Shown: positions 1 to 64,000 of the stretch, piece by piece | Layout: every line of letters begins with the position of its first letter | Numbering within the stretch: the stretch's first letter is position 1 | NCBI GenBank assembly: GCA_965261545.1 | Contig: CBDHDF010000007.1 | Span: forward strand, 224,001 to 288,000 | DNA length: 64,000 nt | Source of the DNA: Bdellovibrionales bacterium | GTDB lineage: Bacteria; Bdellovibrionota; Bdellovibrionia; Bdellovibrionales; UBA1609 | Direction of reading: 5' to 3' | Program-made: the position numbers and the translations under genes | Notes under the pieces: generated by a model | Seen by the model: the letters and a program-made list of their open reading frames with translations, nothing else | Databases searched by the model: none | What the model was told of the DNA's origin: nothing

Positions 1-611
1 GCTCTCTTACAGTGACCGACATTAACACCACATGGACAGAGTGTCGGGCTATGTTTACCAAGAAAGGGACGGAGGTGAGAAGGCAAATCAACAACATTAA
101 CCAAGCTATACCTTTTAAACTACTGGCCATGAACTCAGACTCAGGAAGTGAGTTCTTAAACAAGCCTGTCCTTCAATTCACCCAATTATCTAACATCAAG
201 TTCACTCGTTCTCGCCCCTACAAAAAGAATGACAACTGCTACATTGAGCAAAAAAACTTCACCCACGTCAGAGAATTGTTTGGCTATGAGAGGTTTGAAG
301 ATCCAAGGCTAGTTCCTTTAATGAATGACATTTATAAAAACCACTGGAGTCCCCTCCAGAACTTCTTTCTCCCCACATTTAAACTTCAGGAAAAGGTACG
401 AGTGGGAGCCAGAATCAAGAAAAAGTATGGCACCCCTAAGACTCCCTATCAGAGAGTTATTGAAAGTGGGGTATTAAACCATGAGGAGGATGAAGCACTG
501 AGGAGGCGTAAAGCTGAACTCAACCCCTTTGAGCTAAAGAGGGGACTTGAACTAAAACTTAAAGAGTTTTTCAAATTAGTACGACAGGAAAATATCAAGG
601 AGGTGGCATAA
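1..611 (+). CDS. Integrase-core (rve/DDE) transposase, C-terminal part, ISNCY/IS481-like; 5' end outside window
   Basis: Motifs NSDSGSEFLN and TRSRPYKKNDNCYIEQKN typical of rve-type transposases. The element end at ~665 abuts and truncates istB of IS21-A copy 1. Confidence 0.8.
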   Translation, partial: SLTVTDINTTWTECRAMFTKKGTEVRRQINNINQAIPFKLLAMNSDSGSEFLNKPVLQFTQLSNIKFTRSRPYKKNDNCYIEQKNFTHVRELFGYERFEDPRLVPLMNDIYKNHWSPLQNFFLPTFKLQEKVRVGARIKKKYGTPKTPYQRVIESGVLNHEEDEALRRRKAELNPFELKRGLELKLKEFFKLVRQENIKEVA

Positions 612-665
612 GATGAGCAAAATGACAAACCGCTCCTTGGTGTCGTTTACTTATGACCCAATACG

Positions 666-2755
666 CGCCATCGCTGGAAGTCGGAGTTTTTTAAGAGAAC
701 CTATAAGTTCTTCGTGATTCATTAAGAACCTCCTATGTTTGGAACAAGACTGTCATATTGAGACAATCTAGGTTGAAGTGGTTTTTGTTGGTCATTCAAA
801 TTAATTTTGGTGGGATTTCCTAAGAGCAAATCTTTTATGGATTTAAAGTCGAAAATCTCACGACTTTCTAATTGAAGCTCCATGGCTGTAGATAAGTCCT
901 GCCAACTCACATGCTGAATCAAGTTGATAACTCTTAAATATTCATGCTCGGCACGGCTTGAATCTTGTTGCTTGAGGTATTGATAAAAATTTTCAAACAC
1001 ATTTGTTGGAAAAAGAATGGATCGGTGAGCCCATCTTACCATGGCTTGCGGCTTACGAACTAAAGAGGGAAGGATATGTTCAAGAAGAAGACTATGCTCC
1101 CCATCAGGTTTTCTTTGATGGCGAGCGACAATTTCTTGCTTCCCTCCTGCACGATAGATCGTGACATGATAGGGACCCTGTACGGTTTTACAGGGAGATT
1201 GGATCACCTCATCAGGTATGGAATATGTGGTTTTACCTATTCTCAAAGTCCCATAACCATTACTTTGACAAATATTCACCTTACAGAGAATATCTTCATC
1301 TCGTGGAGGCAAAGGCTTAAGAACTTTGGCCTCCTCCTCAAAGCGAGATTTGGTGGAGTCACTCTGATGCTGATCCATATAAGACTCTAAAAACTGATTC
1401 AAATGATCCCAGTCTTTAAAAACAATTCCTTTGTTTCTAACAATATTTTTTATCCGAGAACTGAAGGTTCGAATATCACGCTCCACATCTCCCTTGTCAG
1501 AGCCCTTCCCTGCGCGGCAGGGAAGAACCTTAAATCCATAGTATTGGATGGCTCGATCAAAAGATTGGGTGTAAATTCGCTGATTTCCTTTAAGAACTTT
1601 CTTCACACAGGGAGATAAATTATCAATACGGATGTTCGCACTCATCCCACCTATCTTTTCAAAAAAAGCATGCACCCCATCGATGAAACACTCATAGACA
1701 AGAAAGGGGTAGGCACGAACCCAACAGGTGCCACTACAAGGCAATGTTCCAAAATGGAGATGAACGATCTGAACACCATCGGCAAATGGTAAAGCAACCT
1801 TCTCCTTAAAATCAAACTGAGCCTGTTCTCCAGGATCATATCTTTGGCTGAAAAAACGCTCCTTGGGGCGAGAACCAAGAATCTCACAAACTCTTCTCTG
1901 AACCGTTCTCTCACTCCCACGATAACCCTCCTCAACTAATAGCTCATATATTTCACGGGCGGTGTTACTTGGGTTCAACTTCAAAAAGTACTTCACCCGA
2001 TCCATATATCCATTAAGGGGATCTGGGCGAGTTCTTTTGGACCTCGCCTTGTACTTCGGTGGGGTGTTGGACTTACAGTACTTGCGCACCGTCTTACGAT
2101 TGATCCCTAATTCACGAGATATTTCTGTCTTATTTTTACCACTGTGACTCAGGTCACGAATGCGGCCGAAAGTGTATTGACTAATCATAAGATCCTCCTC
2201 ATTGCTAACCTTTTGAGTTGCAAAAGGGAGGGACTCTGTGAGCTTAGTATCTATATCAGAAGAAGAGACTTCATTGTCTAGTATTTGAACACTCCCTGAA
2301 GATTGGTCACTTTTCATTGGCGACAACCTCCATATTGAAAGTGGGACATTTTAATTGGCGACGGCTTTAAGGGAAGCCTGTCTTCAAAAAGAAATTCCAT
2401 GAAAATTGAGGCAAATGTTGGAATCTTGTGGAATTTAAATACTTTAGAAAATGGGCACAGCCTAAACAGGCTTTTCTTGACTATATATTTAACCTCATTG
2501 AAATCCAGAAACAGTCTACAAATGAGAAATATGGAACCTGAATAGGCTGTCATGGAAGGACTCTCCAACACGGAGCCCCTTTCCAGGTCGACAAGAACCC
2601 AAAAGGAGTTCTTATCAGCTCGGAGCCTTTTTATGAGTAATATCAATTGATTATATGCGTCTCGGTTGACAATGCCAAAAATCACCATAGGTCCTCCTCT
2701 GAAAAGTGGCCACTTTTCATTGGCGACGGTGGGGCATTTTAATTGTCAGCTAACA
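666..2755 (-). mobile_element. IS21-family element A, copy 1 (left end, istA, first 57 bp of istB)
   Basis: Left end TGTTAGCTGACAATTAAAATGCCCCAC is identical to that at 49832. Bases 666-722 match the istB start at 54004. Confidence 0.92.
722..2188 (-). CDS. istA: IS21 transposase IstA (intact, ~488 aa)
   Basis: N-terminal HTH (ISRELGINRKTVRKY), PGEQAQFDF, RIDN, KGDVER. Likely start MISQ after a GAGGAGG RBS. Confidence 0.92.
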   Translation of the reverse strand: MISQYTFGRIRDLSHSGKNKTEISRELGINRKTVRKYCKSNTPPKYKARSKRTRPDPLNGYMDRVKYFLKLNPSNTAREIYELLVEEGYRGSERTVQRRVCEILGSRPKERFFSQRYDPGEQAQFDFKEKVALPFADGVQIVHLHFGTLPCSGTCWVRAYPFLVYECFIDGVHAFFEKIGGMSANIRIDNLSPCVKKVLKGNQRIYTQSFDRAIQYYGFKVLPCRAGKGSDKGDVERDIRTFSSRIKNIVRNKGIVFKDWDHLNQFLESYMDQHQSDSTKSRFEEEAKVLKPLPPRDEDILCKVNICQSNGYGTLRIGKTTYSIPDEVIQSPCKTVQGPYHVTIYRAGGKQEIVARHQRKPDGEHSLLLEHILPSLVRKPQAMVRWAHRSILFPTNVFENFYQYLKQQDSSRAEHEYLRVINLIQHVSWQDLSTAMELQLESREIFDFKSIKDLLLGNPTKINLNDQQKPLQPRLSQYDSLVPNIGGS

Positions 2756-2760
2756 AATAG

Positions 2761-4469
2761 TTACTATGAATCTCCGGGGTAGTTTGGACGCACGAATCCA
2801 CTATCCGTTCTTCGAATTTTTTCAAATGTCCGAGTTTTTAAATCATCCTACATTACATGAAATCATACTTTTTTAACGCTCTAATCCACCTTGGTGCATT
2901 TTTTTTCACCATGAGCTTTTCATAGTCAATTCCAGGGTCTTTGTAGGGGGTGTCATTACTTATGACTGAATAAACAACTCCCATCATTTTGTGACCAACG
3001 GCAATCACTGATCTCTTGTGCCCACGCCTTATAACAAGTGATTGGTATTTGCCTTTGAATTGTGAATTCGTCTTAATAGCACTATTGGCCATCTCACATA
3101 CCAACGATTTCACATATGTGTTCGCTTTCCTCGTTCGTGAAGACTTTTTTTCCTGCGCTCTCATTATTGGATGGGCAAATCCCCATCCAGGAGCAAAAAT
3201 TTCCTTTATTTTTAAAAGACTTCACATTGCCTCCTATTTCTGCAATCAAAAGCGCTGCACTTAATTCGTCAATTCCAGGTATAGTCTGGAGTAGATGCCA
3301 CTGCCTTTCATAGGGTTTCATACGAATGAAAAGTTCTTCTTCAATTTGAGAGCATTCTTTTTTCAAAAAATCTATTCGATCAAGAATGCGTTGAAGAACA
3401 AAACGATTTTCTTCCGTCATCTTTCCCGACAGGGCGTAAGAAAATTCTTCGGTCTTTTGACGTAAAGACCCTCTGGCAAGAGACATCAATTTAGAAACTG
3501 ATCTCTCTCCATTAGCTATGGCACGAATCATGGCCATACCAGATACGCAGTCAGCTTTAGACATTGCATAGGTTAAACGAATGCCTGAATATTCAAGAAC
3601 CTTATACATACGATTTTGTTCCGAAGATATTTGGCGGATCGTTTTTGTACGATAACGAGCCAAAAGTCTAATAGAACGAATCTCACGTGGAGGAATGAAG
3701 CTAGCTCTTAGAAGACCACAAGCACCAAGCTCTGCAATCCACTGGCTATCCAACACGTCAGTTTTTTTACCAGTAATATTTTTGACATGAAAGGCATTGA
3801 TAACATCTACTTCATAACCTTTTTCTGTCAAATCATCGTATAAAGAATTCCAATAAATCCATCCCTGTGCTCTCAAAAAGAACTCTCTCAACCTTATGTG
3901 GCTTCATCCAAGAGCGCATTCTAGGAAAATTTTTTGGAAAATTCTTGAACTCTTTTGTGAAAAACTTCTTCTTACCGTCTTCCACTTTGACAATCGTACA
4001 CATCAACATATGTTGATGAACATCTATTCCACAAACAGAACTATAAATAATATCCACATGACTCCTCCTTTCTGTTAGAAAAAAAGAAGGTGATAAAACT
4101 AGAGCCTTGGGATTTTGCCATAAATTCTAAAGCGAAAATAGGTCAACTTACTATACGTCCATACACTCAGAGTGCAGGTACATGCGTGGGTTCGATCCAA
4201 AGCTCAAGACCATGTTACTTCACGGAATTAAAATTACCAATCTATTCAACGGCCACTCATCTTATCACCTTCCAATAATGTTATTGCTTTATCCTTTATT
4301 GTATCGGAATCATACATGACAAAAATACCATCAAAAGTCCAGAGTAACTAAAAGAGGCCAATTATATAGACCAGCGAAGCTGTCCACCGAGTTGCTTCGT
4401 GCAAAGAAGTGGGGGCCTAGATAAGATTCATGGGCGTGGGTGGGGAAGCAAGGCGCCCCCATGAATGTT
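2761..4469 (-). mobile_element. IS110-family element, copy 1 (recombinase doubly frameshifted)
   Basis: Same sequence as the intact copies except a 4-bp ATCC duplication near 3858 and an A7 rather than A9 tract. AA core at both ends. Confidence 0.95.
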
Positions 4470-4815
4470 ACACATTTTCCATATTGGTGACTTTGGAAGT
4501 ATCCCAACCACTGACATCTGGGTTTGCCTTGATGGCTCCTAAAAACATACCTTTCATATCTTTAACCATAGAGGTGTCCCACCCACTTGTATCTGGATTT
4601 ACCTCAGCGGCATTTCGAAATAAATTCGCCATATCAACAACCTTGGAGGTATTCCAGCTACTTGTATTTGGATTTGCCTTGGTGGTCCCCAAAAACATAC
4701 CTCTCATATCTTTAACCATAGAGGTGTCCCAACCATTCGTATCTGGTATGGCTAAAACAGCTCTGTGAAACATATTTTTCATATTCGTAACAGCTGACAT
4801 ATTTCCTCCAAGGAC
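4470..4815 (-). repeat. 346-bp duplicated fragment of the BspA-repeat gene
   Basis: Matches 8572-8917 and 6521-6866. Confidence 0.95.
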
Positions 4816-6520
4816 TTACTATGAATCTCCGGGGTAGTTTGGACGCACGAATCCACTATCCGTTCTTCGAATTTTTTCAAATGTCCGAGTTTTTAAATCA
4901 TCCTACATTACATGAAATCATACTTTTTTAACGCTCTAATCCACCTTGGTGCATTTTTTTTCACCATGAGCTTTTCATAGTCAATTCCAGGGTCTTTGTA
5001 GGGGGTGTCATTACTTATGACTGAATAAACAACTCCCATCATTTTGTGACCAACGGCAATCACTGATCTCTTGTGCCCACGCCTTATAACAAGTGATTGG
5101 TATTTGCCTTTGAATTGTGAATTCGTCTTAATAGCACTATTGGCCATCTCACATACCAACGATTTCACATATGTGTTCGCTTTCCTCGTTCGTGAAGACT
5201 TTTTTTCCTGCGCTCTCATTATTGGATGGGCAAATCCCCATCCAGGAGCAAAAATTTCCTTTATTTTTAAAAGACTTCACATTGCCTCCTATTTCTGCAA
5301 TCAAAAGCGCTGCACTTAATTCGTCAATTCCAGGTATAGTCTGGAGTAGATGCCACTGCCTTTCATAGGGTTTCATACGAATGAAAAGTTCTTCTTCAAT
5401 TTGAGAGCATTCTTTTTTCAAAAAATCTATTCGATCAAGAATGCGTTGAAGAACAAAACGATTTTCTTCCGTCATCTTTCCCGACAGGGCGTAAGAAAAT
5501 TCTTCGGTCTTTTGACGTAAAGACCCTCTGGCAAGAGACATCAATTTAGAAACTGATCTCTCTCCATTAGCTATGGCACGAATCATGGCCATACCAGATA
5601 CGCAGTCAGCTTTAGACATTGCATAGGTTAAACGAATGCCTGAATATTCAAGAACCTTATACATACGATTTTGTTCCGAAGATATTTGGCGGATCGTTTT
5701 TGTACGATAACGAGCCAAAAGTCTAATAGAACGAATCTCACGTGGAGGAATGAAGCTAGCTCTTAGAAGACCACAAGCACCAAGCTCTGCAATCCACTGG
5801 CTATCCAACACGTCAGTTTTTTTACCAGTAATATTTTTGACATGAAAGGCATTGATAACATCTACTTCATAACCTTTTTCTGTCAAATCATCGTATAAAG
5901 AATTCCAATAAATCCCTGTGCTCTCAAAAAGAACTCTCTCAACCTTATGTGGCTTCATCCAAGAGCGCATTCTAGGAAAATTTTTTGGAAAATTCTTGAA
6001 CTCTTTTGTGAAAAACTTCTTCTTACCGTCTTCCACTTTGACAATCGTACACATCAACATATGTTGATGAACATCTATTCCACAAACAGAACTATAAATA
6101 ATATCCACATGACTCCTCCTTTCTGTTAGAAAAAAAGAAGGTGATAAAACTAGAGCCTTGGGATTTTGCCATAAATTCTAAAGCGAAAATAGGTCAACTT
6201 ACTATACGTCCATACACTCAGAGTGCAGGTACATGCGTGGGTTCGATCCAAAGCTCAAGACCATGTTACTTCACGGAATTAAAATTACCAATCTATTCAA
6301 CGGCCACTCATCTTATCACCTTCCAATAATGTTATTGCTTTATCCTTTATTGTATCGGAATCATACATGACAAAAATACCATCAAAAGTCCAGAGTAACT
6401 AAAAGAGGCCAATTATATAGACCAGCGAAGCTGTCCACCGAGTTGCTTCGTGCAAAGAAGTGGGGGCCTAGATAAGATTCATGGGCGTGGGTGGGGAAGC
6501 AAGGCGCCCCCATGAATGTT
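4816..6520 (-). mobile_element. IS110-family element, copy 2 (A7 frameshift)
   Basis: 1705 bp. ORF split into 5149-6108 and 4908-5219. Confidence 0.95.
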
Positions 6521-6866
6521 ACACATTTTCCATATTGGTGACTTTGGAAGTATCCCAACCACTGACATCTGGGTTTGCCTTGATGGCTCCTAAAAACATA
6601 CCTTTCATATCTTTAACCATAGAGGTGTCCCACCCACTTGTATCTGGATTTACCTCAGCGGCATTTCGAAATAAATTCGCCATATCAACAACCTTGGAGG
6701 TATTCCAGCTACTTGTATTTGGATTTGCCTTGGTGGTCCCCAAAAACATACCTCTCATATCTTTAACCATAGAGGTGTCCCAACCATTCGTATCTGGTAT
6801 GGCTAAAACAGCTCTGTGAAACATATTTTTCATATTCGTAACAGCTGACATATTTCCTCCAAGGAC
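6521..6866 (-). repeat. 346-bp duplicated fragment of the BspA-repeat gene
   Basis: Matches 8572-8917. Part of a 2051-bp tandem unit. Confidence 0.95.
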
Positions 6867-8571
6867 TTACTATGAATCTCCGGGGTAGTTTGGACGCACG
6901 AATCCACTATCCGTTCTTCGAATTTTTTCAAATGTCCGAGTTTTTAAATCATCCTACATTACATGAAATCATACTTTTTTAACGCTCTAATCCACCTTGG
7001 TGCATTTTTTTTCACCATGAGCTTTTCATAGTCAATTCCAGGGTCTTTGTAGGGGGTGTCATTACTTATGACTGAATAAACAACTCCCATCATTTTGTGA
7101 CCAACGGCAATCACTGATCTCTTGTGCCCACGCCTTATAACAAGTGATTGGTATTTGCCTTTGAATTGTGAATTCGTCTTAATAGCACTATTGGCCATCT
7201 CACATACCAACGATTTCACATATGTGTTCGCTTTCCTCGTTCGTGAAGACTTTTTTTCCTGCGCTCTCATTATTGGATGGGCAAATCCCCATCCAGGAGC
7301 AAAAATTTCCTTTATTTTTAAAAGACTTCACATTGCCTCCTATTTCTGCAATCAAAAGCGCTGCACTTAATTCGTCAATTCCAGGTATAGTCTGGAGTAG
7401 ATGCCACTGCCTTTCATAGGGTTTCATACGAATGAAAAGTTCTTCTTCAATTTGAGAGCATTCTTTTTTCAAAAAATCTATTCGATCAAGAATGCGTTGA
7501 AGAACAAAACGATTTTCTTCCGTCATCTTTCCCGACAGGGCGTAAGAAAATTCTTCGGTCTTTTGACGTAAAGACCCTCTGGCAAGAGACATCAATTTAG
7601 AAACTGATCTCTCTCCATTAGCTATGGCACGAATCATGGCCATACCAGATACGCAGTCAGCTTTAGACATTGCATAGGTTAAACGAATGCCTGAATATTC
7701 AAGAACCTTATACATACGATTTTGTTCCGAAGATATTTGGCGGATCGTTTTTGTACGATAACGAGCCAAAAGTCTAATAGAACGAATCTCACGTGGAGGA
7801 ATGAAGCTAGCTCTTAGAAGACCACAAGCACCAAGCTCTGCAATCCACTGGCTATCCAACACGTCAGTTTTTTTACCAGTAATATTTTTGACATGAAAGG
7901 CATTGATAACATCTACTTCATAACCTTTTTCTGTCAAATCATCGTATAAAGAATTCCAATAAATCCCTGTGCTCTCAAAAAGAACTCTCTCAACCTTATG
8001 TGGCTTCATCCAAGAGCGCATTCTAGGAAAATTTTTTGGAAAATTCTTGAACTCTTTTGTGAAAAACTTCTTCTTACCGTCTTCCACTTTGACAATCGTA
8101 CACATCAACATATGTTGATGAACATCTATTCCACAAACAGAACTATAAATAATATCCACATGACTCCTCCTTTCTGTTAGAAAAAAAGAAGGTGATAAAA
8201 CTAGAGCCTTGGGATTTTGCCATAAATTCTAAAGCGAAAATAGGTCAACTTACTATACGTCCATACACTCAGAGTGCAGGTACATGCGTGGGTTCGATCC
8301 AAAGCTCAAGACCATGTTACTTCACGGAATTAAAATTACCAATCTATTCAACGGCCACTCATCTTATCACCTTCCAATAATGTTATTGCTTTATCCTTTA
8401 TTGTATCGGAATCATACATGACAAAAATACCATCAAAAGTCCAGAGTAACTAAAAGAGGCCAATTATATAGACCAGCGAAGCTGTCCACCGAGTTGCTTC
8501 GTGCAAAGAAGTGGGGGCCTAGATAAGATTCATGGGCGTGGGTGGGGAAGCAAGGCGCCCCCATGAATGTT
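6867..8571 (-). mobile_element. IS110-family element, copy 3 (A7 frameshift)
   Basis: 1705 bp. ORF split into 7200-8159 and 6959-7270. Confidence 0.95.
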
Positions 8572-9931
8572 ACACATTTTCCATATTGGTGACTTTGGAA
8601 GTATCCCAACCACTGACATCTGGGTTTGCCTTGATGGCTCCTAAAAACATACCTTTCATATCTTTAACCATAGAGGTGTCCCACCCACTTGTATCTGGAT
8701 TTACCTCAGCGGCATTTCGAAATAAATTCGCCATATCAACAACCTTGGAGGTATTCCAGCTACTTGTATTTGGATTTGCCTTGGTGGTCCCCAAAAACAT
8801 ACCTCTCATATCTTTAACCATAGAGGTGTCCCAACCATTCGTATCTGGTATGGCTAAAACAGCTCTGTGAAACATATTTTTCATATTCGTAACAGCTGAC
8901 ATATTTCCTCCAAGGACTTTCTTAAGGAGAGAATTACCTTTAAATGCACGAGATAGATCTTTCCATCCCATATTGCCAAAATTGACAACCTCGAAGAGTA
9001 AATTTCTTGAAGATACTGAGGTATTTTCAAAGCCCTCACAAGTACCTATTATCCTCATCGTATATTCTCCAGCTTTCGCATAGGTATGTCTCTTGTCAGT
9101 ATCCTGAAAAGATGTCACCTCGCTAACAGCAGTTTGATCTCCCCAATCCACAGTAAAATTATATTTAAGACTTGAACTTTCTTTAAGGGGAAGGGTGAAT
9201 GAAAAATCACCTTCAGGAATACGCCATTTTGTGACAAAGTGATTAATCTCGTTGGTTACGGAGGACTTGGCTACAAAATTGACGTCACTTTGACTTGCCT
9301 TGATAACAGCTGGATGAGATGATATGTCTTGCACATCAAAATTTCCTGAAAACGTGTTGTCTTGTGTGCATGATAAAATCTTTTCTACATTGGGTTCCCC
9401 AATAACAACAGTGACATCTCCAAGGTTGGAATCGCAAGTACCTTTTATGTTATAGTCTGCCATATTGGATGAAGAAATGGCAGACAATTCCTTGAAGCTC
9501 AAATCTATTGGAATGAGAATGAGATTATTATCAACAGTGACACTCTGCTTGTTTCCTTTATGGGTGACCGTAATAGTGGCTTTTTTTGAAGTGATTTGTC
9601 GGGTATCAACATATCCTGAGAAAGTATTGGAACGACAGGGTACTTCTACAGGTTTGGTTATGGGCTCTCCAATAACTATCGAAACATTTCCATTTCCCCC
9701 CAAAGCTGAATGGCAGGCTCCCCAAACAAGATATTCGCTCGCATTGGCTGAAGAAATTGGCAGAAGTGATCCATTGATACTAAGTTTTGTAACACTGAAA
9801 ACCTTTGTCTTTTTTCTATTTGATCCTTTATCACAACCCACAAAAATCATTAGAGATAAAATGAATAAAAAGTGAAACTTTAAATATTTTTTGACTATCA
9901 TGATGAATTTCCTCAAGTTGACATTTTTCAA
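8570..9931 (-). pseudogene. BspA-family (DUF285) repeat surface lipoprotein, truncated at the C-terminus by IS insertion
   Basis: Lipobox-like IFVGC, PKD-like YNFTVDWGD..HTYAKAGEY, ~22-aa repeats WDTSxVxxMxxMF. The stop codon lies at the IS110 junction in mid-repeat. Confidence 0.85.
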
Positions 9932-10111
9932 TGAGTTATCGCATGTCTATGATTCGGAGGAACAAGCTCAAAATATGAGAGTCAAGACCAAAAAGATACA
10001 TGTCAATATGATGATATTATTATCTTTAATCTTGATATTGCGAAATTTCAAGATTTTAAGGTTTCGAGAATTCAAGATTACAAGAGTGCAAGATTGAGAA
10101 TTCGGTATTCT

Positions 10112-11779
10112 CTACTTTCTCGTATAGTTCATAACGGCGACAAGACCTAAGAAACAGGCAAGACCGTAGCCGATGGCACTAAATAAAGGGAGGCTAAAAA
10201 ACATGGGACCTTTATCGAAAATAAGAATAAGAGAAGAACTTAAAAGAAGGCTTCCAATGATAAGACCTAAAAAGAGAAGATTGGAAGAAAGCTCAATGGC
10301 TCGCTTTATGTCGTTGAGTCTTTGAATCTCCACTTCAAAAGAAAAATCCGGACTGTTCATTCGGCGCAAGAACTGTTTAAGCTGTCTTGGCAAAGATAAT
10401 ATAAGGGAGTTGAAATCGCGCATGGCGATACCAGTTTCGTGAATCAATTTCTTTGGCGAATACCGCGCTTTGAGTAGTGTTTCGGAGGCAAACTCAACGG
10501 AGTAAGATAAAAAATCAAAATCCTTAAGAATGAGTTTTCCCATGGCCTCCATATCCATAATGGATTTAAAAAATAAGACAAGTTCTGAAGGAAGAAGAAT
10601 TTGGTGTCTGGAGGCAATGGATGTTGAGTCCATAAGAACTTTTCCCGCATCGATATGTTCGCTTGTCAACCCGTGGTAGGGAGAAATGAGATCCCGAAGC
10701 TCTCTGGTGAGACGGTGGACATCGACTTGACTTGTGTAGGGTGCCAGATCTACATATTCATAGGCCAACCGCTCATAGTCTTCTTGAGCTAAAGCCATGA
10801 GCATGGAAATAATGGAACTTTGAGTCCTTGGGTCCAGCCTTCCAACAGCGCCAAAATCCACGAGACCAATACGATTATTAGAAAGGAGGAGGATATTTCC
10901 AGCATGAAGATCGCCATGAAAAAGTCCATCTTTAAAAACCATTTGCATGTAACAGAGAAGACCGATCTTGAGAATTTCTTCGCGGTGGATGCTCTGGTCA
11001 TCAAAAGCCTCTTTGTGACTTAGAGGAATACCTTCCAGCCTTTCCATCACGAGAACCTGTGAGCCCGAGTGCTCACTATAAACCCTTGGAATTTTGACTT
11101 GGTGGTTATCGACAAAGTTGGCTTGAAATCGACGAATGTTGTTGGCCTCAACCATAAAGTTGGTTTCCAGAGAGATGGCATTGACGAATTCATCGATAAT
11201 ACCCACGGGGTTGTAAAGACGACTTTCAGGGACATAGCGATGGAGAAGCTTAGCGAGAGTGTAAAGAACTTCTGTGTCTTCTCGGATGAAACGATCGACC
11301 CCGGGGCGTTGAACTTTGAGAACCACAGGGTCTCCATTGTGTAAAGTGGCTTGGTAGACCTGAGCAATACTTGCAGCTCCAATGGGTATTTCATCGAAAC
11401 TGGAAAAAATGTGAATAATATCTTTTTTAAAATGATCTTTAAGAATAGGCTCCATTTGAGCAAAGGGAACCGCACGGACCTGACCGTGAAGCTTTATAAA
11501 TTCTTCGGCAAGCTCCTTGGGAATAAGGTCAGGTCTCTTTGCAATCCATTGACCTAGTTTAATAAACACAGGTCCCAATTGCTCAAAGGACATGCGCAAT
11601 CGCTCGGCAACGGTGTACTGGTTTAAGTTCGTGGAGGGAAGAAGTTTGTCAGGGACAAAGCGTCCCAGATTGGCTCTTTGCACAAGATTTTCAAATCCAT
11701 GCTTAGCAAAGACTCGAACAATTTTTTGAAGTCGTGCAGCACTTTTTAAAGGGCTCCCTCTTTTGTTTAGAATAAGCAC
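10112..11779 (-). CDS. ubiB: AarF/ABC1/UbiB-family kinase
   Basis: LGPVFIKLGQ, AASIAQVY, VVLKVQRP, FHGDLHAGN, DFG; C-terminal TM helices. Confidence 0.9.
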   Translation of the reverse strand: MLILNKRGSPLKSAARLQKIVRVFAKHGFENLVQRANLGRFVPDKLLPSTNLNQYTVAERLRMSFEQLGPVFIKLGQWIAKRPDLIPKELAEEFIKLHGQVRAVPFAQMEPILKDHFKKDIIHIFSSFDEIPIGAASIAQVYQATLHNGDPVVLKVQRPGVDRFIREDTEVLYTLAKLLHRYVPESRLYNPVGIIDEFVNAISLETNFMVEANNIRRFQANFVDNHQVKIPRVYSEHSGSQVLVMERLEGIPLSHKEAFDDQSIHREEILKIGLLCYMQMVFKDGLFHGDLHAGNILLLSNNRIGLVDFGAVGRLDPRTQSSIISMLMALAQEDYERLAYEYVDLAPYTSQVDVHRLTRELRDLISPYHGLTSEHIDAGKVLMDSTSIASRHQILLPSELVLFFKSIMDMEAMGKLILKDFDFLSYSVEFASETLLKARYSPKKLIHETGIAMRDFNSLILSLPRQLKQFLRRMNSPDFSFEVEIQRLNDIKRAIELSSNLLFLGLIIGSLLLSSSLILIFDKGPMFFSLPLFSAIGYGLACFLGLVAVMNYTRK

Positions 11780-11797
11780 GAGATTGTTCTCCTCAGG

Positions 11798-13921
11798 CTA
11801 GCAAGGAATAAAATCAATTTTTCCGGCTTCATGGTTAATAGCCACCACTTGAATTCTCATTAAATCGCCAATGTGATAGGTTTGCCCAGAAATGGAGCCT
11901 ACAAGAGAGAGGTTCTTTTCGTCAAACCTATAACGATCTCCTGGCAAATCCTCGATTTTAACGAGGCCATCCACATCAAAGGTGCGCAAGAGGACAAAGA
12001 CTCCAAATTTTGTCACAGAGCTTATAAAACCGTCAAACTCCCGGCCTATGTGGTTCTCCATGAACCGAGCTTTTTTGATGGAAACAATTCGACGCTCGGC
12101 ATAGGAGGACCTTTGTTCGCAGGCACTGAGCCAAACTCCCGCCTTCTGAATATCTTTCTTTCCTAGAGGGGAGTATCCTTGGGGAGAGTCGCCCCGGTCC
12201 CCCTGGGGAAGACAAATGGCTTTGAGAAGCCGGTGAATTATGAGATCGGGGTAGCGCCGTATGGGAGATGTAAAGTGGGTGTAATCTTTGAAAGCAAGAC
12301 CAAAGTGCCCAATATTTTCTTCTGTGTACTGGGCCTGATTCATGGCTCTCAGGGTGAGAATATTTAAGATAGCCTGCTGAGGTGTCCCCTCAAATTCTTC
12401 AAGGGCCAGAGAAATCTTTTTCTGAAGTTTGCCTCCACTGAGTTTTTTTTGAAACCCAAATTGTTGCAAATAGACTTCAAGCTTTTTAATAAGCAGAGGA
12501 TCCGGTGCCCCATGGGTTCGGTAAATCGTGGGAATTTTTTTGTTTGAAAAGACTTGAGCCACAGCCACGTTGGCCGCCAACATAAGCTCTTCAATCAATT
12601 GATGGGCAAAAATTCGATCAGCCCTCAAGATATCTTGAACAAGGCCCGCAGAATCTACCTTGACTTCAGTTTCAGGAATCTCAAGCTGGAGAGAGCCCTC
12701 GTTGAATCTTTTTTTCATGAGAACCTTGGCGAGGTCACTAGCTTGCTTAATGACATCAAAGACATGACGGAGCTTATGGGGGCCATGTCCATCGAGAACC
12801 TCTTGGGCTTCTCCGTAGGTAACTCGCCCGTGACTGCAAATAACAGCTTCGTAAAACTGGGAACTTTTCATATTTCCATAAAAGTCAAATGTCATTTCGG
12901 CAACCATGACCAGGCGATCCACACGGGGCTTAAGGGAGCAAAGCTCATTGCTTAGAACTTCAGGGAGCATGGGATGGCAGAAATTGGGGAAGTAAGTACT
13001 CGTTCCCCGGTCGTAGGCATCACGATCTATGGCTGAGTTCACTTTGACATAGTGGCTGACATCGGCAATGGCCACCCAAAGATGAAATCCCGACTTTTCC
13101 GTTTGTATATAAATGGCGTCATCAAAGTCCTTGGCCGTTTGACCATCAATGGTGATAAAGGCTTTATCTTTGAGATTCACCCTGGACTTCTTATCACTCT
13201 CCGAAACTTCATTGGAAAAGGTCTTGACCTCCTTCATAGTCTCTGGAGAAAACTCCAAGGGAATTTGATGACTGATGAGAACCCTCAAATTATCGTTGCC
13301 GGGGTTCATACCGTCGCCAATGATTTTTTCAAGTTTTCCCTGAAAGCCCTTGGGGTCTTGGGGGTAGGAGGTGATCTTGACAGTCACCCAGTCACCTGTT
13401 TGTATCTTCACTCCCCCGATTCCACCGCTGCCCCCAACTCTCTCAACTCCCTTCGCTCCCTCTAAAGACTCTAAAGAAACGAGGAGGTCTTCCCCCCAAC
13501 TGTGGCTTTCATCACGAATATAAGCTCTATTTCCATGGATTTCGTCAAGGGGGCCCATGATCTGTATGATGGCCCTTTGAATCAATCCAAGGATTTTGCC
13601 TCGAAAGCGATTTCCGTGGCGTTCCGGATAGATTTCTGCCTCCACACGATCATTGGACATAAGACCCACCATGTGGTGCTTAGAAATATAAGCATCGGGT
13701 TGAAGGGGGTCATCGGGAATAAAAAAACCAAAGCCATCGGGGTGTCGTTTGACGATACCCGCTGACTTTGCAGAACTTCTTTTCTTGAAGGGTTTTTTTG
13801 TCTTTCTGTTTGATATCTTTTCTTTTAATGCTTTTCTGGAAGTTCCTGAAGGCTTTGCGGAAGGTCTTGAAGTTTTTGTGGAAGATCTTGAAGCCTTTGC
13901 GGAATCTCTTGAAGAACCCAT
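11798..13921 (-). CDS. rnr: Ribonuclease R
   Basis: HPDGFGF cold-shock domain, TIDGQTAKDFDDA, HFTSPIRRYPDL, C-terminal S1 domain. Confidence 0.95.
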   Translation of the reverse strand: MGSSRDSAKASRSSTKTSRPSAKPSGTSRKALKEKISNRKTKKPFKKRSSAKSAGIVKRHPDGFGFFIPDDPLQPDAYISKHHMVGLMSNDRVEAEIYPERHGNRFRGKILGLIQRAIIQIMGPLDEIHGNRAYIRDESHSWGEDLLVSLESLEGAKGVERVGGSGGIGGVKIQTGDWVTVKITSYPQDPKGFQGKLEKIIGDGMNPGNDNLRVLISHQIPLEFSPETMKEVKTFSNEVSESDKKSRVNLKDKAFITIDGQTAKDFDDAIYIQTEKSGFHLWVAIADVSHYVKVNSAIDRDAYDRGTSTYFPNFCHPMLPEVLSNELCSLKPRVDRLVMVAEMTFDFYGNMKSSQFYEAVICSHGRVTYGEAQEVLDGHGPHKLRHVFDVIKQASDLAKVLMKKRFNEGSLQLEIPETEVKVDSAGLVQDILRADRIFAHQLIEELMLAANVAVAQVFSNKKIPTIYRTHGAPDPLLIKKLEVYLQQFGFQKKLSGGKLQKKISLALEEFEGTPQQAILNILTLRAMNQAQYTEENIGHFGLAFKDYTHFTSPIRRYPDLIIHRLLKAICLPQGDRGDSPQGYSPLGKKDIQKAGVWLSACEQRSSYAERRIVSIKKARFMENHIGREFDGFISSVTKFGVFVLLRTFDVDGLVKIEDLPGDRYRFDEKNLSLVGSISGQTYHIGDLMRIQVVAINHEAGKIDFIPC

Positions 13922-14865
13922 TAGGCAAGGCCAATATCTCGCAGACGTTCCTTAAGGAAGTCATTGGCGAGAATATCGTTATACTTAGTTTCATTTCCAC
14001 GGCAGCTAGGAATACATCTTAGAAGAGCCTCGGGGCGGGGGTGAATAAAAAAGGGCATGGAGTAGCGGCTGCAATTTTGTCCATCTTGGGGGTTGACAAC
14101 TCTGTGAGTTGTGGAAGGGATCACTTCGTTGCAAATACGGGACAACATATCTCCTGCATCCACAATAAGGTTGTTGGCAGAGGTTTCCACGGCGAGCCAC
14201 TTCCCACTTCGATCCAGTAGTTCCAACCCTGAAGAAGAGGCGCTGACAAGAAGAGTGATGAGGTTGATATCTTCGTGGGCGGCGGCGCGTATACAGTGGG
14301 GGTCTTGGCCCTCTTGGATAGGGGGGTAGTGAAGAAGCCTTAGAATGGAGTCGCTCCCTAGGGTCAGCTCCGAAAAATACTCTTTTGGAAGCTCTAGGGC
14401 CGGGGAGAGGCTTTCAAGTATGGTTCGTCCCACATTGTCCAATTTTTTATAGAACTGGGTCATCTTGGTTTCAAAATCCTGTGGCTCCACAGGCCAAATA
14501 TTTTTATGGAAATGATGGGACGTCGGTTCAACCTGGCCCACATGCCAAAATTCCTTGAGGTCGGGGTGGGGGTTATCCTTGGCATGCTCTGTCCCAAAGG
14601 GGGTGTAACCCCTTTGAATCCCTTGACTCAAAATATACTTCTTTTTGGTCTCCTCGGGGAGTTGAAAGAACCCTTCACTCAGTTCATAGCATTTCTTGAT
14701 AAGCTCTATCTCAATGAAATGGTCTTTAAGGATAATAAACCCAAAGTACTTTAGACCTTCAAACAAGTCTACAGTGAATTCCTTTTGTTGTTCCTCGGAA
14801 CCGTGAGTGTATTGTTTTAAGCTGAGTTCTGGGACTTTTTCCCAGCGAGAAGCTCTATTTGTCAT
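13921..14865 (-). CDS. 2OG-Fe(II) oxygenase, isopenicillin N synthase family
   Basis: RLLHYPP, AHEDINLITLL (HxD), STTHRV, RYSMPFF. Confidence 0.9.
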   Translation of the reverse strand: MTNRASRWEKVPELSLKQYTHGSEEQQKEFTVDLFEGLKYFGFIILKDHFIEIELIKKCYELSEGFFQLPEETKKKYILSQGIQRGYTPFGTEHAKDNPHPDLKEFWHVGQVEPTSHHFHKNIWPVEPQDFETKMTQFYKKLDNVGRTILESLSPALELPKEYFSELTLGSDSILRLLHYPPIQEGQDPHCIRAAAHEDINLITLLVSASSSGLELLDRSGKWLAVETSANNLIVDAGDMLSRICNEVIPSTTHRVVNPQDGQNCSRYSMPFFIHPRPEALLRCIPSCRGNETKYNDILANDFLKERLRDIGLA

Positions 14866-14988
14866 GGAGAAGGATTATTCCTTGAGAAAGGATGGAGTGC
14901 AAGGGTTACGGCAGTGCAGAAGAACCCTATACCGAGGACACGCCCTAGGTTACCCTAGGTTAGGTGTTATAGGGGAAAGGGGTGGGAT

Positions 14989-15558
14989 ATGAAAAGTTTG
15001 TTTCTTCAAACGGAATTTATGTATGATGGAAGTCAACTTCGGTCCCTTTACGCCTATTCGGAGCATGGTGTTCTGGGAGATTCCATCATCTCATGGATTG
15101 GCCCCTGTGAGGTTAATTCCTCTCATATGGTCGATGTGGAGGACCTTCGAACTCGATGCGAAATTCGAGGCCATCGGATGCTCCATTTCATTTTGGAAAA
15201 ATTTGACATTCCTTTGAGCACGGCCGTGGCTTACCAAAGACTTATGGGGAGCCTGACCGTAGATATTTTAAGAATACTAAGTCCTCAAAAAGAAGAAACT
15301 CAGAACCTTTGCCGAAGGGGAGATGATATCTACTTAGGAAAAAAAAAGCTCAATATTAGCATTGCCACCCAAAGTCCGGTGTCCTCCCTCGTTCACTTTG
15401 CTGTAAATATTTCCAACGAAGGAACCCCCGTGGAGACCCTTTCTTTGGAAGATCTTGACGTCTCCACCATTCCATTTAAAAATCAACTCCTCAAAGTCAC
15501 TTGTGCCGAGGTGGAATCTATCCATAGGGCCACTCAAAAAGTGAAGTGGGTTCCATAG
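14989..15558 (+). CDS. DUF366 family protein
   Basis: YDGSQL, GDSIISWIGPC, MVDVED, RRGDDIY..KLNISIAT. Confidence 0.75.
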   Translation: MKSLFLQTEFMYDGSQLRSLYAYSEHGVLGDSIISWIGPCEVNSSHMVDVEDLRTRCEIRGHRMLHFILEKFDIPLSTAVAYQRLMGSLTVDILRILSPQKEETQNLCRRGDDIYLGKKKLNISIATQSPVSSLVHFAVNISNEGTPVETLSLEDLDVSTIPFKNQLLKVTCAEVESIHRATQKVKWVP

Positions 15559-15637
15559 GCCAGCATATTGGTGACATATATCTGAATTGACCTTCGTGCT
15601 ATGAGCCATTACCCTCATTATCTATATATGCCCCCCC

Positions 15638-17509
15638 ATGATACTACCTATACCTATGACGAGGAAATTTATGACAACAAATATGACAACAAAAGAGTCG
15701 CTTGAAGAAAAGACAAAACCATTTGTGACCGCACAAAAGCGAACCCATAACTGTGGGGAGCTAAACATTGACAATAGGGGCAACGAGGTCGTTCTCATGG
15801 GATGGGTGGACTCCCGTCGTGACCATGGGGGCCTTGTTTTTATTGATTTAAGGGATCGCTACGGCTTGGTGCAAGTGGTGATTAACCCTGAAGAGCTTCT
15901 CCAAATGAAAAGTGTGCGCAACGAATTTGTGTTGGCACTGAAGGGAGTGGTCCAGAAACGCCCTGATGGAATGAGCAACGAAAAAATTTCCACGGGGTCC
16001 ATCGAGGTGGTCGCCATTCAAACAGAAATATTGTCCGAAGCCAAAGCCCCTCCTCTTCAAATTGGTGACCCCAAGGTGGCCGAGTCCCTTCGCCTCAAGT
16101 ATCGTTATTTGGATCTGCGCTCCCCTGAACTACAGTCTAATTTAATAACTCGCAGCAGGGTTGTTCGCTATGTCCGTGAAGAGTTGCACAACCACCAATT
16201 TTTAGAAGTCGAAACCCCGGTGCTCTACAAGAGCACTCCCGAGGGGGCCAGAGATTATTTGGTTCCCTCTCGGGTTCACCAAGGAGAGTTTTATGCTCTT
16301 CCCCAGTCTCCCCAAACTTTAAAACAGCTTTTAATGATTGGCGGTATGGATCGCTATTTTCAAATTGTGAAATGCTTTCGCGATGAGGACTTAAGATCTG
16401 ATCGACAACCAGAGTTTAGTCAAATTGACATAGAAATGAGCTTTGTCGATAGCGACGATGTTTTTGATATCAGCGAAAGACTGGTTCGCCGCCTTTGGAA
16501 AGAAATAAAATCAGTGGATGTAGAAGAGTTTCCAAGAATTTCATTTCAAGAAGCCATGGATCGCTTTGGCTGTGACAAGCCCGACCTTCGCATTCCCTGG
16601 GAGATCAAAAATCTGTCTGAAGTGGTCAGGGGCTGTGGCTTTAAGGTTTTTGAGGATGTGGTGGCCCGTGGAGAAAGCGTTCGAGGCTTAGCGGTGCCCT
16701 CCATAAGCATTTATTCGAGAAAGCAGTGGGATCAACTGACGGAAAAGGCCCGGCATATGGGCTCCAAGGGTCTTGTGTGGATAAAGATGGATGAAGAAGG
16801 GAAGGTGGCATCTCCCATTGCTAAATTTATAAATGCCCATCATCTTCTAAAAATATTTGAAGCCGCAGGGGGTGAAAAGGGTGGAGGTGTGCTCATTGTG
16901 GCCGATACCTTTGACATTTGTTGTGCTGCTTTGTCATCCCTGCGTTTGCACCTTGCCGAGGCGTTAAAGGAAGATATTAAAACCATAGACACAAGCCGAG
17001 ACAGATTTGCGTGGGTCACAGATTTTCCGTTGCTGGAATATTCAACTGAAGAGAGACGCTGGGCGGCTAAGCATCACCCTTTTACACAGCCCCATGACGA
17101 GGACCTAGAAGACTTCTTGTCCGATCAAGCTTACTTAACCAAAGCGAAAGCAAAAGCTTATGACTTGGTCTGCAATGGCCATGAGATTGCGGGGGGAAGC
17201 ATTCGTATTCATCGCCAAGAGGTTCAAAAGATGATGTTTCATGCCCTGGGATTTTCAGAGAAGGAACGAGAAAGCAAGTTTGGGTTTTTCTTGGAGGCTC
17301 TGGAGTATGGAACTCCGCCCCATGGCGGCATTGCCTGGGGATTGGATCGTCTCGTGATGCTACTTTGTGAGACAGACGCTATTCGAGATGTCATTGCCTT
17401 TCCCAAGACAACCAAGGCCACATGCCTTATGTCAAAGGCCCCAAGTGCCGTGGACCCAGATCAACTCACCGAGTTGGGTCTTCGTCTTGCTCCCTCCGGT
17501 TACAAGTAG
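15638..17509 (+). CDS. aspS: Aspartate--tRNA ligase
   Basis: [48 protein letters not shown]. The true start may be a later ATG (15671 or 15683). Confidence 0.97.
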
Positions 17510-17653
17510 GTTTGAGTTCCTTAATAATGCAATGCGACATCCCCTTGGAACATAACTTCATAACTGATTGTCGAGATGTCTTATTAGATGATAGATTGAC
17601 AATGAGAGTTTATTGCAGTGTTGCGGCACTGCAACACACGAAGGAGTTACTTT

Positions 17654-18484
17654 ATGCACTATGTTGTCCTGACTATTTTACTGTGTCTCATATCAGCGTC
17701 GCTTTCAATAGGGCTCCATGCTCAAACTCTAGCCACGGCGGGGAAAAAGAAAATTACACTGAAAGACTTTAACCAACGGTACTCCACAGTCAAAAGACAA
17801 GCTATTACCCCCCCTAAGCCAGAAGTTTTTTTAGAGGATCTCATTCGATATGAGATTGGCTTGCAAGAAGCTAAAAAAAGAAATATTCCCCAGGACGCCA
17901 TCGTCAAGCAAAAAGTAAATGAGGCTATTTATCGCGCCTTTATTGAAAAATCCATTAGTTCAGATGTGCAAAAAATCAAAAAAATATCTAAGTCTGATAT
18001 GAAAAAATATTACAAAAACAACCCACATTTGAAAACCAGCCATATACTCATTGAATTTCCACCGGACTCTTCTCCTCAGCAAATAGCCGAGGCAAGGAAA
18101 AGAGCAGAGGATATTTATAAAAAAGTTAAAGAAAGTAAGAGCCCCTTTCATGAGCTTGTTAAACTTTATTCAGATGACACTTTGAGCAAAGAGATTGGTG
18201 GTGATCTTGGCTATCAATCTCGCGTGACTCTTGTGCCCCCCTATTATGAGGCCGCTCTTAAAATGAGACAAAATGCCATTAAGGGACTGATTCGAACGCG
18301 TTATGGATTTCATATCATCAAGCGTACAGGACAACGCAGTTACACTGAAGCTGATAAGAGGCAAATTCGAGCGGCTGTTTTCGATTTAGAAAGAAGAAAA
18401 ATATTTGATAGTTTTTTTAATAATTTAAAAAAGAATTACGAAATCAGCATTAATCAAAGCGAATTAAAGAAAATAAAACAATGA
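17654..18484 (+). CDS. PpiC/parvulin-type peptidylprolyl isomerase, exported
   Basis: Signal peptide, SHILI, GGDLG, TRYGFHIIK. AAGGAG RBS before the ATG at 17654. Confidence 0.88.
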   Translation: MHYVVLTILLCLISASLSIGLHAQTLATAGKKKITLKDFNQRYSTVKRQAITPPKPEVFLEDLIRYEIGLQEAKKRNIPQDAIVKQKVNEAIYRAFIEKSISSDVQKIKKISKSDMKKYYKNNPHLKTSHILIEFPPDSSPQQIAEARKRAEDIYKKVKESKSPFHELVKLYSDDTLSKEIGGDLGYQSRVTLVPPYYEAALKMRQNAIKGLIRTRYGFHIIKRTGQRSYTEADKRQIRAAVFDLERRKIFDSFFNNLKKNYEISINQSELKKIKQ

Positions 18485-19485
18485 CACCCCTCTCCTCCAT
18501 ACTTAAGAAGCCCTTATCAGGTTTTTTATTATTAGTTTTTTTACTATTAGGTTTCTTATTTCATACTGCGTGCCAGCCCCATGAGCCTATACTTTCACAC
18601 AAAACTGTTATTAAAGTTAATTCTTCACAATTTTTGGCTCTTGATTTTGCCAAACAGTTGTCTGAAGAATTACGCCCATTTAATGCCTTAGCTGTCAATG
18701 ACCATACAGTTCTCACAAAAACCAAAAAGAGGATTATAGATAATTATATTATTTCATCTATTATCAAAGATTGGGCATTGACTCGCAACATTTCTGTCTC
18801 TAAGCAAGAGGTGGCCGCAAGAACCCGAATGATTCAACGCCAGTATCCCGATGATTTATCCTTTAGAAAGGTGCTTGCTGAGTCAAAAATAGACATAAAG
18901 TCCTGGAGAGAAAATGTGAAAAATTTCTTACTCAAAGAAAAAGTTCACATGAAGCTTTTAAAAAAGATTCCTCCACCCACAAAAGATGAAATGCAATCCT
19001 ATTACAAAGAAAATAAAAATAAATTTAAAACAGAAGCGCAAGTTAGGATACAACAAATTGTTGTTAAAACAAGAGAAAGTGCCGAACAAATAGCGAAGGC
19101 TCTAAGAATTAAGAAAAATCCTGAAAAAATAGCTAAATTATTTTCTATAACACCAGAAGGCCCAAGAGGGGGGTATCTTGGGTGGATAAGCAAAAACTCT
19201 TCTTCTGTTTTTCAATTAGCTTTTGACTTAGAGTTAAAAAAATGGAGTTCCATCATAAAAAGTCCTTTTGGATATCATATATTTCGTGTATTAGATAGAA
19301 GGCCCCCACGAGTGAGACCACTCAGCGATAGTGATGTGAAAAATGAGATTCAACATGCTTTAAGGGAGCACAAAGAGGAAGCCCACTTTGCCTTATGGCT
19401 TAAGAAAGAAATAAGCAAGGCCAGTGTTTACAAAAACGAGGACTTAATCAAAAGCATTCTTGCACAAACTCGAGGAATTCAATGA
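18481..19485 (+). CDS. PrsA/SurA-like peptidylprolyl isomerase (probable lipoprotein)
   Basis: SurA-N-like region, GGYLGW, KSPFGYHIF. Confidence 0.85.
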   Translation: MTPLSSILKKPLSGFLLLVFLLLGFLFHTACQPHEPILSHKTVIKVNSSQFLALDFAKQLSEELRPFNALAVNDHTVLTKTKKRIIDNYIISSIIKDWALTRNISVSKQEVAARTRMIQRQYPDDLSFRKVLAESKIDIKSWRENVKNFLLKEKVHMKLLKKIPPPTKDEMQSYYKENKNKFKTEAQVRIQQIVVKTRESAEQIAKALRIKKNPEKIAKLFSITPEGPRGGYLGWISKNSSSVFQLAFDLELKKWSSIIKSPFGYHIFRVLDRRPPRVRPLSDSDVKNEIQHALREHKEEAHFALWLKKEISKASVYKNEDLIKSILAQTRGIQ

Positions 19486-20465
19486 ATAATTTAGTGAATA
19501 TTTTATGGATCTTTATATTTGCCATTTCGCTTGGGGTTTATCCAAATATTTCTCATGCCGAGGTGGTTGAAGAGGTTTTGGTTGTTGTCAATGGTGAAGC
19601 CATCTTGTTGTCTGATCTTCATAAGCTTAAAAGAAATCTAAAAAATGAGACCCTTGTTTTTGAAGAGGTTTTACAGTTAAAAGACGTCAATAAACTTAAA
19701 AAACAAAAGCAGGCGCAAATCAACCACCTCATTGATACCAAAATTATTGACTCTGAAGTCAAGCGCCAAGGACTCCAAGTGACCACAGAGAAGGTTGAAA
19801 AAGAAATCCAAAAAATCACTCGCTCCAAGGGAATAACTGTTGATGAACTAAAAGGCATACTCCTTCAAAATAATATTCAATTTTCTGAGTATAAAAAATT
19901 TGTTCAACTTAGTATCCCACGCAAAGAACTCATAGAAAAAGAAGTCATATCAAGAATCAAAATTTCTGATGAAGAAATCAGTACTTATTATATTTCCCAA
20001 ACAGGGCAAGGCGAAGGCCAAGTGTTTGAATACAAGTTAGCGCATATCCTTTTTTCTCCCCAAAAGCCAGGTGGACATAAAGCTGCTAAGTCTAGGGCTC
20101 AAAAAGTACATAAGATCTTTCAAAAGAAAAAAAATACTGATTTTGTCCAACTTGCCTCTCAATACAGCGAGGATCCCTATTTTTCCAATGAAGGACTTTT
20201 GGGCCAGTTTACCTCGGAAGATATGCTTCCGACCCTAAAGAAGTCTGTGAGAAATTTACTCGTGGGTGGGGTGTCTGGCGTTGTAAAAACAGGTGCAGGA
20301 TATCACATTGTGAAATTACTAAAAAAAACCCTTGTGGTCGATCCAGAGCTACAGAGACAAAGGGATCAAATTCATAGAATTCTTATGGCCCGTGCCTTCA
20401 AGAGAGAACTTTCTAGATGGATTGAAAGAAAGCGAAAAGAAAGTTTTATCAAAATCAATGAATAA
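19482..20465 (+). CDS. SurA-like chaperone/PPIase
   Basis: EVVEEVLVVVNGEAILLSD SurA N-terminus, LAHILF, GYHIVKL. Confidence 0.85.
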   Translation: MNNLVNILWIFIFAISLGVYPNISHAEVVEEVLVVVNGEAILLSDLHKLKRNLKNETLVFEEVLQLKDVNKLKKQKQAQINHLIDTKIIDSEVKRQGLQVTTEKVEKEIQKITRSKGITVDELKGILLQNNIQFSEYKKFVQLSIPRKELIEKEVISRIKISDEEISTYYISQTGQGEGQVFEYKLAHILFSPQKPGGHKAAKSRAQKVHKIFQKKKNTDFVQLASQYSEDPYFSNEGLLGQFTSEDMLPTLKKSVRNLLVGGVSGVVKTGAGYHIVKLLKKTLVVDPELQRQRDQIHRILMARAFKRELSRWIERKRKESFIKINE

Positions 20466-22272
20466 GCCTAAAAAATCTAAATCTAATAAGTTAATTCGCA
20501 ATATTGCCATTATTGCCCATGTGGACCACGGGAAAACCACCCTTGTGGACCACCTTCTTAAGCAAAGCGGAACTTTCCGTCAAAGCATGGAAGTGGATGA
20601 AAGGCTAATGGATCATATGGATATTGAAAGAGAAAGAGGCATCACCATTGCCGCTAAAAATGCCTCTTTTATCTATAAGGATATTAAAGTCAATATTATA
20701 GACACTCCCGGACACAGTGACTTTGGTGGCGAGGTGGAGCGAATTTTAGATATGGTGGATGGAGCCATTTTGCTGGTGGATGCCAGTGAAGGGCCCCTGC
20801 CTCAAACTCGTTTTGTCCTTGAAAAAGCTTTAAAGAAAAATATTAAAATTATTGTTTGCATCAACAAAGTGGACCGCGCAGACGCTCGCATCAATGAAGT
20901 TCAAGATGAAATATTTGATTTATTTATTGATCTTGATGCCACAGAGGAGCAAGCTGATTTTGACCTTATCTACGCCATTGGAAAAAATGGCATGGCTGGC
21001 ACAGATCCCCATGCATTAAACCAAAATTTAGAGATTCTTTTTGATTGGGTTGTCGAAAAAATTCCACCTCCCCAAGCTGACTCCCAAGGCCCGCTGCAAA
21101 TACTGGTGGTCAATATTGACTACGATGACTATGTGGGCCAACTCGCTATTGGACGCATTCGCTCAGGCTCACTGAGGGTGGGTCAAGAAATCATGTTGTG
21201 CCATAAAGATGGCCATAAAAAAGTGAAAGTAAGTACACTTTTTCAATACTCAGCCAATCAGAAGGTAAAAACAGAAGAACTTCATGCCGGTGATATTGCC
21301 ATTGTCGCTGGCTTTGAAGAAATTTTTATTGGAGATACACTTACAGACGTCCATCACCCCCAGCCCTTGGAGAGGTTGAGGGTGGATGCTCCCACCGTGG
21401 CTGTTGTTATGTCCGTGAACGATTCTCCATTTGCTGGCCTTGAGGGCAAACAGGTGACCAGCCGTCGAATCAAAGAGCGTTTAGAGAAAGAGCTTCTCTA
21501 CAATGTGGCCATTCAAATGAATCCAACAGATAGCACAGACAGTTTTAATATCCTAGGCCGGGGGGAGCTTCAACTCTCTGTTCTTTTTGAACAAATGCGC
21601 CGTGAGGGCTTTGAGTTTCTTGTAAGTAAGCCTCAAATTCTCACCCGTAAAGAAGGTGACCAACTCAAAGAACCCATGGAGTTAGCTGTGGTGGATGTGG
21701 AGCGGGATTATTTGGGAGCCGTGACTCAAAAATTAGGTGAACGCAAAGGAGTTTTACTCAACATTCATCAACGAGGTTCAAAGCGTGTGCGTGCCGAATT
21801 TAAAGTGCCTGCAAGAGGACTCATCGGTTATCGTTCTGAGTTTCTCACAGACACTCGAGGCACAGGTCTTTTAAACACTTCCTTTGATTCCTATGTGGAC
21901 CACCGAGGTGAAATCCAAGGGAGAAGAACAGGCTCTATTATCGCCGATCGCCAGGGAGCTGCAACAGCCTATGCTCTTTTTAACTTAGAAAACCGAGGAG
22001 ATCTTTTTATTTCTCCTGGTACAAAGGTCTATATGGGCATGATTATTGGAGAAGCCAACAAACCCATGGATCTCAATGTGAATGTGTGTCGAGAAAAAAA
22101 ATTGACCAATGTAAGGGCTTCGGGCAGTGATGAGGGCATTAAACTCACCACTCCTCGAAAAATAACCTTGGAGTCTGTCCTTCCTTGGATCAAAGACAAT
22201 GAGCTTATTGAAATCACTCCCCAAAACCTGCGATTGCGCTGCGTAGAACTGAATCCTCACAAGCGAAAATAA
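20458..22272 (+). CDS. typA: Translational GTPase TypA/BipA
   Basis: [49 protein letters not shown]. Confidence 0.97.
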
Positions 22273-22327
22273 GAAAATTATAAACCCTCCCACTGGGTCA
22301 AAGGGCCGGTCGGCCAGTGAAAAGACC

Positions 22328-23725
22328 TTACTCCTTCTTTGATATAAGTTTCCTCATTGATAATGCAGATTCTTTTTTCGAAGTCAAAATAAGGCATAGG
22401 ACACCTAAAGTGCCAGAGAGGAGGGAACCAATGAGAATACCAAGTTTGGAGAGGGTGCCATCTTGCATATTTTCAAGGGCGAGGTTGCTGATAAAAAGAG
22501 CCATGGTGAAACCGATTCCACCGAGAAAGCCTGCGGCGAGAATATGACCCCAGTGAACTCCTTTGGGGAGAACGGCTAATTTCATTTTGCAAGCCAGCCA
22601 AGAAAAAAATGTGATGCCCACGGGTTTTCCAATGAGAAGACCGAAGGTCACACCCAGTGAAACGGGGTGCATGATAAAATCTCCGAAGTGAATATTGCCA
22701 ATGGCCACACCGGCGTTGACCAAGGCAAAAATAGGCATAATGACAAAGCTCACCCAAGGGTGAAGGAGGTGAATGGCCTTGTCCAAGGGAGAGTCTATAC
22801 CCGCCACAAGATGGTGAAGCTGGTGAACCTGCTGATGGGCGGCTTGAGAAAGGGCCACTTGGTTTTCGGCCGCCACAGCTTCCACCTCCTTGTCAATGGC
22901 ATCGACCAGCTCTTTCATTTTCTTAGGGGCCAATTTTTTCTTGTAAAGAGATCGAGTGGGAACAAAAAGTCCTAAAACGACACCCGCCACCGTGGCGTGA
23001 ACACCACTTTTCAAAACGAAAAACCAAGCCAGGATTCCCAGAAAAATATAAATCATGGAACGGCGAACTCCCGAAACATAAAAAAGGAAAATTAAAGCCA
23101 AACTTCCTGTGGCCATGACGAGGGCCTGGGAGTGAATTTGCTCTGTATAAAAAAAGGCAATGACCAAAACAGCGCCAAGGTCATCCACAATGGCGAGAGC
23201 TAAAAGAAAAACTCTGAGGGCCATGGGGGCTTGTTTGGCCATAAGGGCTAGGAGCCCGAGGGCAAAGGCGATATCTGTGGCCATTGGAATTCCCCAGCCG
23301 CTGATGGCTCCCCCATTTATGTTGAGAAAGGTGTAGATCAAAGCTGGAACGATCATTCCACCAAGGGCTGCAAAAAGGGGAAGGGCGGCTCGCTTCGGTG
23401 AGGAGAGGTCCCCGACCACAAGCTCTCTTTTGATTTCCATGCCGACAACAAAAAAGAAAATAGCCATAAGGCCATCATTCACCCAATGGTGAAGGGATTT
23501 CATGAGCTCCCAGTGACCCAATTTAATTCCAACTTCCGTATGAATGAGGTGTTCGTAGGATTCATGCCAAGAGGAGTTCGCCCAAAAGAGAGTGACGATA
23601 GTCACAATGAGGAGAACAATACCACTGGACGCCTCTAAGTGCATAAAGCGCTCAATGGGAGTCAAAAGGCTTCGCATGAGACTGGTGGTGAGGGGATTTT
23701 GTGGAGAAGTGTTTTTTATGGACAT
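22328..23725 (-). CDS. nhaA: Na+/H+ antiporter NhaA
   Basis: WVNDGLMAIFFF, GWGIPMATDIAF, LAIVDD, GIGFTMALFI. Confidence 0.96.
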   Translation of the reverse strand: MSIKNTSPQNPLTTSLMRSLLTPIERFMHLEASSGIVLLIVTIVTLFWANSSWHESYEHLIHTEVGIKLGHWELMKSLHHWVNDGLMAIFFFVVGMEIKRELVVGDLSSPKRAALPLFAALGGMIVPALIYTFLNINGGAISGWGIPMATDIAFALGLLALMAKQAPMALRVFLLALAIVDDLGAVLVIAFFYTEQIHSQALVMATGSLALIFLFYVSGVRRSMIYIFLGILAWFFVLKSGVHATVAGVVLGLFVPTRSLYKKKLAPKKMKELVDAIDKEVEAVAAENQVALSQAAHQQVHQLHHLVAGIDSPLDKAIHLLHPWVSFVIMPIFALVNAGVAIGNIHFGDFIMHPVSLGVTFGLLIGKPVGITFFSWLACKMKLAVLPKGVHWGHILAAGFLGGIGFTMALFISNLALENMQDGTLSKLGILIGSLLSGTLGVLCLILTSKKESALSMRKLISKKE

Positions 23726-23800
23726 GATAATTCTATTAAAGCGAAAAACTTCGAAAAAGTCAAAAGCGTCAGACTTGTCAATCATCAAGAAAACTCTTCG

Positions 23801-24898
23801 TTAAGAGAATTCTTTGTTGATTTCAGTGAGACAGGAGTCGGGGGTGGCAAGGTCCTTTTCAGAAAGGTGAACCAAGGGTTTTGAAGGAAGGTTGAGGGAC
23901 GAGAGATAATCTTTTTTTTCGGGATTCCAGTAAATGAGTCCCGTGAGGATTTTTAACTGATCCTGTGCTTTGCGTAGAGACTCCATGGCCCCCATGGGGT
24001 CTTTGTAATTATGGGAGGAGCAGCCATCCAGTTTCTTAAGCCACATCTGGCTTCCATCGTGAAGCGTGACGACTTCTGTTTCCCCTTCTTTATAATTCAC
24101 AGTCACTTCCTCTTGAGGTTGAATAAAACCCAATTCTTGAAGATGCATATTGTGCTCCTTCACGTAACTATAGCTTTTTGTGGAGCCCTCGTGGTTGGCA
24201 AATGCAATACAGGGGGAAATGACATCAATAAAGGCTGTGCCCCTATGGCGCAAAGCTGCTGAAATCAATGGAACCAGCTGCTTGCTGTCCCCTGAAAAGG
24301 ATCTGGCCACAAAACTGCATCCCAAGCCAATGGCCATGGAGCACAAGTCCAGTGAAGATAAGAGGGAAAAAGCACCTGATTTCAATGTGGAGCTTTCATC
24401 GGCTGTGGCCGAGAACTGCCCCTTGGTCAAACCATAAACACCATTATTTTCGGTGATATAAACCATGGGTAGATTGCGGCGAATGAGGTGGACAAAGCCA
24501 CCCAGGCCAATGTTGGAGGTGTCTCCATCCCCTGAGATTCCAATGATGGTGAGGTCTTGGTGAACCACCTTGGCCCCTGTACTTACAGGAGCCATTCGGC
24601 CATGGAGAGTGTTGAAGCCATGGGATTGCTTGAGGAAGTAGGCTGGCGTTTTCGAGGAGCAGCCAATTCCTGAAAGCTTTGCGACCTTCAAGGGGTTGAT
24701 ATGGGACTGATAAAGGGCTGAAATGAGGTGAGATGTGACACTGTCGTGACCACAACCTGTGCACAAAGTCGAGGCGAGCCCCTTGTAGTCTGATTTTTGG
24801 AGTCCCCATTGATTGGTGGAGCTGTTGGTAGAGTTATTGTTGGTAGGGCCATTGTTAGTGGAGCTACTATGGGTGGAATTTGTGGGCCTGTATGTCAT
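23801..24898 (-). CDS. 2-oxoacid:ferredoxin oxidoreductase beta subunit
   Basis: LCTGCGH, SGIGCSS, GDGD TPP motif, NNGVYGLTKGQ. ATGA overlap with the alpha subunit stop. Confidence 0.93.
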   Translation of the reverse strand: MTYRPTNSTHSSSTNNGPTNNNSTNSSTNQWGLQKSDYKGLASTLCTGCGHDSVTSHLISALYQSHINPLKVAKLSGIGCSSKTPAYFLKQSHGFNTLHGRMAPVSTGAKVVHQDLTIIGISGDGDTSNIGLGGFVHLIRRNLPMVYITENNGVYGLTKGQFSATADESSTLKSGAFSLLSSLDLCSMAIGLGCSFVARSFSGDSKQLVPLISAALRHRGTAFIDVISPCIAFANHEGSTKSYSYVKEHNMHLQELGFIQPQEEVTVNYKEGETEVVTLHDGSQMWLKKLDGCSSHNYKDPMGAMESLRKAQDQLKILTGLIYWNPEKKDYLSSLNLPSKPLVHLSEKDLATPDSCLTEINKEFS

Positions 24899-26763
24899 TT
24901 TGACCACCCTCCTTGATCGTAAAGAGTTTGGGCTGTGAGAGGTTGGCCATCGTACTGGCGAAGAGAGTGGAATTTATGGTGGTGATGGGGAAATTCTTGA
25001 GTGAGAATACGAAATAACTGTCCATCCACATTTTGTTCCACCACGTAAACTTTATCATGTTGCTCCAAAAAAGATTCGCAATCTTTTGTGAGAGGCAGGG
25101 CTCGAAGGCGCATAAAATTCATTCTTTGATGCTCACGAACTTCTTCAATGGCCAACCAAGTGGAACCAAAAGAAATGATTCCCTGGCGGATTTTTTTTTG
25201 GAATTTTATCACAGGTGGGGGGAGAGAGGTCTTTGCTCCTCGAATCTTTTTTTGAAGGCGCTCCAGGAGTCTGGCATAGTTTCTTGGGTTTTCCGAGTAT
25301 TCAGCCTTTTCATTGTGGCCACTTCCCCTTGTAAAGTAGGCGGCTCGGTGGTCGAGAGTTCCGGGAAGCGTACGGTAGGGAATGCCGTCATCGTCTACGT
25401 CTCGATAGCGTTCAAAGTTGGTCCATGAATGGACCTCTGAATTGGCCCGTGAATGAACTTCTGAATGGGTCCGTGAATGGACCTCTGAATGGATCCGCAC
25501 ATTTAAATCCTTCTCTCTGAGAACTTTACCTCTTTGTATTTTTTGTGGAAAGGCCCTCAGGGGATCACTTACCCATGGGTTCATTCCCAAATCCAAATCA
25601 GATAATACAATGACCAAAGTTTGAAACTGCTCTGCCAGGTCAAAGGCCCATTGTCCAAAATCGTAGCAGTCCTGGAGTGTCCCCGGCAAAAGGACAATAT
25701 GCTGACCGTCGCCATGGGACATATTGTAGGCCATACTTAAATCACCCTGCATGGTACGGGTGGGAAGCCCCGTGGAGGGGCCGGCTCTTTGAATTCCCCA
25801 AATCACAGCCGGGATTTCAGCAAAATAGCTGAGGCCAGCGGCCTCACTCATGAGAGAGAGGCCCGGGCCCGAAGTGGCGGTTGTGGCCCTGGCCCCACTC
25901 CAGCCGGCTCCCAAAACCATAGAGATAGCACTCAATTCATCTTCGGCTTGAATGACGGCAAATGTGTTCTTGCCATCCTTATCTTTTCTATATTTGTGAG
26001 CGTAAAGCTCAAAGCTCTCAACCAGGGAAGTGGATGGAGTGATGGGATACCAGGAGAGAAACTGACAACCTCCCTGGATCAAGCCAAGAGCCCCTGCTGT
26101 GTTTCCACTCATAAGAATTTTGTTTTTGTTTTTTTCACATGGAGGAGGAAGGCGTTTGGAAGTTTTAATTTTCTTATCCTTATCACACACAAATTTTCGA
26201 CCCACCGCCAAGTACTTTTTGTTGACATGAATAAAGTTGGGTTTGGATTTGAACTGGTGATCGACAGCCTCGTCGAGAATATCTTCATCTATATTTATCA
26301 ATTCGGCAAGAACTCCCACATAAACCATATTCATAAGAAACTTTCGAAGTTTTATGGGGGCTTCTCGAACCATTTTTTTCAAGGGGATTTCTATGGATGC
26401 TTCAAGGTTTTTGGGTATTTTGTGGCTTCGGAGTGTTTCTAGGCTTCTAAGTCCTACGACATTGGGAGGCACCTTAAGGTGAGAGCTATAAATAAAAATA
26501 CCATCTTGGGACAATTTTTGAAAATCTTCTTCCCAAGTTTTTTCGTTGATGGCCACCACCACATCATAGATTTCTTTGAAGGAGGCGCAGCCCTCATTTT
26601 TGGCTCGAATGGAAAACCAAGTGGGCAAGCCTGCAATATTTGAAGGGAACAAATTCTTAGCGCTCATGGATAAGCCCGATTTAAAAAGGCTTCGTACAAG
26701 AATTTGATTGGCTGATTGGCTCCCGCTGCCATTGACAGTGGAAACAAGGATGTTTAAGTCCAA
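24895..26763 (-). CDS. 2-oxoacid:acceptor oxidoreductase alpha subunit (gamma-alpha fusion)
   Basis: NGSGSQSAN, WYPITPST, QAEDEL, TATSGPG, QRAGPSTGLPT. Confidence 0.93.
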   Translation of the reverse strand: MDLNILVSTVNGSGSQSANQILVRSLFKSGLSMSAKNLFPSNIAGLPTWFSIRAKNEGCASFKEIYDVVVAINEKTWEEDFQKLSQDGIFIYSSHLKVPPNVVGLRSLETLRSHKIPKNLEASIEIPLKKMVREAPIKLRKFLMNMVYVGVLAELINIDEDILDEAVDHQFKSKPNFIHVNKKYLAVGRKFVCDKDKKIKTSKRLPPPCEKNKNKILMSGNTAGALGLIQGGCQFLSWYPITPSTSLVESFELYAHKYRKDKDGKNTFAVIQAEDELSAISMVLGAGWSGARATTATSGPGLSLMSEAAGLSYFAEIPAVIWGIQRAGPSTGLPTRTMQGDLSMAYNMSHGDGQHIVLLPGTLQDCYDFGQWAFDLAEQFQTLVIVLSDLDLGMNPWVSDPLRAFPQKIQRGKVLREKDLNVRIHSEVHSRTHSEVHSRANSEVHSWTNFERYRDVDDDGIPYRTLPGTLDHRAAYFTRGSGHNEKAEYSENPRNYARLLERLQKKIRGAKTSLPPPVIKFQKKIRQGIISFGSTWLAIEEVREHQRMNFMRLRALPLTKDCESFLEQHDKVYVVEQNVDGQLFRILTQEFPHHHHKFHSLRQYDGQPLTAQTLYDQGGWSK

Positions 26764-26779
26764 GAGTCACTTTTCCTCT

Positions 26780-27517
26780 CTATTGATCTAAATGGATGTT
26801 GCTTTTGTAAGCATGGGGGTTGATGCTTGTTACCCACCCTTTATAATTTTCATTGATGTTTTTAATATTGTCGGGTTGTTGCACGGGGCCTATGTGGATG
26901 GTGATTCTTCCAGGCTGAGGCCACTTTCCCTTGGGCATCACCTTGTCTGTTCCCTCCAAGTATAAAAAGAGAATGGGCGTTTGAGTTGACTCTGAAAAAA
27001 GGCTAATTCCCTTTTTAAAATCGTGAATATAGCCATCTTTAGAGCGAGTTCCCTCGGGGTAAATAAGCATCCAAATGTAGTCCAAGCTTGATAAGAGAGA
27101 GGTGCATAGCTTGATGCTCTCACTTTTTTTTTCTTTGCGATCTATGGGAATGGCTCCGAGACAGTGGGTGGAGAAAAAGGTAAAAAGGGGGTTTGAGAAC
27201 CAATAGTCCTTGGCCGCACATATGTAGAGGTGAAGCCAGTATTTAAAAGGTATGGCGGCTGTGATGCAGGCGGTGTCCAAGTGGCTGGAGTGGTTGGATA
27301 TCACCAAGAGTCGGGGGAACTTCTTGTGTACCTCGTGGAAGTTACCAATCACATCCATTTTAATATAAAATCTAAAAGCCATTTGCTTTAGAAAAAACCA
27401 CCACATACAACGTAGAACCCAGCTTGTAAGGTCAAAGTGACGGGTGAATAAAGGCAAGTGTTTGAGGTGGCTGGGGAGCCTTGTCCACTGTTCGTTTTCG
27501 TAATTCCACATCTTCAT
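26780..27517 (-). CDS. 1-acyl-sn-glycerol-3-phosphate acyltransferase (PlsC family)
   Basis: NHSSHLD (HX4D), YPEGTRS. Confidence 0.9.
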   Translation of the reverse strand: MKMWNYENEQWTRLPSHLKHLPLFTRHFDLTSWVLRCMWWFFLKQMAFRFYIKMDVIGNFHEVHKKFPRLLVISNHSSHLDTACITAAIPFKYWLHLYICAAKDYWFSNPLFTFFSTHCLGAIPIDRKEKKSESIKLCTSLLSSLDYIWMLIYPEGTRSKDGYIHDFKKGISLFSESTQTPILFLYLEGTDKVMPKGKWPQPGRITIHIGPVQQPDNIKNINENYKGWVTSINPHAYKSNIHLDQ

Positions 27518-27577
27518 ATTGATGATCTCGCTGATTAAAAAATAATATAAACGCTCATCTAGTCATCTAGTTTTATC

Positions 27578-28549
27578 TTACAATATAAATTGGCCCTTTA
27601 GTAAAAGCAGGACATAGTAAAAAGCAGGACCTATAAAAATAAGCTTATCCAAAATAGAAAGTATGTCGTCCCTTCCAATAATAAAGGGGCCACGGTAGTC
27701 TTTGAGACCCAAATCTTTACGAAGAGTGGCAATAGACAAGACACCAAGGCGACCAAGGATACTTACGATAAGTGCTGCTGTGATCCAGTAGATAGCATCT
27801 TCAGAGGGCAAGAGGTGCCGGAGAGCCCAAGCAAGACCCATTGTCAAAGCAAAGGCTGCGAAAAAACCCTCTAAGGTCAGGCGAGGGGCGACCTTCAAAA
27901 GGGGCTTCTTTTTCTTAATATGATGAACCCAGGAATTGAACAATCTTAGGGTATTTTCGTTGAGTTCAGAAAGAATGTAGAGATACATAATGATGTAAAT
28001 CCCATGGGACATTTTAAAAATAAGACCAAAATGCATGATAGACCACCCAAAAAACATAAAGGCCAACAACGCGAGAGCAAGGTACTGGAGAGTGTGTGCA
28101 AAGGAGTTTTTTATGATGGGTATTGTCGTAAGAAAGAGCAAATAAATCATTGGTAGTAGGGGAATGAGTTGATGAAGTTGTTGGTGTATGCAGTAGGCCA
28201 TCAAAGCAATAAATAAATAGCATGTCATCACAAAGTAAGTACGGTGATATATTCCCACCATGCGAAAAAAAGTTTTTGCAGAATACATGGCAATAAGAGT
28301 GAGGATGATGATGGGGTAGGGAGGTGGTAAACCCGCCGCAAACAGAGTGATGGGCGTGACAAAAAGCCAACTCTTCAGGCTCACCCATGCGTAAAGCAGT
28401 TTTGGTCCTTTTTTGCGAAAAAAGAACAGGCAGGCACTGATAGAAAATAAGAAGAAAAAAATGAGAAATGATGTTTCTAGGAAGAGAGTTTGAAACCAAT
28501 ACAAACCCGAAAAGTTATTCATAGCGATGACCACCGTGATGATTTTCAC
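27578..28549 (-). CDS. Phosphatidate cytidylyltransferase-like membrane protein (CdsA family)
   Basis: Multi-TM, APRLTLEGF, KDLGLKD, ILSILDKL (degenerate CDS signature). Adjacent to plsC. Confidence 0.75.
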   Translation of the reverse strand: MKIITVVIAMNNFSGLYWFQTLFLETSFLIFFFLFSISACLFFFRKKGPKLLYAWVSLKSWLFVTPITLFAAGLPPPYPIIILTLIAMYSAKTFFRMVGIYHRTYFVMTCYLFIALMAYCIHQQLHQLIPLLPMIYLLFLTTIPIIKNSFAHTLQYLALALLAFMFFGWSIMHFGLIFKMSHGIYIIMYLYILSELNENTLRLFNSWVHHIKKKKPLLKVAPRLTLEGFFAAFALTMGLAWALRHLLPSEDAIYWITAALIVSILGRLGVLSIATLRKDLGLKDYRGPFIIGRDDILSILDKLIFIGPAFYYVLLLLKGQFIL

Positions 28550-29888
28550 TCAACGACTTCCACTCAATGGAGTGGTCTTTGATTTTTCTATAGAGAGTTG
28601 AACGAGACACTTTTAATATTTCAGAAGCTTCATCGATATCATTGGTTTTATAAAGGCATTCTTCAATGACTTCCCCTTCAAAACGATCCACTATAGTTTG
28701 AAGTCCGCAGTGAAAGTCCGCCTTAGTTTTAAGATGCATGGGAGGGGAGGAGTGAGGAAGAACCCTTGCAACATCTTCCATGCGAATCATGGGCAGGGGT
28801 GACTCTGCCAGAAGTTGCTCACATATTCTTTTGAGTTCACGTACATTGCCCGGCCATGAATAAGAGCAAAGTTTTTTCATGGCTTCTGGGCTGAAATATT
28901 TTTTTCGCACCTTGTCGAGGCTGAGGAAGTGCTGGGTGAGTTCTGGAATATCTTCGGAGCGTTCTCTGAGAGGGGGTAGATGAATTTTTTTTCCGCAGAG
29001 TCTCCACAGAAGGTCTTCCCGAAATTTTCTCTCCCTTACGAGGGCTTCTAAGCTTTTATTGGTGGCCACAATGACTTGGGCTTTCACTTCAAGCCCCTCC
29101 TTGGCTCCCACTCGACGTACCTCTCCACTCTCCAAGAATCTAAGGAGCTTGACTTGCATGGGCAAGGAAAGGGCTTCGATTTCATCAAGAAAAAGAATTC
29201 CACCATGGGCTGCCTCAGCCAATCCCATTTTATTTCGATCCGCTCCCGTGAAGGCTCCCTTCACATGCCCAAAAAACTCCGACTCAAAAAGGCTTTCAGA
29301 AATGGCCGCCACATTGACTGAGATCATAGTTTTTCCAGGCTTGAGGCTGTGCATGAGCCCCGCGACAACTTCTTTTCCTGTTCCAGAATCCCCTTCGATG
29401 AGGATGGGGCCCACCTCTCCGCTAAAGAGGGCCACTTTTTGACGGATATTTTCAGAGGTGGGGCTGCTTCCCACCCAGCCAGTGAAAGTTCCCTTGCGGC
29501 ATGTGGCCTGGCGTAGAAGAATCAAGCTCTCCACTTGATCCAATGTGAGTTTGGCTTCACCAGCACTTAAAGGCTTTGCCAAAAATCTTGACGCACCTTT
29601 TCTGAGAGAGGACTCCATGACGTCTCGTGTTAGGTCCCCAGACATAGCCACAATCTCCATATGGGGTTCTCGTCTCCTCAATTCTTGAATCACCTCCAGC
29701 CCTTCTTTTTTTGAAAGGTTTCCAGAAAGATGTATATCCACAAAAGCGGCATGAAAGGTCATGGAAGAAAGGTTTTTTCCACTCAGTGCCCCATGCATTT
29801 GCCATTGACTGGGAAGAACTAGCTTTAGAGAGTCTAAGATAAGGGGGTCATCTTCAACGACCAGAAGTTTGAACTGACAAGCTTCCAT
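28515..29888 (-). CDS. Sigma-54-dependent response regulator (NtrC/AtoC family)
   Basis: Receiver domain, GDSGTGKE, GAFTGA, WPGNVREL, Fis-type HTH. Confidence 0.95.
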   Translation of the reverse strand: MEACQFKLLVVEDDPLILDSLKLVLPSQWQMHGALSGKNLSSMTFHAAFVDIHLSGNLSKKEGLEVIQELRRREPHMEIVAMSGDLTRDVMESSLRKGASRFLAKPLSAGEAKLTLDQVESLILLRQATCRKGTFTGWVGSSPTSENIRQKVALFSGEVGPILIEGDSGTGKEVVAGLMHSLKPGKTMISVNVAAISESLFESEFFGHVKGAFTGADRNKMGLAEAAHGGILFLDEIEALSLPMQVKLLRFLESGEVRRVGAKEGLEVKAQVIVATNKSLEALVRERKFREDLLWRLCGKKIHLPPLRERSEDIPELTQHFLSLDKVRKKYFSPEAMKKLCSYSWPGNVRELKRICEQLLAESPLPMIRMEDVARVLPHSSPPMHLKTKADFHCGLQTIVDRFEGEVIEECLYKTNDIDEASEILKVSRSTLYRKIKDHSIEWKSLSENHHGGHRYE

Positions 29889-31078
29889 AGGCGAGTCCTA
29901 TAGCCTTTCTTCCCCAAAAGCAAGAACTACAATCAAAGAACAGAAATTCCCGCCGAGCTTGAAAAAACATTGAAATTCCTCCAAATCTCAGTGTGAGAAT
30001 TGCACTGCATCGAATAAGGTAAACCTCCCCGTCTTCGCCATTTAGAGGCGAATGTCCAGACTTTAGTTTAGGGCAAATACGTTAAACTCTTTGGGGCACT
30101 TTGAGAAAAATGGCTGCTCATGATGTGTCGAAAACATCTGAGGCAGCAATGGGCTTAATCCCATAAGCCATTATGGCGAGGAGTTCGCCAATTTTTAAAG
30201 TATAGGGTATGGAAATACCCCCTCATATGATCCCATAGATAAGATAGTCTCCTCTCTTTTTCTACCGCCTTTTGAAACAATTTACAGGCTAAATGTTGAA
30301 GTTGGTCCACTAAAAATACCAGCATCATAATCACGGCTAAATTGTTACACAAATTTTGCTTGCCGTGGCCAAAATTGTGCTCAAAGTTGTAACCCAAATT
30401 CTTTAACGTATTAAATGTTTCATTTTCTATCTTCCAGCGTGCTCTTCCCCCCCCTCATTATTTGCATTATGTTGTCTTCGTTGATCTCAATGTCAGTCAC
30501 CCAGCTAAAGTGCTGAACCTTACCGTTTGCTTTCGTTTCTTTGTATTCAATAAAATTCGGGTGTGCTAACGATATACTGTAGTATTTATGCAGCCACGGG
30601 ATACCCATATTGATCAATTTTTTGCCAGAACTGACCCCATCGACAGTCCGTATGGCTTAAAGATCGTAAAGAAATGACAGAAGCTGCTCCTTTCTCTTTC
30701 CACCTCATCCCAGAATTGCAAAGCCTTTGTTTTATTAATGTCTTACATGCTGCCTCTGTAACACCTGAGCCAATTGGAAGATTATTCTCCTGATTTTGTG
30801 CATATCTCATTTTAGACTTATTATTCTCAAAATATGTAATGGCAGACACTAACTCCCCTTTCTTGGCTTGACTCAGTCGATGAGTGTCTTTAAACCCCTT
30901 GAGCTCATTGAGTAAGCGGGTCGCTGCCCCTATATTATGCTTAAGCTTATGACATGCGTTATCAAGCCACTCCTTACGTTCAGATTTTTTCTTGTCACCA
31001 GCAAACATAGCCCCCGCAGCCCTCCCCAAGTACTCTGATGCATGCCAAAAATCAATGGTCTGATTATCTGTTTTACTC

Positions 31079-32793
31079 GTAACTATTCAGGGGGTGCTGC
31101 ATTAATTCGAACAATTTTTTTAAAAAAAGTATAAAAATTCTTGACAAGTTTTTGAAGCAAACGACCTCTTTCATTTGTTCTTTATCGAATATGTTCCTGC
31201 ATATGGCTTAAACTCTCTGAGAGCCATAGTATTGAAAGATTGTGAAACATAGGTCGCGGGGGGCACTTCTCATTCCTTTTGCTTCTTAGAACGAATCCTA
31301 GTGCATTTTTTTTAATGAAAAAAAGGCATGTTAATATTTTCATAAGGTAAGTATGAAAATAGAAAATATTGACGTGTCTTCAGCCATAAATAAAATCAGG
31401 AAGCTTCTTAAGAAAGAGAAGTCCCTTTCTCCCGCTTTTATTGTGGCCATTGAGTTGTTGATCAAAATCATCACTATTCTAGTAAATCAAAAAAAATTAA
31501 ATAGTCAAAACAGTAGTATTGCCCCTTCTCAAGATCCGAATGGCCCTAAAAAGAAACCTAAGGAAGAAACTGGTAAGAAGCCAGGAGGACAACCCGGACA
31601 CGAAGGAGCTACTTTAAAACCCGTGGATACTCCAGACAAGGTGGAGTTCATTTCTATTAATAAAGAGGAACTTCCTCCAGGTGATTACATTTCTTCTGGA
31701 GTTGAAAAGCGTCAAGTATTTGAGGTAGACCTTTCTGTGCATGTCACGGAGTATCAAGGAGAAATCCTCGAAGACCAAGATGGGAATCAGTGGGTTGCAG
31801 GTTTTCCAGAAGGAATCAATAACCCAACTCAATATGGCCCTTCTGTGAAAGCTCACTCAGTTTATATGTCCCAGTTTCAGTTAATCCCTCATCTTCGAGT
31901 CGCAAGTTACTTTAATCAATGGGGTCTATCGCTTGCTGGATCTACGGTACACAATTTTAACAAATCTGCCTTTGAGGCTCTGGAAGCTTTTGAGGAGTGG
32001 GCAAAGGAAACTCTTCTGAACTCACCTTTGATTCATGCTGACGAAACTGGAGTGAATGTTAATGGGAAGAGGCTGTGGTTTCACCTCTTGTCCAATGATA
32101 CTGTGGTTCTCTATCAGGTGGACGAAAAAAGAGGCGCAGAGGCTATGGATCGCATGGGAATTCTTCCAAAATACACAGGGATTGTTTGTCATGACCATTG
32201 GAAACCTTATTATACATATACTTCCTGCATTCATGCCCTTTGCAATGCGCACCATTTAAGGGAGCTTCAAAGAGCTTGGGAGCAAGATGATCAAAAATGG
32301 GCAAAAGAAATGAAGTCTCTTTTAGAGACAATAAACAAAGAGGTGCACGATACGCAGAACCAATGCCTTTCACAAGACCGAATTGAATATTACAAAGAGA
32401 AATATCGAAATATTCTCTTCGAAGGGGAAAAGGAATCTCCATTAATGGAGAGGACAGAGAAAAAAAAGAAGGGAAAGGTTAAACAATCCAAATCTAGAAA
32501 TTTACTAGATCGACTGAGAAACTTTGAAGATGATACCTTGCTCTTTATGAAGGACCCCATAGTTCCATTTACGAATAATATAGCAGAAAATGATCTGAGA
32601 ATGACCAAAGTTCAGCAGAAAATATCTGGGTGCTTTCGTTCGTTGATGGGAGCCAAGACATTTTGTAGAAACCGAAGCTTTCTCCTGACTTGCCAGAAAA
32701 ATGGCATAGAACCTAAAGATGCTCTAAATATGCTATTTCAAGGAAAACTTCCCTCATTTATGACTCGAATTCGCCCACCCCCTGAATAGTTAC
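31079..32793 (+). mobile_element. IS66-family element (single-ORF ISBst12 type), intact
   Basis: 18-bp IR GTAACTATTCAGGGGGTG; 8-bp TSD TTTTACTC. Confidence 0.95.
31353..32789 (+). CDS. IS66 transposase TnpC
   Basis: NSQNSSIAPSQD, PGGQPGHEG, HADETG, CNAHHLREL, FTNNIAENDLR, KISGCFRS. Confidence 0.95.
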   Translation: MKIENIDVSSAINKIRKLLKKEKSLSPAFIVAIELLIKIITILVNQKKLNSQNSSIAPSQDPNGPKKKPKEETGKKPGGQPGHEGATLKPVDTPDKVEFISINKEELPPGDYISSGVEKRQVFEVDLSVHVTEYQGEILEDQDGNQWVAGFPEGINNPTQYGPSVKAHSVYMSQFQLIPHLRVASYFNQWGLSLAGSTVHNFNKSAFEALEAFEEWAKETLLNSPLIHADETGVNVNGKRLWFHLLSNDTVVLYQVDEKRGAEAMDRMGILPKYTGIVCHDHWKPYYTYTSCIHALCNAHHLRELQRAWEQDDQKWAKEMKSLLETINKEVHDTQNQCLSQDRIEYYKEKYRNILFEGEKESPLMERTEKKKKGKVKQSKSRNLLDRLRNFEDDTLLFMKDPIVPFTNNIAENDLRMTKVQQKISGCFRSLMGAKTFCRNRSFLLTCQKNGIEPKDALNMLFQGKLPSFMTRIRPPPE

Positions 32794-33471
32794 TTTTACT
32801 CTTTAAATAATCCCAATTTGACTTGGTTCCATCTGCAATACCAATATAGGTAGACTTAGGGTGTCTCTCTTTTACCTGAGTCAACTCCTTCTCAAATCTT
32901 GAATAAAATTTACCCTTACCATACTCTGGTGTTGCTCCTACTTGAATCGTATGCATGCGACTTCCCTTATTGTCATATAAACTAATTGTTCCCACCATGG
33001 CTTCTCGCCAACCATCTTCAACCATTAACATACAAGTGCCGTCTACTCCTACAGCAACACTATTCACCTTCTTGGGCATAGAGGGAAGATCATAGCTCCA
33101 TGATTCATCCTTTGCTAAAGCAACAGCTCCAACCGCATCACAAAGGTGCTTTAAGTAAGGTCTAGATATATTTCGACCATGACTCTCCTTCAAATCAAAA
33201 AGAACACGACTAGAACCCATATCTGAATATTTACTTGTAACCCATTTAGAAAAACCGGGTGTTGAAGTTAGAATAATTCGTGCATCCCTTTCCAATGGGC
33301 AAAACTGACGACCACCCTTAGAGCTTTGATAAACATGACGCTCTACATCGACTTCTCCCCACATTGTTTGGTAGGTCTTATTAACTCTACCTCTAGAAGT
33401 TAACTTACTGTCTCCTATAACAATTGGTGATCCATCTGCATCAAATCGACGTAAAGCTGATTGGGTAGCTA

Positions 33472-35370
33472 CCTGAAATCCCTAAAAGTTGTAACTAGGT
33501 GTAGGACTTAAGTCCTGATTATTGTCTGAGAAGGCCTTCACTTTGATTAAGAGATTGTCATCTCTTCAAAAGCATAGTTACAATATTAACGATGTCATAC
33601 ACTTTTGAGCAAAAAAATAAGGGAAAAACCTATGTCTATAAAGTTGAAAGCTTTTGGGACAAGGAAAAAAAGCAGGCCAGGCAAAAACGCATCTACCTTG
33701 GAAGAAAGGATGAGTTTACAGGTCAAATTAAGACCAAAAGAAAAAAGATTCCCATAGGCTCCTATAATGTGGGAGCCTTATTTTTCTTAGAGAAAATATG
33801 CGAACAACTAAATCTTCTAAAAACATTGTCTAAAATTTATCCAGATAATTACGAACATTATTTGCATTTAGCTTTTTTTAAAATAATCAAAAGAGAGCCC
33901 TTTTATCTTTACGATATGTGGTGTCAAGAAGCTTATGTTTCAAAGAAAAATTTTATGTCGTCACAAAAAATAAGCAATCTCTTATGTGATCTTGGGAGAG
34001 ATCAAAAAAAGATAGAATCTTTCTTTAGCGAATGGATAAATCAAGTGAAGGGTTCTGGTACGGTAATGTTTGACATCACATCCTTTTCTTCCTACTCTAT
34101 GAATAATGAATTTTTAGAGAAAGGTTACAACAGAGATGGAGAGAATCTCGAACAAATAAACTTAGGTCTGATAAGTAGGAAATCTGAAGACAATAAAACT
34201 CATACGCCTATAGCGTACAGAATCTATCCTGGAAGTATACCGGATGTCAAAACTTTATCGAATATTATTGAGATCATAACAAGTTATAAATTAGATTTAG
34301 ATTGTTTAGTTATGGATAAGGGTTTTTCTAGTGTAGAAAATATTAAGGGACTGCATCGTAAGGAATTGAAGTATTTGATACCCATGAGTTTTAGAACAAA
34401 ACTCTCAAGAGAGCTTGCTGTGGCTTTAAATGAGAAAATAAAATCTCCATCATGCTCTTTTACTTTTAATGAGGAAATTTATTCGCATTGCAAAGAATCA
34501 ATAAAAATCGGAGGATTTGATTGTACGGCTCATATTTTCTTAGACAAAGAAAGAAGGGTTTATGAGGAATCTGTGTTAATGAAAGAGTTGCTTGATTTTA
34601 TGAAACTCTTTCTTGAGAAAGATTTGAAATCAGAAGAACAAGCTAGTTCCTATATGAAAGAAACTTTAGGAAATAAAAAAAGGTTTCTCAATATCTCTGA
34701 TTGCACTCCATTTAAGATTTCTTTAAATGAAGAAAATATTAATGAAGAATCTTCTACGCTGGGTATTATGATATTAATTACAAATAGTCATGATTTAAAG
34801 AAAACAAATATATTGAGTTTATATCGAAACAAAGATATCATTGAGAAAGTATTTTTCTCATTCAAGCATGATATTAATGGAAGGAGAAGTCGAGTTCATT
34901 CTCTCATGAATATGAGGGGAAGCATCTTTATTAATTTTCTCTCTTTAATTTTAATTTCACATATTGATACTGTTATGAAAGATAAGAAGTTATATAAAAA
35001 AATGTCTAAAATAGAAATTTACAAAATGATGGACCGATTAAAATTTTATGAATTAGCTACAGGTGATCTGATGCTTGGAGAGCTGTCTAAAAAACAAAAG
35101 GATATTTTTTCAGCCTTCCAAATAGATGGGCTTCCCAAGACAAAATGATGTTTTTTATCTGTTTCAAATGTGACGGTGGCTGTGGCTACCACTATGCCTC
35201 ATCTATCCAATGGGGACGAAGAGGACCTTTCGCAGCAAATTCTTATGAATCATATTAAATATATTAATACTATTAAACCTCTCAAACCGTTGACAGCAGC
35301 CAATTCCATAGGAAGAGAGGAAAGTTAACGCAATACATTAAACCTAGTTACAACTTTTAGGGATTTCAGG
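33472..35370 (+). mobile_element. IS1634-family element, intact
   Basis: 29-bp perfect IR CCTGAAATCCCTAAAAGTTGTAACTAGGT; 6-bp TSD TAGCTA. Confidence 0.92.
33592..35148 (+). CDS. IS1634-family transposase
   Basis: FDITSFSSYS, GYNRDGENLEQIN, MDKGFSS, YRNKDIIEKVF. Confidence 0.9.
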   Translation: MSYTFEQKNKGKTYVYKVESFWDKEKKQARQKRIYLGRKDEFTGQIKTKRKKIPIGSYNVGALFFLEKICEQLNLLKTLSKIYPDNYEHYLHLAFFKIIKREPFYLYDMWCQEAYVSKKNFMSSQKISNLLCDLGRDQKKIESFFSEWINQVKGSGTVMFDITSFSSYSMNNEFLEKGYNRDGENLEQINLGLISRKSEDNKTHTPIAYRIYPGSIPDVKTLSNIIEIITSYKLDLDCLVMDKGFSSVENIKGLHRKELKYLIPMSFRTKLSRELAVALNEKIKSPSCSFTFNEEIYSHCKESIKIGGFDCTAHIFLDKERRVYEESVLMKELLDFMKLFLEKDLKSEEQASSYMKETLGNKKRFLNISDCTPFKISLNEENINEESSTLGIMILITNSHDLKKTNILSLYRNKDIIEKVFFSFKHDINGRRSRVHSLMNMRGSIFINFLSLILISHIDTVMKDKKLYKKMSKIEIYKMMDRLKFYELATGDLMLGELSKKQKDIFSAFQIDGLPKTK

Positions 35371-35856
35371 TAGCTATACAACCTGCTTCATTAAGGCCAT
35401 CTCTTATCATCTCTTCTGTCTTTAACATTGAACTGGATAATGGAATTATCAACTCAATAGTGACTGAGTTTGAACTACTTGATTTTAACTTTGCCTTTGG
35501 TTTTGACATAATACCCTCCTTGGTCGTAAGTCCAGCTAAAATAAAGTATCCCAAGGAATAAGGTATTTGTCTACAAATAATTACAGTATATCATTAGCAC
35601 ACCCTAAAATTCACTCGACAATCAGGATTTGAATCATTGAGTGAAACATCATTTATGAATCGAAATTCATGTGTCACTCCCATAGGTGTTCGTGGTTTTT
35701 TTCTAATTTTAATTCCGAATTAATGGAAATACTTTTCAAGCCTCCTTTTTTACATAGAGGGAAGTGGGCGATTTATAAATATTTATAGATGGTATTTTGA
35801 GAAATGGACGCAGATTGACATTTGATATCCACGACAAGCCATGTGTTTTAAGAGAC

Positions 35857-36321
35857 TTAATTGTGTAACGAAAGAACTGTGGACTTTTGGGAACAACAGA
35901 ATTTAAATTTCTTTCCACTTCCGCATGGACAGGATTGATTTCTTCCAATTTTTTCGCTTTGGTCATTTTTCTGCTGTGATGCAGACATATCTTCAGTTAC
36001 AATTTTTTTTTGCTTTTCATCTTCCAAATCCTCATCCAAATTATCAAAAAGAATATCTCCTAGATTCTGGTGAAAGTAACGATTTTTAAATTGAGATATG
36101 AGCATCATAAAAATACATGTAAGAACCAAAAGTGTGAGTGAAGCAAAAAACAAAGAAGATGCTTGCATCTGAGTTAATGGGAGGATGAGTGCCAGTAAAT
36201 AACCAAATCCAAATACCAATAAGGAAATAAGAAGAGATATAAAGGATCCCAAAGAAAGTAATATTAAAAGTCCAAAAATCATTGCTATTTTTTGCTCCTG
36301 TCGAATACAATGAATCCGCAT
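35857..36321 (-). CDS. Membrane protein with C-terminal SEC-C zinc motif (IS passenger)
   Basis: Two hydrophobic helices; KIGRNQSCPCGSGKKFKFCC. Confidence 0.85.
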   Translation of the reverse strand: MRIHCIRQEQKIAMIFGLLILLSLGSFISLLISLLVFGFGYLLALILPLTQMQASSLFFASLTLLVLTCIFMMLISQFKNRYFHQNLGDILFDNLDEDLEDEKQKKIVTEDMSASQQKNDQSEKIGRNQSCPCGSGKKFKFCCSQKSTVLSLHN

Positions 36322-37519
36322 AGATACAAGTGAGTTATCTACAGACTTAATGATTCTCGCGTTAGTATCTTAATAGGTCAAGATTAATTGGAGGAAATTT
36401 TTATTTTTTAAACGCAGGGGGCAAATATGAGCACGGAAGCTCAAACACTTAAAACGATCAAAAAATGTTTCAAGAAAGTTATTCCTGAAAAGGACTCTCG
36501 GGCAACCATTCCACCTCTTGAGTTTATTGTGGCTCTTGTCTTGTCATTCCAGGGAGACTCTAAGACATATTCAATAGAGGGAATTAGGAGGTTTATGATA
36601 AGTCATTTAGGATTAAGAATTGAAAGACACAGCTTCTGGGAAAGACTCTCTAGAAAAAGATTAAAAGAGCTTCTGAGTAAACTGGTTGAAATGCTCATGA
36701 TAAAGCTATCTCATGGAGCTTTTCATGGGAGCAAAGCCATATTATTACAACTGGGAGTCTCAGACGTTCTTCTTGTTGACTCAAGCACAATAAGCCTTTG
36801 GGATGGAGCATCTGAGAATTTTCCAGGGACAAGAACAAACGCAGGAATTAAATGGCACGCTTGTTTCAGTTTATTCAGTGGTATAATGACTTGGTTCGAA
36901 TTAACTCCGTCTTCCACTAACGATAGGAAGTGCTTTCCTGATATAAAGGAACTCGTTGGAAAATTAGTCATCTTTGATTTGGGATATTGGGACTATGGCT
37001 TATTGTCATCTATTCATGAAGCTAAAGGATTTTTCTTGTCTAGAGTGAAGTCAAATGCCTCTATTCTTATTGATGCTGTTGTTGAAGGTTTGCCAGATTA
37101 CTATGTTGGAAAAGAGTTCTCTGATATTAAACTCAAGAAAAAAACGATGTTGTTGAATTTATAGGCAGTGTCTTGTCCAATGGTAAATGGGTAAGTTTGA
37201 GAATTGTAGGCTTCTGGAATTCCTCCGAAAAACGCTATCATTGGTATTGCACGAATTTAGATGTGGCAGCGGAGTCCATATATCCAATTTATCGTTTACG
37301 TTGGCAATGTGAACTTATTTTCAAATCTTGTAAGAATTCTTTGAATGCAAATCAGATCACCTCAAACGATCAAAATATGGCTATATCCGAGTTTCTCGGA
37401 GCCTAAAGTCCAAATTCCCTAGGGAAATAGCTAAAAACTGGATGTACAGGTTATTCCTAAGATTTGTACATAAAAACACGGAGGACAGGGCTACCAAATC
37501 ACTTGTGTGGAGAGCCGCC

Positions 37520-37612
37520 GTTATCCACAAGACTCACCCACAGCAGCGCTGCTTTATTGTGGCTCCCGAGGGCCATAGCCGCAGCGTCGCCATGGATGAG
37601 TCTGTGGATAAC
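37520..37612. repeat. Long imperfect palindrome with inverted DnaA boxes (shared motif, copy a)
   Basis: GTTATCCACA...TGTGGATAAC hairpin, homologous to 48665-48762 and 54814-54911. Confidence 0.85.
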
Positions 37613-37680
37613 TGACTCATCTTGGCGGAGTTAGTATGGGGAGGTGAATTGGAAAAAGAAATGTTGATCGACAATAAAAA

Positions 37681-38946
37681 CTATAATGTACAAAAACGCT
37701 TGGGGAAACTTCCAACAATATCCAAATCCCCAGCACACAAGTAAATCATATTCTCAAAACCCTGTAGGTTCTTAAATCCTGAAGCCCGATTTTTTATGAT
37801 CTTTAGAAGGCGATTGATTCCCTCAGCCTTGGCATTTGTGACAGGATCTTTAATGAAGGAAAGAATATTTTCTTGGTGCTTCCTGAGCATCAAGGCAAAC
37901 TTTTTCATAGAATCAATGCGTGATCTTAAGGCACGAGTGATCCAGGCATTCAGAAAATTCGCAGCATGACCTGGACTCACATAATCCCAGAAATGCTCAA
38001 AATTATCTTTAAGCAGCCATGCTCTGAATATTTTATTGTTAGATTTCTCCATGAGGTTAATTTTACGAGTTTGGGCTTTACTACGAGAGGATGAACTGTA
38101 GGCTATCAACCAGCGAGTTCCCTTAATAGCCTTTCTGTCCTTCTTGCAGGCATCTCTCCAAATTTCTTTTCTCACCTCATCCACAGCCCTGTTGAGGGAT
38201 TGAATAATGTGAAATTTGTCCAAAACGAGAGTAGCATTCTTACAATGCTCCTTGATAGAGGAGATGTAGCCTTGAGCCATATCACAACAAGCCACTCTAA
38301 TTTTGTCTCGCTGATATTGGCTGAGTTCCTTTGTAAAAAAGGAGTCTATTGTCTCCTTACCCTTACCTTTTCCAATCCAAACGACACAGCCTTTCTTCAT
38401 GTCGTAAATCAAGGTAATAAACTTCCTTCCCTTAGCATAAGAAATTTCATCGACTCCAATGACCTCCAAACCACGAATTTTGTGACCATCTCGTTCCCTG
38501 TGGATGATTCGATGAATAAGATCAGATAAGGTGGATGTGGGTATCTTGACAAGCTCTGAAACGGCTTTTTGGGTCATCTGCTTGGTCAGGGTCAGAATTG
38601 TTAGTTCCAGACGATAGGTGACTCGACTGAAGTGGTCGGCCCAAGGAATTCTCTCCATAATACGACCATGAGTGGGACACAGAACTTCCTTCGGAGAATA
38701 ATGGAAATAAATGGGGGTACCGCACACGACGATATCTCGCCACACTCTTTCTTCTAAGCATCTAAGTATCTTACAGCGGCGTCCACAATGAGGACAACGG
38801 CAGCCATTCTTATGGGGTTTAACCCCTAAGTGAAGTTCTTGATTTCGATTTTTAAATTTAACCCAAGTCACTTTTAAGAATGATAATTTCAACATCTTTA
38901 TAATAAACTTATTCAAGACCATGGCATCTCCTGTATTATTTTCCAA
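37681..38946 (-). CDS. ISL3-family transposase
   Basis: CPHCG zinc finger, CPTHG, IGVDEISY, DMAQGY, DKFHII, TNAKAEGIN. Confidence 0.95.
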   Translation of the reverse strand: MENNTGDAMVLNKFIIKMLKLSFLKVTWVKFKNRNQELHLGVKPHKNGCRCPHCGRRCKILRCLEERVWRDIVVCGTPIYFHYSPKEVLCPTHGRIMERIPWADHFSRVTYRLELTILTLTKQMTQKAVSELVKIPTSTLSDLIHRIIHRERDGHKIRGLEVIGVDEISYAKGRKFITLIYDMKKGCVVWIGKGKGKETIDSFFTKELSQYQRDKIRVACCDMAQGYISSIKEHCKNATLVLDKFHIIQSLNRAVDEVRKEIWRDACKKDRKAIKGTRWLIAYSSSSRSKAQTRKINLMEKSNNKIFRAWLLKDNFEHFWDYVSPGHAANFLNAWITRALRSRIDSMKKFALMLRKHQENILSFIKDPVTNAKAEGINRLLKIIKNRASGFKNLQGFENMIYLCAGDLDIVGSFPKRFCTL

Positions 38947-39186
38947 TAAGTAAATTAAGAGATTAAACCATGGTTTTTTTATGGGTAAAGTAATGAGGGG
39001 GATAAATCATGGAAATTGAATTATTTTCTTGGTTTTTAATGCGGTAATTCTGCGACGTCGAAATTAGGCCCATTTTCTGTTGAGAAACTCGGATATACCC
39101 CAAAATATCATAGAGAGTCTTCTTCTTGCTTCATTAGCGGCTCACCTCACATCAAGTGTTGTTTTGAGGATAGGAAGAACTAAAGT

Positions 39187-42100
39187 AACATTCATGGGGG
39201 CGCCTTGCTTCCCCACCCACGCCCATGAATCTTATCTAGGCCCCCACTTCTTTGCACGAAGCAACTCGGTGGACAGCTTCGCTGGTCTATATAATTGGCC
39301 TCTTTTAGTTACTCTGGACTTTTGATGGTATTTTTGTCATGTATGATTCCGATACAATAAAGGATAAAGCAATAACATTATTGGAAGGTGATAAGATGAG
39401 TGGCCGTTGAATAGATTGGTAATTTTAATTCCGTGAAGTAACATGGTCTTGAGCTTTGGATCGAACCCACGCATGTACCTGCACTCTGAGTGTATGGACG
39501 TATAGTAAGTTGACCTATTTTCGCTTTAGAATTTATGGCAAAATCCCAAGGCTCTAGTTTTATCACCTTCTTTTTTTCTAACAGAAAGGAGGAGTCATGT
39601 GGATATTATTTATAGTTCTGTTTGTGGAATAGATGTTCATCAACATATGTTGATGTGTACGATTGTCAAAGTGGAAGACGGTAAGAAGAAGTTTTTCACA
39701 AAAGAGTTCAAGAATTTTCCAAAAAATTTTCCTAGAATGCGCTCTTGGATGAAGCCACATAAGGTTGAGAGAGTTCTTTTTGAGAGCACAGGGATTTATT
39801 GGAATTCTTTATACGATGATTTGACAGAAAAAGGTTATGAAGTAGATGTTATCAATGCCTTTCATGTCAAAAATATTACTGGTAAAAAAACTGACGTGTT
39901 GGATAGCCAGTGGATTGCAGAGCTTGGTGCTTGTGGTCTTCTAAGAGCTAGCTTCATTCCTCCACGTGAGATTCGTTCTATTAGACTTTTGGCTCGTTAT
40001 CGTACAAAAACGATCCGCCAAATATCTTCGGAACAAAATCGTATGTATAAGGTTCTTGAATATTCGCATTCGTTTAACATTCATGGGGGCGCCTTGCTTC
40101 CCCACCCACGCCCATGAATCTTATCTAGGCCCCCACTTCTTTGCACGAAGCAACTCGGTGGACAGCTTCGCTGGTCTATATAATTGGCCTCTTTTAGTTA
40201 CTCTGGACTTTTGATGGTATTTTTGTCATGTATGATTCCGATACAATAAAGGATAAAGCAATAACATTATTGGAAGGTGATAAGATGAGTGGCCGTTGAA
40301 TAGATTGGTAATTTTAATTCCGTGAAGTAACATGGTCTTGAGCTTTGGATCGAACCCACGCATGTACCTGCACTCTGAGTGTATGGACGTATAGTAAGTT
40401 GACCTATTTTCGCTTTAGAATTTATGGCAAAATCCCAAGGCTCTAGTTTTATCACCTTCTTTTTTTCTAACAGAAAGGAGGAGTCATGTGGATATTATTT
40501 ATAGTTCTGTTTGTGGAATAGATGTTCATCAACATATGTTGATGTGTACGATTGTCAAAGTGGAAGACGGTAAGAAGAAGTTTTTCACAAAAGAGTTCAA
40601 GAATTTTCCAAAAAATTTTCCTAGAATGCGCTCTTGGATAAAGCCACATAAGGTTGAGAGAGTTCTTTTTGAGAGCACAGGGATTTATTGGAATTCTTTA
40701 TACGATGATTTGACAGAAAAAGGTTATGAAGTAGATGTTATCAATGCCTTTCATGTCAAAAATATTACTGGTAAAAAAACTGACGTGTTGGATAGCCAGT
40801 GGATTGCAGAGCTTGGTGCTTGTGGTCTTCTAAGAGCTAGCTTCATTCCTCCACGTGAGATTCGTTCTATTAGACTTTTGGCTCGTTATCGTACAAAAAC
40901 GATCCGCCAAATATCTTCGGAACAAAATCGTATGTATAAGGTTCTTGAATATTCAGGCATTCGTTTAACCTATGCAATGTCTAAAGCTGACTGCGTATCT
41001 GGTATGGCCATGATTCGTGCCATAGCTAATGGAGAGAGATCAGTTTCTAAATTGATGTCTCTTGCCAGAGGGTCTTTACGTCAAAAGACCGAAGAATTTT
41101 CTTACGCCCTGTCGGGAAAGATGACGGAAGAAAATCGTTTTGTTCTTCAACGCATTCTTGATCGAATAGATTTTTTGAAAAAAGAATGCTCTCAAATTGA
41201 AGAAGAACTTTTCATTCGTATGAAACCCTATGAAAGGCAGTGGCATCTACTCCAGACTATACCTGGAATTGACGAATTAAGTGCAGCGCTTTTGATTGCA
41301 GAAATAGGAGGCAATGTGAAGTCTTTTAAAAATAAAGGAAATTTTTGCTCCTGGATGGGGATTTGCCCATCCAATAATGAGAGCGCAGGAAAAAAAGTCT
41401 TCACGAACGAGGAAAGCGAACACATATGTGAAATCGTTGGTATGTGAGATGGCCAATAGTGCTATTAAGACGAATTCACAATTCAAAGGCAAATACCAAT
41501 CACTTGTTATAAGGCGTGGGCACAAGAGATCAGTGATTGCCGTTGGTCACAAAATGATGGGAGTTGTTTATTCAGTCATAAGTAATGACACCCCCTACAA
41601 AGACCCTGGAATTGACTATGAAAAGCTCATGGTGAAAAAAAATGCACCAAGGTGGATTAGAGCGTTAAAAAAGTATGATTTCATGTAATGTAGGATGATT
41701 TAAAAACTCGGACATTTGAAAAAATTCGAAGAACGGATAGTGGATTCGTGCGTCCAAACTACCCCGGAGATTCATAGTAACCTATGCAATGTCTAAAGCT
41801 GACTGCGTATCTGGTATGGCCATGATTCGTGCCATAGCTAATGGAGAGAGATCAGTTTCTAAATTGATGTCTCTTGCCAGAGGGTCTTTACGTCAAAAGA
41901 CCGAAGAATTTTCTTACGCCCTGTCGGGAAAGATGACGGAAGAAAATCGTTTTGTTCTTCAACGCATTCTTGATCGAATAGATTTTTTGAAAAAAGAATG
42001 CTCTCAAATTGAAGAAGAACTTTTCATTCGTATGAAACCCTATGAAAGGCAGTGGCATCTACTCCAGACTATACCTGGAATTGACGAATTAAGTGCAGCG

Positions 42101-42592
42101 CTTTTGATTGCAGAAATAGGAGGCAATGTGAAGTCTTTTAAAAATAAAGGAAATTTTTGCTCCTGGATGGGGATTTGCCCATCCAATAATGAGAGCGCAG
42201 GAAAAAAAGTCTTCACGAACGAGGAAAGCGAACACATATGTGAAATCGTTGGTATGTGAGATGGCCAATAGTGCTATTAAGACGAATTCACAATTCAAAG
42301 GCAAATACCAATCACTTGTTATAAGGCGTGGGCACAAGAGATCAGTGATTGCCGTTGGTCACAAAATGATGGGAGTTGTTTATTCAGTCATAAGTAATGA
42401 CACCCCCTACAAAGACCCTGGAATTGACTATGAAAAGCTCATGGTGAAAAAAAATGCACCAAGGTGGATTAGAGCGTTAAAAAAGTATGATTTCATGTAA
42501 TGTAGGATGATTTAAAAACTCGGACATTTGAAAAAATTCGAAGAACGGATAGTGGATTCGTGCGTCCAAACTACCCCGGAGATTCATAGTAA
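39187..42592 (+). mobile_element. IS110 copy 4, split by self-insertion of copy 5
   Basis: 5' part 39187-40077 (with a 2-bp deletion near 40066); 3' part 41781-42592 resumes at TAA|CCTATGC. Confidence 0.93.
40076..41780 (+). mobile_element. IS110 copy 5 (A7 frameshift), inserted within the recombinase gene of copy 4
   Basis: Junctions CGTTT-AA-CATTC and ATAGT-AA-CCTAT. Confidence 0.95.
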
Positions 42593-42810
42593 ACTACCCC
42601 GGAGATTCATAGTAACATTCATGGGGGCGCCTTGCTTCCCCACCCACGCCCATGAATCTTATCTAGGCCCCCACTTCTTTGCACGAAGCAACTCGGTGGA
42701 CAGCTTCGCTGGTCTATATAATTGGCCTCTTTTAGTTACTCTGGACTTTTGATGGTATTTTTGTCATGTATGATTCCGATACAATAAAGGATAAAGCAAT
42801 AACATTATTG

Positions 42811-42997
42811 GAAGGTGATAAGATGAGTGGCCGTTGAATAGATTGGTAATTTTAATTCCGTGAAGTAACATGGTCTTGAGCTTTGGATCGAACCCACGCA
42901 TGTACCTGCACTCTGAGTGTATGGACGTATAGTAAGTTGACCTATTTTCGCTTTAGAATTTATGGCAAAATCCCAAGGCTCTAGTTTTATCACCTTC
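42811..42997 (+). ncRNA. Putative bridge RNA (target loop plus donor loop), present in every IS110 left end
   Basis: 11-bp closing stem GAAGGTGATAA/TTATCACCTTC; two internal loops whose strands match target and donor sequences. Transcript boundaries are unknown. Confidence 0.75.
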
Positions 42998-43025
42998 TTT
43001 TTTTCTAACAGAAAGGAGGAGTCAT

Positions 43026-44228
43026 GTGGATATTATTTATAGTTCTGTTTGTGGAATAGATGTTCATCAACATATGTTGATGTGTACGATTGTCAAAGTG
43101 GAAGACGGTAAGAAGAAGTTTTTCACAAAAGAGTTCAAGAATTTTCCAAAAAATTTTCCTAGAATGCGCTCTTGGATGAAGCCACATAAGGTTGAGAGAG
43201 TTCTTTTTGAGAGCACAGGGATTTATTGGAATTCTTTATACGATGATTTGACAGAAAAAGGTTATGAAGTAGATGTTATCAATGCCTTTCATGTCAAAAA
43301 TATTACTGGTAAAAAAACTGACGTGTTGGATAGCCAGTGGATTGCAGAGCTTGGTGCTTGTGGTCTTCTAAGAGCTAGCTTCATTCCTCCACGTGAGATT
43401 CGTTCTATTAGACTTTTGGCTCGTTATCGTACAAAAACGATCCGCCAAATATCTTCGGAACAAAATCGTATGTATAAGGTTCTTGAATATTCAGGCATTC
43501 GTTTAACCTATGCAATGTCTAAAGCTGACTGCGTATCTGGTATGGCCATGATTCGTGCCATAGCTAATGGAGAGAGATCAGTTTCTAAATTGATGTCTCT
43601 TGCCAGAGGGTCTTTACGTCAAAAGACCGAAGAATTTTCTTACGCCCTGTCGGGAAAGATGACGGAAGAAAATCGTTTTGTTCTTCAACGCATTCTTGAT
43701 CGAATAGATTTTTTGAAAAAAGAATGCTCTCAAATTGAAGAAGAACTTTTCATTCGTATGAAACCCTATGAAAGGCAGTGGCATCTACTCCAGACTATAC
43801 CTGGAATTGACGAATTAAGTGCAGCGCTTTTGATTGCAGAAATAGGAGGCAATGTGAAGTCTTTTAAAAATAAAGGAAATTTTTGCTCCTGGATGGGGAT
43901 TTGCCCATCCAATAATGAGAGCGCAGGAAAAAAAAAGTCTTCACGAACGAGGAAAGCGAACACATATGTGAAATCGTTGGTATGTGAGATGGCCAATAGT
44001 GCTATTAAGACGAATTCACAATTCAAAGGCAAATACCAATCACTTGTTATAAGGCGTGGGCACAAGAGATCAGTGATTGCCGTTGGTCACAAAATGATGG
44101 GAGTTGTTTATTCAGTCATAAGTAATGACACCCCCTACAAAGACCCTGGAATTGACTATGAAAAGCTCATGGTGAAAAAAAATGCACCAAGGTGGATTAG
44201 AGCGTTAAAAAAGTATGATTTCATGTAA
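43026..44228 (+). CDS. IS110-family DEDD recombinase (intact, 400 aa)
   Basis: GIDVH / FESTG / KTDVLD (DEDD RuvC-like), TIPGI, SNNESAG serine motif. AGGAGGAG RBS with GTG start. Confidence 0.96.
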   Translation: MDIIYSSVCGIDVHQHMLMCTIVKVEDGKKKFFTKEFKNFPKNFPRMRSWMKPHKVERVLFESTGIYWNSLYDDLTEKGYEVDVINAFHVKNITGKKTDVLDSQWIAELGACGLLRASFIPPREIRSIRLLARYRTKTIRQISSEQNRMYKVLEYSGIRLTYAMSKADCVSGMAMIRAIANGERSVSKLMSLARGSLRQKTEEFSYALSGKMTEENRFVLQRILDRIDFLKKECSQIEEELFIRMKPYERQWHLLQTIPGIDELSAALLIAEIGGNVKSFKNKGNFCSWMGICPSNNESAGKKKSSRTRKANTYVKSLVCEMANSAIKTNSQFKGKYQSLVIRRGHKRSVIAVGHKMMGVVYSVISNDTPYKDPGIDYEKLMVKKNAPRWIRALKKYDFM

Positions 44229-44318
44229 TGTAGGATGATTTAAAAACTCGGACATTTGAAAAAATTCGAAGAACGGATAGTGGATTCGTGCGTCCAAACT
44301 ACCCCGGAGATTCATAGT

Positions 44319-46025
44319 AACATTCATGGGGGCGCCTTGCTTCCCCACCCACGCCCATGAATCTTATCTAGGCCCCCACTTCTTTGCACGAAGCAACTCG
44401 GTGGACAGCTTCGCTGGTCTATATAATTGGCCTCTTTTAGTTACTCTGGACTTTTGATGGTATTTTTGTCATGTATGATTCCGATACAATAAAGGATAAA
44501 GCAATAACATTATTGGAAGGTGATAAGATGAGTGGCCGTTGAATAGATTGGTAATTTTAATTCCGTGAAGTAACATGGTCTTGAGCTTTGGATCGAACCC
44601 ACGCATGTACCTGCACTCTGAGTGTATGGACGTATAGTAAGTTGACCTATTTTCGCTTTAGAATTTATGGCAAAATCCCAAGGCTCTAGTTTTATCACCT
44701 TCTTTTTTTCTAACAGAAAGGAGGAGTCATGTGGATATTATTTATAGTTCTGTTTGTGGAATAGATGTTCATCAACATATGTTGATGTGTACGATTGTCA
44801 AAGTGGAAGACGGTAAGAAGAAGTTTTTCACAAAAGAGTTCAAGAATTTTCCAAAAAATTTTCCTAGAATGCGCTCTTGGATGAAGCCACATAAGGTTGA
44901 GAGAGTTCTTTTTGAGAGCACAGGGATTTATTGGAATTCTTTATACGATGATTTGACAGAAAAAGGTTATGAAGTAGATGTTATCAATGCCTTTCATGTC
45001 AAAAATATTACTGGTAAAAAAACTGACGTGTTGGATAGCCAGTGGATTGCAGAGCTTGGTGCTTGTGGTCTTCTAAGAGCTAGCTTCATTCCTCCACGTG
45101 AGATTCGTTCTATTAGACTTTTGGCTCGTTATCGTACAAAAACGATCCGCCAAATATCTTCGGAACAAAATCGTATGTATAAGGTTCTTGAATATTCAGG
45201 CATTCGTTTAACCTATGCAATGTCTAAAGCTGACTGCGTATCTGGTATGGCCATGATTCGTGCCATAGCTAATGGAGAGAGATCAGTTTCTAAATTGATG
45301 TCTCTTGCCAGAGGGTCTTTACGTCAAAAGACCGAAGAATTTTCTTACGCCCTGTCGGGAAAGATGACGGAAGAAAATCGTTTTGTTCTTCAACGCATTC
45401 TTGATCGAATAGATTTTTTGAAAAAAGAATGCTCTCAAATTGAAGAAGAACTTTTCATTCGTATGAAACCCTATGAAAGGCAGTGGCATCTACTCCAGAC
45501 TATACCTGGAATTGACGAATTAAGTGCAGCGCTTTTGATTGCAGAAATAGGAGGCAATGTGAAGTCTTTTAAAAATAAAGGAAATTTTTGCTCCTGGATG
45601 GGGATTTGCCCATCCAATAATGAGAGCGCAGGAAAAAAAAAGTCTTCACGAACGAGGAAAGCGAACACATATGTGAAATCGTTGGTATGTGAGATGGCCA
45701 ATAGTGCTATTAAGACGAATTCACAATTCAAAGGCAAATACCAATCACTTGTTATAAGGCGTGGGCACAAGAGATCAGTGATTGCCGTTGGTCACAAAAT
45801 GATGGGAGTTGTTTATTCAGTCATAAGTAATGACACCCCCTACAAAGACCCTGGAATTGACTATGAAAAGCTCATGGTGAAAAAAAATGCACCAAGGTGG
45901 ATTAGAGCGTTAAAAAAGTATGATTTCATGTAATGTAGGATGATTTAAAAACTCGGACATTTGAAAAAATTCGAAGAACGGATAGTGGATTCGTGCGTCC
46001 AAACTACCCCGGAGATTCATAGTAA
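44319..46025 (+). mobile_element. IS110 copy 7 (intact)
   Basis: Right junction ATAGT-AA-CTATTCAGGGGG equals the IS66 terminus. Confidence 0.96.
44731..45933 (+). CDS. IS110-family DEDD recombinase (intact, 400 aa)
   Basis: Same protein as 43026-44228. Confidence 0.96.
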   Translation: MDIIYSSVCGIDVHQHMLMCTIVKVEDGKKKFFTKEFKNFPKNFPRMRSWMKPHKVERVLFESTGIYWNSLYDDLTEKGYEVDVINAFHVKNITGKKTDVLDSQWIAELGACGLLRASFIPPREIRSIRLLARYRTKTIRQISSEQNRMYKVLEYSGIRLTYAMSKADCVSGMAMIRAIANGERSVSKLMSLARGSLRQKTEEFSYALSGKMTEENRFVLQRILDRIDFLKKECSQIEEELFIRMKPYERQWHLLQTIPGIDELSAALLIAEIGGNVKSFKNKGNFCSWMGICPSNNESAGKKKSSRTRKANTYVKSLVCEMANSAIKTNSQFKGKYQSLVIRRGHKRSVIAVGHKMMGVVYSVISNDTPYKDPGIDYEKLMVKKNAPRWIRALKKYDFM

Positions 46026-46254
46026 CTATTCAGGGGGTGGGCGAATTCGAGTCATAAATGAGGGAAGTTTTCCTTGAAATAGCATATTTAGAGCATCTTT
46101 AGGTTCTATGCAAAATTTCACCTAGTTTGACCCACCCAATTTCACCTGGTTTGACCCACCCAATTTCACGAAGTTTGACCCACTGAATTTCACCAAACAT
46201 TGACCCACTTAGATCTTCATAGATATTCTTTCTGCGCTACGCATTAACGAGGAG

Positions 46255-47778
46255 GTGTCTATGGGCAAACAAGGTAAGAAAAAAGGAGCAAGAATGATCA
46301 ACAATATTAAGAAATACATAGAGCTTGGACTCAGTTCGAGACAAATAGCTCGAGCTATGGGTGTTAGTCGGAACACTGTGAAGAAGTATGTGAAGGATAG
46401 TCCCGGAGGCCCTAACAGCCGCTCAAAGGGGTCGCATGGGCCCTACCAAGCCCCATGGTCATCCAAGGTGAATTGGACAGATGTTCGCCTCAAGCAAAGC
46501 CTAGGGACTCAATTGGCTCATTACTGGGAGCGACATATTCAGTCCGAGATTGACGGTGTGAGTTATCTTTCTTTTTGGAGAGAGTTTCGTCGGAGGCACC
46601 CAAGTATAAAGCTTGATATGCACCAGACATTCACCCCTGGTGAACGGAGTGAGTTTGACTATAAGGGAAAAGACTCTTGTTTTGGCTATACAGATGCCAA
46701 GACTGGGGAGTTCATCCCATGTCGATTATTTGGAATGATACTTCCATCGAGTCAGTTTTTCTTTCCATGCGCCACATTAACAGAGCAGCGGGAAGATGTT
46801 TTTTCCTCCATAGCTTCTGGTTTTGAGTTTTTTGGTGGTGTGACCGGAACCATTGCTTTTGATAACGCAAAGGTTCAAGTGACAAGAGCTGATACTTATG
46901 ACCCCGATATTAACTCTGAGTTTCACCTCTTGTGTGATCACTACAATGTGGCTCCTTTGGCGATGAGGCCATCTCGCCCCAAAGACAAGAGTCTTATCGA
47001 AAATACCCTTGGAGTCTTTTGGCGCTGGTCTTGGCCCCAGATAAGAGAGCGGCAAATGTATTCTCTAGCAGACATCAACGCTGAGTTGAAGCATTTGGCA
47101 GCTATTTTCAATGATCGTATTCAAAAAAAGTATGGGTTGAGTCGTCGACAGAAGTTTGAATCTTTTGAGAAGTCAAAATTGAATCCTCTTCCTGAAAGAC
47201 GCTATGAGAGTGGATTCTGGAAGCATTCCAAGGTTCATCCGGATTGTCACATTCAATATAACTACAATTTTTACTCTGTTCCTTATAAGCATCGCGGCAA
47301 GAAGTTAGATATTCGTATTAGCCAACAATGCTTGGAGGTTTATTCAGAATTAGAGCGGGTGGCGATACATCACATCCCCCAGGGCAGTCGAGGGCGCTAC
47401 TTTACGACAAAATCTCATCTCCCTGAGTCCCACCGGGCCATTTTAGAGCAAACGCCACAAAATGTACTTAAAGAGGCATCAAGCCTTGGAGAAAGCATTC
47501 ACAAAGTTGCCGAGCGGCTTATCAAAGAGCCTCGCCATCCGCTTATGTATCTTCGTCGTGTTCAGGGGATACTCAATCTAAGAAAACGGTATTCAACAGC
47601 TTCTTTGGAGCAGGCTTGCTCATTTTTTGTAGATGCAGCTTTAAGTGACATTAGGGTTCGTGGAGTTGAGAAAGTTATTTCAGCAAAAAGTCATCGAAAA
47701 GAGGAGCCAAGAGTCTGCCGTCAACCTAATGAAAATTTAAGAGGTTCAGAGCACTGGGAGAATGCTTGCCGCCACTAA
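46255..47778 (+). CDS. istA: IS21 transposase IstA
   Basis: HTH RQIARAMGVSRNTVKKY, PGERSEFDY, FDNAK, PKDKSLIE. Confidence 0.93.
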   Translation: MSMGKQGKKKGARMINNIKKYIELGLSSRQIARAMGVSRNTVKKYVKDSPGGPNSRSKGSHGPYQAPWSSKVNWTDVRLKQSLGTQLAHYWERHIQSEIDGVSYLSFWREFRRRHPSIKLDMHQTFTPGERSEFDYKGKDSCFGYTDAKTGEFIPCRLFGMILPSSQFFFPCATLTEQREDVFSSIASGFEFFGGVTGTIAFDNAKVQVTRADTYDPDINSEFHLLCDHYNVAPLAMRPSRPKDKSLIENTLGVFWRWSWPQIRERQMYSLADINAELKHLAAIFNDRIQKKYGLSRRQKFESFEKSKLNPLPERRYESGFWKHSKVHPDCHIQYNYNFYSVPYKHRGKKLDIRISQQCLEVYSELERVAIHHIPQGSRGRYFTTKSHLPESHRAILEQTPQNVLKEASSLGESIHKVAERLIKEPRHPLMYLRRVQGILNLRKRYSTASLEQACSFFVDAALSDIRVRGVEKVISAKSHRKEEPRVCRQPNENLRGSEHWENACRH

Positions 47779-47859
47779 TCACATAGCCCCGGTGGGTGGT
47801 TCTCAACCACCTAACGGGTCATTTTGACCTCCATAAGAGAGGTCGTATAGGAGAAGAAA

Positions 47860-48588
47860 ATGATTAAACAAACAGAAAATTTATTAGAGATATTAAAAAT
47901 GAGGGGAGTTTTAGCAACCTTGAGCCAGAGGCTCAAAGAAGCTGAGGAGCAGGATCTTGGTTACGAGGACTTTCTAAATGTCATCTTTGAGGACGAAAAA
48001 ATCCATCGTGAAAATCAGAAGGTCTCAAGACTTATCAAAAGAGCAGCTTTGCAGCAAAAAGCAAGCCTTGAGGCCTTTGAAACCAAATCCAACCGAGGAG
48101 TCGATCGAAGAGTTTTGAGTGATCTAGCCCTTATGAGATTTGCTCAAAGAGGTCAAAATATAATTATCTCTGGCCCAACGGGTGTTGGAAAGTCATATTT
48201 GGCTTGTGCCATAGGTAATCACGCCTGTCGCCAAGGTTTTTCCACTCAGTTCTTCAGAATGAATACTCTTGTTGAAAAATTCAACTTAGAAAGAGCCCAG
48301 GGGACATATCTAAACTTCCTTAAAAGGCTAAAATCAGTCTCGATACTTGTGTTGGATGATTTTGGTATCAAGCCCCTTACCTCTAACCAATATCAAGACC
48401 TTTACGATGTGATTGATGAACGAGGCCCTGACCTGAGCCTCATTCTTACAACCCAACTTCCAATAAAAAATTGGAGTGAAGTCATTGAGGATCCCATCGT
48501 TTGTGAAGCTATTATGGATCGCATAACCTCTCAAGCTATCAAAATAGCCATGTCTGGAAGCTCATTTAGGCAGAGAAAGACGATTTAA
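47860..48588 (+). CDS. istB: IS21 helper ATPase IstB
   Basis: GPTGVGKS, LVLDDFG, TTQLP, AIMDRI. Confidence 0.95.
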   Translation: MIKQTENLLEILKMRGVLATLSQRLKEAEEQDLGYEDFLNVIFEDEKIHRENQKVSRLIKRAALQQKASLEAFETKSNRGVDRRVLSDLALMRFAQRGQNIIISGPTGVGKSYLACAIGNHACRQGFSTQFFRMNTLVEKFNLERAQGTYLNFLKRLKSVSILVLDDFGIKPLTSNQYQDLYDVIDERGPDLSLILTTQLPIKNWSEVIEDPIVCEAIMDRITSQAIKIAMSGSSFRQRKTI

Positions 48589-48664
48589 GGAGAATCCATG
48601 CAAAGGCAGACCTTGGAAGACACCATCGGGAGACACTCCATCGGAACTATTGAATCATGTACCC

Positions 48665-48762
48665 GCCAGTTATCCACAAAATTTACCCACGGCAGCGCTG
48701 CGTTGATAGACATCGGGGTCACAGACGCAGCGTCACCATGGATAAATTTGTGGATAACTGGC
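48665..48762. repeat. Long imperfect palindrome with inverted DnaA boxes (shared motif, copy b)
   Basis: GCCAGTTATCCACA...TGTGGATAACTGGC. Confidence 0.85.
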
Positions 48763-50697
48763 TCGCTATTCTCTGCCATTTTGAGCAATGGATTCAACAT
48801 CCCCATTGAAAAACCCTCCATTGAAACCTCAGAAATGGGGAGGGTCGAGATTCTCAATGACAAAGTGGCCAATTTTAGTTGGCATCTAACATTCTGGCAA
48901 ATAAGCCTTAACCCACCGTTGGGACATCGTGACATTGAGGGTGTAAAAGTTACTGAGTCAGCAGAAAAAAGAAGGTTTAAATTGACAAAGTTTGAGCCAC
49001 CGTGAAATTCAAAATTGGACCTCAAATTGACTGACTGAGGGGTGGGTCAAACTTCGTGAAATTCAGTGGGTCAAACTCGTGAAATTCAGCATCTATGCCA
49101 TTTTTCTGGCAAGTCAGGAGAAAGCTTCGGTTTCTACAAAATGTCTTGGCTCCCATCAACGAACGAAAGCACCCAGATATTTTCTGCTGAACTTTGGTCA
49201 TTCTCAGATCATTTTCTGCTATATTATTCGTAAATGGAACTATGGGGTCCTTCATAAATAGCAAGGTATCATCTTCAAAGTTTCTCAGTCGATCTAGTAA
49301 ATTTCTAGATTTGGATTGTTTAACCTTTCCCTTCTTTTTTTTCTCTGTCCTCTCCATTAATGGAGATTCCTTTTCCCCTTCGAAGAGAATATTTCGATAT
49401 TTCTCTTTGTAATATTCAATTCGGTCTTGTGAAAGGCATTGGTTCTGCGTATCGTGCACCTCTTTGTTTATTGTCTCTAAAAGAGACTTCATTTCTTTTG
49501 CCCATTTTTGATCATCTTGCTCCCAAGCTCTTTGAAGCTCCCTTAAATGGTGCGCATTGCAAAGGGCATGAATGCAGGAAGTATATGTATAATAAGGTTT
49601 CCAATGGTCATGACAAACAATCCCTGTGTATTTTGGAAGAATTCCCATGCGATCCATAGCCTCTGCGCCTCTTTTTTCGTCCACCTGATAGAGAACCACA
49701 GTATCATTGGACAAGAGGTGAAACCACAGCCTCTTCCCATTAACATTCACTCCAGTTTCGTCAGCATGAATCAAAGGTGAGTTCAGAAGAGTTTCCTTTG
49801 CCCACTCCTCAAAAGCTTCCAGAGCCTCAAATGTTAGCTGACAATTAAAATGCCCCACCGTCGCCAATGAAAAGTGGCCACTTTTCAGAGGAGGACCTAT
49901 GGTGATTTTTGGCATTGTCAACCGAGACGCATATAATCAATTGATATTACTCATAAAAAGGCTCCGAGCTGATAAGAACTCCTTTTGGGTTCTTGTCGAC
50001 CTGGAAAGGGGCTCCGTGTTGGAGAGTCCTTCCATGACAGCCTATTCAGGTTCCATATTTGTCATTTGTAGACTGTTTCTGGATTTCAATGAGGTTAAAT
50101 ATATAGTCAAGAAAAGCCTGTTTAGGCTGTGCCCATTTTCTAAAGTATTTAAATTCCACAAGATTCCAACATTTGCCTCAATTTTCATGGAATTTCTTTT
50201 TGAAGACAGGCTTCCCTTAAAGCCGTCGCCAATTAAAATGTCCCACTTTCAATATGGAGGTTGTCGCCAATGAAAAGTGACCAATCTTCAGGGAGTGTTC
50301 AAATACTAGACAATGAAGTCTCTTCTTCTGATATAGATACTAAGCTCACAGAGTCCCTCCCTTTTGCAACTCAAAAGGTTAGCAATGAGGAGGATCTTAT
50401 GATTAGTCAATACACTTTCGGCCGCATTCGTGACCTGAGTCACAGTGGTAAAAATAAGACAGAAATATCTCGTGAATTAGGGATCAATCGTAAGACGGTG
50501 CGCAAGTACTGTAAGTCCAACACCCCACCGAAGTACAAGGCGAGGTCCAAAAGAACTCGCCCAGATCCCCTTAATGGATATATGGATCGGGTGCATAGGT
50601 GTTCGTGGTTTTTTTCTAATTTTAATTCCGAATTAATGGAAATACTTTTCAAGCCTCCTTTTTTACATAGAGGGAAGTGGGCGATTTATAAATATTT

Positions 50698-50800
50698 GTA
50701 ACTGTTCAGGGGGTAGCAGAGTTCAAGAGGTAAATTGCTCCTTCTTACCAGAGAAAATATAAATCTCTCTCTGTAAACTCATGCCCCCCTGAATAGATAC
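50698..50800. mobile_element. 103-bp IS66-derived MITE
   Basis: Ends GTAACTGTTCAGGGGG and CCCCCTGAATAGATAC; 8-bp TSD AAATATTT; absent from IS4-D copy 1 (~35776). Confidence 0.9.
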
Positions 50801-50880
50801 AAATATTTATAGATGGTATTTTGAGAAATGGACGCAGATTGACATTTGATATCCACGACAAGCCATGTGTTTTAAGAGAC

Positions 50881-51345
50881 TTAATTGTGTAACGAAAGAA
50901 CTGTGGACTTTTGGGAACAACAGAATTTAAATTTCTTTCCACTTCCGCATGGACAGGATTGATTTCTTCCAATTTTTTCGCTTTGGTCATTTTTCTGCTG
51001 TGATGCAGACATATCTTCAGTTACAATTTTTTTTTGCTTTTCATCTTCCAAATCCTCATCCAAATTATCAAAAAGAATATCTCCTAGATTCTGGTGAAAG
51101 TAACGATTTTTAAATTGAGATATGAGCATCATAAAAATACATGTAAGAACCAAAAGTGTGAGTGAAGCAAAAAACAAAGAAGATGCTTGCATCTGAGTTA
51201 ATGGGAGGATGAGTGCCAGTAAATAACCAAATCCAAATACCAATAAGGAAATAAGAAGAGATATAAAGGATCCCAAAGAAAGTAATATTAAAAGTCCAAA
51301 AATCATTGCTATTTTTTGCTCCTGTCGAATACAATGAATCCGCAT
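50881..51345 (-). CDS. Membrane protein with SEC-C motif (IS passenger), copy 2
   Basis: Same protein as 35857-36321. Confidence 0.85.
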   Translation of the reverse strand: MRIHCIRQEQKIAMIFGLLILLSLGSFISLLISLLVFGFGYLLALILPLTQMQASSLFFASLTLLVLTCIFMMLISQFKNRYFHQNLGDILFDNLDEDLEDEKQKKIVTEDMSASQQKNDQSEKIGRNQSCPCGSGKKFKFCCSQKSTVLSLHN

Positions 51346-51450
51346 AGATACAAGTGAGTTATCTACAGACTTAATGATTCTCGCGTTAGTATCTTAATAG
51401 GTCAAGATTAATTGGAGGAAATTTTTATTTTTTAAACGCAGGGGGCAAAT

Positions 51451-52695
51451 ATGAGCACGGAAGCTCAAACACTTAAAACGATCAAAAAATGTTTCAAGAA
51501 AGTTATTCCTGAAAAGGACTCTCGGGCAACCATTCCACCTCTTGAGTTTATTGTGGCTCTTGTCTTGTCATTCCAGGGAGACTCTAAGACATATTCAATA
51601 GAGGGAATTAGGAGGTTTATGATAAGTCATTTAGGATTAAGAATTGAAAGACACAGCTTCTGGGAAAGACTCTCTAGAAAAAGATTAAAAGAGCTTCTGA
51701 GTAAACTGGTTGAAATGCTCATGATAAAGCTATCTCATGGAGCTTTTCATGGGAGCAAAGCCATATTATTACAACTGGGAGTCTCAGACGTTCTTCTTGT
51801 TGACTCAAGCACAATAAGCCTTTGGGATGGAGCATCTGAGAATTTTCCAGGGACAAGAACAAACGCAGGAATTAAATGGCACGCTTGTTTCAGTTTATTC
51901 AGTGGTATAATGACTTGGTTCGAATTAACTCCGTCTTCCACTAACGATAGGAAGTGCTTTCCTGATATAAAGGAACTCGTTGGAAAATTAGTCATCTTTG
52001 ATTTGGGATATTGGGACTATGGCTTATTGTCATCTATTCATGAAGCTAAAGGATTTTTCTTGTCTAGAGTGAAGTCAAATGCCTCTATTCTTATTGATGC
52101 TGTTGTTGAAGGTTTGCCAGATTACTATGTTGGAAAAGAGTTCTCTGATATTAAACTCAAGAAAAAAAACGATGTTGTTGAATTTATAGGCAGTGTCTTG
52201 TCCAATGGTAAATGGGTAAGTTTGAGAATTGTAGGCTTCTGGAATTCCTCCGAAAAACGCTATCATTGGTATTGCACGAATTTAGATGTGGCAGCGGAGT
52301 CCATATATCCAATTTATCGTTTACGTTGGCAATGTGAACTTATTTTCAAATCTTGTAAGAATTCTTTGAATGCAAATCAGATCACCTCAAACGATCAAAA
52401 TATCATAGAGAGTCTTCTTCTTGCTTCATTAGCGGCTCACCTCACATCAAGTGTTGTTTTGAGGATAGGAAGAACTAAACTCAATAAGGAACAAAATGAC
52501 TCCACATCGTTTCAAAGAGTTGCTAAGGTTACCGTCTTATTAGCCTCTGATTTTATCAAATATCTCCTAAGCTCATCTCAAAAGTATTTAAATATTTTGA
52601 TAGAGAAGATCAAGATATTCTCCCATGAAATTTATGACACAAACTACCGACGGCGAAAAACATCAATGAATATGGCTAAAAAGGTCTTGCTATGA
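51451..52695 (+). CDS. IS4-family transposase (intact)
   Basis: LVDSS, FDLGY, YRLRWQCELIFK (YREK motif). Confidence 0.93.
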   Translation: MSTEAQTLKTIKKCFKKVIPEKDSRATIPPLEFIVALVLSFQGDSKTYSIEGIRRFMISHLGLRIERHSFWERLSRKRLKELLSKLVEMLMIKLSHGAFHGSKAILLQLGVSDVLLVDSSTISLWDGASENFPGTRTNAGIKWHACFSLFSGIMTWFELTPSSTNDRKCFPDIKELVGKLVIFDLGYWDYGLLSSIHEAKGFFLSRVKSNASILIDAVVEGLPDYYVGKEFSDIKLKKKNDVVEFIGSVLSNGKWVSLRIVGFWNSSEKRYHWYCTNLDVAAESIYPIYRLRWQCELIFKSCKNSLNANQITSNDQNIIESLLLASLAAHLTSSVVLRIGRTKLNKEQNDSTSFQRVAKVTVLLASDFIKYLLSSSQKYLNILIEKIKIFSHEIYDTNYRRRKTSMNMAKKVLL

Positions 52696-54003
52696 AAGAA
52701 TAAAAAACCACGAACACCTATGGGATCGGGTGAAGTACTTTTTGAAGTTGAACCCAAGTAACACCGCCCGTGAAATATATGAGCTATTAGTTGAGGAGGG
52801 TTATCGTGGGAGTGAGAGAACGGTTCAGAGAAGAGTTTGTGAGATTCTTGGTTCTCGCCCCAAGGAGCGTTTTTTCAGCCAAAGATATGATCCTGGAGAA
52901 CAGGCTCAGTTTGATTTTAAGGAGAAGGTTGCTTTACCATTTGCCGATGGTGTTCAGATCGTTCATCTCCATTTTGGAACATTGCCTTGTAGTGGCACCT
53001 GTTGGGTTCGTGCCTACCCCTTTCTTGTCTATGAGTGTTTCATCGATGGGGTGCATGCTTTTTTTGAAAAGATAGGTGGGATGAGTGCGAACATCCGTAT
53101 TGATAATTTATCTCCCTGTGTGAAGAAAGTTCTTAAAGGAAATCAGCGAATTTACACCCAATCTTTTGATCGAGCCATCCAATACTATGGATTTAAGGTT
53201 CTTCCCTGCCGCGCAGGGAAGGGCTCTGACAAGGGAGATGTGGAGCGTGATATTCGAACCTTCAGTTCTCGGATAAAAAATATTGTTAGAAACAAAGGAA
53301 TTGTTTTTAAAGACTGGGATCATTTGAATCAGTTTTTAGAGTCTTATATGGATCAGCATCAGAGTGACTCCACCAAATCTCGCTTTGAGGAGGAGGCCAA
53401 AGTTCTTAAGCCTTTGCCTCCACGAGATGAAGATATTCTCTGTAAGGTGAATATTTGTCAAAGTAATGGTTATGGGACTTTGAGAATAGGTAAAACCACA
53501 TATTCCATACCTGATGAGGTGATCCAATCTCCCTGTAAAACCGTACAGGGTCCCTATCATGTCACGATCTATCGTGCAGGAGGGAAGCAAGAAATTGTCG
53601 CTCGCCATCAAAGAAAACCTGATGGGGAGCATAGTCTTCTTCTTGAACATATCCTTCCCTCTTTAGTTCGTAAGCCGCAAGCCATGGTAAGATGGGCTCA
53701 CCGATCCATTCTTTTTCCAACAAATGTGTTTGAAAATTTTTATCAATACCTCAAGCAACAAGATTCAAGCCGTGCCGAGCATGAATATTTAAGAGTTATC
53801 AACTTGATTCAGCATGTGAGTTGGCAGGACTTATCTACAGCCATGGAGCTTCAATTAGAAAGTCGTGAGATTTTCGACTTTAAATCCATAAAAGATTTGC
53901 TCTTAGGAAATCCCACCAAAATTAATTTGAATGACCAACAAAAACCACTTCAACCTAGATTGTCTCAATATGACAGTCTTGTTCCAAACATAGGAGGTTC
54001 TTA

Positions 54004-54786
54004 ATGAATCACGAAGAACTTATAGGTTCTCTTAAAAAACTCCGACTTCCAGCGATGGCGGATGAATATGTTGCAACGGCTAGAGTTGCCGAAAAAACAA
54101 AAAAGACGTATGAACAGTATTTAGGTATACTCGTTCAAAATGAGCTTGCTGACAAGCATTCCCAGAGAGTGAAAAGATTGCTTAAGGGGGCCAAGCTTCC
54201 TCAACTTAAATCACTCCAAACTTATAACTTCCAGAAAAGAACGGGAGTGACAGCTCAGCAAATTAATTGGATGGCAGAGGGAGAGTGGGTCAGAAAAGCC
54301 TGTAATGTTGTGTTTTACGGAAGCTTTGGAATGGGGAAAAGTCATTTGGCCATGTCCCTAGTTCGTTCACTCTGTGAACAAGGCTATCGATGTTTATGGG
54401 TCACCACTCATGAACTTATTGAAACAATGCGTGAAAGCAAGAAAGAACTCTCATTGAATGCTCTTTTTAAGAAATTAGACCGTTTTGATCTTATTGCTTG
54501 TGATGAACTTGGCTATACAGCTTCCTGCACAGAGGGGGCAGATCTTTTCTTTCAATTCATATCTCAGCGATATGAAAGGAAAAGTCTCATGATCACTACA
54601 AACTTAACATACTCTGAATGGGATAAGGTGTTTCTTAACCCTATTACCACCGCTGCTGCTGTTGATCGAATCATTCACAACTGTGAAACCCTCAACATTG
54701 AAGGAAAAGAAAGTTGGAGAACCGAATCGGCAAAAGCCAAGTCTAAACAGAGCAAAGAGGAAAGTTCAACCAAAGAAGTTCATTAG
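54004..54786 (+). CDS. istB: IS21 helper ATPase IstB
   Basis: GSFGMGKSHLA, CDELGY, TTNL, VDRIIH. Confidence 0.95.
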   Translation: MNHEELIGSLKKLRLPAMADEYVATARVAEKTKKTYEQYLGILVQNELADKHSQRVKRLLKGAKLPQLKSLQTYNFQKRTGVTAQQINWMAEGEWVRKACNVVFYGSFGMGKSHLAMSLVRSLCEQGYRCLWVTTHELIETMRESKKELSLNALFKKLDRFDLIACDELGYTASCTEGADLFFQFISQRYERKSLMITTNLTYSEWDKVFLNPITTAAAVDRIIHNCETLNIEGKESWRTESAKAKSKQSKEESSTKEVH

Positions 54787-54813
54787 AGATCCCCACTTTT
54801 GGGGAAGGAACTC

Positions 54814-54911
54814 GCCAGTTATCCACAAAATTTATCCACAGCAGCACTGCGTTGCTAGACATCGGGGTCACAGCCGCAGTGTCGCCATGGATAAATTTAT
54901 GGATAACTGGC
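54814..54911. repeat. Long imperfect palindrome with DnaA boxes (shared motif, copy c)
   Basis: GCCAGTTATCCACAAAATTTATCCACA...ATGGATAACTGGC. Confidence 0.85.
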
Positions 54912-55216
54912 TTTTACCGTACTATTTGCTCGTCACTCTCGCGGAGCTTTAGACATTAGCTGCGCCAAGGAATCCTGAAAAATACTCCATTTACCTCTGC
55001 CATAGGGCTGAAGGATGCATTTGGGGTCATGCCAAAAGTGGTGGGCAGAAAATCATTCCTCAGAATCTTGTGGCATAGTCCGAGTTAAATGATGAGCAAA
55101 ATAAAGACACTTGACTAAACTCTGAACGAAGAATAACTAAATCAGTACATCATCAACTGGCCGTTTTTCATTGGCGACGGCTTCTAAAAATGGCCAATTT
55201 TAATTGGCGCCTAACA

Positions 55217-55842
55217 TCAATAATGCGATTGGAGGTAATAAGAGTGCTTTTTCTCGCTGAGTATCGATCCAGAATGATTTCCTGGAAGTCATCGCAAGCC
55301 TCTGGCGGAATGCGCTTTCTAAGAAAAAGATCATCAATGATCAACAGGTCCACATGGATGAGTTGGGTGTAGAACCTCTTTCTGCGCCCCAGCTGCCTGG
55401 CCTCAAAGAGATTTTCAAAGAGCTTGTGAGCTTCTTGATACAAAACCTTGTAATTTGATATGGAACAGACCTTGGTGGCTATAGCTTTTGCAATGTGGCT
55501 TTTTCCAGTTCCAGGGGAGCCAATAAGCAAGGCTCCCTCCCCCTGCTTGATGAACTTCAAGTTCATTAATTCCAAGATCATTGGCTTGGGTATTTTTGGG
55601 TTAAAATTCCAATCAAAGCCGGTGAGGGTGGACTCTTCCGTGAGCTTGGATGCTTTGAGGAGTCTCTCACATTTTTTGCTTTTCTTGAAATCCTTTTCAT
55701 CCTGTAAGAGCAATGAGAAGGTCTCTTGGAAGTTTTGTTGGTTCTGTGTGTGTTGGTAACTTCGAGCCTCAAATGTTTCAAACATGCCTATAAGCTTAAG
55801 GCTTTTGAGAGTCTCTTGTATTTCTGTAGGTGACATTGGCAT
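55217..55842 (-). pseudogene. istB: istB, truncated at the C-terminus
   Basis: GSPGTGKSH, IIDDLF, TSNR, then cut by the IS21-A right end. Confidence 0.9.
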
Positions 55843-55914
55843 TGTGATTGCTCCTTTCCTCTAGAAGAGGGGTTGGGGGGGTGGATTAAGTAAGGTTGGT
55901 GCTAGGCTGAGGGT

Positions 55915-57331
55915 CAATGCCGTTTCCTTAAGAAAAATCTCTTGAAATCATTAGATAAATCGACAAGAATAAGACTTGTTTTATTTTACACCCAACCCTC
56001 AACCAAGGAGTAAGTCACATGCAATCCAATATTGATCTCGAAAGCCCCCAAATGACGAGTTCGCGTCACAGATGACCATTTTATTCTACCAAAACTTGAT
56101 TCTTCCTTCAAGCCAGAGCACCTTGTCGATCCAGAAAAACAAAAAAGGAATCGAAAATTTAATCCTCAAATTTTCTTTTTTACCATTATCTATCTTATTT
56201 CCGGAACAAATTACGAAGGCTACCAAATCGCTCTTAAGACGGTATGGACTCATTTTGGTGACCTGCTTCTCATGCCAGTCAAAAGCAGTCTCAGCAAGAT
56301 ACGTCAAAGTATTTCTTACCTATTTTTCAAAGATATCTTTGAATCTCTGATTACAGACTACGAACCATTGAGAAAAACGTTTCATGGTTTTTATATCTAT
56401 GCCATAGATGGCGACCAATTAGCACTTCCTCGCTCTAAAGATCTTTTAAAGGAGGGTTATTGTGGGTACCCTTGCCCAAATGAGATGGAAACTCATTTCT
56501 TACGTATGTATCTATCTCATGCTTATGACGTTTTATCGGGTGTGACAAAGAATCTTTGCTATTCTCCCGCTCTCAACGAAATCGCCAATGCTATTCAAAT
56601 GATAGGTAGTTTTGAGAGTAATAGCATAACTCTCTACGATAGGCTTTATTTATCTACAGAGATTATTAAGGCCCATGCTCAAGCCAGTAACTTCTTTATT
56701 GCGCGTTGTAAGCGAGGCTCTACTTTTATCCCCATCGTAAATTTATTTAATGGCCCAGGTTGGTATTCACAAATGGTTATTGAGGGGGTGGTCATTCATC
56801 TCTATAAGTATAAAAACCCAAAGACTGGGGAGTTCTCTGTTTTGGCCACTAATCTTCCGCATGGCTCCTTGGACAAGAAGGATATGGTTGCTCTTTACTC
56901 TCGTCGTTGGGAAATAGAAACGACATTTCGTGATTTTACATCGACAATGAAAATGGAGCAGTGGCACTCAACAAGCCTTAATGGAATATTGCAAGAGCTG
57001 TATTCTTATTTTTGGCTCTTCAATTATACAAAGATTCAAATGAGCATAAATGAGGATGAAGACAGTGTGAATCAGTTGGTAAAAAATGACTACAAAAAAC
57101 CTAACTTTAAACTGATTCTTGATTTCATAATGGATAGCATCCCCCTTTTTGTTGCGGGGCTCTATCAGAAATTTAGGAAGCAGATAAAGTTGCTGATGAA
57201 GATTTCAATGGAGAAGAGGAGGCACTTCAAAAGAAGCTATGAAAGGTCTATCAAAAGGGCTGGGAGTTCTTTTAAAAGAAATAGCTTAACGCAGAGGCAG
57301 AGGGGTGTGGTGGCTTAAGGAAACGGCATTG
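55915..57331 (+). mobile_element. IS4-family element E
   Basis: 18-bp IR CAATGCCGTTTCCTTAAG; 10-bp TSD GGCTGAGGGT. Confidence 0.93.
56019..57318 (+). CDS. IS4 transposase, apparently frameshifted near the N-terminus
   Basis: AIDGD, YDRLY, YSRRWEIETTFR. The main frame is open from 56056 without a start, and the RBS-preceded ATG at 56019 is in another frame. Confidence 0.8.
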
Positions 57332-59096
57332 GGCTGAGGGTGTAAGGGTGAGTGGTAGATTTCGTTGTTGGCATGTAAATCCCAGTAGATGGCATACTCG
57401 GATGGTGCTCGAATGATGTCGTGGTCTTGGGTGAGGTGGGATTCCATCTTTTTCTCATCCACAGGGGGCTGTAGTTCCTCAACAAGCCTTTTAAAGACCC
57501 TAAGAGATAAGACCCCTCTGCTCACAGCCTGAATGGCTGCTTTTTCAATAAGATCAGAGTGATATTTTTTAGCCAAGGACACCACCCCACGCATCTGCCT
57601 GTTTCCAACTCTCTCATCCACCCTGAGTAATGACTGACAAAAAGCTTTTGTTTGAGGGCCAATCTGACCCGCATCAGCTAAAATATTTTCTACATGGCGA
57701 GATGGATTATAAACACGATCTTTGTCTAGCAAAGAGAGACTCCCCGGGAGAGTGGCTTTTTGGTGGCGGCGGATAACACTCATCGTAGCAGGGTCCATAA
57801 TCTCTATGTCTTTATCATAAATACGCACAATGACTTGGCTCTTTAGATCAGAAGGGTAGGCGCAATAGTAACTGTTTCCCACTTGAATGAGCCCATCGTC
57901 TGCAACTGTTCGTATCTCTTGTTTAAAAAAATCAAATTTCTTTTGGGGGAGCTTTTTGAGAAAGGGGCTCTCTTCTTCAAACATCTCAGAAACGACTCGC
58001 TTGGTGCGACCATGGACCCGAGGGCGAGCCCAAGTGTGCTCCCAGTGCATGAGCCACTCATTTTGCTCCTCAATGGTTTTAAATGAACGACCCTTCAGTG
58101 CTGTGTCTTGGGTGTGGTGAATGGCGTGCTCAACGGTTCCTTTCCTATCAGGATCACGAACTCTTGCCGGGTCAGCAACGACCCCGTAGTGAGTCAGTAC
58201 AGCGCCATAAACGGCGTTCAGCGTTGGCTCATAGATATCTGGCTTAATAACACCTTCCTTGAGATTGTCTAAGACGACATATTGAGGGCAGCCCAAAAAA
58301 TAATGAAAAGCCTCCTCATGGAGTCTGCTCCACGTCTCTTGGCTGGACTTCCAAACAACCTTGCGAAAAGAGGCACGAGAGTACTTGAGGGTCATCACAA
58401 AAAGGCGAGGCCGCCTATATTTGCCTGTCCGGGGGTGAACAGTCAGAGCCCCTTGGCCATAATCCACTTGGGCTTCCTCTCCGGGGGGAAAATCCAAGCG
58501 ATCATAGCGTTTGGGAGTACTCTTCTTCAGCTTCCTTACAAATTTTTTCACGCTGTCGTAGGAGTGAGAAAAACCAAATTTCTCCACTAAATCTTGGTAG
58601 ATGGCCATTCGATTGCGCTCTAAGTTCAAAGCCTGATTTTCAATCCAAGCCCTGTGGGGCTCACAAGCCGACTGATGACATAAGGGGCGTTGAGAGGTTT
58701 TATCTTTAAGAGATTTTTTCAATCCAGGTGGTTCTATACAGTCCGTGGATCCAGTTTCTGTGGGAGCAGCCATCGGTTCCACCATGGTTGTGGATGGGCG
58801 CGTGAGGCAGGCGGAGGAGTGCATGGAAGCCCCATCAGACACGACAAGACATGCTGAGCCTGATCCTATAGGGGAAGATGGAGGCGTTTCTAAGGGGGGT
58901 GTGGCTTCCCCTAGAAGAACCTGCTGATTGAATTCTGTGGAGGAGACCGAAACTTCCTTGGGCTTTTCGAACTGGGCCACAGGAAGGCTTGGAGGCTCCG
59001 CAGAGCAAATTTCAGGAGAACATGAAGATGAACATGACTCTGCTTCTGAGCACACCGAAAAGGCTGGAGATTTTGGCTCTATACCTCCTGTACGCC

Positions 59097-61650
59097 CAAT
59101 GGCATTCGTTTAGTGAGAGATCCCATTCGGTTAAGGATTTGAACCTCTAACTCCTCGGGGGTGGGCTAACCCCAAGTTTTTTTCTTTGATCCATGTGATT
59201 ATCCGTTGGCCATAGCCCCCCTAACCTCTTTACTGGGTCTCCATACTCCGATGGGTTTTCTAGAAACTCGGTCGTAATGCCTATTCGGACGTAGCCTTTG
59301 TCGGCAGGTCTTCATATTTGTAATGATGCAATTGAGGGTTTTACTAAGCACTACCTTTTGTTGAAGAAAAAGACCTTCAATATTTCTTGCAATTGTCAGT
59401 AAATTGTTTTTAAAGTTTGTCTGCATGGTTTGTTTTTTACTATGGGATTGAGATGTATTAAGACGGTCTTCCGTGTAGTTGGAAAATAATCTTGTCAGAG
59501 TGATAAGTGTGAAGTGTGCAAACAATTCTTGTTTGACTCCCCTTTCACTTTGAGAATGAAACTCTTCAATGGTCATCAGTTCTTTGGATATTTTGTACAG
59601 TTCCTCTATACTCCAGCGTCCATGATAGAGATTGGCCAGATCATCAATGGAATATTTTTTTTGATCCATTAAGGTTGTTCCTAGAACAAAAGTAGTTTGT
59701 CCAATTTTATATTTGACCAAACGCAAAGCGTAGGCTTTGAAGTCGTCTTGTGGCTTTTTTTTATGTAGTTCTTTCAGAATTTGCTTGCTAGGAATGACTT
59801 GGATCACTGAGTCTTTTTGATCATTATTAATAAATTCATCAAAAACAGTGTTGGCATTTCTCCTTATCCTAAACACCGCATGCAGACTTCGCACCTTATG
59901 CTCATGAAGCATTTCGTAGGAATAATAGCCACGATCATAAACCACAACATCGTTTTCAAACAATTTTTTGAAATGAGTTTGTGCAGCCTTTCTCTCATTG
60001 TTATGGGCAAAGAGATCAAAATCCACAGGAATCTTCGACTGTAGTTGGTACAGGCAACTGACAAGACCTTGAGGGTACCATGCTTTTTCCCATGGTTGCT
60101 GATACCCATTATCTACGAGTTGACGTGGTAAATTTATTTTCGATCCATCCACTGCGAAAACCTTATGGCCCTTCCATAAGGTACTAGAATTGGATATACC
60201 GTCTTGTTTAAGAATTTCATCATGCAAAACTTTAAATATATTTTCATCTACTTTAGCCCGTGCACTACACATAGTGGATGCCCGAACTGGTTTAGGTTGA
60301 GGGAGTTCAATGTCTAATATGCGACACTGCTCCCAAAGTTCAATCAAAGTTGTATCATAACCTTGTTTTCCTTTAGAGAAAACAAGTCGGAAGATGAAAA
60401 GTATAATCAACAATGTATTCAAGACACGTTGACGCTTTTGCCAGGTTCGGTCGTACTCATCTGCAATGATAACCACTGTCTTGATGATGTTTTGCCAAAG
60501 ATGCACAAAAGAGTCCTCTAGCATAGGCTCAGCCAAGTTCTTATGTGGCTTGATGGTGGGTTTCCCGACGGGTTTCTTGATAGCGCATTGGGGGCCATTC
60601 AATAAGATAGACTGATAATTCTTTGTCAGAGGTTGAACATAAACACCTTTTTGAGTTTTTCCCTTTACATTTTTGTAGGCACGACTCCCATTTGTTTTGC
60701 CCAAATAAAGCCAGTTGGCAGCACGATAGCTCGTGGCATTAAATTTGGTAAGGTCGACAAAAGTCTCCATGAGTACAGGTTTGAAAGCATGTTTTAACTC
60801 CCAGTCTGTGGGAAGTTGGCGAGTTGCCATAGATAAAGCCATCGAAGCAAGATGGCGAACCTTTACCCAGGGAAAGATCAAAAATCGACTATTGTTCACC
60901 ACTAAATTCAAGTGCTTTTTGTAAGCTCGATTTTGCCAACCGATCCATTCATCACGGCAAGGCAAAGTGGATGTGCCAGCTTCAAATAAAAGACAACCCA
61001 ATCTTCGCCCACAATTATCTAAGATGAAATAGCGTAAGTGGGGACCAAAGGGACGTCTGTAATTGAGATAATGATGCCGATCGACAACTTCATTCCATTC
61101 CTTAATGGCCTCTTGATCAGTTACGATTTGCAAAGAAAGTGGGGTCAATGAGTCTAGTTTATCGTTGATGAGAGGCTTTTCATCTGTTCGGTGTGTCCAA
61201 GTGATTTTTTTGGAGGGGACACTCCGCTTTGACATGTCTTTTTCTGGCAGGGATAGAATGTCAAGTTCCTCTAGCGTCTCAAGCATACGAAGGCACGATT
61301 GGATGCGATGATCACCTTTGGGAGTTAGCCAACCAAGATGTTCACAAACTGTATAACCCAGTTCACGGCGACTTAAAGAAGGAAATAGCGCCACCGTCTT
61401 TTGAATGTCGGCAATTTGCTTGCGCGTCAAGCGTCTTCCAAAAAAAGTTGTTGAAGGCAATGTCTCTATGCGTGGGTCCATTTGAGTCTCTCCCCTTTGG
61501 GAATGGTTCAAATATAATGTGACACAACGATGGGGTGGACTCAAGTATTTTTTTTCGGAAAAAGAAAAAAGATAAAAGCCCCCTTAACTCAGTATGTTAG
61601 AGGGAGTCAGAAAAATGTGGAAAAACCTTCTGCAAAAACGAATGCCATTG
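59097..61650 (-). mobile_element. IS4-family element F encoding a DUF4338-transposase fusion
   Basis: IR CAATGGCATTCGTTT; 10-bp TSD CCTGTACGCC. Confidence 0.93.
59199..61481 (-). CDS. DUF4338 (DruA-like) domain fused to IS4 DDE transposase, ~760 aa
   Basis: RHHYLNY, RDEWIGW, NNSRFLIFPWV, ETFVD, YRAANW, followed by AVDGS, YDRGY, YHGRWSIEELYK. Confidence 0.88.
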   Translation of the reverse strand: MDPRIETLPSTTFFGRRLTRKQIADIQKTVALFPSLSRRELGYTVCEHLGWLTPKGDHRIQSCLRMLETLEELDILSLPEKDMSKRSVPSKKITWTHRTDEKPLINDKLDSLTPLSLQIVTDQEAIKEWNEVVDRHHYLNYRRPFGPHLRYFILDNCGRRLGCLLFEAGTSTLPCRDEWIGWQNRAYKKHLNLVVNNSRFLIFPWVKVRHLASMALSMATRQLPTDWELKHAFKPVLMETFVDLTKFNATSYRAANWLYLGKTNGSRAYKNVKGKTQKGVYVQPLTKNYQSILLNGPQCAIKKPVGKPTIKPHKNLAEPMLEDSFVHLWQNIIKTVVIIADEYDRTWQKRQRVLNTLLIILFIFRLVFSKGKQGYDTTLIELWEQCRILDIELPQPKPVRASTMCSARAKVDENIFKVLHDEILKQDGISNSSTLWKGHKVFAVDGSKINLPRQLVDNGYQQPWEKAWYPQGLVSCLYQLQSKIPVDFDLFAHNNERKAAQTHFKKLFENDVVVYDRGYYSYEMLHEHKVRSLHAVFRIRRNANTVFDEFINNDQKDSVIQVIPSKQILKELHKKKPQDDFKAYALRLVKYKIGQTTFVLGTTLMDQKKYSIDDLANLYHGRWSIEELYKISKELMTIEEFHSQSERGVKQELFAHFTLITLTRLFSNYTEDRLNTSQSHSKKQTMQTNFKNNLLTIARNIEGLFLQQKVVLSKTLNCIITNMKTCRQRLRPNRHYDRVSRKPIGVWRPSKEVRGAMANG

Positions 61651-61902
61651 CCTGTACGCCCCTTTTTGGCAATGACCCTATGGGCTTTCGCATACTCTGA
61701 AACCGTAGATCGACCTACATGTAGCCTTTTCGCTATTTTACGAAATGAGTGACCTGCTATAATTAATGTTAATATCTCTTCTTGTTTTTGTTTATTCAAG
61801 ACGTTCATCCTTCCCTCCCAGGTTGTTTTCTAGAAGGTATTTTACAATACGCCTTGTCAGATATTAAATTTTAAATGGCCTGGTTTGCCCGCCCCTCCGG
61901 GG

Positions 61903-62327
61903 TTAAAAGGGACTTTGAAAACACGTCCTGTTTTCCATTGGACAGACCAGAGGATTATTGGACATTTAACTCTATGCTTTTTAACTTATCTTTGTGAGGC
62001 CCACCTTACAAAATGTTTAAGAGATAAGAAGATGAACCTAAAAAGCCCAGCCATAGGCATTGGTCATGTTAAAGAGCGACCTTTAACTGTTGTAGAGGCC
62101 ATGAGGGAACTCAAGGAAGTTAGGGCTATCCCTGTTAAAATTCGTGATCAAGTCATTTGGACCCGCACAGATATCACTGACAATGCCAACTCCTTATTTA
62201 AAGCCGCAGGCGTCCCCATCCCTCCCAGAATCCTTAATGCCCACAAGTGTGGATAAACAAAATACAACTATATGCGTTAATCCTTTAATATCATTCGTTT
62301 GACGCAGATGCTGCTGTCAAACTCGGG
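61903..62327 (+). mobile_element. IS1634-like remnant (transposase C-terminus and right end)
   Basis: LKTRPVFHWTDQRIIGHLTLCFL; end motif CTGTCAAACTCGGG. Confidence 0.75.
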
Positions 62328-62485
62328 AGTTTTAGGCCGAAACTAACGCATATCGTTATGAGTCACGCTACTCCTTTGGTCACCTAACTGCCAAAGTCAT
62401 GCCTCACACTCTTCAACAAACCAGGCAACAAATCTATGCACAAAATAAGCTTGCCCTTCGTCTAGCCTTTTGAAACCATGGATAT

Positions 62486-63274
62486 GTGGATATGGCCAGT
62501 ACATGTGAAAATTATCATTTAATCTACTTTAGGCAACGCTTTGGTCCTGAATTTTTCAGAAGAGTTCCCTCTTGTCAGGGTGTCTTTTGGATGACAGATA
62601 TAAAGAGGCACTGGCTATTTGTGGGAAAATCTAAGAACATCAAAAAACGTCTCCAGACTTTTCGCTACGAAAAAAATAAGGAGTTTGCCCACCAAGTTCA
62701 CAATATACAATGGCGCAAATGTCAAAGTGCGGAAATTTGTCACAACTGGTATGAAGAACTGTTACAATGTCACCGCCCTCAATTCAACAAACTTCATCAA
62801 CCTGATTTTTGCAATTCAATCAGTTATCGCATGGAACCTGGTTTCATAATCTTAAAAAGCGGTCAAGGAACTCCTACGGAGGGATTTACCCACTTTCACT
62901 TACCATTAGTCCAACACATAACCTTGCCATTGATGAGGTCTTTGTGGCAAATGATCCACCCCGCAGGCCCCATGGATATGCCATATATTCTCACAAAAAC
63001 AAAACCTCCCAAGAAGATTGTCGTTCCTTTAGGACACTGGCATGATCTAGGAGGCTTAGAGAGAAACCTTTACAACCTCCTCAGCTTTACCAATATCCGC
63101 CTTTTAAAAAACTTTGCCAGTCATATTGGTTTCTTAAAGAACCAACATGTGGATTCTTTCCTCATCGCCTGGCTAGAAAAGGATTACAAACTTCTAAATG
63201 ATTATTTCTTAGTAACCTCTCACGGGGGCACAAACTTTTCCACCCACCCCCATAAAAAGTTACAAACGAATTAA
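62486..63274 (+). CDS. GIY-YIG (UvrC-N-like) domain protein
   Basis: PSCQGVFWM..LFVGKSKNIKKRL..E..RPQFN. Confidence 0.65.
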   Translation: MDMASTCENYHLIYFRQRFGPEFFRRVPSCQGVFWMTDIKRHWLFVGKSKNIKKRLQTFRYEKNKEFAHQVHNIQWRKCQSAEICHNWYEELLQCHRPQFNKLHQPDFCNSISYRMEPGFIILKSGQGTPTEGFTHFHLPLVQHITLPLMRSLWQMIHPAGPMDMPYILTKTKPPKKIVVPLGHWHDLGGLERNLYNLLSFTNIRLLKNFASHIGFLKNQHVDSFLIAWLEKDYKLLNDYFLVTSHGGTNFSTHPHKKLQTN

Positions 63275-64000
63275 AAAAGAGTCTTCCACTTCTTTTTCAA
63301 CTGGGGAAGTCTCGCCAACAAAGCATAAGCCCTAAGAGCCTGCCTCCATGGCATGAGAAAGTGCCCCATATACCGCCCAGGTATGGTTATGTTGCAATGG
63401 ACAAAAGATCCCTTTTCGCATACCACCCCATCCACCATACGAATATGATCGCGCACCCCTGTTCTTTCCCCTAAGAGACATCGACTTCCAATGTGAGTGG
63501 AGCCCGCCACCATCACCCCCGCTAAAAGGAGGCTGTAGGAGCCAATGCTAACATTGTGAGCCAGGTGACAGTGAGCCCCCACCTGAGTTCCCTCACCGAT
63601 CACAGTGTCATCAAAGGTCCCGCGATCGACCTGAACACCCATACCCAACTCAACAAAATCTCCTAAAATCACACGACCGTAGTGGGGCTTAAAGTGATAA
63701 TGCCCCAAGGAATCCTGACCATAACCACAGCCATCCGAACCCAAGGTGGATTGAGACCGAATACGACAAAAGTTCCCCACCACCACATCATGGCGCAGGG
63801 TCACATGGGGCTCAATAAAAACATCATGCCCCATACAAACACGATCGCCCACATAGGTATGGGCTCCAATATGGCATCTCTCCCCTGTGACGACCCCATG
63901 GGAAATAACAGCATAAGGGCCTACCACTGTGCCCCTCCCCAACTGAACTCCCCGGGCCACCACAGCTGAGAGATCCACCTGAGGAGTCACATCATCCTTG
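63271..64000 (-). CDS. lpxD: UDP-3-O-acylglucosamine N-acyltransferase LpxD-like (5' end probably beyond window)
   Basis: Hexapeptide repeats, GSDGCGY, GRVILGDFVELG, VDRGTFDDTVIG, HLAHNV. Confidence 0.82.
   Translation of the reverse strand, partial: KDDVTPQVDLSAVVARGVQLGRGTVVGPYAVISHGVVTGERCHIGAHTYVGDRVCMGHDVFIEPHVTLRHDVVVGNFCRIRSQSTLGSDGCGYGQDSLGHYHFKPHYGRVILGDFVELGMGVQVDRGTFDDTVIGEGTQVGAHCHLAHNVSIGSYSLLLAGVMVAGSTHIGSRCLLGERTGVRDHIRMVDGVVCEKGSFVHCNITIPGRYMGHFLMPWRQALRAYALLARLPQLKKKWKTLF

Follow-up and report, generated by a model that had tools for sequence, protein, structure and literature searches.

Results

IS110 and IS66 elements in the window

The window, a 64,000-nucleotide stretch of a Bdellovibrionales genome, carries IS110 arrays seated on the ends of IS66 elements. 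An earlier note on this DNA had named the two families, and profile searches bear the names out: the IS110 transposase corresponds to PF01548 plus PF02371 and matches NF033542 above cut-off, and the IS66 transposase corresponds to PF03050 and matches NF033517 above cut-off. The main array comprises four IS110 copies on the forward strand. Copy 1 (39185–40078 and 41778–42592) contains copy 2 (40075–41781) within its gene, so that the pair spans 39185–42592, and both are frameshifted at an A-run. The remainder of the array (42593–46026, forward strand) consists of a short right-end duplication followed by copies 3 (42612–44321) and 4 (44317–46026), which have intact 400-aa genes at 43026–44228 and 44731–45933. 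Positions 39185–39200 form the outer junction of the array. At the inner junction (46022–46037, forward strand) the right inverted repeat of the targeted IS66 is restored whole. The right part of this IS66 lies on the reverse strand at 46022–49831, in two segments (46022–46119 and 49092–49831) split by IS21 elements, and its left part is found at G000:C7:314877.

Immediately outside the outer junction, positions 39177–39184 (forward strand) hold one copy of the 8-bp target duplication made by the original IS66 insertion, GAACTAAA. Its partner lies beyond the window at G000:C7:311413 and borders the other end of the same IS66, which is also occupied by IS110 and is now inverted; the pairing is confirmed by 30 uninterrupted host copies that run from the duplication into the partner flank. 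The targeted element belongs to the ISBst12 group of IS66, with a single TnpC gene, terminal repeats and an 8-bp duplication. An unoccupied, intact single-gene copy of 1715 bp at 31079–32793 (forward strand), encoding 478 aa and flanked by the duplication TTTTACTC, was used as the reference.

Elsewhere in the window, a second IS110 array (2760–8573, reverse strand) sits on an IS21-cut IS66 end and has three copies, each with a 346-bp flank. Across 2760–8920, IS110 and 346 bp of a DUF285 gene form a unit that is present three times, the right end is joined to a site with which it has only AA in common, and a similar short flank repeat occurs at G000:C7:313124. An IS66 mini-element of 103 bp, free of IS110, lies at 50698–50800 (forward strand) and has variant ends flanked by an 8-bp duplication; its empty site is present in the window at 35774–35781, and six copies share one flank. 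The IS66 copies at window position 49832 and at G000:C7:390788 are split at one position (893–897), the insert in the window being an IS21 element. A 65-bp stretch of the IS110 left non-coding end (44400–44464) is 94–97% identical to part of another multi-copy element found in about 50 places. The A-run of the IS110 gene contains 7, 8 or 9 bases at codons 302–304 (41383–41392 and 43925–43935), of which only 9 keep the frame; the full 400-aa gene is present in 9 genome copies. The relatives P0005, P0006 and P0015 also lose the frame at this site, by slippage control or sequencing error.

IS110 inserts two bases inside the IS66 tip and rebuilds the repeat

Genome-wide, 37 IS110 right ends were classified: 15 adjoin an IS66 repeat, 2 adjoin a repeat that has been cut, 10 abut IS110's own left end and 10 lie at other sites. 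GTAA is kept at all 37 right junctions and AA at all 44 left junctions. Since off-target right junctions and their original sites have AA as their sole common letters, AA (39187–39188, forward strand) is the recombination core; one left junction, G000:C11:702539, is compatible with an AT site instead. The empty IS66 target site has no GTAA after the duplication, and free IS66 ends start with GTAAC, which assigns the outer GT (39185–39186, forward strand), left outside IS110, to IS66 as the first two bases of its right inverted repeat. IS110 thus inserts two bases inside the IS66 tip, at the AA core and with no target duplication, and this 2-nt core is common to its on-target and off-target junctions. 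The right end of IS110 terminates in GT-AA, so that insertion rebuilds both the complete IS66 repeat and the complete target on the inner side. IS66 ends therefore stay intact and can be targeted again, giving tandem IS110 arrays, in agreement with the 10 of 37 right ends that rest on an IS110 left end.

IS110 has non-coding ends of 414 bases on the left and 93 bases on the right, and its RNA-like region is at the left end, not in the long RNA-bearing right end of the IS1111 type. The transposase combines a DEDD RuvC domain with a Tnp domain that has the catalytic serine. Its residues D12, E62, D99, D102 and S299 are invariant or nearly so in 25 sequences, and from what is known of IS621 we take them to be catalytic. 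A promoter scan found 0 sites, and contigs of four sequencing runs, which are uninformative on circles, contained no circle joint. A clean skip of the whole composite in three runs, considered as a possible excision, is explained by other copies of the host element, which is multi-copy and has 30 copies without interruption. A relative at about 85–90% identity in run X6 does not extend over the left end.

Some off-target junctions keep only one donor half, and nested self-insertions and flank duplications also occur. These features agree with the accessible parts of two reports that describe recombination at half-matches and local expansion (10.64898/2026.08.31.748434; 10.64898/2026.08.14.744561). 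At G000:C2:466049 the left junction falls at a site that already read GTAA and the right end lies on an IS66, which points to rearrangement of this composite by the IS110 enzyme and not by TnpC. At G000:C10:1020994 and 1009933, IS110 has inserted into its own predicted bridge RNA, within the donor guide. A 105-bp non-autonomous derivative with the same ends is present in seven copies (G000:C6:3544, C3:20865, C10:576451, C11:725851, C2:233621, C2:289236 and C7:555266), some of them on old IS66 mini-element ends.

A predicted bridge RNA matches the IS66 repeat

An internal-loop pattern search recovered a common layout in the window and in 27 homologous loci. The predicted target-binding loop lies at 39402–39448 (forward strand), with an identical stretch in copy 4 at 44534–44580. 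Its 5′ guide (39408–39414) is the reverse complement of positions 5–11 of the IS66 repeat (7 nt), and its 3′ strand contains GTAA. The predicted donor-loop guide (39502–39508, forward strand) matches the IS110 right end plus core, and among the homologues inspected it changes when the right end does; the donor loop shows a sequence match for one guide only. When loop strands and flanks were permuted among homologues, a set that includes kin and is hence not independent, 0 of 5000 permutations paired the 3′ strand with the left flank as well as the real data (17 de-duplicated loci), and 10 of 5000 did so for the 5′ strand and the right flank (13 loci). Both sides of the stem change at 5 of 8 pairs across 16 loci, evidence that is partly circular because the loop set came from a pattern demanding stems. 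Two runs of plain folding did not recover the target loop unaided, and the two Rfam matches both lay under the gathering score. Occupancy of IS66 ends follows the guide: 15 of 33 GTAACTATTCA ends, the exact matches, carry IS110, as opposed to 0 of 10 GTAACTGTTCA, 0 of 13 GTATCTATTCA and 0 of 7 GTACCTATTCA ends, counts that are not independent since many variant ends are duplicated copies. We predict from these matches that the IS110 target is programmed by a bridge RNA that spells the IS66 repeat.

At 44534–44580 and in homologues (alignment A4), the 5′ loop strand corresponds to the right flank and the 3′ strand to the left. The guide order of IS621 is seemingly opposite to that in the target loop of this IS110. 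In homologues L032, L037, L040 and L095, the 5′ loop strand is closer to the element's own left end than to the flank, the likeness to the left end reaching 7 letters in L095.

Likeness of the outer junction to the IS66 end

The outer junction reads GTAACATTCATGGGGG and the right inverted repeat of IS66 reads GTAACTATTCAGGGGG, as the earlier note had reported in describing them as the same 16 bases with one T displaced. The two agree at 15 of 16 letters when two gaps are allowed and at 11 of 16 in register. The note's treatment of the whole outer 16-mer (hereafter the mimic) as an IS110 end is correct for letters 5–16 only: letters 1–2 are IS66's own and letters 3–4 are the recombination core, so IS110 contributes the remaining 12. 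We estimated chance agreement by fixing GTAA and sampling each of the 12 other letters from its own column in an alignment of the left ends of 25 homologues. Fifteen gapped matches were reached in 18 of 200,000 draws and 11 in-register matches in 936 of 200,000; none of the 25 real left ends exceeded 13 gapped matches, and one reached 11 in register. As the random draws and the homologues rarely or never match so well, the likeness exceeds chance, with the reservation that these figures are post hoc. Long tandem arrays and A-runs of differing length are the usual trouble spots of assembly, and no single contig from the sequencing runs covers a complete composite, but an assembly artefact of this repeat-rich genome is a very improbable source of the junction, which recurs with 28 distinct flanks; flanks also match exactly as 8-bp duplications over kilobases.

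Origin of the left-end sequence

The IS110 left end proper (39189–39200, forward strand) consists of C-AT, the motif TCATG and a G-run. It overlaps a hairpin at 39190–39230 (forward strand) whose 9-bp arms, 39190–39198 and 39222–39230, follow the clade layout TCAT...C(A/G)CCC...ATGAA. The left-end motif occurs in 32 of 98 scorable homologue loci, and TCATG, the hairpin layout and a right end of two letters plus AA are clade features found in several phyla next to unrelated flanks; an IS66 gene lies near the IS110 homologue in only 3 of the homologue loci searched. The G-run is not among these features: GGGG follows TCATG in 0 of 25 homologues, and the stem is 9 bp here versus 4–7 bp in those 25. 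A C(A/G)CCC run inside the left end is conserved in 19 of 25, so an internal source for the G-run exists. Most of the mimic is therefore built in, GT being IS66's, AA the core and TCATG the clade motif, and the G-run is the unexplained part, which may stem from templating by the hairpin, from a copy of the repeat or from chance.

That the recombinase itself requires similarity between donor and target, one of the readings offered earlier, does not agree with the homologues. The left end matches the right flank at 7 of 12 positions here and at only 0–4 of 12 in 13 homologues, from which it follows that the recombinase has no need for the likeness. A weaker form, with similarity favoured and not required, stays open.

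A second suggestion, descent of the IS110 end from an IS66 end, holds in part at most. Past the 16 bases, the likeness to IS66 extends along each arm of the hairpin, the outer arm continuing as the left end and the inner arm as the right end. The inner arm scores 12 (homologue maximum 7, n = 25), and the outer arm scores 13.5, a value equalled in 1 of 25 homologues. The left end could have been overwritten by IS66 sequence, through slippage between the two near-direct repeats on either side of an inserted copy or by way of a collapsed mini-IS66, after which letters needed by the recombinase would have been retained. Slippage between the two 16-mers does occur, as two independent hybrid ends attest (G000:C2:856129 and the C2:284802 family). 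The hairpin layout itself is older than the association, being present in relatives of several phyla, which speaks against descent; the reciprocal hybrid, an IS66 repeat joined to an IS110 interior, gave 0 matches, and the conserved C(A/G)CCC run is an internal alternative source of the G-run. Partial overwriting is compatible with the explanation that we prefer below, and we hold it to be possible but somewhat unlikely. The displaced T could alternatively reflect a guide that reads two sequences: the 7-nt target guide would pair along its whole length with the IS66 repeat and could also pair with the left end of its own element if one base were bulged out, which would ease excision or self-insertion. 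The one-base shift is what a bulged guide would produce (39408–39414 against 39189–39194 and 46026–46032), and in 17 homologues the 5′ loop is slightly nearer its own left end than in shuffled pairs (60 of 5000). According to the accessible parts of the respective reports, excision is the slow step of IS621 (PMC13626964) and half-matches are able to drive recombination (10.64898/2026.08.31.748434). Yet the homologue signal is small and comes mostly from one related group, the G-run is left unexplained, and the in-register likeness of 0–4 of 12 in homologues means that such pairing is not required. We consider this dual reading unlikely.

IS110 relatives of 65–80% identity fall outside the DNA comparison of left ends. 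A single-protein scan for close relatives found none, and alignment scans found relatives of 30–48% identity; long matches reached 32–35% at best in 41 and 390 related genomes, and matches on plasmids reached no more than 41%.

TnpC and the outer junction

The earlier note had proposed that the mimic might serve as a second, outer IS66 end through which TnpC moves IS66 and IS110 as one unit. We compared the mimic with 15 different repeats of the ISBst12 type, of which 3 are from this genome and 12 belong to six other elements that have duplications; elements lacking a matched duplication were excluded. In this set C10 and A11 are invariant, T9 is present in 13 of 15, position 7 holds A or G throughout, and positions 13–16 are variable; the two ends of ISDge4 agree on T9 to G12 (PMC12898284, accessible part). 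In register the mimic has T7, C9, A10 and T11 and so breaks positions 7, 9, 10 and 11, two of them invariant. A structure search matched no solved IS66 transposase, and no IS66 relative was found on viral contigs.

Thirteen IS66 copies could be paired by hand through their duplications, unpaired ends being left out: 4 are free, 5 carry IS110 on one end and 4 on both, a split that matches the expectation for independent hits (p 0.71). Duplications outside IS110, for which the note had proposed to search, are present, but they are equally expected under both models because they lie outside IS110 whichever enzyme acted last. Recurrence of a composite at several loci, the other part of that proposed search, was not found: among the 9 duplication-paired IS66 copies bearing IS110, read by hand, no two are alike in configuration and alleles. 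This test of recurrence and linkage is weak because the IS66 alleles are shuffled, three alleles being present in all 8 combinations. Two rare IS110 variants were found on differing IS66 ends or alleles.

Four short elements carry the mimic at either end and are flanked by 8-bp duplications, three of them perfect and one matching at 7 of 8 positions. They lie at G000:C2:618569, C6:99928 and C10:204619 and in a family at C2:345–384 kb (the 7/8 duplication), measure 51, 51, 44 and about 48 bp, and all differ in alleles or breakpoints. The 51-bp form is the exact product to be expected of a deletion in a doubly occupied IS66, from the inner arm of one hairpin to the far outer arm, and double occupancy is the present state of 4 of the 13 paired copies. 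As judged from these sequences, the four elements would fit scars left by the collapse of doubly occupied copies, comparable to the nearly precise excision of Tn10 (as cited in PMC12524634). One IS66 mini-element is a hybrid in which one end is the mimic; it is present in 8 copies, all on one flank and without a duplication. The C2:284802 hybrid was considered as a free chimera and is best read as IS110-made, because its flank itself resembles a donor site.

Use of the mimic by TnpC as an occasional surrogate end, moving IS110 together with IS66 and also the 51-bp elements, would draw on several of these features. The mimic agrees in register with the GTAAC tip and the G-run that IS66 ends have in this genome, the G-run sets both this IS66 and this IS110 apart, and four duplication-flanked elements bear two mimic ends; a perfect copy would be barred by IS110's own motif, and the mimic may represent a compromise. 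The four broken positions weigh against such use, as does the perfect repeat found immediately inside. No two of the short elements are the same, as independent collapses would leave them; the hybrid mini-element with its single flank lacks a duplication; an intact IS66 left end joined to the mimic gave 0 matches; and a repeated composite was not found. We therefore regard joint transposition by TnpC as quite improbable, and we give equally little credence to the corresponding claim that the left end was moulded, as far as its own recombinase permits, into a surrogate IS66 end used by TnpC, with the four short elements as its smallest products.

An insertion shared by three IS110 copies was examined as a sign of joint transposition and set aside: the orientations are opposite at one site, which identifies a hot spot. 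The inserted element, of 1417 bp (G000:C6:288346–289762, many copies), is one that we assign to an IS4-like family from its ends. It has 125 left ends and a hot spot in the IS110 gene, and several insertions lie directly after the G-run of IS66 repeats. A candidate "second IS66" proved to be an abundant IS4-like element and was dropped.

Discussion

We think it likely that the locus is explained by guide-programmed insertion at the IS66 tip, with the repeat rebuilt inside and the outer mimic arising mostly as a by-product that TnpC probably does not use. An IS110-group bridge recombinase would be programmed for the tip of the inverted repeat of a single-gene IS66, its putative bridge RNA reading GT, the AA core and CTATTCA, as the sequence match suggests. 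Insertion with a GT-AA right end would restore the IS66 repeat and the target on the inner side, and intact IS66 ends would be hit again to give tandem arrays. The outer junction would resemble IS66 largely incidentally, two letters being IS66's, two the core and TCATG an inherited clade motif that is close to the TCAG found in ISBst12-type repeats but shifted by one base. For the G-run, an arm of the left-end hairpin, the most likely sources are templating by the conserved C-run or a copy of the repeat next to it. IS110 would then spread by re-targeting new IS66 copies, the mimic most likely going unused by TnpC.

IS4321 interrupts its target repeat. This element and IS5075, both of the IS1111 group, also insert site-specifically into the terminal repeat of another element, of the Tn21 family (PMC5001619; PMC8269217); here, in contrast, the host is an IS66, the layout is that of the IS110 group, and insertion at the tip restores the repeat. 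These and the following comparisons draw on the accessible portions of the cited reports. IS621 and other IS110-group bridge recombinases share the DEDD and Tnp domains (PDB match 8wt6; PMC11208160; PMC13626964), and they have in common with it the great length of the non-coding left end, the pair of guide loops, a 2-nt core and the lack of target duplication. The present element differs in its AA core, in having the long guide on the right-flank side and in rebuilding the whole target, a property at variance with the description of insertion as not regenerating a target (10.64898/2026.08.14.744561). ISEc21, likewise an IS110 whose non-coding region lies upstream, also inserts into members of a different IS family, but it is directed to catalytic codons of IS3 transposases and not to ends (PMC11187229).

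The closest parallel for a left end that resembles the right half of the target beyond the core is ISPpu9 of Pseudomonas putida, whose non-autonomous modules also move with the same ends (PMC12288879). A palindrome is common to its left end and right target half, and mutation of this palindrome left circles forming. The ISPpu9 target is a REP palindrome and not a transposase end, and the accessible part of that report describes no hitch-hiking on a second transposase. Among IS66 elements, those of the ISBst12 group such as ISDge4 share the single gene, the 8-bp duplication and ends that start GT.ACT..TCAG (PMC12898284); the G-run that follows TCAG here is absent from the ends given in the accessible part of the ISDge4 paper and from 12 other ends. 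A literature search of titles and abstract openings returned no IS110 that targets IS66 ends and no end mimicry.

Should TnpC use the mimic after all, this would be molecular mimicry between unrelated transposition systems, of which our literature search found no instance, and an RNA-guided element would home to a transposon tip and ride that transposon's enzyme. On the explanation that we prefer, the locus presents a natural RNA-guided element that parks on the end of another transposon without breaking it and rebuilds its own target as it does so. IS110 on IS66 offers a simple system in which to study how bridge-RNA targets arise and why left ends resemble targets, as in ISPpu9, and our data suggest a testable route, in which the donor motif of the clade was already like ISBst12-type repeats.

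Follow-up and report, generated by a model that had tools for sequence, protein, structure and literature searches.

The insertion sequence analyzed here, which lies in a window of 64,000 nucleotides from a Bdellovibrionales bacterium, is a real and multi-copy member of the IS110 family that, judged by its sequence, looks active and takes the tips of IS66 elements as its target. The first loop of its predicted bridge RNA almost certainly opens the first 11 bases of the IS66 terminal repeat, with joining in one orientation at an AA core that lies 2 bases inward from the tip. The second loop reads the element's own ends in a way that fits a pseudo-duplex folded from the junction of a single-stranded circle, comparable to the attC site of an integron. 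We consider the complete picture, i.e., an active IS110 bridge system with IS66 tips as target, an inverted guide frame and a folded one-strand donor, to be probable with some reservation, and for the use of a folded single-stranded donor throughout a widespread IS110 branch (proteins of about 400 aa, AG or AA as coding-strand core, 89 elements from many phyla) the balance leans slightly in favor. Features of the window and of related elements are collected in Table 1.

Table 1. Positions of the IS110 element, its predicted bridge RNA, its donor and target sites, and related elements
Feature	Position	Strand	Basis
IS110 recombinase gene, 400 aa	43026..44228	+	Pfam/NF033542 matches, residue alignment to IS621
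Tandem array at one IS66 tip	39185..46025	+	sequence comparison
Core dinucleotide AA (TT in guide frame), in tandem right-end/left-end junction	42614..42615	+	
First 7 bases of left end; antisense strand is the predicted top arm of donor	42616..42622	+	
Short G-C hairpin, would close one side of folded donor	42623..42641	.	weak
Left-end-internal 9-mer, 8/9 same-sense identity to loop-2 5' strand	42642..42650	+	
Left copy of sub-terminal inverted repeat, 36 bases inside core	42652..42659	+	
65-bp insertion, ~95% identical to stretch inside one end of high-copy IS256 element	42695..42759	+	
Predicted bridge RNA with closing stem	42811..42997	+	fold, alignment of relatives
11-bp closing stem	42811-21/42987-97		
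Loop-1 stem	42829-34/42870-75		
Left target guide; agrees with IS66 tip arm at 7/7, with a single mismatch or bulge at the core	42835..42843	+	
Loop-1 inner hairpin	42845-59		
Right target guide, including core (42865-68), followed by two handshake bases (42869-70)	42865..42870	+	
Loop-2 5' strand, corrected left donor guide	42891..42900	+	
Loop-2 inner hairpin	42901..42927	+	RNAalifold
Right donor guide with core (42929-35) and handshake (42936-37)	42929..42937	+	
Right end: right inverted-repeat copy (44308-15), three-base donor arm, core	44308..44320	+	
Occupied target: right-end tip of IS66 copy also broken by IS21 element and other insertions	46022..46032	+	
Intact single-gene IS66, 1715 bp, 478 aa, 8-bp duplication, two free target tips	31079..32793	+	
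Six gene-less ~105-bp mini-elements with IS110 ends	G000 C2:233571, C2:289188, C3:20914, C6:3592, C10:576500, C11:725900		

The element has a unit length of 1705 bp, with about 410 non-coding bases upstream of the recombinase gene, as is typical of the IS621 type, and about 90 downstream; the RNA is situated upstream and not, as in the IS1111 group, downstream of the gene. A domain search assigned PF01548 and PF02371 to the recombinase, which matches NF033542 with 245 bits (cut-off 140) and contains a RuvC-like DEDD domain as well as a Tnp domain with a catalytic serine. Residues D12, E62, D99, D102 and S299 align with the catalytic residues of IS621, and the structure model has a mean pLDDT of 87.9. 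The tandem array is composed of a truncated copy, a frameshifted full-length copy, a partial duplication and two intact copies, and the sequence of its right-end/left-end junction is the one that a circle junction would have. Throughout the genome, 53 left-end and 37 right-end motifs were counted. All 36 copies of loop 1 are identical, as are all 35 of loop 2, and an intact frame of 400 aa follows from 9 of the 37 gene starts. An A run (43928-43936 in the window) consists of nine A in 14 copies, seven in 18 and eight in three; some of the resulting frameshifts may be assembly errors because a short-read contig of run X1 has the intact form. Related proteins of 314 aa stop at the same place. 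Three further frameshifted IS110 copies with a period of 2051 bp are found on the minus strand at 722-9931, where two right ends are joined to an unrelated AA site, a local duplication fitting one-sided recombination. The 65-bp insertion in the leader is missing from relatives. The matching IS256 element has more than 50 hits, and the shared stretch lies about 380 bp past its stop codon on the opposite strand. This piece might supply a promoter; a sigma-70 promoter scan, which included the right-end/left-end junction, found none.

The initial annotation had proposed that the region upstream of the gene encodes an IS110 bridge RNA, and all letters and coordinates that it quoted are present in the window. 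Homologous leaders occur in 42 relatives and their stems carry compensatory changes, which argues for a structured non-coding RNA with two loops and for its designation as a bridge RNA. The region folds better than 200 of 200 shuffled sequences (z -2.8), and the closing stem is near certain from the single sequence (pair probability 0.97-1.0). The stem and inner hairpin drawn for loop 1 were recovered with compensatory changes when RNAalifold was applied to a 32-sequence alignment, whereas the pair probability of the loop-1 stem is only 0.04 in the single-sequence fold. The hairpin of loop 2, placed at 42905-24 in the earlier drawing, exists and is longer than drawn, since 42901-03 pair with 42925-27 with many double changes; it comprises five pairs, one of which shows as many as 16 double changes across the 32 sequences. 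A relative in runs X6/X7 with roughly 85-90% DNA identity, known from low-depth contigs without flanks, shows two compensatory changes in the inner hairpin and retains the long guide with one transition. An Rfam search with the predicted RNA gave no match at E<=1.

Relatives were collected at several distances. A single-protein search of genome contigs retrieved no close relatives with flanks, 3 of 400 other genomes in the phylum sample matched at E<=1e-80 with proteins about 32-36% identical, and relatives at 65-80% identity are known from their protein sequences only. A 41-protein alignment led to 79 genome and 80 metagenome loci. Forty-three loci share about 39-48% identity, 42 of them have a left-end anchor, and 34 elements remained after copies were collapsed and the window was excluded. 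In these elements, the 3' strand of loop 1 strongly tracks the left flank, with both read in the same sense (z 9.4 over 31 elements; here and below, permutation tests on related elements inflate significance), and this covariation persists after clustering at 80, 70 and 60% with one value per protein cluster. The 5' strand follows the reverse complement of the right flank weakly (z 2.8, 25 elements) and best in the register of the window, and the register of this long target guide is not fixed after clustering. Tests of loop 1 against the flanks of the relatives in the orientation known from IS621 were null. In a wider set of 43 more distant elements, 42 of them with an AG core, the RNA repeats the word at the left junction with 7.7 of 8 letters agreeing (z 20.7), and the reverse-complement control yielded z 0.7. 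The suggestion that the guides are written antisense to the recombinase gene is well supported by these results. With guides in an antisense frame, the AA core, which most relatives have as AG, is equivalent to the TT/CT core of IS621 on the other strand; since coding-strand AG is the IS621 CT core read from the other side, the inversion can be regarded as a property of the branch, and it places the RNA at the left-donor end. The same orientation holds in multi-copy relatives with up to 45 sites, in which almost only the short guide specifies the site and the long-guide arm is nearly free, so that the element of the window is unusually specific. Relatives in G044 and G041 (loci L244-L303), with about 60 and 30 copies, respectively, need hardly more for insertion than a word of 4-6 bases dictated by the short guide; they have U-rich long guides, and the flank facing these is almost free.

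In right junctions at off-target sites, the base preceding AA comes from the donor and the one following it from the target, and the crossover must therefore lie within AA. This is consistent with the AA/TT core originally proposed, as is the handshake signal, which in the relatives covers exactly the next two nucleotides (42616-17 in the window): these first two bases of the left end agree with the two that follow the short guide, the first in 30 of 31 and the second in 31 of 31 elements, and the third and fourth bases do not match. The count excludes L138 with its ambiguous A run as well as L022 and L140, which have no usable end. The first of the two handshake bases in the right donor guide (42936-37) mismatches the IS66 target. 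Identity of the target, orientation, core and handshake, together with guide-to-site and repeat covariation, could all be established by comparing sequences.

For the donor loop, the earlier assignment stood on one side and fell on the other. Its 3' strand does act as the presumed guide for the right end, which it tracks in 28 elements (z 9.9). The stretch 42896-903, previously taken as the left donor guide, exhibits no covariation in that register (z -1.4), and half of it lies within a covarying stem. Overlooked in that annotation was a site inside the left end that is copied by the donor loop, namely a 9-mer located 27-35 bases inside the left end and adjoining the left copy of the inverted repeat. 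Among the 34 close relatives, the best match of the loop-2 5' strand to this internal 9-mer ranges from 5 to 9 of 9 (variable positions, p 0.002). For an independent donor set, 70 of the 107 remaining loci offered an anchor, and 55 loop strands were cut by their own flanking motif, blind to the DNA site; they gave z 12.7 when one DNA bulge was allowed and z 7.8 ungapped, with position 4 alone reaching z 8.1. Over all 89 relatives, the values are z 13.4, 11.0, 7.9 and 2.9 at 80, 70, 60 and 55% clustering, respectively, and z 13 over 59 protein clusters. In 208 close pairs with different guides, an element's own pairing was better in 148 cases and the swapped one in 13, and 47 were tied. Exceptions concern position 1, which is A versus G in 13 of 89 elements, and position 9, which matches in 37 of 89, and a bulge is needed in 32 of 89. 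A replicate on 45 viral or more distant loci permitted extraction of one usable case. The correspondence between guide and site in the donor loop is evident from this covariation.

The internal 9-mer also outcompetes the DNA that an IS621-type donor guide would read. The 5' strand of loop 2 prefers it over the true duplex in 29 of 29 junctions, with a mean match of 7.2/9 versus 2.6/9 and a best sliding duplex match of 4.0, and donor guides on opposite strands beside the core, as in the IS621 type, were not found. As the left guide copies the 9-mer in the same sense, both donor guides would read one and the same DNA strand; this should be the antisense strand, because same-sense sequences cannot pair and a search of the sense strand found no shared partner.

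The element's ends have a matching architecture. A sub-terminal inverted repeat of 8-12 bp occurs in 29 of 29 elements, and not one that is absent or 2-3 bp long as in the IS621 type. Its two copies (42652-59/44308-15) are complementary at positions 2-8 in all 29, and they covary (positions 7-9, z 9.2). In 23 of 29 elements, the antisense strand has a T-G wobble as its first, innermost pair, which the sense strand shows in none. In 25 of 29, the fold of the antisense junction is lower in energy than that of the sense junction, which is weak evidence because G-rich strands generally fold better by wobble; for the window, the values are -9.5 and -8.5 kcal/mol, respectively, and the proposed fold is the minimum-energy structure with modest significance (z -1.7, 13 of 200 shuffles as good). 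In 5' to 3' direction, the antisense junction begins with the left repeat, which a single base separates from the 9-base guide partner; a small hairpin comes next, then a 7-base arm whose last bases are those of the handshake, and after it the core, three bases and the right repeat. The hairpin (42623..42641) lacks a counterpart in several relatives and displays no strand preference (11 versus 13 of 29). Exactly these end features are retained by the six gene-less mini-elements of about 105 bp, four of which have an intact repeat that is altered on both sides in comparison with the full element.

We infer the fold and its use, its strandedness, the order of strand exchange and the expression of the RNA as follows. 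By analogy with IS621 and CazIS110-1, the element would be copied out as a single-stranded circle that supplies its own second arm. The donor would be recognized on one strand, with the antisense strand of the circle junction folding back: the 8-12-bp end repeats would pair, the small hairpin would close the far side, and a ready-made bubble would arise between them, of the size opened by the donor loop in IS621, in which the guide partner faces the 7-base arm and the core. The right donor guide would pair with core and right end, and the left donor guide with the opposite arm, i.e., the strand of the internal 9-mer, in place of the true complementary strand. Handshake pairs may then pull strand exchange forward, as inferred from the same two systems, and one-sided reactions at the right end could give rise to tandem and partial copies.

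It is possible, albeit unlikely, that the same pairing of guide and site takes place on a double-stranded circle, in which the 45 bp that separate the end repeats would be extruded in a cruciform-like manner by recombinase and supercoiling, so that a free single-stranded circle would be unnecessary. Every covariation result fits this equally well, and the centroid structures of both strands contain the same repeat stem; melting 45 bp is generally expensive, and the wobble in the first repeat pair, exclusively antisense in 23 of 29 elements, speaks for one strand. The published evidence divides as well: in the accessible text, CazIS110-1 preferred a double-stranded donor at one junction (10.1101/2025.10.25.684509), and single-strand excision is reported for two family members.

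Less probable still, and in our judgment quite doubtful, is that the 9-mer works as RNA, either in an antisense transcript of the left end that pairs with loop 2 and controls the bridge RNA or as one of twin protein-binding sites in one transcript, with the donor DNA being read chiefly by right donor guide and handshake. The accessible parts of the literature provide precedents, namely an antisense RNA pairing with the leader in ISPpu9 (PMC12288879) and excision of IS621 that needs only donor half-site recognition (10.64898/2026.08.31.748434), and the A/G difference at guide position 1 in 13 of 89 elements points in the same direction. A common sense-strand partner was, however, found neither upstream (z -0.3) nor in the leader (z 1.5), the signal after the stop codon is weak (z 2.2), the reverse-complement control is null, and the left box of ISPpu9 apparently lacks the motif in the text at hand. 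Moreover, neither the constant abutment of the motif on the end repeat nor its retention in mini-elements without a gene would be explained.

An ordinary duplex donor of the IS621 type, in which the left end would be paired through its first bases with 42896-903 and the likeness of the 9-mer would be a relic of duplication, is very improbable: the 6/8 match in the window and a geometry seen by cryo-EM for IS621 (PMC11208158, accessible text) are set against the lack of covariation in that register (z -1.4) and in a loop-1-like register, the position of three of its bases within the covarying stem, and the fact that a relic would not follow the guide across proteins that are 32-50% identical.

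On the target side, loop 1 agrees with the IS66 tip at 7/7 plus 5/5 positions that are freely variable in relatives. The corresponding 11-mer occurs 36 times in the genome, compared to 4.1 occurrences expected from composition, and 33 of these are IS66-type tips. Sixteen of the 36 sit directly behind a right end of the element (6 of 13 right tips, 7 of 17 left tips, 2 of 3 other IS66-type tips and 1 of 3 unrelated sites), which amounts to 15 of 33 at IS66-type tips versus 1 of 3 elsewhere. Taken together with the covariation in relatives, this occupancy speaks strongly for loop 1 being the target loop for the IS66 tip, as first suggested. The 37 right junctions are distributed over 10 tandem donor junctions, 15 IS66-type tips, one perfect non-IS66 site, six sites within the element and five others (one single-mismatch site, one tip shortened by another insertion, three local duplications), and insertion sites do follow the IS66-tip word that had been predicted. 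Left flanks end in T in 28 of 28 distinct cases and in GT in 26 of 28, with no consensus further out. The end of a MITE, which had been put forward as a 9/9 target, must be abandoned: it matches the RNA at 9/9, has no AA core, and was found behind a right end in 0 of 15 cases (Fisher p 0.002); the other MITE end, likewise a tip with one mismatch, was used in 0 of 13 (Fisher p 0.004), and in both counts several MITE copies are not independent because they share flanks. A possible exception is the left junction C2:559494, where a 400-bp flank is duplicated beside a MITE end and the right end is lost.

Within the window, IS66 tip sites are located at 31079-89 (minus), 32783-93 (plus) and 46022-32 (minus), and the MITE end at 50790-800. 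The IS66 transposase matches NF033517 with 285 bits (cut-off 180), and the element, which we take to belong to the single-gene subgroup, has terminal inverted repeats and the 8-bp duplication that is the rule for IS66. Insertion of the IS110 element leaves these duplications in place: they are kept in 9 of 11 paired IS66 copies, five of which carry an IS110 insertion, and a sixth duplication across an IS110-carrying IS66 spans 21 kb. The surrounding region (33592-54786) is a nest of insertion sequences, in which an IS4 copy is split by ISL3 and by IS66, the IS66 holds an IS21 element and a further insertion, a MITE is present at 50698-50800, and a 154-aa gene is duplicated at 35857 (minus) and 50881 (plus). 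Among 383 other genomes of the order, the junction pattern matched in three, none of them beside an IS110 gene, and at the ends of an IS110 element near an IS66 gene in genome G029 an IS66-type tip was not found.

We give hardly any credence to the view that IS66 tips are selected through the IS66 transposase or the structure of the IS66 end rather than through loop 1. Fifteen of 18 target-type right junctions are indeed intact IS66-type tips, and the long guide arm adds little in relatives; yet a perfect 11-mer outside IS66-type ends and a one-mismatch site are both used, MITE tips with one mismatch are not, and sites for the short guide by itself number 3780 in the genome. The left end may conceivably imitate an IS66 end, which would let composites move as units: its first 16 bases do resemble the IS66 repeat, but the motif accords with the left-end pattern of the branch itself, and the preserved duplications are silent on the order of events.

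Several small elements are related to these ends. A palindromic element of 47-55 bp (G000 C2:618582-618611, C6:99936-99965 and seven copies in the repeated region C2:345420-383708) consists of the IS110 left end, whose start is repeated in inverted form to close it, and is flanked by 8-bp duplications, 8/8 in two cases; either it was moved by the IS66 transposase or it is what remained after an IS110 reaction had removed an IS66 between its two tips. The second handshake base is C and not A in four left ends of mini-elements, and the same change is seen in a decayed RNA copy (C11:69171) and in the X6/X7 relative. At G000 C2:284802, C2:856129 and C10:577795, the first 16 bases are those of the IS110 left end and other sequence follows, in one case that of an IS66-type MITE; these are possibly deletion scars through a shared G run.

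The element resembles IS621 and ISCro4 (IS622) in its recombinase with DEDD and serine residues and in a two-loop RNA upstream of the gene (PMC11208160, PMC11208158, 10.1101/2025.05.14.653916; structures PDB 8wt6, 9t56), and furthermore in the left target guide of 7+2 bases, the short right guide, a two-nucleotide core with T as its second base in the guide frame, and the two-nucleotide handshake (described in PMC11208158). It differs from IS621 in that the protein is distant (400 versus 328 aa, E 3e-15), the guide frame is not in gene sense with the bottom-strand match first, there is no match between the left donor guide and the strand across from the core, and the repeat of 8-12 bp lies 29-37 bases away on one side, while that of IS621 has 2-3 bp around a 14-bp donor. 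With the IS1111 group (ISEc11, ISKpn4, ISPa11) it shares an RNA in which the complement of the top strand comes before what matches the bottom strand (PMC11187229) as well as longer sub-terminal repeats with three bases outside on the right. In that group, the RNA is located downstream, the proteins have 330-350 aa, and the repeat of 11-13 bp keeps a distance of 7 bp to the left end and of 3 bp to the right one, whereas here the distances are 29-37 and 3. Siddiquee et al. link this strand order to IS1111 elements with downstream RNA (PMC11187229); here it goes with an upstream RNA. ISEc21 of the IS110 group likewise has an upstream RNA aimed at another insertion sequence family, but it hits catalytic codons of IS3-family genes and has the IS110-type strand order (PMC11187229). 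For CazIS110-1, the top strand is copied out, a top-strand single-stranded donor integrates and a bottom-strand one does not, and a double-stranded donor is about 20-fold better at one junction (10.1101/2025.10.25.684509); compared by description only, its accessible text has guides on opposite strands and neither hairpin nor fold-back. Single-stranded circles are reported for IS621 (10.64898/2026.08.31.748434), and the tandem and partial copies seen here fit the one-sided reactions described in 10.64898/2026.08.14.744561.

Our element also resembles IS4321 and IS5075 in having the terminal repeats of another transposon as its target; Partridge and Hall are said to have described in 2003 that these two target the terminal repeats of Tn21. 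In integrons, recombination uses a single strand of attC that has folded up as an imperfect duplex; there, a tyrosine recombinase acts, extrahelical bases are read by the protein and no guide RNA is involved. The likeness thus lies in the folded single-strand substrate, for which a guide RNA and an IS110 recombinase would be used here instead.

Targeting of ends or genes of other elements is already known for the IS110 family (IS4321/IS5075, ISEc21). In the published IS110-family text that could be searched, most subscription journals and ISfinder lying outside this search, targeting of IS66 is not described. The same applies, in the accessible text, to the present orientation in combination with an upstream RNA (including 10.1101/2024.06.21.599552, PMC13626964, 10.64898/2026.03.19.712850) and, in text exclusive of figures, to a folded or same-strand donor (including PMC11208160, PMC12288879, 10.64898/2026.10.21.760802); Extended Data Fig. 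10c of Durrant et al., Fig. 1B of the CazIS110-1 preprint and Fig. S12 of 10.64898/2026.10.21.760802 may have a bearing on novelty. Compared with the members described in these texts, the element is set apart by its inverted guide frame and its same-strand donor signature. Published covariation screens covered 25 bases on each side of the core (PMC11208160, 10.64898/2026.10.21.760802, as far as their accessible text goes), and the internal site, 27-35 bases in, is at or past the edge of such screens.

Targeting of IS66 tips adds a clean further case of elements parasitising elements. The reading as a folded-strand donor, if true, would constitute an undescribed mode of working for a large branch of the IS110 family. 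As one junction strand would supply both arms for the donor loop, circles that have been copied out would be able to insert without second-strand synthesis, and unfolded duplex DNA would not be mistaken for a donor. Donors for these recombinases are predicted not to be reducible to a 14-bp duplex. Whether IS110 circles are single- or double-stranded, and how a guide for two strands works on a single-stranded circle, is disputed in the accessible literature of 2025-2026, and the branch described here offers an answer at the level of sequence.

Follow-up and report, generated by a model that had tools for sequence, protein, structure and literature searches.

Repeated insertion of an IS110-family element at the ends of IS66 elements, with restoration of the IS66 terminus, in a Bdellovibrionales genome

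Members of the IS110 superfamily that home on other mobile elements have been described in several systems. IS4321 and IS5075 of the IS1111 group insert at the terminal repeats of Tn3 transposons of the Tn21 type, for which the term "safe harbour" has been used, and also at off-target look-alikes (PMC8269217). ISEc21, which is of the IS110 type, aims at other ISs inside IS3-family transposase genes, and the order of guides given for seekRNAs is top-strand-first in IS1111 members and the reverse in the only IS110 member assayed (Siddiquee et al. 2024, PMC11187229). For IS621, published accounts describe a left-end RNA with target and donor loops, an 11-bp target, a 2-bp core, a handshake dinucleotide, and a recombinase with DEDD residues and a serine (Durrant et al. 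2024, PMC11208160; PMC13626964). Expanding IS110 loci with tandem modules, one-sided half-match junctions, and local duplications are covered by two further reports (Hu et al. 2026, 10.64898/2026.08.14.744561; Sun et al. 2025, 10.1101/2025.10.25.684509), the latter setting out a one-sided transfer route and the former stating in general terms that insertion destroys the site.

We analyzed a window, a stretch of 64,000 nucleotides from a Bdellovibrionales bacterium (GCA_965261545.1, contig CBDHDF010000007.1, positions 224,001 to 288,000), together with the rest of its genome. Like IS4321 and IS5075, the IS110 element in this window belongs to the IS110 superfamily and seeks out the conserved terminus of a different mobile element. 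IS4321 and IS5075 are said to split the 38-bp repeat by inserting inside it, whereas the window element, which targets IS66 and whose non-coding region lies upstream of the transposase gene, has its crossover at bases 3-4 and restores the end. With ISEc21 it shares the habit of an IS110-type element aimed at another IS, although ISEc21 strikes the coding region and the window element the IS66 end. The RNA, target, core, handshake, and DEDD-plus-serine features listed for IS621 are all common to the window element. Relative to IS621, the differences are a recombinase of 400 aa versus 328 aa, an AA core, a long target half on the right-end side, and a guide order mirrored relative to the transposase strand, with a 5' guide predicted to pair with the top strand. 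This top-strand-first order, which the element has in common with its clade, resembles that of the IS1111 seekRNAs, yet the RNA lies upstream. Tandem modules, one-sided half-match junctions, and local duplications recur here as in the loci of Hu et al. and Sun et al., but insertion of the window element restores its target and would thus constitute a separate route to tandem arrays. No IS66-end target for an IS110 element was found in the literature searched; ISfinder, logo figures, or bioRxiv supplements could hold one. End-targeting of other elements is already known, and the rebuilt, reusable target is the distinct part. We consider it very likely that this is a bridge recombinase element with a left-end bridge RNA programmed against the first 11 bases of IS66, whose end is rebuilt and can be used again.

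Junctions in the window and across the genome

The resident IS66 element is 1,715 bp long, has a single ORF matching PF03050 (DDE_Tnp_IS66), ends in GTAA, and is flanked by 8-bp duplications. A single-ORF DDE_Tnp_IS66 transposase, GTAA ends, and an 8-bp duplication are features described for the ISBst12 group (PMC12898284), and by these features the resident element fits that group of the IS66 family. The IS110 target is its first 11 bases, GT-AA-CTATTCA (GTAACTATTCA), which lie wholly inside the IS66 repeat, the flank outside the repeat being variable host DNA. A free copy occupies 31079..32793 on the plus strand (transposase 31353-32789; 8-bp duplication TTTTACTC), and both of its ends are perfect, unoccupied targets, in agreement with the sequence-only reading that had drawn attention to this locus. 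That reading had also listed an IS66-type MITE (50698..50800, plus strand) among the unoccupied targets, but it is a poor target and not equivalent to the IS66 ends: its ends, GTAACTGTTCAG and GTATCTATTCAG, each carry one mismatch to the target, and ends of these types hold right-end junctions at 0/13 and 0/14.

The right cluster in the window contains four IS110 copies, all on the plus strand. Outer copies A, B, and C span 39185..44320: copy A (39186-40078 plus 41778-42592) is split by copy B (40075-41780), copy C (42613-44320) is intact, and a 23-bp duplication lies between copies A and C. Innermost is copy D (44318..46025), an intact unit of 1,705 bp with TAA at both limits. At 46022 the G of GTAACTATTCAGGGGG follows directly on ...GATTCATA, and the sequence from this point agrees for ~90 bp with the right end of the free copy of IS66 (32793), making up the rebuilt right end of an inverted IS66 (46022..46108, minus strand; terminal base G46022) before an IS21 element begins at 46109. 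On the far side of the cluster, GTAA is present at 39185-88 after an IS4 stretch (39101-39184), the last bases of which, 39177..39184 (plus strand), are one half of an IS66 8-bp target duplication, GAACTAAA. The partner of GAACTAAA flanks IS110 at an IS66 left end near G000:C7:311414-314877.

The left cluster (2761..8573, minus strand) holds three IS110 copies with a duplicated ~346-bp piece of a DUF285 gene between them, these pieces being one-sided local duplications. Next to it, the first 9 bp of an IS66 right end (2756..2764, minus strand) read GTAACTATT and abut an IS21 end. The sequence-only reading had cautioned that 9 bp could be chance; they are not, as IS21 cut the IS66 inverted repeat and duplicated 5 bp (AATAG), and what remains of this repeat was recovered outside the window at G000:C7 ~222010, ~2 kb to its left. 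That both clusters sit at IS66 termini is borne out by the 8-bp duplication partner that each has at an IS66 left end elsewhere; because the two halves now lie apart, later rearrangements must have separated them. One-sided right-end junctions at window 2761-8922 and at G000:C7:311414-314880 duplicate IS110 with its upstream flank, of 346 bp or ~50 bp, and in the window this amplifies a piece of the DUF285 repeat gene. The window also contains, at 59199-61544, a 781-aa ORF in which a DruA-like domain is fused to a DDE transposase domain.

Genome-wide, 37 IS110 right-end junctions were classified: 15 at whole IS66 ends, one at the cut end, 10 in tandem, 6 inside IS110, and 5 others, namely three local duplications, one MITE end, and one host-gene site. 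The sequence-only reading had proposed counting the flanks of all copies. This count placed 16 of the 18 outer right-end junctions at ends of the resident IS66, or 17/18 with the MITE end, so that most of the copies whose right junction can be read are at IS66 ends. As IS66 ends make up 34 of 3,780 GTAAC sites, the binomial probability of 16/18 is ~3e-31 when sites are treated as independent. The occupied MITE end is IS66-type and matches at 6/7 positions, and the host-gene exception is a perfect 11-mer. Insertions at IS66 ends occupy 16/34 ends at the same base, and the element thus shows the repeated, independent insertion at one base of another element's terminal repeat that marks end-targeting elements of the IS4321 type.

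Occupancy follows the 11-mer GTAACTATTCA closely, with 16/36 perfect sites occupied, 1/54 with one mismatch outside the core, 0/26 with one mismatch in the core, and 3/748 and 0/287 in the two classes of two-mismatch sites. By end class, IS66 ends are occupied at 16/34, the two MITE end types at 0/13 and 0/14, and ends of a second IS66 family at 0/20 (Fisher p 7e-8 for IS66 versus the other classes pooled). Only three perfect 11-mers exist outside IS66 and one of these is occupied, a rate like 16/34, which argues that sequence alone is enough for targeting and that IS66 is targeted as the source of nearly every perfect site. Each of the nine aberrant right junctions joins at a native AA, which identifies AA as the core.

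Outer left junctions have an 8-bp duplication partner in 17 of 33 cases, corresponding to nine IS66 insertions, four of them occupied at both ends. Twelve of the 16 junctions that have no partner were examined, and eight of these have an uninterrupted paralogue. Five paralogue hosts have no GTAA at the junction point, which fits delivery of the GTAA by an IS66-type end, and one paralogue has a core-mismatch MITE end (the IS110 right end there being lost), a possible exception to the 0/14. Two further exceptions, one at a native GTAAC and one at a host TTAT, are off-target or one-sided events. At G000:C10:1021312-1009933, a copy of IS110, both of whose junctions are present, sits in the donor-guide sequence of the element itself (TATAGTAA, left-end position ~317-324). 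The genome also contains ~105-bp non-autonomous IS110 minis that begin like the left end and finish in a CATTCATAG right end (G000:C6:3545-3650, C3:20866-20971, C10:576454-576557, C2:289234-289134, C11:725852-725958). Most of them lie at older ends of the IS66 type, which suggests an earlier wave with the same end-targeting habit. A second IS with CAATGCCG ends (~120 copies) was considered as another element targeting IS66 repeats and rejected, since only 4-5 of its ~120 flanks fit and the consensus is loose.

An empty allele with a single copy of the 8 bp was found for C11:861.2-865.7 kb in public contigs from four runs, which represent at most three samples, some of them possibly related to the source sample and not fully independent. 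In one of these (run X3, contig positions 684-4096), IS110 and IS66 are joined gap-free at another flank. In runs X1 and X3, where the tested site is unoccupied, IS110 and IS66 have close to single-copy depth, so a recent IS burst may have taken place in the assembled strain relative to these populations.

The IS66 end after insertion and the predicted guide RNA

The first 14 bp of the IS66 repeat are whole in 15 of the 16 occupied ends, and the 16th was cut later by IS21, while for nine IS66 insertions the 8-bp duplication is kept outside IS110. The earlier claims that the IS66 terminus is rebuilt and that insertion is non-destructive are thus upheld, the second at the level of sequence. The IS66 end is rebuilt because the IS110 right end also finishes in GT-AA, and since each of the 11 target bases is restored the site should be available for reuse. 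A guide dinucleotide alike in both guides occurs in only 2/19 relatives and right ends finishing in GT in 7/19, and the GT fit may therefore be pre-adaptation as much as selection.

By the chemistry of IS621 and the covariation described below, the left-end RNA would be expressed and would base-pair with its targets, and insertion would proceed through a circular or direct-transfer intermediate. The 5' guide UGAAUAG would pair with CTATTCA and the 3' guide GUAA with the GTAA stretch, with strand exchange at the AA core. The IS110 donor junction is ...CATA-GT-AA-CATTC, which shares GTAAC with the target. IS66's own GT would then end up in the left junction, an identical GT being supplied by the IS110 right end, and this would rebuild the IS66 end base for base and leave the 8-bp duplication outside IS110. 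As a full target again, the rebuilt end would accept later copies between the old copy and IS66.

The structure of the arrays agrees with this order of growth. IS110 arrays mix haplotypes (contigs C1 and C2 and the window), and in three arrays with later interruptions it is the outer copy that is broken and the inner copy that is whole. We infer that tandem arrays appear to have grown from inside by reuse of the rebuilt site. Ten tandem junctions were counted versus 5.6 extra insertions expected under a Poisson model in which rebuilt ends are hit at the same rate; tandem junctions, which mimic the circle junction, could alternatively arise by local duplication or insertion at donor-like junctions.

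Copy D encodes a 400-aa recombinase (44731..45933, plus strand; Pfam PF01548 and PF02371) in which D12-E62-D99-D102 and S299 are present. The protein matches the IS621 and ISCro4 structures, and its DEDD RuvC domain and C-terminal domain with the catalytic serine place it in the IS110 family. According to the junction census, the ends have no terminal inverted repeats and there is no target duplication beyond the short shared core. The non-coding stretches, 413 bp upstream and ~90 bp downstream of the transposase, have the layout of the IS110 group, although the guide order of that group, in which the 5' guide goes with the bottom strand as in IS621 and ISEc21, is reversed here, the 5' guide pairing by prediction with the top strand. 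Neither the downstream non-coding region nor the 11-13 bp sub-terminal inverted repeats of the IS1111 group are present, the sole inverted match being the 8-bp ATGAATCT, ~37 bp inside the IS110 left end. Copy D has an A9 tract at window 45633-45641 (IS110 positions ~1316-1324), and in many copies A7 or A8 shifts the reading frame near codon 306. The related proteins P0005 and P0006 likewise have 314 aa, and slippage, programmed frameshifting, or sequencing error are possible sources of the A-tract variants.

Sequence matches and covariation point to a non-coding RNA with guides to target and donor, the match of the 5' donor guide being poor. The left end, 413 bp long, can be aligned with those of relatives at 39-48% protein identity. 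The predicted fold comprises a stem, an internal loop, and an inner hairpin with compensatory changes, and was matched by 0/500 shuffles in a comparison that does not control for relatedness. The segment holding both target guides (44534..44580, plus strand) has 93.7% of cells paired and 13 two-sided changes across 18 sequences, while the target loop differs from the minimum-energy fold of the single sequence (z 0.91). Within it, the putative 5' target guide UGAAUAG (44540..44546, plus strand) is complementary to CTATTCA, IS66 bases 5-11, and the putative 3' target guide GUAA with a handshake-like CA (44570..44575, plus strand) corresponds to IS66 bases 1-4 and the first two left-end bases, respectively. 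The candidate 3' donor guide UAUAGUAA (44633..44640, plus strand) matches the right end CATAGTAA. A promoter scan found no sigma-70 promoter.

Covariation with the flanks was assessed in the relatives by permutation tests that ignore relatedness and thus give optimistic p values. Matches of the 3' target guide to the left flank numbered 71 versus 48.9 permuted (p 5e-5; n=18), those of the handshake bases to the left-end start 35/36 versus 21.3 (p 5e-5), and those of the 3' donor guide to the right end 93/96 versus 71.5 (p 5e-5; n=16). In 16-18 relatives the 3' guides have the sequence of the top strand. For the 5' target guide the match to flanks was weak (36 versus 29.6 permuted, p 0.06). Rows left out of these tests were the query, L144 (no loop parsed), L101 (tandem flank), L077 (near-duplicate), and those lacking flank, and L065 was dropped for the right-end tests only. 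A 41%-identical relative shows little more than a CTAA target at the 29 sites read (44 matches, genome G390). Its loci include L114, L118, L124, and L154. Given this relative and the weak 5' guide, the long guide match rests on one genome, and the long IS66 match is particular to the window element.

Proteins P0002-P0007 and P0015 are 65-80% identical to the recombinase. A single-protein scan found no close relatives with DNA. At E<=1e-60 there were 2 weak matches among 389 other genomes of the class. A scan of 400 genomes of the phylum gave none, and 108 family genomes yielded one short match and no IS110 or IS66 protein match near it. An IS66 match was present in five non-self rows, from four loci, among 178 loci, and the junction pattern had 12 matches in viral contigs, none with IS context.

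Alternative readings and significance

The IS110 left end itself resembles IS66 ends, with 11/16 and 12-14/20 positions identical in ungapped alignment and the same GTAAC start and G-run register. In-register chimeras of the left end with an IS66 or MITE end, both lacking a duplication, occur at C6:298118 and C2:284803, and palindromic 51-bp elements of left-end sequence with perfect 8-bp duplications are present at G000:C2:618569-618619 and C6:99928-99978. It is conceivable, if rather improbable, that IS110 is a commensal hitchhiker which rebuilds the IS66 end on its inside and offers its own left end as a substitute on its outside, so that the IS66 transposase could move either IS66 alone or the whole composite. 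The GT match and the end likeness would then have been selected to keep IS66 mobile, and the 51-bp elements would be MITEs of the substitute end. These elements can be true MITEs or deletion scars of doubly occupied IS66, similar to the products of Tn10 near-precise excision. Composite hopping left no trace in a search for second halves or, by inspection, in haplotype linkage. Capture of the left end from an IS66 MITE was also considered and is unlikely, as relatives share an xTAAC..CAT..CCCC..ATGAA motif clade-wide. An IS256-like element (373-aa ORF, family assigned by eye; G000:C10:129197-130998 and dozens of further copies) carries a 64-bp piece ~95% identical to IS110 left-end positions 83-147.

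We regard it as very unlikely that IS110 is recruited by the transposase or the end complex of IS66, the guide match being secondary. Such recruitment would accord with the near-exclusive use of IS66-type ends by outer copies (17/18, one MITE end included) and with the weak 5' guide in relatives, but the one occupied site among three perfect 11-mers outside IS66 and the avoidance of MITE ends apparently moved by IS66 (0/27), which differ by one base, both speak against it. Equally slim is the prospect that IS66 transposition, acting through the IS66-like left end, multiplied one or two IS110 insertions as a composite, leaving the sites non-independent. The end likeness, the two 51-bp elements with their duplications, and the X3 contig with its different flank would fit such spread; against it, IS110 is found at 7 left ends, at 8 right ends, and at both ends of 4 elements, and IS110 and IS66 haplotypes are unlinked by inspection. 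The left-end hairpin motif is clade-wide, chimeric ends have no duplication, and the 51-bp elements are explicable as deletion scars. Composite spread can add to targeting but not replace it. An assembly artefact from collapsed or mis-joined repeats is the least credible account, for although the genome is very repeat-rich, A-tract lengths vary, and public runs show an unoccupied allele at the locus examined, site-specific duplications of 8 bp and 5 bp agree across the junctions and the short-read X3 contig spans IS110 and IS66 gap-free.

Targeting by a left-end bridge RNA, the reading that we favour, would make this element a natural case of a bridge-RNA insertion that restores its own full target, which would explain stacked IS110 arrays by repeated insertion. 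It suggests a design rule for editing, whereby donor and target half-sites that share core-adjacent bases would give a reusable landing pad, and avoiding such shared bases would prevent multiple insertions. This one genome also provides a natural specificity series of perfect, guide-mismatch, and core-mismatch sites. For the ~400-aa clade as a whole, the mirrored guide order matters for predicting or reprogramming its RNAs.
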